Source of the DNA: an uncultured virus (IMG/VR IMGVR_UViG_3300020037_001229)
Taxonomy: Duplodnaviria > Heunggongvirae > Uroviricota > Caudoviricetes
Reading direction: 5' to 3' (one strand)
Length of the DNA stretch: 20,000 nucleotides
IMG/VR virus record: IMGVR_UViG_3300020037_001229
Both the position numbers and the translations under genes were made by a program. Numbering within the stretch: the first letter of the stretch is position 1; each line of letters begins with the position of its first letter. Positions 1 to 20,000 of this stretch are shown one piece after another. Below the pieces are notes generated by a model. It was not told the origin of the DNA, made no database searches, and saw nothing but the letters and a program-made list of their open reading frames with translations.

Positions 1-269
1 CGCACCCCTTCCCCCTCGAAGAGCTTAAATTCAGTCCGAGTAAATACACCCTAAGTATTTAATACTACTGGTATATTTACCTATACTTTAGGTATAAATA
101 GAGCTTAATTATATTATATTTTGGTTATAGTAATACGTAAGTATTCCCCAGGTATACCCTAGGGGCACCGGGTGACCGCCTGGGGTGGGGTCTGGTATCC
201 TGTATACACCCTCTGCATAATTTAGGTAAAAATCACTGTAAACCCTTATAACACAAGGCTTTGAACAAG

Positions 270-359
270 ATGAAGAAAAAGGCTATGAAGACAACCAAGA
301 GTATTAAGAAGCCCGAGAAGAATTCTGGTAAAGGTTCAACGAAGAATAAACCTTGTTAG
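270..359 (+). CDS. possible 29-aa Lys-rich peptide (MKKKAMKTTKSIKKPEKNSGKGSTKNKPC)
   Basis: ATG 270 to TAG 359, below the ORF-track cutoff; 11 of 29 residues are Lys; only a weak AAGG upstream (255-258); same strand as the operon. Confidence 0.35.
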   Translation: MKKKAMKTTKSIKKPEKNSGKGSTKNKPC

Positions 360-498
360 AGGAAAAAGAGTCTCAAAGAGAGTTTTCTGAAGAACTTAAG
401 GGACCCCTCTCCTGCTTCAGGGGATAAAAAACATAGTTTAGTAAAGTAAACAGAAGATTTAGGCTTGATGAGTGTCAAGCAACTCAAGAGGCGAATTT

Positions 499-924
499 AT
501 GAGTGATAAGAAATATACCGATCAACAACTGTTATTTTTAGGTTATCTGGGCGCAGAAGCCAAGGGTGATATTGATGAGGCTATGAAGATGGCTGGTTAT
601 GCCCCAAGCTCCAAGGGCTCTGTCGTTAAGAACTTGAAGATGGAGATCATTGAAGTAGCCTCTGATATGCTTGGAGCTAATTCCATTAAGGCAGCTAGGT
701 CTGTTATTTCGTTGTTAGATAATCCGACACACCCTGGGGCTACAACCATTCTGAAGGCTGCCGCTTCTGTTCTCGATAGGGCCGGTGTTGGCAGACAGGA
801 CGATATCACCATGAAGATTCCTGCCGGGGGTCTTATCATTCTTCCTGCAAAGGGAGTTAATCCTGATCTACTGAAGAATACAAAGACTCTGAATGAAGAG
901 GAAACTGAAGATGGGGAAGTTTAA
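499..924 (+). CDS. terS: terminase small subunit
   Basis: ATG 499 preceded by GAGG; N-terminal HTH-like pattern TDQQLLFL...AKGDIDEAMKMAGY, then AAASVLDRAG and GGLIILPAK, typical of podophage TerS; lies upstream of terL. Confidence 0.75.
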   Translation: MSDKKYTDQQLLFLGYLGAEAKGDIDEAMKMAGYAPSSKGSVVKNLKMEIIEVASDMLGANSIKAARSVISLLDNPTHPGATTILKAAASVLDRAGVGRQDDITMKIPAGGLIILPAKGVNPDLLKNTKTLNEEETEDGEV

Positions 925-1228
925 AGAGAAACTCAAAGGCCGCAGGCAGTCCAAGAATATAGAGGATGTCAGGACTGACCCTATCTCCAAGATTATCGGT
1001 TCTGATAAAAAGAAACTAGATGATCAAGACCTACAAGAGATTAAAGGAAGACTATCAGTCCACCTGAAAGATAAAAAGCCCATGGCAGAACAAGAGTCTG
1101 ATTCTTACACTAAGTTCAGAAACAAAAAGGGAACACAACCGGAGAGAATGATGAGTAAAGCAAAGAAACTTATTAGACTCAAGGATGATATTTTCCCTAA
1201 AGAATATTCGAAATTAAAGAATGAATGA
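911..1228 (+). CDS. hypothetical basic protein
   Basis: ORF overlapping the terS stop and the terL start (translational coupling); ATG 911 with GAGG at 898-901; Lys/Arg-rich. Confidence 0.65.
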   Translation: MGKFKEKLKGRRQSKNIEDVRTDPISKIIGSDKKKLDDQDLQEIKGRLSVHLKDKKPMAEQESDSYTKFRNKKGTQPERMMSKAKKLIRLKDDIFPKEYSKLKNE

Positions 1229-4076
1229 ACTAGAGAAAATCTACCCCGTTAAGACTAGGAATAGTTCTAAAGGTAGGACTCCTTGGCCCTACGATCCGAA
1301 AGGCGGTGATCCTAACATCTTCCTCCCCAATTGGGATAGGATTAAGCTTCTTGAACAGGCATTTGATTACCTAGAGAATGGGACTATGTCTCTTCGAAAA
1401 GCTACTGAGTGGCTTATTGTAGAAACAGGTAAAGACCTTTCACACCAAGGAATGAGGTCTTTATACCTACAGTACAGACCCGATAGTGAACGTCTAAAGA
1501 CACTAAGATTAAAAAAAGAATTAATAAAGCAAAAGAGACTCTCCAGAGAACAACGTAAAGAAAAGAATCTCACTGAGAAGATTAGAAGAGCGCGTCAAGC
1601 AGCCACTATAGCTCAGAAGAAGAAGGAGAGACTTGAAGCTGTCGCAGAAGCTCCAGTATTAGCAAATGGAGAAATGGACTTTTCTTCTTTTGTTGTCCCA
1701 GAAAACAGAGAGATCGTTTTCAGGCCGAATGAAGGTCCACAAACAGAATTCCTTGCAGCTTCCGAAACACAGGTTCTCTATGGAGGATCAGCCGGTTCTG
1801 GTAAGTCCTTTGCACTTTTGGCAGACCCTATCCGTTACTTCGATAACAAAGGGTTTAATGGTATTCTGCTTAGACGGACAAATGATGAACTCCGAGAGTT
1901 AATCTGGAAGTCTAAAGAACTTTATAAAGCTATCTATCCACAGGCCAACTGGAGTGAAAAGAAGTCCTCTTGGACATTCCCCTCTGGGGCTCAACTCTGG
2001 ATGACTTATCTCGAAAGAGATGATGATGTCCTCCGTTATCAGGGACAGTCTTTTACATGGATTGGCTTTGACGAATTGACCCAATACCCTACTCCATTTC
2101 CATGGATTTATCTATACTCTCGCTTGAGAACCACTGAGCCTTCTCTGAAGGGATCACTCTCCATGAGGGCTTGCGTGGATGAAGGCGAAGTATTAACTGA
2201 AAATGGATGGAAACCTATCCAGAATGTTCTCAAAGGAGAATTAGTTTATTCTCTCACAGCCAAGGGTTCACTTGTTCTTCGTCCAGTGACACAAAGTGTG
2301 GCTTACGATGTTAACGAAGAGTTAGTTCGTATTCGTAAAAAAAATCTCTATATGTCAATGACGAAAGACCACAGAGTTCTCCATAAAACAGATGGACAAG
2401 AACAGTATAGATTAACTAAATGGCACGAAATAACATCAAAATCAACTAGTATTGCTAGGACTTCTTCTAATTATAATAGTACCGGTTGGTCTCATCCTCT
2501 GATGACTCCTGAGTTCTTGGGCCTGTATATTGCTGAAGGTTCTTTTGGTAAACCTAGAAAAGGCAACTACAAGGTTATTATTACTCAGTGCAAAAAAGCT
2601 AATCACAAATTTGTCAGACAGACAATGGAAAAATTAGGTTTTAACGTTTGTTATTCCAAAAACGGTGATTTTCAAATAACGAACAAAGGTCTTTGGGAGT
2701 ACGTAAGCCAATTCGGAAAAGCATTCAATAAACATTTCCCTCGTTCTTTTTTGCAGGAGGCCTCTTACGAACAACTTAAGGCAGCATTTGATGCCTACGC
2801 TCTAGGAGATGGTCATTGGCAATCCGAGACATCCTGTATTTTGGTTACTACTTCTCCTCAGTTAAAAGATGATCTCTGCGAAATAGCAATAAAATTAGGG
2901 TATAAAGTACAGTTCAAAGAGACTCCATCGGAGAACCCAAATCATAACACCAAGTATGTAGTTTATGTTAGTCTGAAAGGTGTTAATACCAAGGTCGATA
3001 AAAACATTTATGGTCGAAATGACCAGTCTTTTGAATCCTACAAAGGCAAAGTCTATTGTTTGGGTGTCGAAGAAACAGAAAATTTTGTTCTAAGACAAAA
3101 TGGATTTGTTTGGGTCTCCGGAAATACAACCAACCCCGGTGGCCCCGGTCATGGTTGGGTTAAAAAGATGTTTGTTGATCCAGCCGTTCCAGGTAGTTCT
3201 TTTCCAGCTACCGATTTAGAGACTGGAGAAGTTCTTGTATACCCAGCGAACCATGCGAAAGCAGGGCAACCTTTGTTCCATCGAAGATTTATTCCTGCTC
3301 TATTGTATGATAATCCTTATCTCGCTAATGATGGCCAATACGAAGCTAACTTGTTATCTCTTCCTGAGCAACAAAGAAGGCAACTCCTTGAAGGAGATTG
3401 GAATGTAGCTGACGGCGCGGCCTTTAGTGAATTCAGAGAGAAAGACCACGTTGTCACGCCCTTCGAAATTCCGTCTAATTGGAGAAGATTCAGAAGTTGT
3501 GACTTTGGTTATTCCTCCCACTCAGCTGTCCACTGGTTTGCGGTCGACCCTTCATTCGAAACTCTCTACGTTTATAGAGAACTCTACGCATCCAAGATGA
3601 CTGCCAGAGACCTCGCCTTTAAAGTTCTTGAATTAGAAAAGGGCGAGAATATTTCTTATGGTGTCCTAGATAGTTCTTGTTGGCACCAAAGAGGCCATAT
3701 GGGGCCGTCTATCGCAGAAGAAATGATTTCTGTTGGTTGTAGATGGAGACCAAGCGATAGAACGCAGGGTTCCAGAGTAGCCGGAAAGAATAGGCTTCAC
3801 GAATTACTGAAACTCGAAGATTTAGGCAATGGAGAGAAACGTCCAGGTATCGTTTTCTTTAACACCTGTAGACAAATTGTCTCTGACCTACCAGTAATTC
3901 CGGCTGATCCTAGTGGGACAGACGATATTGATGATCGTTACGCGTCCGACCACGCTTATGATTCTATTCGTTATGGAATTATGTCTAGACCAAAATCAAA
4001 AAGTCCATTCGAGGAATGGTTAACCTCTCGACCTGTAGAAAGCTACCAACCCTATGACACAATTTTTGGATATTAG
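1221..4076 (+). CDS. terL: terminase large subunit precursor containing an intein (951 aa; 633 aa after splicing)
   Basis: adenine-binding PQ motif (GPQTEFL), Walker A GGSAGSGKS, Walker B WIGFDE, coupling motif MRA|TTNPGG rejoined after intein removal, nuclease motifs SCDFGY and DHAYDSIRY. Confidence 0.97.
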   Translation: MNELEKIYPVKTRNSSKGRTPWPYDPKGGDPNIFLPNWDRIKLLEQAFDYLENGTMSLRKATEWLIVETGKDLSHQGMRSLYLQYRPDSERLKTLRLKKELIKQKRLSREQRKEKNLTEKIRRARQAATIAQKKKERLEAVAEAPVLANGEMDFSSFVVPENREIVFRPNEGPQTEFLAASETQVLYGGSAGSGKSFALLADPIRYFDNKGFNGILLRRTNDELRELIWKSKELYKAIYPQANWSEKKSSWTFPSGAQLWMTYLERDDDVLRYQGQSFTWIGFDELTQYPTPFPWIYLYSRLRTTEPSLKGSLSMRACVDEGEVLTENGWKPIQNVLKGELVYSLTAKGSLVLRPVTQSVAYDVNEELVRIRKKNLYMSMTKDHRVLHKTDGQEQYRLTKWHEITSKSTSIARTSSNYNSTGWSHPLMTPEFLGLYIAEGSFGKPRKGNYKVIITQCKKANHKFVRQTMEKLGFNVCYSKNGDFQITNKGLWEYVSQFGKAFNKHFPRSFLQEASYEQLKAAFDAYALGDGHWQSETSCILVTTSPQLKDDLCEIAIKLGYKVQFKETPSENPNHNTKYVVYVSLKGVNTKVDKNIYGRNDQSFESYKGKVYCLGVEETENFVLRQNGFVWVSGNTTNPGGPGHGWVKKMFVDPAVPGSSFPATDLETGEVLVYPANHAKAGQPLFHRRFIPALLYDNPYLANDGQYEANLLSLPEQQRRQLLEGDWNVADGAAFSEFREKDHVVTPFEIPSNWRRFRSCDFGYSSHSAVHWFAVDPSFETLYVYRELYASKMTARDLAFKVLELEKGENISYGVLDSSCWHQRGHMGPSIAEEMISVGCRWRPSDRTQGSRVAGKNRLHELLKLEDLGNGEKRPGIVFFNTCRQIVSDLPVIPADPSGTDDIDDRYASDHAYDSIRYGIMSRPKSKSPFEEWLTSRPVESYQPYDTIFGY
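2172..3125 (+). mobile_element. intein with LAGLIDADG homing endonuclease (318 aa, TerL residues 318-635)
   Basis: starts Cys (CVDEGEVLTENGWKPI), block B TKDH, LAGLIDADG motifs FLGLYIAEGS and AFDAYALGDG, block F VYCLGVEETENF, ends SGN followed by +1 Thr; removal restores MRATTNPGG. Confidence 0.95.
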
Positions 4077-4078
4077 TA

Positions 4079-6181
4079 ATGACATTTTTAGACAGTAAAA
4101 TCTCCGAAGGTGTACCTTCTATCACAGACACAGTTCCATTCGTTGAAAATGGAAACCCTGAGTTAGAGAATCTCGAAAAACTAGGTGGTGTTGTTTCTTT
4201 TATCAAAGAAAAGTATCAAAGAGCTAAGGAAAAGCGACTTCACGACGAAACTCGTTGGATTACTGCTTACAAAAACTACAGAGGAAAGCCAGACTCTTCA
4301 AATCAGTTCACTTCTACTGAGAAAAGTAAGGCATTTATCAAGGTTACGAAGACAAAAGTCCTCGCGGCATACGCCCAACTTGTAGATGTACTGTTTTCTG
4401 CCGCTAAATTTCCAATTGGTATTAGTAAAACACCTGTTGTTACCGAAAATACGGCAGAAGCAGTATACTACGATCCAAAAGAACAAGACCAAGGTACGAA
4501 ATTACCTTCTACTATTGCTCGCCAAGATATTCTAGACGCTGTTGGTGGTCTAAAAGACTCTCTTTCTCGTGTACCTGAAGGAAAACTTAAAGAAGGACAT
4601 GGAAAAACTTCTTCTTCTTTCACTTGGGAGCCTGCAACTCAGGCAGCCAAAGAGATGGAGAAACTAATTCATGACCAACTGGAAGAGGCTAACGCCAATA
4701 AACACCTAAGATCGTTTGCTTTTGAGTTGTCTCTGTTTGGTACTGGTATTTTCAAGGGACCTCATCTCAAAACCAAGGAATACCCACAGTGGTCAGAGGA
4801 TGGTTCTTACTCTCCTCTCTTTAAAACGCTGGAGGATGTTTGTCAGATTTCTATCTGGGACTCTTACCCTGATCCAGACGCTAGAAGTATGGAAGAGTCC
4901 GAGTTTTTCATTGAGAGACATAGAATTTCGAAGTCTGATTTACGAAAACTCAAGAAAAGACCTTTCTTCAGAAGCGAAAGTATTGAATTAGCTATCAAAG
5001 AAGGCCCGAATTACGAACAAGAGTATTGGGAGCATATCCTAAAGGACAACGAAGAGCAAAACAGTCTTACTCGTTATGAAGTCCTAGAGTATTGGGGTTT
5101 CTTAGACGCTGATTTAGCAGAACAGATGGACCTCACTATCCCTAAAGAGTTAAAGGGACTAGATCAGGTACAGGTTAACGCTTGGGTTTGTAATAATCAA
5201 GTTATTCGATTAGTATTAAACCCGTTTACCCCAGCCAGAATTCCTTACTACGCGTGTCCTTACGAATTGAATCCTTATTCTTTCTTTGGTATCGGTGTAG
5301 CAGAGAACATGGAAGATACTCAGCTTCTTATGAATGGTTTTATGAGACTTGCTGTCGACAACGCCGCGTTATCCTCTAATGTTATCTTTGAAGTAGATGA
5401 GAACAACCTGATCCCAGGTCAAAGCATGGACTTGTACCCCGGTAAAATCTTTAGGCGTCAAGGTGGTGCTCCAGGACAGGCTATCTTCTCCCATAAAATC
5501 AATAACGTTTCGCAAGAAACAATGGCTATGTTTGATAAGGCCAGACAACTAGCAGATGAGGCCACCGGTCTACCTTCTTATTCCCATGGTATCTCTGGTA
5601 TCATGAATACCGGTAGAACTGCCGCTGGTATGTCTATGCTCATGGGTGCAGCAGACAAGAATATTAAGGCTGTTGTTCGTAATATCGACGACTATTTGCT
5701 TATGCCTCTTGGTAAAGCAATGTTCGCCTTTAACATGCAGTTTAACTTTGACAAGAAGTACCTAGGTGACCTTGAAGTTGTAGCACTTGGAACTGAGTCT
5801 CTTATGAGAAACGAAGTGAGAAGTCAGAAACTCCTACAGTTCATGCAGCTAACAGGAGATCAGATTTATCTGCCATTTGTTAAAGTCGATTACATCCTCA
5901 GGGAGCTTGCTGCATCACTTGATCTTGACCCTGAAAAGGTAGTTAATGATCCTAGAGAAGCAGGCATTCAAGCTGAGATGCTAAAACAGATGCAGTTAAA
6001 GATGGGCATCGATCCTAATGCTCCTCGTGGTGGCGGTGGTAATCCTGCTGCGTTACCTTCTCCGAGTGATCCTACTCAGACTGGTGGTGGTAACATCGCA
6101 CCTGGAGCTGCTCCGGGTCCACAGGAACAAGGCTATACTGGCGGTGGAGCTAACGCTACACAAGGGATTCCTAATGGATAA
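4079..6181 (+). CDS. portal (head-tail connector) protein
   Basis: 700 aa directly after terL; podovirus portal motifs KVTKTKVLAAY, YPDPDA, PYELNPYSFFGIG, TGRTAAGMSMLM; Gly/Pro-rich C-terminal tail. Confidence 0.93.
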   Translation: MTFLDSKISEGVPSITDTVPFVENGNPELENLEKLGGVVSFIKEKYQRAKEKRLHDETRWITAYKNYRGKPDSSNQFTSTEKSKAFIKVTKTKVLAAYAQLVDVLFSAAKFPIGISKTPVVTENTAEAVYYDPKEQDQGTKLPSTIARQDILDAVGGLKDSLSRVPEGKLKEGHGKTSSSFTWEPATQAAKEMEKLIHDQLEEANANKHLRSFAFELSLFGTGIFKGPHLKTKEYPQWSEDGSYSPLFKTLEDVCQISIWDSYPDPDARSMEESEFFIERHRISKSDLRKLKKRPFFRSESIELAIKEGPNYEQEYWEHILKDNEEQNSLTRYEVLEYWGFLDADLAEQMDLTIPKELKGLDQVQVNAWVCNNQVIRLVLNPFTPARIPYYACPYELNPYSFFGIGVAENMEDTQLLMNGFMRLAVDNAALSSNVIFEVDENNLIPGQSMDLYPGKIFRRQGGAPGQAIFSHKINNVSQETMAMFDKARQLADEATGLPSYSHGISGIMNTGRTAAGMSMLMGAADKNIKAVVRNIDDYLLMPLGKAMFAFNMQFNFDKKYLGDLEVVALGTESLMRNEVRSQKLLQFMQLTGDQIYLPFVKVDYILRELAASLDLDPEKVVNDPREAGIQAEMLKQMQLKMGIDPNAPRGGGGNPAALPSPSDPTQTGGGNIAPGAAPGPQEQGYTGGGANATQGIPNG

Positions 6182-6389
6182 AAAGTTAGCAAAACAGCTT
6201 CTTATTTTAGTTAATACACATAACGATCTACTAAAGCTCTACGCCGAAAGCAGGATACATCTAATCCATGAACAAATGGAGAATTCAGGTAACAAACCCG
6301 AAGACTTCTATCGTATGCAGGGTAAGATCGTTGAGTTAAGAAGACTTTTAACCTTAAGAGAAGAGATTATAAAAGAAGCTGAGGGGTAA
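6174..6389 (+). CDS. small helical protein downstream of portal
   Basis: ATG 6174 overlaps the portal 3' end; 71 aa with YRMQGKIVELRRLLTLRE, a pattern common in small post-portal ORFs of podophages; the ORF-track start at 6018 overlaps the portal too far. Confidence 0.8.
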   Translation: MDKKLAKQLLILVNTHNDLLKLYAESRIHLIHEQMENSGNKPEDFYRMQGKIVELRRLLTLREEIIKEAEG

Positions 6390-6391
6390 CT

Positions 6392-9300
6392 ATGGCTACA
6401 CAGAAAAAAGCTGTAAGAAAAATTACTAGAGGCCCTGACGGTAAGATTAAAACTATTTACGTTGACGCACAAACAAAACAAGAACTGACTTCTCTTATTG
6501 GTTATACTGTTAATTCACAGAATGAGTTAGCCACTGAGGATTTTCCCCATGGATTAAACTCTATGTTAGACATGCCACATGGTCTGAATGCTATCGAAGG
6601 GTTTCCATTAACACCATTCCTGCCCGGCATTTCTGATAGAGATACTCAAGGCTCTTCGAGTGGTTCACTCTCTGACATGGAGTGGCTAAACCCTAGAAAC
6701 GGGAGAGACCCTGATTCATCTGCCTTAACTTCTGAAGACAGGACACCTGCTAATAATTTTGGTTACGTCAATAAGCCTGGTTTTCTTAGTTTAGCCTCTG
6801 CTCTTCCGGGAATTCCAGGTATTATTGGTAAAGGTATCAATGCCGCTGTCAATGCCAATAACGTAGCTGCCATTAACGCGGCAAGAGAAACTCTCGGACT
6901 CCCTGAGCAATCCACAAAGGAAGCTCTAAGAGGTATCGTCCAAGATAATAAAGGCGTCGTTGCTGAAGCCACGATTGGTAATCAACAAGTAGCCATTGGA
7001 CTCGAAGCTACTACTCCCTCGGGTCGTACTACAATGACCCCACAAGAGGCTCTTGCGAGAGCAGAAGCCAATGACGTAGAAATCCAAGAAGCTACTCCTG
7101 AAGCAAAAGAAGCGGCTGAAGCTAAATTCGCCGAAGAATACGGAAAGCAAGCACAAGGTTTCTTAGGTAATCTAAAAGACATCGTAAAGGATGTTACTGA
7201 AGCAAAAAGTCCACTAGCAAATATCAAAAGTCCCTTTGCCAACGTAAAGAGTCCTTTAACAAAAAGTGAATCTAAATCTAAAGGAAAGTCTAAGGAAGCA
7301 AAAGCAGAAAGCAAATCAACTGGTATAGCTTCTCCCGAGAGTGCCAAGAACGTTTCTATCACACCTGGTTTAGGTCTAGGTAATCTTACGAACAGAACTG
7401 CTAAGACGGACCTAGCTGGCAAAAGCCGTGGTGTTGCCCCTGACGCTACTCTGATGGATGTTATCCAACAAGCGGTAGAACAAACACTAGGGCCTGGTTA
7501 TCAAGCCGTTGTTTCTTCTGGAACTTACTCCCCCGAACAACAAGCAGCTATCAATGAAGCCCGTGCCCAAGCTTACCAAGCAGCTATTGTAGCTGGTAAA
7601 ACACAGGCACAGGCGAATAAGGCTGCTGACGCTGCTGGTAAGGCTGCCGGTCAAGTTGGTACTACAAGGCACACGACTGGCAAAGCCGCTGACTTCTATA
7701 TTGTAGACCCCCAGGGTAACAGAGTTCAAAGCACAGAGGCCCTAAAGTCTATCGCTGCTTCGCTGGCTAGCCTAGGTATTACTGGTATTGGTCTTGGTAA
7801 TCCTGGTGGCTATATGGGTGGTACTTCTATCCATGCTGACGTTGTCGACCCTTCAAAGGCGACTGGTTGGGGTGGTTTAGGCCAACAGTTCAAAGACGCT
7901 ATCAATGACTCTATTGGCCTTCCTAATAAATTTAGTCCGACGGGTATTCCGACACCAACTGCTTCTCCTAGAAACGATCCTGTTCAAGACGTTGCCACCG
8001 AGGGTACTCAAAAGTCGACGACACCTGAGCCTGTTGGATACAACACTGGTTTTGTTGGTCAAGCCTACGGTTCTGGTAATGACGCTCAACAAGCTTTTGC
8101 TCCGATGGGTTTTGCACCCACTCAGAATAGAAGTGATGTTCTTGATCCTTTGATGAGGGACCCTAGAACTGTTGAAGAAATTACGGCTCTAGCGAAGGCT
8201 ATCGCAGGTGAACTCGGTTCTAATACTCTTGCCGGTATTAACTCTGGTGATGAAGCCGCTAAATCTGTAGCACGACAAGAAATTGCTGCCATCCTAGGAA
8301 CTATAGAAAATAGAGCAGCTTCTGCGAGACACGGAGGAAACCTAGCTAGTGTCTTAACTGGCAGTCAATACAATTCACTGATGTCCTCTAACTTAGCAAC
8401 AACAGAAGCTAACTTCCAAGAGTTTGGTGATTTCATTACGGAAGCCATTCAAGATTACTACGATGGAACTAATCCTTCTCCTGCACCAAATGCTACACAC
8501 TATTGGAATCCTTCTATCGTTAGTCCTTCTTGGTCTGACTACTCCAAGGATGGTACGACAGACGTAGGGGAACATACATTTTCTGATATTGCGATTCCGG
8601 GTACAAACGTAAGTGAATACTCTAAGGGTTTGCCAAATGAAGTAAATGTATCTGAAGTTGGTAGACCGTCTTTTACGACAGAAGCTGTTGCTTCTGGTAT
8701 TGCAGGGGCAATGGCCTCTGGTAAAGGAACCACTTCTGGTTCTAGTCTTGGTCTGTCAGGTTCAGCCAGTGGCCTAGCGGGTTTAACTGGTGCTGGAAAA
8801 GGTACAATTTCGGTCAATCCGAATACAGGTATTATTTCCTTTGATGTTGTTTCACCAGAGGAATACGCGGCAGCCGTCGCTGCTTCACAACCAGCTTTTA
8901 CTGGTAATGTTCCGAGTTTCTCTTACGCAAGTCCTTCGGAAGCTTTCGCTAACTACGGTGTTAATACAACCTCTGTTGGGCCAGGTTCTGGTGTACAAAT
9001 GGATGGCCTTGGTGCTTTCGGAAGTGCTCCGGGCTCTGGTTATGGCGGGCAAGCCATGGCAGGTCTACAGGGAATGACTGGTATTTCTAGTTCATTTGAT
9101 AATCCCACGGGTATTGCCGGTACTGGTATTGGTTATGGTTTTGACGCTGGTTCACTAGGTGGTACTGCTTCTGGTTTTGGTTCTGGTTTCGGCGCTGTCG
9201 GAACTTCTGGTTATGGTAGTTTCAGTGGAGGTACCGACGCAGGGACAGACTTCGGTGGTCCAGGTACCTTCGGTGGTTCTTTCGGTGGTGGATACGGTTC

Positions 9301-10024
9301 GCAATCAACCGCTGGGGCTACTTCAGAGTCTATAGGTGCTGGTGGTTATTCTGCTCCTAGTGCTGAGTCTTCCTTTGGTGGATTTAATGCAGGTTCCCTT
9401 GGTGGTTCCGCCTCAGGATTTGGATCAGGTTTTGGTGCCGTAGGCTCCTCTAACACAGGCTCTCCTGGTTATAGTGGTTTCTCACAATCAGGTCTAGGTA
9501 ACTACTCTGGTGGTACGAGTAGCTCTTCTAGTGGCAGCACTTCCAGTTCAGGCTCAGGGAGTGGATCAAGCTCTGCCGGAAAAGGCGGTGGTGGAGGTTA
9601 CAGCGGTTATGGTGGTTTGGATTCTCCGTCCGAACACGGACCAGGCCCCGGAAGCGGCAGTGGAGACGCTGGGGGAGATACAATCCTCTGTACATACTTC
9701 CACGGAAAAGGAAGACTATCAGATGAGCTTTATTTTGCTGATAGTTCTTACGGTGCAATATACATTTCTGAAGATACAATGAATGGTTATCAACTCTGGG
9801 CAGAGCCTATTGTTGAGTACTTAAAGAAAAAGAAGCACCCTATCTTAGAAGAATTCTTATTTTTCTTTGTGAAAGGATGGGCCACAGAAATGGCTTATCG
9901 TATGGGTGTTGAAAAGAAATCTAACTTTATCGGGCGACAGATATGCAATTTTGGTGAAGCGATCTGTAGTTTAATTGGTAAGGCAACTCGTTTTATAAAG
10001 CGACCCCTGAAGGAGAATACATGA
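6392..10024 (+). CDS. large virion/ejection-type protein with predicted peptidase M15-like and Hydrolase_2 (SleB-like) domains, Gly/Ser-rich region and small C-terminal domain
   Basis: 1210 aa; HTTGKAAD...IHAD metal-ligand pattern; AIAGE...IENR...SQY...ATHYWNP...PSW...VGEHTF pattern; low-complexity region ~8690-9675. Confidence 0.75.
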   Translation: MATQKKAVRKITRGPDGKIKTIYVDAQTKQELTSLIGYTVNSQNELATEDFPHGLNSMLDMPHGLNAIEGFPLTPFLPGISDRDTQGSSSGSLSDMEWLNPRNGRDPDSSALTSEDRTPANNFGYVNKPGFLSLASALPGIPGIIGKGINAAVNANNVAAINAARETLGLPEQSTKEALRGIVQDNKGVVAEATIGNQQVAIGLEATTPSGRTTMTPQEALARAEANDVEIQEATPEAKEAAEAKFAEEYGKQAQGFLGNLKDIVKDVTEAKSPLANIKSPFANVKSPLTKSESKSKGKSKEAKAESKSTGIASPESAKNVSITPGLGLGNLTNRTAKTDLAGKSRGVAPDATLMDVIQQAVEQTLGPGYQAVVSSGTYSPEQQAAINEARAQAYQAAIVAGKTQAQANKAADAAGKAAGQVGTTRHTTGKAADFYIVDPQGNRVQSTEALKSIAASLASLGITGIGLGNPGGYMGGTSIHADVVDPSKATGWGGLGQQFKDAINDSIGLPNKFSPTGIPTPTASPRNDPVQDVATEGTQKSTTPEPVGYNTGFVGQAYGSGNDAQQAFAPMGFAPTQNRSDVLDPLMRDPRTVEEITALAKAIAGELGSNTLAGINSGDEAAKSVARQEIAAILGTIENRAASARHGGNLASVLTGSQYNSLMSSNLATTEANFQEFGDFITEAIQDYYDGTNPSPAPNATHYWNPSIVSPSWSDYSKDGTTDVGEHTFSDIAIPGTNVSEYSKGLPNEVNVSEVGRPSFTTEAVASGIAGAMASGKGTTSGSSLGLSGSASGLAGLTGAGKGTISVNPNTGIISFDVVSPEEYAAAVAASQPAFTGNVPSFSYASPSEAFANYGVNTTSVGPGSGVQMDGLGAFGSAPGSGYGGQAMAGLQGMTGISSSFDNPTGIAGTGIGYGFDAGSLGGTASGFGSGFGAVGTSGYGSFSGGTDAGTDFGGPGTFGGSFGGGYGSQSTAGATSESIGAGGYSAPSAESSFGGFNAGSLGGSASGFGSGFGAVGSSNTGSPGYSGFSQSGLGNYSGGTSSSSSGSTSSSGSGSGSSSAGKGGGGGYSGYGGLDSPSEHGPGPGSGSGDAGGDTILCTYFHGKGRLSDELYFADSSYGAIYISEDTMNGYQLWAEPIVEYLKKKKHPILEEFLFFFVKGWATEMAYRMGVEKKSNFIGRQICNFGEAICSLIGKATRFIKRPLKENT
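9137..9445 (+). repeat. two copies of a 22-aa Gly-rich unit (9137-9202, 9380-9445)
   Basis: GFDAGSLGGTASGFGSGFGAVG vs GFNAGSLGGSASGFGSGFGAVG, with many synonymous codon differences. Confidence 0.85.
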
Positions 10025-10824
10025 CAAGGTACAAAAATGATGCAAGACTTGTTCGTGAAGACCAAGAGCTTGAAGAGCTTGAAAGCAAGAAGGTAGAAGA
10101 TACGAAAGAAGAGGCTGAGGAAAAGGAACTCTCTTTTGAAGAGGAAACTTTTAAAAAGAGGTACGGCGACCTTCGTCGTTATAACCAACAGTTAGTCTCT
10201 GAGAAAGATAACCGTATCAAAGAGCTTGAACAACAGCTATCGAGTATGTCCACTGGCCCTCAGTTTCCAAAGACTAAAGAGGAATTGGACGGTTGGAAAA
10301 GCAAGTACCCCGATGTCTTTGGCCACATCCAGACTATGATTCTACAGAACAATCAAGAGTTGGATACCAAGTACAAAAAGGGCTTAGAACAAGTCAAGCA
10401 GATTGAAGATCAGATTAATAGAGATAAGGCCATCGCTGAGTTAAATCGGCTTCACCCTGATTTCTTTAATAAGATTCTTCCTGATCCAAAGTTCAAGGAA
10501 TGGGCGGAAGCTCAGCCAGCTTGGATGATCGATTCACTCAATGGGTGGGACGCTATCGCCGCCGGAAGAGTTATCGATTTGTATAAGGCCGATATGGGTC
10601 TTTATACTAAAGAAAAACAAAAGGTTGACTCTAAAAGAGAAGCAGCCGAAAACGTAACACGTAAAGTTTCTAGTGGTCCCGATATGTCTTCGGATAGACC
10701 TAAGTACAAAGAGTCGCAGATTGAAAAAATGTCTGCGAGAGAGTACGAACGTTTAGAAGATGACATTATGGAAGCATTTCGTACCGGTCGAATTGAGTAC
10801 GATGTCACCGGGGCTGCTCGTTAA
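10021..10824 (+). CDS. capsid scaffolding/assembly protein
   Basis: acidic coiled-coil protein just upstream of MCP; FKKRYGDLRR, LHPDF and C-terminal MSAREYERLEDDIMEAFRTGRI motifs. Confidence 0.85.
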   Translation: MTRYKNDARLVREDQELEELESKKVEDTKEEAEEKELSFEEETFKKRYGDLRRYNQQLVSEKDNRIKELEQQLSSMSTGPQFPKTKEELDGWKSKYPDVFGHIQTMILQNNQELDTKYKKGLEQVKQIEDQINRDKAIAELNRLHPDFFNKILPDPKFKEWAEAQPAWMIDSLNGWDAIAAGRVIDLYKADMGLYTKEKQKVDSKREAAENVTRKVSSGPDMSSDRPKYKESQIEKMSAREYERLEDDIMEAFRTGRIEYDVTGAAR

Positions 10825-11014
10825 TACAAACCCTCGAAAGAGACTACTTTGTGTTAACAACTAAAGACAACAAAAACATAGACAGACTACTCAATTAAGT
10901 TGGCCTCTTAAGGACTGATCCTCTGAAAGACACCCAACAATAAATTGACCTCTCTTGTGAATGTGTGTTTACCTTAAACCTAAACAAATTTAATTTATTC
11001 ATAGGAGAATTACT

Positions 11015-12058
11015 ATGGCATTTCAAAAAGCATCTGGTTACCAAAATTTGCCCAATGGAGTATTTTCTCCGACGCTTTACTCTAAGAAGGTTCAGAAAGC
11101 CTTCCGTAAGGCCTCGGTTGTAGAGGGTATTACTAACTCGGACTTTTTTGGGGAAATCTCTAACTTCGGTGATTCGGTTCGCATTATCAAGGAGCCGGAA
11201 ATCACTGTCCAGAACTACGCACGTGGTACTCAGATTACTCCGCAGGATATGACGGATGAGGACTTCTCGCTCGTTGTAGATAAGGCTAATTACTTCGCCT
11301 TTAAGGTCGATGACATTGAAGAGAAGCACTCGCACGTTAACTGGATGGACCTCGCCACCGACCGTGCAGGCTACAAGATGAAGGACACGTATGACTCGGA
11401 AGTTCTGGGTTATATGTCGGGCTACGTTAAGAATAGCTCGGGCGTCTGGATTGCGAATACTACGACTTCGGGTTCGGTAGCCAATACGTCGGCTGGTACT
11501 GACGAATGGCTTACTGCTCAGAAGCTCGCTCGTGACGACTTTGTCTCGGGTGGTTCCGCCTCGGACTCTATCGCTGTTGGTGTCGCTGGTACTTACGATG
11601 TGACTCCTCTTGCGATCCTTAACCGAATGAATCGTATTATGGACCTCTATAACGTCCCGAAGGATGGTCGTTGGGTTGTCGTTGATCCGGTCTTCGTTGA
11701 GATTCTGATGGACGAAAACTCGAAGTTTATGAACCATGACTATCAGGGTTCGGAAGACTTCACTAACGGCAGAATTTCGGCTGGTAAGATTCGTGGATTT
11801 AATGTCCACATGTCTAATAACCTTCCGTATCTCGGTACGGGTCCTGGTACGGCTGACTCCAACGGTTCGTCCGCGAACTACGGTGTGATCCTTGCGGGTC
11901 ATATGTCCGCCGCCGCCACTGCTACTCAGATCACAAAGACGGAATCGTACCGTGATCCTGACTCGTTCGCTGATATTGTTCGTGGTATGCAGCTTTACGG
12001 CCGTAAAATACTTAGGAGTGAAAGCTTAGTTCGAGCTATCTACAATATTAACTCCTAA
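11015..12058 (+). CDS. major capsid protein (exon 1 = 11015-12004; unspliced frame continues through an intron-borne tail to TAA 12058; 347 aa)
   Basis: strong RBS TAGGAG; motifs FSPTLYSKK, GEISNFGDSVRIIKEP, FAFKVDDIE, GRWVVVDP, SNNLP, RDPDSFADIVRGMQLYG; strongly biased codon usage. Confidence 0.95.
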   Translation: MAFQKASGYQNLPNGVFSPTLYSKKVQKAFRKASVVEGITNSDFFGEISNFGDSVRIIKEPEITVQNYARGTQITPQDMTDEDFSLVVDKANYFAFKVDDIEEKHSHVNWMDLATDRAGYKMKDTYDSEVLGYMSGYVKNSSGVWIANTTTSGSVANTSAGTDEWLTAQKLARDDFVSGGSASDSIAVGVAGTYDVTPLAILNRMNRIMDLYNVPKDGRWVVVDPVFVEILMDENSKFMNHDYQGSEDFTNGRISAGKIRGFNVHMSNNLPYLGTGPGTADSNGSSANYGVILAGHMSAAATATQITKTESYRDPDSFADIVRGMQLYGRKILRSESLVRAIYNINS

Positions 12059-12740
12059 TGCGCTTCATACATTAATTGTATGTCGAAACCCTCTTAATTC
12101 AGAGAAACTCTAAGGAAGACAGCGCGCTTCTATGACAACCCTGAGCGAAGCCTCTTATGAGGAACGTGCAACGACTAACCCTACCAAGGTGTACATCCAA
12201 GTGGATGGAAATAGAGGGAAACTTATACACTAAGTTTTTGATATAGTCTAATCTATATGGAAACATATAGCAGAAAGGTTAAGTTTAGAATGAAATTAAA
12301 ACTACCAGAAAACCATCCGCATAAAGACGGAAGGGAATGCACAACTTGTAATACTTTTAAGAGCGCCTCAGAATTTACTTTATCGAGAGATAAAAGGAGT
12401 TTTGGTGGTATAGCGATGCGATCAAAGTGTAAAACGTGTGACGAACTAAGAAAGTACAAAGGGTTCGTTAAAAGAACATACAATTTAACATTTGAAGGCT
12501 ACGAACAGCTTTTAGAAAAACAGAATTACTGTTGTGCGATCTGTGAAAGTAAAATTTCTAGTAAAAGAACTTCTAGACTCTTTGTTGACCATTGTCATGA
12601 GACATTAGTAGTCAGAGGTTTGCTCTGCTCTTCTTGTAATCATGGTCTCGGTCAGTTTAAAGATAGTCCAAAACTTTTACAGAGAGCAATACAATATTTA
12701 ACCTCGGGTAAGACTTAACGACTCTTACTGAATGAAAATG
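12005..12740 (+). ncRNA. group I self-splicing intron, subgroup IA2-like (736 nt), in the MCP gene
   Basis: 5' exon ends in U12004 pairing with G12060; terminal G12740; P2 CATACA/TGTATG (12066-12082); P3 CCCTCT 12089-94 / AGAGGG 12213-18; P4 TTCAG/CTGAG; P6a CCTC/GAGG; P7 GACTA 12173-77 / TAGTC 12244-48 in GCAACGACTA and GATATAGTC contexts; extra hairpins between P7 and P3'; P8 AACTTA/TAAGTT; P9 CTATATG-GAAA-CATATAG; removal rejoins the MCP frame. Confidence 0.93.
12290..12718 (+). CDS. intron-encoded EndoVII-type HNH (His-Me finger) homing endonuclease
   Basis: CTTC...CKTC zinc finger, then CAIC...VDHCH...VRGLLCSSCNHGLG; located in the P9.1 loop; ATG 12290 follows AAAGG (alternative ATG 12257 lies inside the P9 hairpin). 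Confidence 0.9.
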   Translation: MKLKLPENHPHKDGRECTTCNTFKSASEFTLSRDKRSFGGIAMRSKCKTCDELRKYKGFVKRTYNLTFEGYEQLLEKQNYCCAICESKISSKRTSRLFVDHCHETLVVRGLLCSSCNHGLGQFKDSPKLLQRAIQYLTSGKT

Positions 12741-12794
12741 AAAATCTTGCGTCCCGAGACGCTCGTTCGCGCCATTTACAATATCAACGTCTAA
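12741..12794 (+). CDS. major capsid protein exon 2 (KILRPETLVRAIYNINV*)
   Basis: follows intron terminal G; joins exon 1 in frame as YGR|KILRPE, giving 347 aa; followed by the RBS of the next gene. Confidence 0.9.
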   Translation, partial: KILRPETLVRAIYNINV

Positions 12795-12811
12795 TTTAAG
12801 GAGTATTACTT

Positions 12812-13306
12812 ATGGCTACTGTTGATATGTCTGCGGGTGTGACCACGTTGCACCCCACTCGCTCGGGTAATACGTCTTTACCGTATCTCGTCGAGGTTGA
12901 CCTTGATATCGCCGCTGCGGCTACTGAAAAGGGTTCTGCCCTTGCTGCTGACGACGTTATTCAGGTTATTGATGTCCCTGCTGGTACTCTCGTACTTGCA
13001 GCGGGTTTTGAAGTGACCACGGAGACGACTGATACTCAGACTGACGTTACTGTCGACATGGGTATCACTGATATCGACGCCGATGTTTTCGTTGATGGTT
13101 TCGACCTCGACGGCGCTTCGGCTGGTGCTTACCCACAGCAACCGGCGGCTTACCAGCCTGTCGTTATTGGCGCTTCTGCCGATACTATCGATATCCTGAT
13201 CAAGACTGCTACTGCTGCTCCGACGGCAGGTGAGCTTAGAGTTTGGGCTGTCCTTATGGACATTTCGGACCGTAAGGCTCCTGGCATTGTTGCTCTTGGT
13301 TCTTAA
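12812..13306 (+). CDS. putative capsid decoration/minor capsid protein
   Basis: 164 aa directly after MCP, strong RBS TAAGGAG, MCP-like codon bias, beta-rich acidic sequence, followed by a terminator. Confidence 0.7.
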   Translation: MATVDMSAGVTTLHPTRSGNTSLPYLVEVDLDIAAAATEKGSALAADDVIQVIDVPAGTLVLAAGFEVTTETTDTQTDVTVDMGITDIDADVFVDGFDLDGASAGAYPQQPAAYQPVVIGASADTIDILIKTATAAPTAGELRVWAVLMDISDRKAPGIVALGS

Positions 13307-13317
13307 TACTTAACAAC

Positions 13318-13351
13318 TAGGGGGATGCTAAATGGTGTCCCCCTATTTTTT
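13318..13351 (+). terminator. intrinsic terminator ending the capsid transcript
   Basis: TAGGGGGA (13318-25) / TCCCCCTA (13338-45) stem extended by G-U pairs, followed by T6. Confidence 0.88.
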
Positions 13352-13365
13352 ATCAGGAGATTTTA

Positions 13366-13665
13366 ATGTCTGAGTATGCACCAATTAAATCTAACACTTG
13401 TACATTTTCTACCGTAGGAGATTCCGATTCTTCGGTGACACTTTTAGCATCCAACTCTAGAAGAAAAGGTGCCTCTATTGTTAATACGTCTACTGCCATT
13501 TTGTACCTTAGGATGGATGGTGGTACGGCCACTGCGACGACAGGTTACAATGTCCCACTTATTCAAGGTGGCTATTTTGAAGTACCATTCGGTTATACGG
13601 GGGCTATTACAGGTATTTGGGCTTCAGACGCTGGTGGAGCAGCTAACGTAGCTGAATACACGTAA
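13366..13665 (+). CDS. small beta-rich putative virion protein
   Basis: 99 aa, RBS AGGAG, stop overlaps the next start (TAATG). Confidence 0.75.
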   Translation: MSEYAPIKSNTCTFSTVGDSDSSVTLLASNSRRKGASIVNTSTAILYLRMDGGTATATTGYNVPLIQGGYFEVPFGYTGAITGIWASDAGGAANVAEYT

Positions 13666-15008
13666 TGTTTAGAATTCGATCTTACCAACAAAGATTTAGA
13701 AAAACTCCTTCTTTTAACGCCTTTTTACAATTATCGGGTGAAACCGACGGTTTCGTTCTAGACGTAATAAATGATACTGTTTTAGTTAGGGACTCTAGTA
13801 CGCCGACAAATAATTTCGTTGGTACTATGGCAGAGGCACTCTCGAATGGTATCTTGGTTTACCCATCACCTTCAACCAAATTGATACTGGATTCAGCCGG
13901 AGCGTGGCAATCTGGAACAGCGTTGCGCTGCCACTACAGCGCTACAGGCGTCCCGCTCGGGCTGCTTCCAGAACCGCAGCGGACGAATGGCATCCCGAAC
14001 AACACGATGGTCGGTGCTGCTGCCGGCACTCCGGGCACACCGCCCACCGGGTGGGCCATTGTTCTTTTAGGATGCTCGCAAGAAGTCGTCGGAGCAGGTA
14101 GCCTCAACGGGATCGACTACATCGATCTGCGTATTTACGGCACGCCGACTTCGACCAACAGGTTATCGATTGGCTTCTCTCCATCTTCCACGATTGTCGC
14201 GTCTGAAGCTCAGGTGTGGAATCTTTCGACGTATCTAGCAATCGTCGGCGGCAGTCTTGCCAATATCTCCTCGGTCACGCTGGCGACCAACTGGCAAGGC
14301 CCGGGATCGACGAAACGAGGCAGCAGCTTCAGCGCCTCTCTGTCGTCAACACTAACGAGATTCGAATCGTCTTTGACGGCTCCCGCCAGCACCACGTACA
14401 CGCTGCCGAAATTGGAATTAAATTTGACCAACGGGTCGGCCGTCGACATCACGCTGCGGATCGGTTTGCCGCAGATGGAACTCGGAGCCTTTGCGACAAG
14501 CCCGATCAAGACAAGCGGGTCTGCCGTCACCCGCGCACCAGACAATCTCTATGTCGACCTGACGAAGGTGCCGGCGCTCGGCAGCGAGTTTACCGTCCTC
14601 GGCGAGGCGGAGCCGTGCCCTGACGTGCAGTCGAATGCGTTTGTCCTATATGACCTGTATAAGGACGCGAATGACAGAGCCTATCTCCGCAACGCGACGG
14701 CGGGGAATTTGGCGCTGCAACTCATCAATAGGTCAGGTGGTTCCGATACAGCGTCCATAGTGAGCGTCAACAACAGCGCCACACCCCGATACAAGTTCGC
14801 CGCTGCACACAAGGCTGACGACTACGAACTCGTGACGAAGGGCGTCAGCCGAGGAACCGACGCAAGCGGTGCGCTGGCAGCAGGTATGACTCTCTTCTAT
14901 CTCGGACGTGGTCAGGCTGGCGGTCAATACTCAGCCCCCATCGGGTCCGTCGCCCTCATCCCCGAGCGCCTATCGCAGGCCGACATGATCGCGAGGACAA
15001 CGCTATGA
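13665..15008 (+). CDS. fibre/spike-like virion protein with probable carbohydrate-binding and LamG-like domains; mosaic gene
   Basis: 447 aa; GLLPEPQRTN and PQMELGAFATSPIKTSGSAVTRAPD motifs recur in phage head/tail fibre proteins; C-terminus resembles a ConA/LamG-type fold (LGRG...IGSVALIPERLSQADM). Confidence 0.65.
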   Translation: MFRIRSYQQRFRKTPSFNAFLQLSGETDGFVLDVINDTVLVRDSSTPTNNFVGTMAEALSNGILVYPSPSTKLILDSAGAWQSGTALRCHYSATGVPLGLLPEPQRTNGIPNNTMVGAAAGTPGTPPTGWAIVLLGCSQEVVGAGSLNGIDYIDLRIYGTPTSTNRLSIGFSPSSTIVASEAQVWNLSTYLAIVGGSLANISSVTLATNWQGPGSTKRGSSFSASLSSTLTRFESSLTAPASTTYTLPKLELNLTNGSAVDITLRIGLPQMELGAFATSPIKTSGSAVTRAPDNLYVDLTKVPALGSEFTVLGEAEPCPDVQSNAFVLYDLYKDANDRAYLRNATAGNLALQLINRSGGSDTASIVSVNNSATPRYKFAAAHKADDYELVTKGVSRGTDASGALAAGMTLFYLGRGQAGGQYSAPIGSVALIPERLSQADMIARTTL

Positions 15009-15484
15009 CCGCTCCCATCGAAATGCTCCTGTGGGCACTCGACCGCGAGACGTTCGCGAACACCATGGCCGGGCTCATTCTGCCAGACGGCCGGCATATC
15101 GCATGGCTGGCGACCGAGGAGGAACCCGGCCCAGAGAACAACTCCATCCGAACGCTCGACGTCATCCTCTGCTCTGAAATCGGCGCGGTCGTGAAGACGC
15201 CTGCTGTACTCGACGAAGAAGGCAACGAGATCACGCCCGACGTCATCGTCCCCGGCTACCACGCCAATCTCGTAGCAACAGGATGGTTAGCCGACATGCT
15301 GACGTCGGGGCTGCCGGCCGAAGGCACGATATTCGAGCGCACTCGCATTCTCGATCTGCTTGGAAAGATGAACTGGCAGCCGAGCGCCGTTGGAGAGCCG
15401 CCCGGCTATGTCGGCACAAGCGGCGTCAAGATCAGTGATCCCGGCATCGTCAACAACCGCGTGCGGACCTGGGCCGGGCTCTAA
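15005..15484 (+). CDS. hypothetical protein coupled to the fibre-like gene
   Basis: 159 aa, start overlaps the upstream stop (ATGA), GC-rich codons; PAVLDEEGNEITP and GYHANL motifs seen in ORFs adjacent to fibre genes. Confidence 0.75.
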   Translation: MTAPIEMLLWALDRETFANTMAGLILPDGRHIAWLATEEEPGPENNSIRTLDVILCSEIGAVVKTPAVLDEEGNEITPDVIVPGYHANLVATGWLADMLTSGLPAEGTIFERTRILDLLGKMNWQPSAVGEPPGYVGTSGVKISDPGIVNNRVRTWAGL

Positions 15485-15520
15485 CCGGCGCACATTCGAA
15501 CCATCTGAAAGGAGCTATGA

Positions 15521-15772
15521 ATGTCAAACAATAAAACATTAGCAGAGCGCATCGTCGATTCTGCTAGAACTGGTCGTTCTGACCCAGATGAACTATCTAT
15601 TCTAGACAATATTACAGCCTCTGCGGCTGAGATTAACCTTCTTGAAGGCGTTACGGCAACGACAGAGGCACGTTGTTCTGCTCTGCGTGACGAACTCCAT
15701 CAAGCAACTGGTGCTATCTCGATGATCGATATGTTCATTCTTCGTCTCGAAAGTTCAGGAACAAGTGAGTAG
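15521..15772 (+). CDS. small protein with fibre-shaft-like repeat, possibly a truncated or chimeric fibre remnant
   Basis: 83 aa, RBS AAGGAG 15509-14; tandem units ELSILDNITASAA / EINLLEGVTATT. Confidence 0.6.
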   Translation: MSNNKTLAERIVDSARTGRSDPDELSILDNITASAAEINLLEGVTATTEARCSALRDELHQATGAISMIDMFILRLESSGTSE

Positions 15773-15794
15773 ATTTCGAATAAGGATATAAAAC

Positions 15795-16508
15795 ATGGGC
15801 AGTACTTATTTAGATTTAACAAACAGAGTTCTTCGTAGAATAAACGAAGTGACTATTGACTCTACCGAATTTGATACTGTTCGTGGCATTCAAGCCGCTG
15901 CCAAGGATGCTATCATTGACACTATTAGGGAAATCAACTCTCAAAAGTTTGAATGGCCTTTTAACTCTCAGGTGGGCTCTCAAACTCTTGTTGTTGGACA
16001 AGAGGAATACTCTTGGCCTTCTAATTTCAAGATTGTTGATTGGGAATCTTTCTATATTGAGAACGACGGTGTACTCTCTACAAGAACTACAAAGTTAAAG
16101 ACTATAAACAAAGACGAATGGTACCATATGGCGATGCCATACGACTTAGATAGTGGTTCTACAGGAATTTCTATTCCCATGTTTGTCTTTGAAACTAACA
16201 GTGGTGGGTTTGGCGTTACACCGTCCCCTGATAAAGCTTATTCTTTAAAGTACAGGTATTGGTCAGTCCCGACTGATCTATCCGACTACGATAGCGAAAC
16301 GGATATCCCAACTACCTTTGACTACGTTATTATGTATGGTGCCTTAATGCATATGTTTATGTTCCTTGATAACGATGAGAGAGCAAACAAATTCGAACAA
16401 AACTTTAAGAAAAGTTTAGCTGATATGTCATTCATTCTTATCCCTAAAGATAAATACATGATTGATACGAGGACAAGTCACAATGCCCAACAGAACACAG
16501 TCATTTAA
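15795..16508 (+). CDS. head-tail adaptor (tail tubular protein A-like)
   Basis: 237 aa; N-terminal TYLDLTNRVLRRINEV, EWPF, PSPDKAY, DIPTTFDYVI motifs; position before the nozzle gene. Confidence 0.8.
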   Translation: MGSTYLDLTNRVLRRINEVTIDSTEFDTVRGIQAAAKDAIIDTIREINSQKFEWPFNSQVGSQTLVVGQEEYSWPSNFKIVDWESFYIENDGVLSTRTTKLKTINKDEWYHMAMPYDLDSGSTGISIPMFVFETNSGGFGVTPSPDKAYSLKYRYWSVPTDLSDYDSETDIPTTFDYVIMYGALMHMFMFLDNDERANKFEQNFKKSLADMSFILIPKDKYMIDTRTSHNAQQNTVI

Positions 16509-18114
16509 AGTTGTTTGCCAAGGTGGGCTTAACACAAACGACAATAACCTTTATCTGTCTGACCACCTTCCTGGGACGGCGACCCGTCTAATTAACTATG
16601 AAACGGCCCTTTCTGGCGGTTACAGAAGAATCTCTGGTTATCGGTATTACGATGAGACTTACACAGAGGTTTCTCCTTCGACTGCCGAAGGTCCTGTTTT
16701 AGGTGTCTGGATTTTTCAGAACACTACAACAAACGACGCTGAGATTATCGCTGCCAGAAAGAATCAGTCTGGTGCTACGTATTCGTTTTTTAAACTAACG
16801 ATCAGTGGGTGGACAGCCTACACTACTGGTATTACACATAACACATCAAGCGGTGGTTTTGCGACTGTATCTCGCGTCAGAGCAGAGCTATTCAACTTTG
16901 GTGGAACTAACATGATTGGTTTCGTTGATGGTGTTAACAGTCTAGTAATTTATGATGGGACTAACTGGTTCGAGTGCTCTTCGTCCAATACCGGTGGCTC
17001 TGGCTCTCCTGGTGGAAACCAAATTCTTGATAAGCCTTCAGTAATCACTTCTTTCAAAAACCATCTATTTGTCTCTGGGGACGAAAATACACCTTCAGTT
17101 GTCTCTTACTGCGCTCCTTCTGATGCTTTAACTTGGACAGCCGCTGCTGGCGCTGGTCAAATTGTTTGTAGTGAAGAAGTCGTTGCGATGAAACCCTTCC
17201 GTGATGAAAACTTTGTATTTAGTAAAAGATACATTAAGAAAATTATTCCTGATGTAACGGCGGGCTTTCTTATTAATGATGTTACCGCTAACTTGGGTAT
17301 TATCGCCAAAGATTCTCTTTTAGAGGTTGGTGGAAATCTAATCTTCCTAGCGTCTGATGGTATCCGTCCTATCGCAGGTACCGATAGACAAAATGACGTT
17401 GAACTGTCTCTTCTTTCTCCAAACATTCAGTATACAGTAGACAACTTCTTTGCTAACTACGACATGGAAGACCTCGTTGGTGTTGTTATTAGAAATAAGA
17501 CTCAATTCAGGTACTTTTTGTCTGGGGATTCTGACGCCACTGAGACTGCTTATGGCATTATGGGCAACTATAGGTTAAACAGCACTAATACTCAAAAGTG
17601 GGAGTTTGCTGAGCTGGTTGGCATACATGCTAATTGTGCATTCTCCGGTTTTATTGATGGAAGAGAATATGTACTACACGGAGACTACGAAGGTTTTGTG
17701 TTTAGACAAGAAATAGGCAACACCTTTAACGGAACAGACGTATTAGCAACGTACACAACGCCTTACTTGGACTTAGGCGACACTGAAATAAGAAAGCTTC
17801 TTAGAACACTAAATACTTTCATCAGAGCCGAAGGTAGTGTTACTTTCAACATTTCTCTAAGATTTGATTGGGGTGATGAATATGTTTTGAACCCTCCGAA
17901 CTTTGCTGGCCAGACGCTAACAGGACCAGTAGTCTACGGAGCAGAAGTTGAATACGACGATGGTTCACTCTATGGTGGTATTTCTCGAAACTTCTTAAAG
18001 ACAAATGTTCAAGGTTCTTGTTTTTCAGTTCAGTTTTCTTATGTTACGGAAGGTGGAGCGCCTTTTACAATTCAAGGTTTTGTTTTAGAATTCTCAGGAA
18101 AAGGACGTGAATAA
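16483..18114 (+). CDS. tail nozzle/stabilisation protein (tail tubular protein B-like)
   Basis: ATG 16483 with GAGGA RBS; N-terminal GGLNT, GGYRRISGY; beta-propeller-like sequence; YTTPYLDLGD...RK motif. Confidence 0.8.
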   Translation: MPNRTQSFKVVCQGGLNTNDNNLYLSDHLPGTATRLINYETALSGGYRRISGYRYYDETYTEVSPSTAEGPVLGVWIFQNTTTNDAEIIAARKNQSGATYSFFKLTISGWTAYTTGITHNTSSGGFATVSRVRAELFNFGGTNMIGFVDGVNSLVIYDGTNWFECSSSNTGGSGSPGGNQILDKPSVITSFKNHLFVSGDENTPSVVSYCAPSDALTWTAAAGAGQIVCSEEVVAMKPFRDENFVFSKRYIKKIIPDVTAGFLINDVTANLGIIAKDSLLEVGGNLIFLASDGIRPIAGTDRQNDVELSLLSPNIQYTVDNFFANYDMEDLVGVVIRNKTQFRYFLSGDSDATETAYGIMGNYRLNSTNTQKWEFAELVGIHANCAFSGFIDGREYVLHGDYEGFVFRQEIGNTFNGTDVLATYTTPYLDLGDTEIRKLLRTLNTFIRAEGSVTFNISLRFDWGDEYVLNPPNFAGQTLTGPVVYGAEVEYDDGSLYGGISRNFLKTNVQGSCFSVQFSYVTEGGAPFTIQGFVLEFSGKGRE

Positions 18115-19670
18115 TGGCGGGTTATGTTAGACAGTCTATCGCTGATATCCAAGCGGGTGAAGATATTCTCGCCGCACCACTCAACGCTGAGTTCAATGCT
18201 ATTCGTGATGCCTTCCACGGCTCTACAGGGCACGAACATGATGGCACCACAGGTAATGGCCCTAAAATTGACCTAACCGCTTCTATTTCTGGTGTGTTAC
18301 CTGTAGCTAATGGGGGCATAGCAGCTATTCATAAACTTAATGCTACTTCTGCACCGACTACTGGTGATGACAGTGGAGATGGTTATGGTGTAGGTTCTCT
18401 TTGGATTGACACTACAAACGACAAGTTTTATATCTGTGTAGACGCAAGTCTTGGTGCAGCCGCTTGGAATGAGTACCAAGCAAAAAGCTCTAACTTGGAT
18501 GAGTATGCTGCGGTAAATCCAACTTCCGCTGGCCTTGCCCTCTTAGACGATGCTGACGCATCCGCACAGAGAACTACTTTAGGATTAGCAATCGGAACTA
18601 ACGTACAGGCTTATGATGCTGGATTGCAGTCGATTTCTGGTTTAACGACAGCTTCAGACAAAACTATTTATACCACAGGATCAGATACTTACGCAACAAC
18701 TGATCTGACTTCTTTTGGTAGGTCGTTAATTGACGACGCTGACGCATCTGCTGCTAGAACCACTCTCGGTGTAGCGATCGGTACAGATGTTCAAGCTTAC
18801 AGCGCCAACCTTGATGAATACGCCGCAGTAAATCCTACTACGGCAGGTTTAGCACTCTTGGATGACGCTGATGCGTCCGCCCAAAGAACAACACTCGGTT
18901 TGGCTATTGGTACCAACGTACAAGCGTATGATGCTGGTCTAGCTTCTATTGCTGGCTTAACTACTTCAGCCGACAAGATGATCTACACGTCAGGCTCTGA
19001 CACCTATGTGGTCACCGGACTAACTTCTTTTGGTAGATCACTCGTGGATGACGCTGATGCTTCTACTGCGAGAACGACGTTAGGTCTTACCATCGGGACT
19101 AATGTTCAAGCGTATGATGCAGGATTAGCATCTATCGCAGGGCTAACTACCTCTGCCGATAAGATGATTTATACGTCTGGCTCTGATACTTACGCAGTTA
19201 CTAGTTTGACCTCATTTGGTAGGTCTCTGATAGATGATGCAGACGCTTCTGCTGGTAGGACAACACTCGAAATAACTGCCGCTTCTTTTACAGAATTCAA
19301 TTCATCCACTTCAGACAGATACATAAAAAACGATAGCGTATGGGGAGACTTAGCTGTTTTAACGGACGGGGCTTCTATTGCTGTAAATTTTAATAATGGT
19401 TATGACTTTGGCGGCTCTTCTAGTAGTGCCTTGGCTTTAGGCGGTAATCGTGCCTTAGCTGCCCCAACAAATGCCAGAAATGGGAAAAAGGGTATTCTTT
19501 GGTTCACTGCGAGTAGCTCTACCAGAACACTGACGTTAGACGCTGCATGGAATTTAATTACTGGCGTTGAGGCTGGTCCCTATTCCATAACTACCTCACA
19601 GACACTTGGTGTTGCTTATGTGTGTCGTGGGACGACTGTTTATGTAACCGGAATTTTAAGGATTGGTTAA
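18114..19670 (+). CDS. tail fibre protein
   Basis: 518 aa; N-terminal anchor MAGYVRQ...LNAEFN...GHEHDGT, PTTGDDSGDGYGVGSLW motif, internal shaft repeats, distinct C-terminal domain. Confidence 0.88.
   Translation: MAGYVRQSIADIQAGEDILAAPLNAEFNAIRDAFHGSTGHEHDGTTGNGPKIDLTASISGVLPVANGGIAAIHKLNATSAPTTGDDSGDGYGVGSLWIDTTNDKFYICVDASLGAAAWNEYQAKSSNLDEYAAVNPTSAGLALLDDADASAQRTTLGLAIGTNVQAYDAGLQSISGLTTASDKTIYTTGSDTYATTDLTSFGRSLIDDADASAARTTLGVAIGTDVQAYSANLDEYAAVNPTTAGLALLDDADASAQRTTLGLAIGTNVQAYDAGLASIAGLTTSADKMIYTSGSDTYVVTGLTSFGRSLVDDADASTARTTLGLTIGTNVQAYDAGLASIAGLTTSADKMIYTSGSDTYAVTSLTSFGRSLIDDADASAGRTTLEITAASFTEFNSSTSDRYIKNDSVWGDLAVLTDGASIAVNFNNGYDFGGSSSSALALGGNRALAAPTNARNGKKGILWFTASSSTRTLTLDAAWNLITGVEAGPYSITTSQTLGVAYVCRGTTVYVTGILRIG
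18492..19270 (+). repeat. tail-fibre shaft repeats in order A-B-A-B-B
   Basis: A = NLDEYAAVNPTxAGLALL, B = DAGLxSIxGLTTxxDKxIYTxGSDTYxxTxLTSFGRSLx; each is followed by DDADASxxRTTL (5 copies), four of them continuing GxxIGTxVQAY. Confidence 0.92.
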
Positions 19671-20000
19671 TGTCTAAAATTGTTACCTTTCAAGAAGAAA
19701 ACATCTGGAAAAGATTTCCAGGTACCAGTCGTTTAACGCCTAGATTAATTGTGCAGTATGTCCAACAAGGTATTTGGTCGGACAGTGATTTAGAAAAAGA
19801 AGGCTTAAAAATTGCAGACTCTTTCGATACCCCCGAAGGAAAAGTTAGAGTAGGAGTAGAGTACTTTAATGAAGACGGTACCCAACAACTTTTTAACACA
19901 GAGGACGCTGTATCAATTCCTCCGTCAGTTATTACACCACTACAAGCCAGAAAAGCATTGAGAGCTTCTGATCTGTACACGCAAGTTACAAAATACATAC
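19670..20000 (+). CDS. partial ORF, putative tail-fibre-associated protein (runs off the window)
   Basis: ATG 19670 overlaps the fibre stop (TAATG); open to the window end: MSKIVTFQEENIWKRF...SVITPLQARKALRASDLYTQV; absent from the ORF track because there is no stop. Confidence 0.75.
   Translation, partial: MSKIVTFQEENIWKRFPGTSRLTPRLIVQYVQQGIWSDSDLEKEGLKIADSFDTPEGKVRVGVEYFNEDGTQQLFNTEDAVSIPPSVITPLQARKALRASDLYTQVTKYI

Follow-up and report, generated by a model that had tools for sequence, protein, structure and literature searches.

In the window, the whole 20,000-nt stretch of DNA analysed (from an uncultured virus of the Caudoviricetes), the gene for the major capsid protein (MCP) is interrupted 17 codons before its end, between codons 330 and 331. 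Exon 1 (11015-12004, + strand) comprises 330 codons, ends in MQLYGR with CGT as its last codon, and continues in frame at 12005-12058 as KILRSESLVRAIYNINS followed by a stop, the resulting ORF (11015-12058) encoding 347 aa with KILRSESLVRAIYNINS as terminal residues. The native MCP ending, KILRPETLVRAIYNINV followed by a stop, is found at 12741-12794, and a group I ribozyme and an endonuclease VII/HNH ORF are located between both endings, hereafter tail A and tail B, respectively. The features at the locus, all on the + strand, are the following (a slash marks a splice junction):

11015..12004, +, MCP exon 1 (ORF list; homology to MCP genes)
11999..12005, +, 5' strand of P1, GGCCGU/A, pairing with 12059-12065 in the minimum-energy fold
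12005..12740, +, group I intron of 736 nt, with predicted 5' splice site after U12004 and G12740 as last base (RF00028; boundaries in four of four lineages)
12005..12058, +, tail A, recoded in-frame copy of exon 2 (KILRSESLVRAIYNINS plus TAA) within the P1 loop (kept in frame in L123, L124 and L125/L126)
12012..12019, +, 5' arm of the P1 extension helix, UUAGGAGU, tail A codons Leu-Arg-Ser (perfect 8-bp complement of 12051-12058)
12044..12270, +, span of the RF00028 match, ribozyme core P3-P9 (covariance model; covariation)
12051..12058, +, 3' arm of the P1 extension helix, ACUCCUAA, tail A codons Asn-Ser-stop (complement of 12012-12019)
12059..12065, +, internal guide sequence UGCGCUU, directly 3' of the tail A stop (TGCGCTT in four of four lineages)
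12066..12082, +, P2 hairpin (fold; compensatory changes across lineages, alignment columns 82-97)
12278..12286, +, tentative 5' arm of the ORF-closing stem, covering the Shine-Dalgarno region of the ORF (predicted 9-bp pairing with 12711-12719)
12290..12718, +, endonuclease VII/HNH-type homing endonuclease ORF, 142 aa (Pfam PF02945, E 3.1e-25)
12711..12719, +, tentative 3' arm of the ORF-closing stem (predicted pairing with 12278-12286)
12741..12794, +, exon 2 or tail B, native last 17 codons (KILRPETLVRAIYNINV plus TAA) (intron-less relatives)
12812..13306, +, next structural gene, 164 aa, without Pfam family, its ribosome-binding site coming after tail B (ORF list, Pfam)

Exon 1 shares 58-79% aa identity with MCP genes on 80 viral contigs, and its homologues in Rhizobium and Sinorhizobium phages are annotated as major capsid protein. 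Judging from these relatives, tail B is the native MCP ending, since intron-less ones share both its ending and the downstream TAATTTAAGGAG. Thus, the intron-less L006/L007 (79% aa) end in ..YGRKILRPESLVR.. and carry TAATTTAAGGAG after the MCP stop, as the window does after 12794, while the MCPs of Rhizobium phages RHph_N3_19 and RHph_I3_11 and of Sinorhizobium phage phiM6 end in ..YGRKIL[KR]PQGLVRA... These endings agree with the native character that a preliminary description of this DNA had attributed to exon 2, and intron-less relatives are colinear across the insertion site.

The same description had taken the first 54 nt of the intron for a recoded in-frame copy of exon 2, and its coordinates and numbers turned out to be exact: tails A and B are identical at 35/54 nt and 14/17 aa, 9 of the 14 common residues use different codons, and exon 1 yields 347 aa with either tail. 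The codon contrast it had drawn also holds, in agreement with codon counts and GC content. Tail A includes ATA, AGG, AGT, AGC, TTA and CGA, unlike the MCP body (11015-12004), where ATA is used for 0/17 Ile, AGG for 0/13 Arg, TTA for 0/15 Leu, AGT for 0/30 Ser and CGA for 1/13 Arg, with GC fractions of 0.315 for tail A, 0.494 for the MCP body and 0.463 for tail B. Recoding is strong over the first 8 codons of tail A, 11/24 bases being kept with respect to tail B.

Upstream frames often extend a few codons into phage introns, a general fact that is all that favours considering the open frame of this intron as chance or decaying read-through without function. Here, however, read-through from exon 1 extends over 17 codons and agrees with exon 2 at 14 of these, which differs from the meaningless few-codon read-through of the T4 td type. 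When the bases of tail A were shuffled, none of 200,000 sequences reached 14 identical residues, the best having 8, and a chance origin of the likeness is therefore excluded. Frame, length and residues are moreover kept in the four lineages described below, with substitutions mostly at third positions. Shuffles, in-frame conservation and third-position bias together refute chance or decaying read-through, to which we would give next to no credence.

A related intron occupies the same codon boundary in three further diverged phage lineages (L123, L124 and L125/L126), each with an in-frame tail A equal in length to its own tail B, the four intron lineages all being represented by uncultured contigs. 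MCP ends of the other lineages share 55-58% aa identity with that of the window (74-78 of 134), and their endonucleases 57-64% (81/142, 85/142 and 91/150). In the four lineages exon 1 ends in GGN CGT, the boundaries read ..CGT/AAR.. and ..AATG/AAR.., the tail A stop falls 0-8 nt before TGCGCTT, and tail B is uninterrupted, keeps the capsid frame and has the native length. Tail A comparisons among L123, L124 and L125 gave pN of 0.08-0.11 and pS of 0.81-1.08, the same applying to tail B. Differences in tail A distribute as 7/3/30 by codon position (30/40 at third positions), and its other two frames contain stops in three of the four lineages. These patterns of substitution indicate that tail A is under protein-level selection, as had been proposed beforehand, homologous introns with in-frame, conserved tails being present in 3/3 further lineages.

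The endonuclease was found in only 5 of 113 MCP-derived loci, all window-type, while L123-L126 came from a separate search and carry it at the same site. Window-type contigs (n=3) are identical in the region compared and are the only viral contigs matched by a 20-mer from tail A, and a 23-mer from the exon 1 end matched 6 viral contigs, namely the 3 window-type ones, the two intron-less contigs L087/L089 (79% aa) and the more distant L088. Scanning of one metagenome produced 24 loci, of which 23 are intron-less marine relatives and 1 is a spurious match (L112). Relatives are polymorphic for presence or absence of the intron at one single site, as corresponds to a mobile intron.

The group I nature of the intron, also advanced in the preliminary description, was supported by a covariance search with RF00028, which matched the full model (1-253) with 79.8 bits, over the gathering score of 50 (E 3.8e-19), and with 55-66 bits in L123, L124, L125 and L126. 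The consensus fold, built from 6 sequences (the 4 capsid introns and 2 Staphylococcus phage introns), contains 56 pairs, 29 of them with compensatory changes on both sides. Minimum-energy folds predict the same P1 pairing in the four lineages, consisting of U12004.G12060, G-C and C-G, then a mismatch and then two G.U pairs. With 3 Watson-Crick or wobble pairs by the splice site, this pairing is weak alone, 11/289 U positions in the gene scoring as well with the guide; therefore, positional conservation rather than pairing strength carries the splice-site argument. Guide and exon also co-vary, CGU facing GCG here and GCAU facing GUGC in the Staphylococcus phage homologue, and at the 3' boundary AATG, with the predicted omega G, directly precedes tail B in 4/4 lineages. 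By eye, no convincing P10 pairing was found between the exon 2 start and the sequence immediately upstream of the guide. Equivalents of the P1 extension helix, with altered bases, were observed in L123, L124 and L125 when folding all 4 lineages. That tail A forms such a helix explains some of the recoding in terms of RNA structure, an aspect absent from the preliminary description.

Other in-frame U...G combinations were also considered. The one at offset 9 (12013/12749) was rejected on pairing and fails in L123, where tail B base +9 is T, and the one at offset 49 (12053/12789) was rejected on pairing in the window. A downstream 5' splice site, at about 12046-12056, would turn tail A into ordinary exon sequence, acquired from a donor phage as a co-conversion tract, with tail B left by imprecise insertion. 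Consistent with it, the Rfam alignment puts P1 at 12048-12067, likeness to the tail-tube intron of Staphylococcus phage JDF86 begins at 12037, the likely splice site of the latter (GCAU/UAAAC) aligns with 12048/12049, and joining 12048 to 12735 would yield ..YNIK and a stop, a possible ending. On the contrary, at 12046-12048 the exon forms at most 3 pairs with the guide, without an exon-side U.G plus further pairs, and the wobble G of JDF86 is A (12058) here; the JDF86-homologous site at 12048 was consequently rejected on pairing. The distance from stop to guide ranges from 0 to 8 nt among lineages, whereas the upstream CGU/GCG match is kept in 4/4 lineages, and the in-frame alternative at offset 9 fails in L123 as stated. 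Such an origin of tail A is thus regarded as very improbable.

The homing-type endonuclease ORF earlier ascribed to the intron was recognised by Pfam as listed above, as well as by PDB matches to Hpy99I (2.6e-13) and T4 endonuclease VII (0.0036), its fold being generally named HNH. Its start codon was set from relatives beginning MS(K)LKLP. The putative stem closing the ORF (dG -13.2 in the window, 19/500 shuffles as good) exceeds shuffled sequences by no more than a modest margin, 6-51 of 500 being as good. In L127-L130, relatives of the endonuclease (53-62% aa) are free-standing, placed after an ordinary MCP stop and before the following gene, and thus the endonuclease does not need an intron. 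In the endonuclease tree the free-standing copies cluster (90/89) apart from intron copies, with most forks weak. Upon tblastn against cultured phages 1915 records matched; none of the 25 listed matches adjoins an MCP of this family, the best near-full-length identity among those 25 is 44%, and only 2 records, both outside those 25, have their best place at 60-80% identity.

Recoding had also been proposed to remove the endonuclease target, for which the support is circumstantial: the Arg codon is CGN in 57/59 distinct endonuclease-free MCP ends, while it is AGR or AAG in 7/7 endonuclease-linked ones (CGN 0/7). The accompanying claim, that recoding hinders recombinational loss, is contradicted by a contig in an RNA library in which tail A is joined to tail B at their common GTTCG.

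Part of 11015-13306 is present in 20/24 listed sequencing runs, and contigs of 4 of them (1 DNA, 1 uncertain and 2 metatranscriptomes) were compared with the window. The only joined form in these assembled contigs, among which the absence of 12004/12741 is uninformative, is a tail A/tail B hybrid at 12028-33 joined to 12765-70, a joint that fits no U...G group I rule. The two RNA runs lack any cover of the endonuclease ORF and thus contain mainly an intron-less relative. The uncovered part of X15 and X16 (12256-12710) is uninformative.

That no spliced junction occurs among the contigs of the 4 runs would also be expected from a 3'-end replacement as produced by mobile endonuclease ORFs (mORFs) of fungal mitochondria, in which case the capsid would always end in tail A, the ribozyme would no longer splice, or serve only endonuclease expression, and tail B would be an untranslated relic. 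These mORFs bring a replacement C-terminus in atp6 of Allomyces macrogynus and in atp6, atp9, cox2 and nad3 of Glomus sp., and mRNA of the atp6 and cox2 hybrids is described as being without the native end (PMC3630166). The order of inserted C-terminus, endonuclease gene and native C-terminus in these hybrids is matched here by tail A, endonuclease ORF and tail B (PMC3630166). Ribosomes translating tail A should in addition disturb P1, and the free-standing relatives after an ordinary MCP stop in L127-L130 point in the same direction. Nonetheless, compensatory changes maintain the ribozyme core in lineages that have diverged as much as their capsid genes, the guide fits exactly the exon 1/tail A boundary, G stands exactly before tail B in 4/4 lineages, and in all of them tail B itself remains whole, in frame and as long as the native end. 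A permanent replacement that is not an intron does not correspond to a conserved predicted ribozyme bracketing exactly tail A and the endonuclease ORF, and we therefore judge a replacement unlikely.

Comparison with the fungal elements shows further parallels, an endonuclease gene travelling with a diverged in-frame 3'-end copy while the native 3' end stays downstream, and low nt identity between copies (64-81% there, 65% here) together with high protein identity (PMC3630166). On the contrary, their endonucleases are of the LAGLIDADG or GIY-YIG type, that of the window being endonuclease VII/HNH-type, and the copy is treated there as a foreign exon, no ribozyme being said to remove it (PMC3630166). 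In the window a phage capsid gene acts as host, and the copy lies in the P1 loop of a group I intron, splicing of which would excise this copy and bring back the native end. A full-text literature search, with subscription-only papers outside its scope, found no phage intron with an in-frame copy of the 3' exon, PMC10580990 and PMC11878797 proving not to be relevant, and the closest published analogue found is this C-terminus replacement in fungal mitochondria.

Considering sequence comparison as a whole, the anatomy of the element, its recurrence in four lineages, coding-type selection on tail A and conservation of the ribozyme with covariation can be taken as established, and 12005-12740 is probably a mobile group I intron with a spare tail acting as insurance. 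The intron would have inserted between MCP codons 330 and 331, with its endonuclease ORF looped out near the 3' end. The P1 loop between 5' splice site and internal guide sequence is normally short. Here, the space from the 5' splice site (after CGU, 12004) to the guide at 12059-12065 appears enlarged to a 54-nt coding P1 loop, in which the tail A stop codon abuts the guide. Unspliced mRNA would encode a 347-aa capsid protein ending in ..SESLVRAIYNINS, and spliced mRNA, with ..GGCCGU/AAAAUCUUG.. as predicted ligated-exon junction, another of 347 aa ending in ..PETLVRAIYNINV. Ribosomes on the heavily translated MCP message would cross the 5' splice site and reach the stop on the guide, and translation and P1 formation would therefore be mutually exclusive. 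The tail copy would render the intron harmless when splicing fails, and in this sense we infer that the spare tail is insurance. Recoding of its first 8 codons most likely serves two ends, the P1 extension helix and avoidance of the endonuclease target: the Leu-Arg-Ser codons CUN-AGR-AGY may pair with the bases immediately preceding the guide, and recoding would keep the 5' junction from rebuilding the target ..CGT/AAA ATY YTN CGN CCN...

It is tentatively suggested, as a possibility that we hold with some reserve, that introns carrying a surrogate exon constitute a distinct recurrent strategy, in which a selfish group I intron would colonise, at its 3' end, the virus gene that is translated most heavily. 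The sequence in the P1 stem-loop would then have a dual use, as structural RNA helix and as selected coding copy of the displaced exon, and competition between ribosome and ribozyme would set the ratio of the two C-termini, Ser/Ser-ended and Pro/Val-ended, with mixed capsids as a possible outcome. Likewise, the recoded copy might be an immunity site against the intron's own endonuclease, as well as a substrate for intron loss leaving a recoded scar, the hybrid allele of one run being a candidate example.

In the textbook view, phage group I introns owe their tolerance to splicing, the host gene depending on the ribozyme. An intron that supplies a working copy of the part it displaces would remove this dependence, and the spare tail would explain how an intron is tolerated in a gene whose message is full of ribosomes. 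The element would also represent a natural case of one RNA segment selected both as protein-coding sequence and as ribozyme helix, and connect introns of phages with the endonuclease elements that replace C-termini in fungal mitochondria. As regards annotation, the seemingly complete capsid ORF means that gene callers will miss both the intron and the native ending. Since the two outcomes leave different C-terminal peptides (..AIYNINS and ..AIYNINV), the question of translation versus splicing in bacterial introns can be addressed directly by experiment.

A stop codon in frame shortly past the 5' splice site has been regarded as stalling ribosomes and thereby letting the intron fold (PMC3984707). 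As in introns of the T4 td/nrdB type, the upstream frame enters the intron and stops before the catalytic core, the position of the ribosome relative to P1 being relevant; these introns differ in their short meaningless read-through and in the dependence of the gene on splicing, whereas the 17 codons found here replicate the exon that is missing, with their stop placed on the guide. Homing endonuclease genes are also known to stand free next to the gene they target, and a route from free-standing endonuclease and ORF-less intron to composite mobile intron has been proposed (PMC8393795), and agrees with the free-standing relatives in L127-L130 and with the ORF-less group I introns present elsewhere in the same MCP family; the model as reviewed there is without a duplicated recoded exon inside the intron (PMC8393795). 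Finally, the tail-tube intron of the Twort-like Staphylococcus phage vB_SauM_JDF86 (OQ129426.1) shares ~70% nt identity over the ribozyme core and likewise interrupts a highly expressed structural gene only a few codons before its end, but it is ORF-less, with a 10-nt P1 loop and only 3 read-through codons (LNF and a stop). Its exon 2 appears to comprise 5 codons, the CDS being annotated in that record as ending in the intron.

The product of the MCP gene was found to be 58–79% identical to those of capsid genes on 80 viral contigs, and it shares 63–64% identity with the proteins annotated as major capsid protein in Rhizobium phages RHph_N3_19 and RHph_I3_11 and Sinorhizobium phage phiM6. Its last codons (tail A) are followed, in this order, by a match to the group I intron model RF00028, an endonuclease ORF, a second version of the same ending (tail B) and TAATTTAAGGAG, after which the next gene starts at 12812.

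Features of the capsid gene and its intron
11015-12058, + strand: MCP ORF of 347 aa, from the ORF list
12005-12058, + strand: tail A, last 17 codons of the 347-aa ORF, translated as KILRSESLVRAIYNINS and stop
12044-12270, + strand: match to the group I intron model RF00028 at 79.8 bits (gathering score, 50)
12059-12065, + strand: guide sequence UGCGCUU, present in 4/4 lineages
12290-12718, + strand: endonuclease ORF, between the RF00028 match and tail B; Pfam PF02945 (endonuclease VII) is matched with E 3.1e-25 by residues 71-149 of the open frame
12741-12794, + strand: tail B, second tail version, translated as KILRPETLVRAIYNINV and stop

A preliminary description, made from the sequence alone, had described a group I intron within 12005-12794, as the RF00028 match bears out, and its comparison of the tails was reproduced exactly on recomputation: 35 of 54 nucleotides and 14 of 17 residues are identical, nine shared residues being written with different codons. 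Shuffling tail A 200,000 times yielded at most 8 identical residues, never 14. Tail A contains ATA, AGG, AGT and TTA codons, absent from the 330-codon MCP body, and its GC content is 0.315 versus 0.494 for that body. Intron-less relatives are colinear across the site: the MCPs of contigs L006/L007 (79% aa identity) end in ..YGRKILRPESLVRVIWNIGLQN and stop, followed by TAATTTAAGGAG, those of the Rhizobium and Sinorhizobium phages in ..YGRKIL[KR]PQGLVRA.., and 23/23 marine relatives from a metagenome scan read ..YGRKILRPE.. or ..YGRKVLRPE... Since these genes run straight across, alignment identifies tail B as the native continuation, in agreement with the earlier proposal, and tail A as the addition. 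Replacement of Pro by Ser also occurs within the family, several intron-less relatives (e.g., L013-L016) having ..LRSE...

When viral contigs were queried with the endonuclease, 56 relatives were retrieved in 55 loci. An Rfam scan covering 18 of these 55 loci located RF00028 matches (55-66 bits) immediately 5' of the endonuclease ORF in L123, L124, L125 and L126, whose endonucleases are 57-64% identical in amino acids to that of the window by global alignment (57-66% in tblastn best segments). All four introns interrupt MCP genes of the window's family at the identical codon boundary and with identical anatomy, exon 1 ending in GGN CGT and, downstream of ribozyme and endonuclease ORF, ..AATG abutting tail B. 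Comparison of the loci thereby establishes both the arrangement and its recurrence. In the window, tail A stop and TGCGCTT are separated by 0 nt.

Tails of the other intron lineages (tail A; distance from its stop to TGCGCTT; tail B)
L123: KILRSEALVTAKYNLA and stop; 8 nt; KILRPEALVTAKYNLA and stop
L124: KILRSEAICTAKYNLA and stop; 0 nt; KILRPEAITTAKYNLA and stop
L125/L126: KILRSEAITTAKYNLA and stop; 8 nt; KILRPEALTVAKYNLA and stop

Among L123, L124 and L125, tail A differences at codon positions 1, 2 and 3 number 7, 3 and 30 (6, 4 and 22 for tail B), and tail A exhibits pN of 0.08-0.11 versus pS of 0.81-1.08, tail B behaving alike; the remaining two reading frames of tail A contain stops in 3/4 lineages. 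This third-position bias, the low pN and the stops in other frames demonstrate, at the codon level, coding selection on the copy. Protein-level selection had been claimed beforehand, with the tails of homologous introns proposed as its test, and these tails favor it. Divergence of the element parallels that of the capsid gene (ribozyme 66-89% nt identity, last 400 nt of exon 1 63-82%; endonuclease 55-77% nt and 53-85% aa among intron lineages), so that, judging from these identities, either the association dates far back or the element is exchanged between related phages. Because tail A of L125 best matches tail B of L124 (15/16), the other three tail As matching their own host's tail B best, the comparison suggests that the copy is carried along by the element, with occasional renewal from the host.

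Other introns and intron variants were also detected. In L123 the endonuclease ORF extends to the last bases of the intron, with the TGA stop (L123:2442-2444) overlapping the 3' splice site (..AATG/A..). The L124 MCP gene that holds the tail-copy intron displays, upstream, a second RF00028 match (L124:173-936, 51.4 bits) enclosing a 198-aa open frame (L124:300-896, starting ..MKKCSKCKETK..) that is probably another endonuclease. Two further sites, following residue ~55-57 and residue 106, are occupied in related MCP genes by group I introns lacking an ORF (L029:731-942, L064:2225-2455, L072:3155-3373; RF00028 scores of 80-83 bits), and the MCPs of L075 and L078 are split as in L072. The window's capsid family is an intron hotspot.

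Alignment of the cores of the four capsid introns with two Staphylococcus phage introns revealed compensatory changes in 29/56 consensus pairs, demonstrating conservation of the ribozyme in sequence. The predicted P1 comprises A12005-U12059, U12004.G12060, G12003-C12061 and C12002-G12062, continuing with a mismatch at the Gly codon third position (paired in L124, GGG) and two G.U pairs, and this guide/exon 1 helix is present in 4/4 lineages when the 5' region is folded by itself to minimum energy. Taken alone, such modeled pairing would be weak evidence, U positions pairing with the guide as well as the splice-site U numbering 11/289 in the window, 6/300 in L123, 1/181 in L124 and 5/130 in L126. 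The 5' splice site is assigned considering that (i) its position is constant across lineages, (ii) G directly precedes tail B in 4/4, and (iii) guide and exon co-vary in Staphylococcus phage vB_SauM_JDF86 (guide GUGC, exon end GCAU), which carries the closest homologous intron (~70% identity over the core). The P1 that Rfam aligns to 12048-12067 contains numerous non-standard pairs and was not adopted; in-frame U...G alternatives at offsets 9 and 49 were ruled out on pairing, offset 9 also failing in L123, as was the JDF86-homologous site 12048. The annotated tail-tube CDS of JDF86 (L084:1105-1524, OQ129426.1) itself stops within its intron (..LNF and stop); its real ending is likely a 5-codon exon 2 after ~230 nt of intron, the protein of the record being probably mis-terminated.

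Tail A also pairs with itself, UUAGGAGU (12012-12019, Leu-Arg-Ser codons) being the perfect complement of ACUCCUAA (12051-12058, Asn-Ser-stop codons), and equivalent helices with changed bases occur in L123, L124 (UCAGG/CCUGA) and L125. This pairing would account for AGR-AGY (Arg-Ser) in all four tail As versus CGN-CCN (Arg-Pro) in native tails. A stem predicted between 12278-12286 and 12711-12719 would leave the endonuclease ORF in a loop and mask its Shine-Dalgarno region. Its advantage over shuffled sequences is only modest: 19, 6, 18 and 51 of 500 shuffles did as well in the respective lineages.

The endonuclease matches Hpy99I (2.6e-13) and T4 endonuclease VII (0.0036) in the PDB, and free-standing relatives (53-62% aa identity) occupy the interval from an ordinary MCP stop to the following gene.

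Free-standing endonuclease genes
L127: 2001-2423
L128: 2001-2411
L129 and L130: 2001-2423

There the MCP stop is followed by a hairpin, ribozyme and second tail being absent, and these genes may represent a step preceding or following the intron form. The Arg codon that lies two positions ahead of the Glu codon is CGN in 57/59 distinct endonuclease-free MCP ends (exceptions, L069 with AGG and L001/L003 with AAG), AGA, AGG or AAG in 7/7 distinct endonuclease-linked sequences (four intron lineages, three free-standing), and CGT in 4/4 tail Bs. This distribution, across related lineages, is consistent with a target extending over the insertion site, including CGN and avoided by tail A, which we regard as a lead.

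Part of 11015-13306 is present in 20/24 listed sequencing runs, with at most 0.70 of sampled words in any. Four runs were compared with the window as assembled contigs, among which no 12004/12741 joint was reported. The only joint, in a 247-nt contig of metatranscriptome X16 (depth 2.83), connects 11951-12028 (4 other letters) to 12765-12933 (1 other letter), omitting 736 nt, with five letters (GTTCG) fitting both sides; it encodes an intron-less hybrid tail, the first 8 codons of tail A plus the last 10 of tail B. U ahead of the 5' cut is combined with G ahead of the 3' exon in none of its six possible placements, so the joint does not reflect canonical group I splicing. It may be a reverse-transcription artefact; we read it from its composition as a related strain's DNA allele that lost the intron by recombination between tails, consistent with the window's own mosaic (11/24 bases shared between tails before GTTCG, 24/30 from it on). 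Contigs also break at 12765 in DNA run X1 and metatranscriptome X15, and the endonuclease ORF is uncovered in X15 and X16. In run X8, summed contig depth rises to ~4700 over 12165-12346 from ~30 on both flanks, and numerous dissimilar loose ends fall at 12239-12240 and 12270-12274; many other introns in this wastewater sample share the conserved P7-P9 segment.

According to PMC3984707, an in-frame stop close to the 5' splice site is seen as a means of letting phage introns fold, translation and splicing being coupled. On a late, heavily translated capsid message, ribosomes would pass the 5' splice site and terminate at the tail A stop, which touches the guide sequence, P1 formation being barred while tail A is read. 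The tail copy would render read-through harmless, and folding of the ribozyme would then allow splicing and restore the native end. The main rival, permanent 3'-end replacement with an inert ribozyme, resembles the fungal mitochondrial mORFs, whose C-terminus duplication (PMC3630166) is the nearest published kind; we consider it improbable, because it leaves unexplained both the exact bracketing of the insert by a conserved, co-varying ribozyme and the intact tail B in every lineage. Full-text literature searches retrieved no account of a group I intron from phages or bacteria with an in-frame copy of its 3' exon.

Elsewhere in the window, a 1210-aa ORF (6392-10024) with long Gly/Ser/Ala-rich low-complexity stretches, upstream of a scaffold-like gene (10021-10824), possibly encodes an internal virion or ejection protein.

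What the first reader, a model, noticed from the sequence alone, without database searches (positions are those of the whole stretch)
12002..12065. Duplicated capsid tail doubles as the intron's P1 stem extension
Seen: TTAGGAGT (12012-19; Leu/Arg/Ser codons) is perfectly complementary to ACTCCTAA (12051-58; Asn/Ser/stop codons), with a small inner AGCTT/GAGCT hairpin. This stem brings GCG (12060-62) next to exon CGU (12002-04) to form the U-G splice-site pair. Two of the three amino-acid differences from exon 2 (P>S, V>S) fall inside this stem. Inference: the same 54 nt are constrained as both protein and RNA structure, and ribosomes terminating at 12056-58 must melt P1, so translation and splicing would compete and could set the isoform ratio.
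Basis: partly seen in the sequence, partly recalled or inferred. Interest (0 to 1): 0.8.

Follow-up and report, generated by a model that had tools for sequence, protein, structure and literature searches.

The report
Capsid intron carrying spare exon tail
A self-splicing intron near the end of a phage capsid gene carries its own re-coded copy of the gene's last 17 codons, folded into the hairpin that defines the splice site, so spliced and unspliced messages should both encode a complete capsid protein.

Summary
TTAGGAGT (12012-19) and ACTCCTAA (12051-58) form a perfect 8-bp stem inside a group I intron (12005-12740; Rfam RF00028, 79.8 bits). The intron splits a podophage capsid gene 17 codons before its stop and carries an Endo VII/HNH homing endonuclease.

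The intron's first 54 nt are an in-frame, heavily re-coded copy ("tail 1") of exon 2 (12741-12794). I found the same arrangement in 8 further distinct metagenomic phage lineages. In 9 of 9, the unconstrained fold pairs exon CGU with GCG and closes the tail insert with a helix. The Leu third base (U/C/G/A) covaries with its partner, including UAA to UGA stop changes.

Two homologues lack tail 1 and have a minimal P1 (CGU|AAAAUUUUGCG), so tail 1 is an insertion into the P1 loop. Tail 1 evolves like coding sequence (pN/pS 0.23). Its codons (AGR-AGY against CGN-CCN) suit pairing.

Ser for Pro is also a natural polymorphism (10 of 78 single-tail relatives), so it need not be a cost of the stem. Competition between translation and splicing is plausible but untested. 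Contigs from RNA libraries showed no ligated exons.

Relatives of the endonuclease sit free-standing just after the capsid stop. I rate this a new variant of a known kind.

The parts
11015..12004 (+). Capsid exon 1 (major capsid protein, residues 1-330), ending in Arg codon CGT
   Evidence: ORF 11015-12058. 68.8% nt identity to the annotated major capsid protein gene of Rhizobium phage RHph_N3_19. 365 capsid relatives in viral contigs.
12005..12740 (+). Group I intron, 736 nt. 5' splice site after U12004, terminal G at 12740.
   Evidence: Rfam RF00028 at 12044-12270, 79.8 bits, E 3.8e-19. The core has 56 consensus pairs, 33 of them with compensatory changes across 11 homologues. Terminal G conserved in 11 of 11. 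Joining 12004 to 12741 restores the conserved ...YGRKILRPE... reading.
12005..12058 (+). Tail 1: in-frame re-coded copy of exon 2 (KILRSESLVRAIYNINS*) lying in the P1 loop
   Evidence: 35 of 54 nt identical to 12741-12794, with 3 residue differences. Present in 9 distinct homologues and absent in L146 and L148. pN/pS 0.23 among tail 1 copies.
11999..12005 (+). P1 5' strand: exon GGCCGU plus intron A+1
   Evidence: Pairs with 12059-12065 in the fold. Exon CGU is invariant in 11 of 11 intron-bearing loci, while the Gly third base at -4 is C, U, G or A.
12012..12019 (+). P1-extension 5' strand UUAGGAGU (Leu, Arg, Ser codons)
   Evidence: Paired in the MFE. An equivalent strand starts at +6 to +9 in all 9 homologues.
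12023..12037 (+). Inner hairpin AGCUU / GAGCU within tail 1
   Evidence: MFE folds. Other homologues have inner helices, but at other positions.
12051..12058 (+). P1-extension 3' strand ACUCCUAA (Asn, Ser, stop codons)
   Evidence: In L141, L142, L145 and L149 the equivalent strand lies after the stop codon in non-coding sequence.
12059..12065 (+). Internal guide sequence UGCGCUU. G12060 pairs with U12004.
   Evidence: TGCGCTT is found in 10 of 11 intron-bearing homologues; L148 has TGCGATT. It pairs with exon GGNCGU.
12066..12082 (+). P2 hairpin CAUACA/UGUAUG
   Evidence: Its pairs covary across the 11 homologues (columns 10-27).
12290..12718 (+). Endo VII / HNH (His-Me finger) homing endonuclease ORF. 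The ORF is open from ATG 12257; homologues align from ATG 12290.
   Evidence: Pfam PF02945, E 3.1e-25. Invariant DHCH...N and paired Cys residues in 7 homologues. 53-74% identical homologues beside capsid genes.
12708..12728 (+). 3'-terminal intron hairpin GUAAGA/UCUUAC. The endonuclease stop codon (12716-18) sits in its loop.
   Evidence: Read. The stem differs while staying complementary in the 11 homologues. I judged this by eye and did not count it formally.
12741..12794 (+). Exon 2: the canonical capsid tail KILRPETLVRAIYNINV*
   Evidence: Pro at this position in 68 of 78 single-tail relatives. It begins exactly at the Lys codon in 11 of 11 homologues.

Best explanation
A mobile group I intron (12005-12740) with an Endo VII/HNH homing endonuclease splits the capsid gene 17 codons before its stop. 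The apical loop of its P1 hairpin holds an in-frame, synonymously re-coded copy of those 17 codons plus a stop (tail 1).

This insert puts about 55 nt between the splice-site U and the guide sequence. A helix between the Leu-Arg-Ser codons (12012-19) and the segment just 5' of the guide sequence (12051-58, here the Asn-Ser-stop codons) closes it, so exon CGU can still meet GCG.

Shown here: the helix and the U.G pairing are conserved with covariation, tail 1 evolves as coding sequence, the ribozyme core is under structural selection, and tail 1 is dispensable for the ribozyme.

Inferred: unspliced mRNA is translated into a full-length capsid protein with a Ser-type tail, and spliced mRNA into the Pro-type tail. 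This makes the intron nearly cost-free even when ribosomes running over P1 prevent splicing. The AGR-AGY spelling may also protect the exon 1-tail 1 junction from the intron's own endonuclease and from recombination with exon 2.
For: - Rfam hit of 79.8 bits. Across 11 homologues the core has 56 consensus pairs, 33 with compensatory changes. The terminal G is present in 11 of 11.
- The same layout (exon 1, tail 1, stop, guide sequence, core, HNH, G, exon 2) occurs in 9 distinct lineages whose capsids are only about 50-58% identical where measured.
- The unconstrained MFE of exon -6 to guide sequence +6 gives U-1.G and G-2:C pairing plus a closing helix in 9 of 9.
- The pair at the Leu third base is U-A (window, L140, L141, L145), C-G (L138, L147, L150, with stop UAA changed to UGA), G.U (L142) and A-U (L149). 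L140 has G-C changed to A-U, through an Arg-to-Lys codon with UCC changed to UCU.
- Putting a locus's own exon-2 DNA in place of tail 1 keeps P1 in 1 of 9. Synonymous re-codings form P1 in 0 to 255 of 500 per locus.
- Duplex energy of own tail 1 with own pre-guide segment averages -9.67 kcal/mol, against -7.05 for cross-locus pairs and -3.08 for own exon-2 codons.
- Tail 1 against tail 1: pS 0.865, pN 0.199. pN against a locus's own exon 2 is 0.148, against 0.283 for other loci's exon 2. No frameshift or early stop in 9 of 9.
- L146 and L148 have the same intron with a minimal P1 and no tail 1.
- Reviews state that ribosomes crossing the 5' junction can prevent folding, and that most group I introns carry an in-frame stop just after the junction (PMC3073962 and PMC3984707, passages).
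Against: - No splicing was observed. In contigs of two metatranscriptome runs, one RNA-labelled run and one DNA run, no canonical ligated junction appeared. Contigs spanned the 3' splice site unspliced. Contigs cannot show absence.
- Fold energies against synonymous re-codings are only modest (z from -1.76 to +1.68). L141's helix is weak (-4.0 kcal/mol, with an A.C mismatch).
- Beyond the first 4 pairs the helix register differs between lineages. MAFFT aligned the region by codons, so I could not run the formal pair-count tool. The covariation comes from my own table of 9 related sequences.
- Ser at the Pro position is a natural variant (10 of 78).
- Coding-type conservation of tail 1 could come from occasional exchange with functional single tails. 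The hybrid intron-less allele in run X15 shows such exchange can happen.
- A 6-nt bulge right after the splice site is unusual, and its effect on catalysis is unknown.
Confidence: 0.7

Rival explanations
1. Tail 1 is mainly the cleavage-resistant, recombination-proof 'inserted C-terminus' that the homing endonuclease carries with it, as in fungal mitochondrial mobile-ORF gene hybrids. On this view the stem is a secondary accommodation, and the codon changes (CGU CCN to AGR AGY) exist to destroy the endonuclease target that exon 1 plus tail 1 would otherwise recreate.
For: - Exon 1 followed by tail 1 recreates an uninterrupted capsid gene, so some divergence is needed for self-immunity. This is my inference.
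- All 9 tail 1 copies change both codons, while 77 of 78 single tails use CGN.
- Homologous endonucleases sit free-standing directly after the capsid stop in 16 metagenome loci and in L090-L093.
- The longest exact run shared by the two tails is 5-11 nt in 8 of 9 loci.
- Fungal hybrids with an inserted C-terminus, a mobile ORF and a displaced native C-terminus are documented (PMC3630166, passages).
Against: - It does not explain why the partner strand covaries, including non-coding partners in L141, L142, L145 and L149.
- It does not explain why exon-2 codons in place of tail 1 abolish P1 in 8 of 9 folds.
- Free-standing loci keep ordinary CGN CCN tails in most cases, so that dinucleotide-codon pair is not obviously the target.
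- This reading is compatible with the main explanation rather than exclusive of it.
Confidence: 0.2
2. The ribozyme no longer splices in vivo. The capsid protein is made only from the unspliced message with tail 1, and exon 2 is a displaced relic.
For: - No ligated-exon contig appeared in any run laid.
- Ser-type tails work as the only tail in other phages (10 of 78).
- P10 pairing with exon 2 is nearly absent in the window. This is my reading.
Against: - 33 of 56 core pairs show compensatory changes.
- The terminal G and exon CGU are invariant in 11 of 11.
- Exon 2 is intact, in frame with Pro conserved, and shows pN/pS 0.335 in 9 of 9.
- L146 and L148 have no tail 1, so they need splicing to make a complete capsid protein.
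Confidence: 0.07
3. The 8-bp stem is a chance inverted repeat in AT-rich sequence with no function.
For: A stem of at least 8 bp arises in 42 of 2000 shuffles. The local fold z-score is only -1.89.
Against: An equivalent helix is present in 9 of 9 diverged homologues, with four pair types at one position. Only 9 of 2000 synonymous re-codings give such a stem.
Confidence: 0.03

Closest known systems
Phage group I introns with homing endonucleases in protein-coding genes (T4 td, nrdB and nrdD; SPO1 DNA polymerase; capsid-gene introns of lactococcal phage Tuc2009 and Cluster J mycobacteriophages)
   Same: A self-splicing group I core with a U.G pair in P1, a terminal G and an embedded endonuclease ORF, inserted in a conserved late or essential gene. 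Ribosomes reach the intron through the upstream exon (PMC3073962, PMC3984707 and PMC3706429, passages).
   Different: Those introns are described as having an in-frame stop immediately after the 5' junction. Here the stop comes 17 codons later, after a faithful copy of the rest of the gene, and that copy sits inside P1. The word stem 'duplicat' does not occur in PMC3984707. In PMC3706429 it occurs twice, both times about a transposon's target-site duplication, not an exon copy.
Mobile-ORF 'gene hybrids' with a C-terminal duplication in fungal mitochondria (Allomyces macrogynus atp6; Glomus atp6, atp9, cox2, nad3)
   Same: A mobile endonuclease travels with an in-phase, diverged copy of the target gene's 3' end, and the native C-terminus is displaced downstream. 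The differences between copies are largely synonymous (PMC3630166, passages).
   Different: In most cases described there, no ribozyme removes the insert (the Glomus cox2 hybrid lists a group I intron beside it), and the native C-terminus is often not expressed. Here the insert lies inside a structurally conserved self-splicing intron that can restore the native tail, and the inserted copy doubles as P1 structure.
Collaborative homing and endonuclease-gene invasion (a free-standing endonuclease and an ORF-less intron converging on one site; cyanophage psbA with F-CphI, an Endo VII-motif enzyme)
   Same: The same endonuclease family occurs free-standing next to the target gene and also inside an intron in that gene. 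The intron-borne copies form one clade (98/96 support) among free-standing ones in a midpoint-rooted tree. The concept comes from PMC3984707 (passage). For F-CphI, PMC6083498, I saw only the search listing and abstract start.
   Different: I did not test homology to F-CphI itself. Here the intron-borne state comes with an exon-tail duplication that the published models do not include.
'Core creep': the I-TevI ORF overlapping P6a/P7 of the td intron
   Same: One stretch of RNA is constrained both as codons and as ribozyme helix (PMC3073962, passage).
   Different: In td the overlapping codons belong to the endonuclease and touch the catalytic core. Here they are a copy of the host gene's own tail and form a peripheral P1 extension.

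Membership tests
Group I intron (Rfam RF00028) | Conserved core helices P3-P9 scoring above the family threshold | tested here: met
   79.8 bits against a gathering score of 50, model positions 1-253. Across 11 homologues there are 56 consensus pairs, 33 with compensatory changes.
Group I intron (Rfam RF00028) | P1 helix pairing the 5' exon end with an internal guide sequence, with a U.G pair at the splice site | tested here: met
   U12004.G12060, G12003-C12061 and C12002-G12062. CGU and GCG are invariant in 11 of 11 homologues. Rfam's own local P1 alignment at 12044-12069 has mismatches, so the long-range P1 is the better model.
Group I intron (Rfam RF00028) | Terminal guanosine at the 3' splice site, and exon ligation that restores the reading frame | tested here: met
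   G12740. G is the last intron base in 11 of 11 homologues. Joining 12004 to 12741 gives ...YGRKILRPETLVRAIYNINV*, matching intron-less relatives.
Group I intron (Rfam RF00028) | Actual self-splicing (GTP-dependent transesterification) | not testable with these tools
   Contigs from RNA libraries showed no ligated junction. Contigs cannot show absence.
Endo VII / HNH (His-Me finger) homing endonuclease | Endonuclease_7 domain with the catalytic His-Me finger and zinc-binding cysteines | tested here: met
   PF02945, E 3.1e-25, profile positions 4-81 of 82. Invariant D100, H101, C102, H103, N117 and Cys pairs in 7 homologues.
Endo VII / HNH (His-Me finger) homing endonuclease | Site-specific cleavage of the intron-less allele, and homing | not testable with these tools
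   Only indirect support: presence or absence of the element varies among related capsid genes.
Mobile-ORF C-terminal-duplication gene hybrid (fungal mitochondrial type) | Inserted in-phase C-terminus, then an endonuclease ORF, then the displaced native C-terminus | tested here: met
   Tail 1 (12005-12058), HNH (12290-12718) and exon 2 (12741-12794) lie in that order.
Mobile-ORF C-terminal-duplication gene hybrid (fungal mitochondrial type) | The inserted C-terminus is foreign (horizontally acquired) and the native one resembles close relatives | tested here: inconclusive
   Synonymous sites between the two tails are saturated (pS 0.908). Yet tail 1's protein is closer to its own exon 2 (pN 0.148) than to other loci's exon 2 (pN 0.283), which argues against a simple foreign origin.

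The most novel reading that the evidence does not exclude
This is a 'splicing-optional' self-splicing intron. By housing a re-coded copy of the remaining exon inside its own P1 hairpin, it makes both the unspliced and the spliced capsid message productive. Because ribosomes reading that copy must unwind P1, translation rate would set the ratio of Ser-tail to Pro-tail capsid subunits. Nature supplies a three-state series in one phage group: a free-standing endonuclease after the capsid stop, an intron plus endonuclease, and an intron plus endonuclease plus spare tail. That series would capture how a mobile intron is assembled and then tamed.
Probability: 0.4. Interest if true: 0.85.

Novelty: new variant of a known kind. 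Interest (0 to 1): 0.7.

Why it matters
Coupled transcription and translation is the standard explanation for why group I introns are rare or costly in bacterial protein genes. It is also the standard explanation for the early in-frame stop codon they usually carry.

This family shows a different solution: the ribosome is allowed to finish a correct protein inside the intron. That makes several open questions directly testable.
- How much do ribosomes interfere with P1 formation in vivo?
- Can an intron become phenotypically silent without splicing?
- How does a free-standing homing endonuclease become intron-borne?

There is also a practical point. Gene callers will annotate 11015-12058 as a complete capsid gene and miss both the intron and the true exon 2.

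Tried and rejected
- No whole genome is held for this window. No earlier findings of this scan touch it.
- Cultured-phage records hold no copy of this intron-and-tail arrangement. blastn found only capsid exons of Rhizobium, Sinorhizobium and Roseobacter phages, plus generic intron-core matches to Staphylococcus and other phages. The best endonuclease match by tblastn was about 44% identical.
- MAFFT aligned the P1 region by codon homology and misplaced the 3' strand (A2). I therefore did not use the count of structure pairs and built a pair table from individual folds instead.
- RNA evidence. Of four runs laid, none gave the canonical ligated junction. One 247-nt contig in metatranscriptome run X15 skips exactly 736 nt (12028 to 12765, with 5 shared nt), but it joins tail 1 codons to the back half of exon 2. 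That is a recombination-type intron-less allele, not a splice product. The lack of intron coverage in X15 and X16 is not evidence of anything.
- L083 differs from the window at only 2 positions, both in exon 1, so it gives no information on the stem.
- An alternative splice site after U12019 pairing with G12062 was rejected, because the matching 3' boundary would end in C rather than G. This is my reading.
- An alternative 3' site after G12734 is in frame but would add Lys-Met, which relatives lack.
- I considered 'selection for maximal synonymous divergence' between the two tails. I dropped it because 5 of 14 same-residue codons are identical in the window, about what random codon choice gives. 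This was a hand count.
- Literature searches for a described exon-tail copy inside a group I intron found nothing relevant. The HMO-2011 paper PMC10580990 mentions only possible DNA polymerase introns.
Full report
WHAT IS THERE. The window is a podophage contig, identical to two viral-contig loci; no whole genome is held. ORF 11015-12058 is the major capsid protein. Its DNA is 68.8% identical to the annotated capsid gene of Rhizobium phage RHph_N3_19, and 365 relatives were found in viral contigs. Rfam finds a single family in the 20 kb: a group I intron at 12044-12270 (79.8 bits, E 3.8e-19). Just downstream lies an ORF (12257 or 12290 to 12718) with an Endonuclease VII / HNH domain (PF02945, E 3.1e-25). 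G+C falls from about 0.5 in the flanking genes to 0.28-0.42 across 12000-12750.

The capsid reading frame ends ...YGRKILRSESLVRAIYNINS*. A second copy, KILRPETLVRAIYNINV*, lies at 12741-12794, immediately after a G. The two copies share 35 of 54 nt and differ at 3 residues. Intron-less relatives read ...YGRKILRPE... or ...KILKPQ.... The intron is therefore 12005-12740, exon 2 is the canonical tail, and the first 54 nt of the intron are an extra in-frame copy, which I call tail 1.

THE OBSERVATION. The 8-bp stem forms in the minimum-energy fold. Alone it is only mildly unusual: a stem of at least 8 bp occurs in 42 of 2000 shuffles and in 9 of 2000 synonymous re-codings, and the local fold has z = -1.89.

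HOMOLOGUES. Searching with the endonuclease found the same arrangement in viral contigs and metagenome contigs (270 relatives, 80 kept).
- Nine distinct sequences have the full layout of exon 1, tail 1, stop, UGCGCUU, ribozyme core, HNH, G and exon 2: the window, L138, L140, L141 (same as L086), L142, L145, L147 (same as L087), L149 (same as L088) and L150. L139 is identical to L138 in this region. L143 and L144 show the same tails as L142 and were not analysed separately.
- Their capsids are about 50-58% identical to the window's where measured. Their endonucleases are 57-74% identical.
- Two further loci, L146 and L148, have the intron at the same Arg|Lys site with the endonuclease and exon 2 but no tail 1. 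Their P1 is minimal: CGU|AAAAUUUUGCGCUUU and CGU|AAACAUUUUGCGAUU.
- Sixteen metagenome loci, plus L090-L093, carry a homologous endonuclease free-standing 7-67 nt after an ordinary single capsid tail. They have no ribozyme motif, and L090-L093 gave no Rfam hit.
- The remaining loci did not match my tail pattern and were not examined.

THE RIBOZYME IS UNDER SELECTION. RNAalifold on the 11 intron-bearing sequences, from the guide sequence to the endonuclease start, gives 56 consensus pairs. Of these, 33 keep pairing through changes on both sides. The last intron base is G in 11 of 11, and exon 2 starts exactly at the Lys codon in 11 of 11. Exon CGU is invariant, whereas the preceding Gly third base is C, U, G or A.

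THE STEM IS A CONSERVED CLOSURE OF P1. I folded exon -6 to guide sequence +6 for each of the 9 tail-bearing sequences without constraints. Every one gives U-1.G, G-2:C and A+1:U. After a bulge of about 6 nt comes a helix between the Leu-Arg/Lys-Ser codons and the segment just 5' of the guide sequence.

The base of that helix is fixed in position, at +8 to +11 in 6 of 9. The pair made by the Leu third base takes four forms:
- U-A in the window, L140, L141 and L145.
- C-G in L138, L147 and L150, where the partner is the middle base of the stop codon, changed from UAA to UGA.
- G.U in L142.
- A-U in L149.

L140 also replaces a G-C pair with A-U, through AGG (Arg) to AAG (Lys) on one strand and UCC to UCU on the other. 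In L141, L142, L145 and L149 the 3' strand lies after the stop codon in non-coding sequence, so the pairing does not depend on the coding overlap seen in the window. Further in, the registers differ, and L141 and L145 have an A.C mismatch.

Controls:
- Replacing tail 1 with the locus's own exon-2 DNA keeps P1 in only 1 of 9 folds. Synonymous re-codings form P1 in 0 to 255 of 500 per locus, against 8 of 9 natives on a strict criterion and 9 of 9 for the U.G and G-C pairs. Energy z-scores are modest, from -1.76 to +1.68.
- Duplex energy of a locus's own tail 1 (+5 to +20) with its own pre-guide segment averages -9.67 kcal/mol. Cross-locus pairs average -7.05, and the equivalent exon-2 codons -3.08.
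- The sequences are related and few. MAFFT's codon-based alignment prevented use of the formal pair-count tool.

TAIL 1 EVOLVES AS CODING SEQUENCE.
- Among the 9 tail 1 copies (first 14 codons), pS is 0.865 and pN is 0.199, a ratio of 0.23. For exon 2 the values are 0.655 and 0.219.
- All 14 third positions vary, against 9 first and 8 second positions.
- None of the 9 has a frameshift or an early stop.
- Tail 1 against its own exon 2 has saturated synonymous sites (pS 0.908) but fewer replacements (pN 0.148) than against other loci's exon 2 (pN 0.283). Both tails therefore track the same lineage-specific peptide.

The spelling is distinctive. The Arg/Lys codon is AGG, AGA or AAG in 9 of 9 tail 1 copies, whereas 77 of 78 single-tail relatives use CGN. 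The next codon is AGY (Ser) in 8 and GCA (Ala) in 1, whereas exon 2 always has CCN. Ser itself is not exotic: 10 of 78 single-tail capsids have it, mostly as TCN, including the window's nearest intron-less relatives L012-L015.

HISTORY. In an endonuclease tree of 29 rows with a midpoint root, the 11 intron-borne copies form one group (98/96 support) among free-standing ones. L146, which lacks tail 1, is sister to L140, which has it (100/99), inside the tail-bearing set. L148 sits on a long, unresolved branch. The simplest reading is that tail 1 was present early in the intron-borne clade and was lost at least once. How it arose is open; possibilities include an aberrant homing repair or an illegitimate join between a capsid stop region and the P1 loop.

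A metatranscriptome contig joins tail 1 codons at 12028 to exon 2 at 12765, across 5 shared nt, deleting exactly 736 nt. This shows that recombination between the two tails produces intron-less hybrid alleles in nature.

MECHANISM AND ITS LIMITS. The following are shown: the P1 architecture, the covariation, coding-type conservation of tail 1, selection on the core, and the fact that tail 1 is dispensable.

The following are inferred:
- Unspliced message yields a complete Ser-tail capsid protein and spliced message the Pro-tail form.
- A ribosome reading tail 1 and terminating at 12056-58, 1 nt from the guide sequence, prevents P1 from forming.
- The spare tail removes the cost of that interference.

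The reviews I read in passages say that ribosomes crossing the junction can block folding, that translation of the upstream exon nevertheless helps T4 introns, and that most introns stop the ribosome right after the junction (PMC3073962, PMC3984707). An 'isoform ratio set by translation' remains a hypothesis. No ligated exons were seen in contigs from RNA libraries, which cannot show absence.

COMPARISON AND NOVELTY. The parts are known: a phage group I intron with an HNH endonuclease; capsid-gene introns (PMC3706429, passages); C-terminal duplications carried by mobile endonuclease ORFs in fungal mitochondria (PMC3630166, passages); and free-standing and intron-borne endonucleases converging on one site (PMC3984707). 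I did not find the combination described in full-text searches. That combination is an exon-tail copy inside the P1 hairpin of a conserved self-splicing intron, constrained both as protein and as helix, in at least 9 lineages. I file it as a new variant of a known kind.

Noticed in passing
window 12028 / 12765 (run X15): One 247-nt contig (depth 2.8) in a metatranscriptome deletes exactly 736 nt between the two tail copies at a shared GTTCG. This gives an intron-less allele with a hybrid tail: the Ser-type front (with 3 synonymous differences from the window) and the exon-2 back. It looks like intron loss by recombination between the repeats.
   Followed up: partly
L028 731-942; L063 2225-2455; L071 2655-2873; L074 426-644; L077 2655-2873: Other capsid genes of this phage group carry short group I introns (80-83 bits) at different, more 5' positions of the gene; the roughly 240-280 nt of extra length in their capsid matches leaves no room for an endonuclease gene. 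The capsid gene seems to be a recurrent intron target.
   Followed up: no
L087 173-936: L087 has a second group I intron hit (51.4 bits, 764 nt span) splitting its capsid gene near residue 96, in addition to the tail-site intron.
   Followed up: no
window 12708-12728 and homologues: The endonuclease stop codon lies in the loop (consensus UAACGA) of a hairpin just before the 3' splice site. The stem sequence differs between homologues while staying complementary. This looks like another coding/structure overlap.
   Followed up: partly
L156 173-223; L167 557-607: Two loci with a free-standing endonuclease have a single capsid tail of the Arg-Ser type (CGT AGC, AGA AGT), the latter spelled like tail 1. 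They may be remnants of intron loss, or the source of tail 1.
   Followed up: no
L176 1345-1773; L181 1501-1929: These endonuclease homologues contain several in-frame stop codons (5 in each translated match) and look like decaying copies.
   Followed up: no
window 12730-12740: The intron ends ...GAAUG AAAAUG. A second G at 12734 would give an in-frame alternative 3' splice site adding Lys-Met. Relatives lack those residues.
   Followed up: no
window 11994-12007: UUUAC GGCC GUAAA can form a 5-bp hairpin that sequesters the splice-site U, and it does so in the fold of 11990-12090. The homologues' sequences do not preserve it.
   Followed up: partly
window 6392-10024: A 1210-residue protein with a cell-wall hydrolase domain (PF07486, E 3.2e-6), probably an internal virion or ejection protein.
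   Followed up: no
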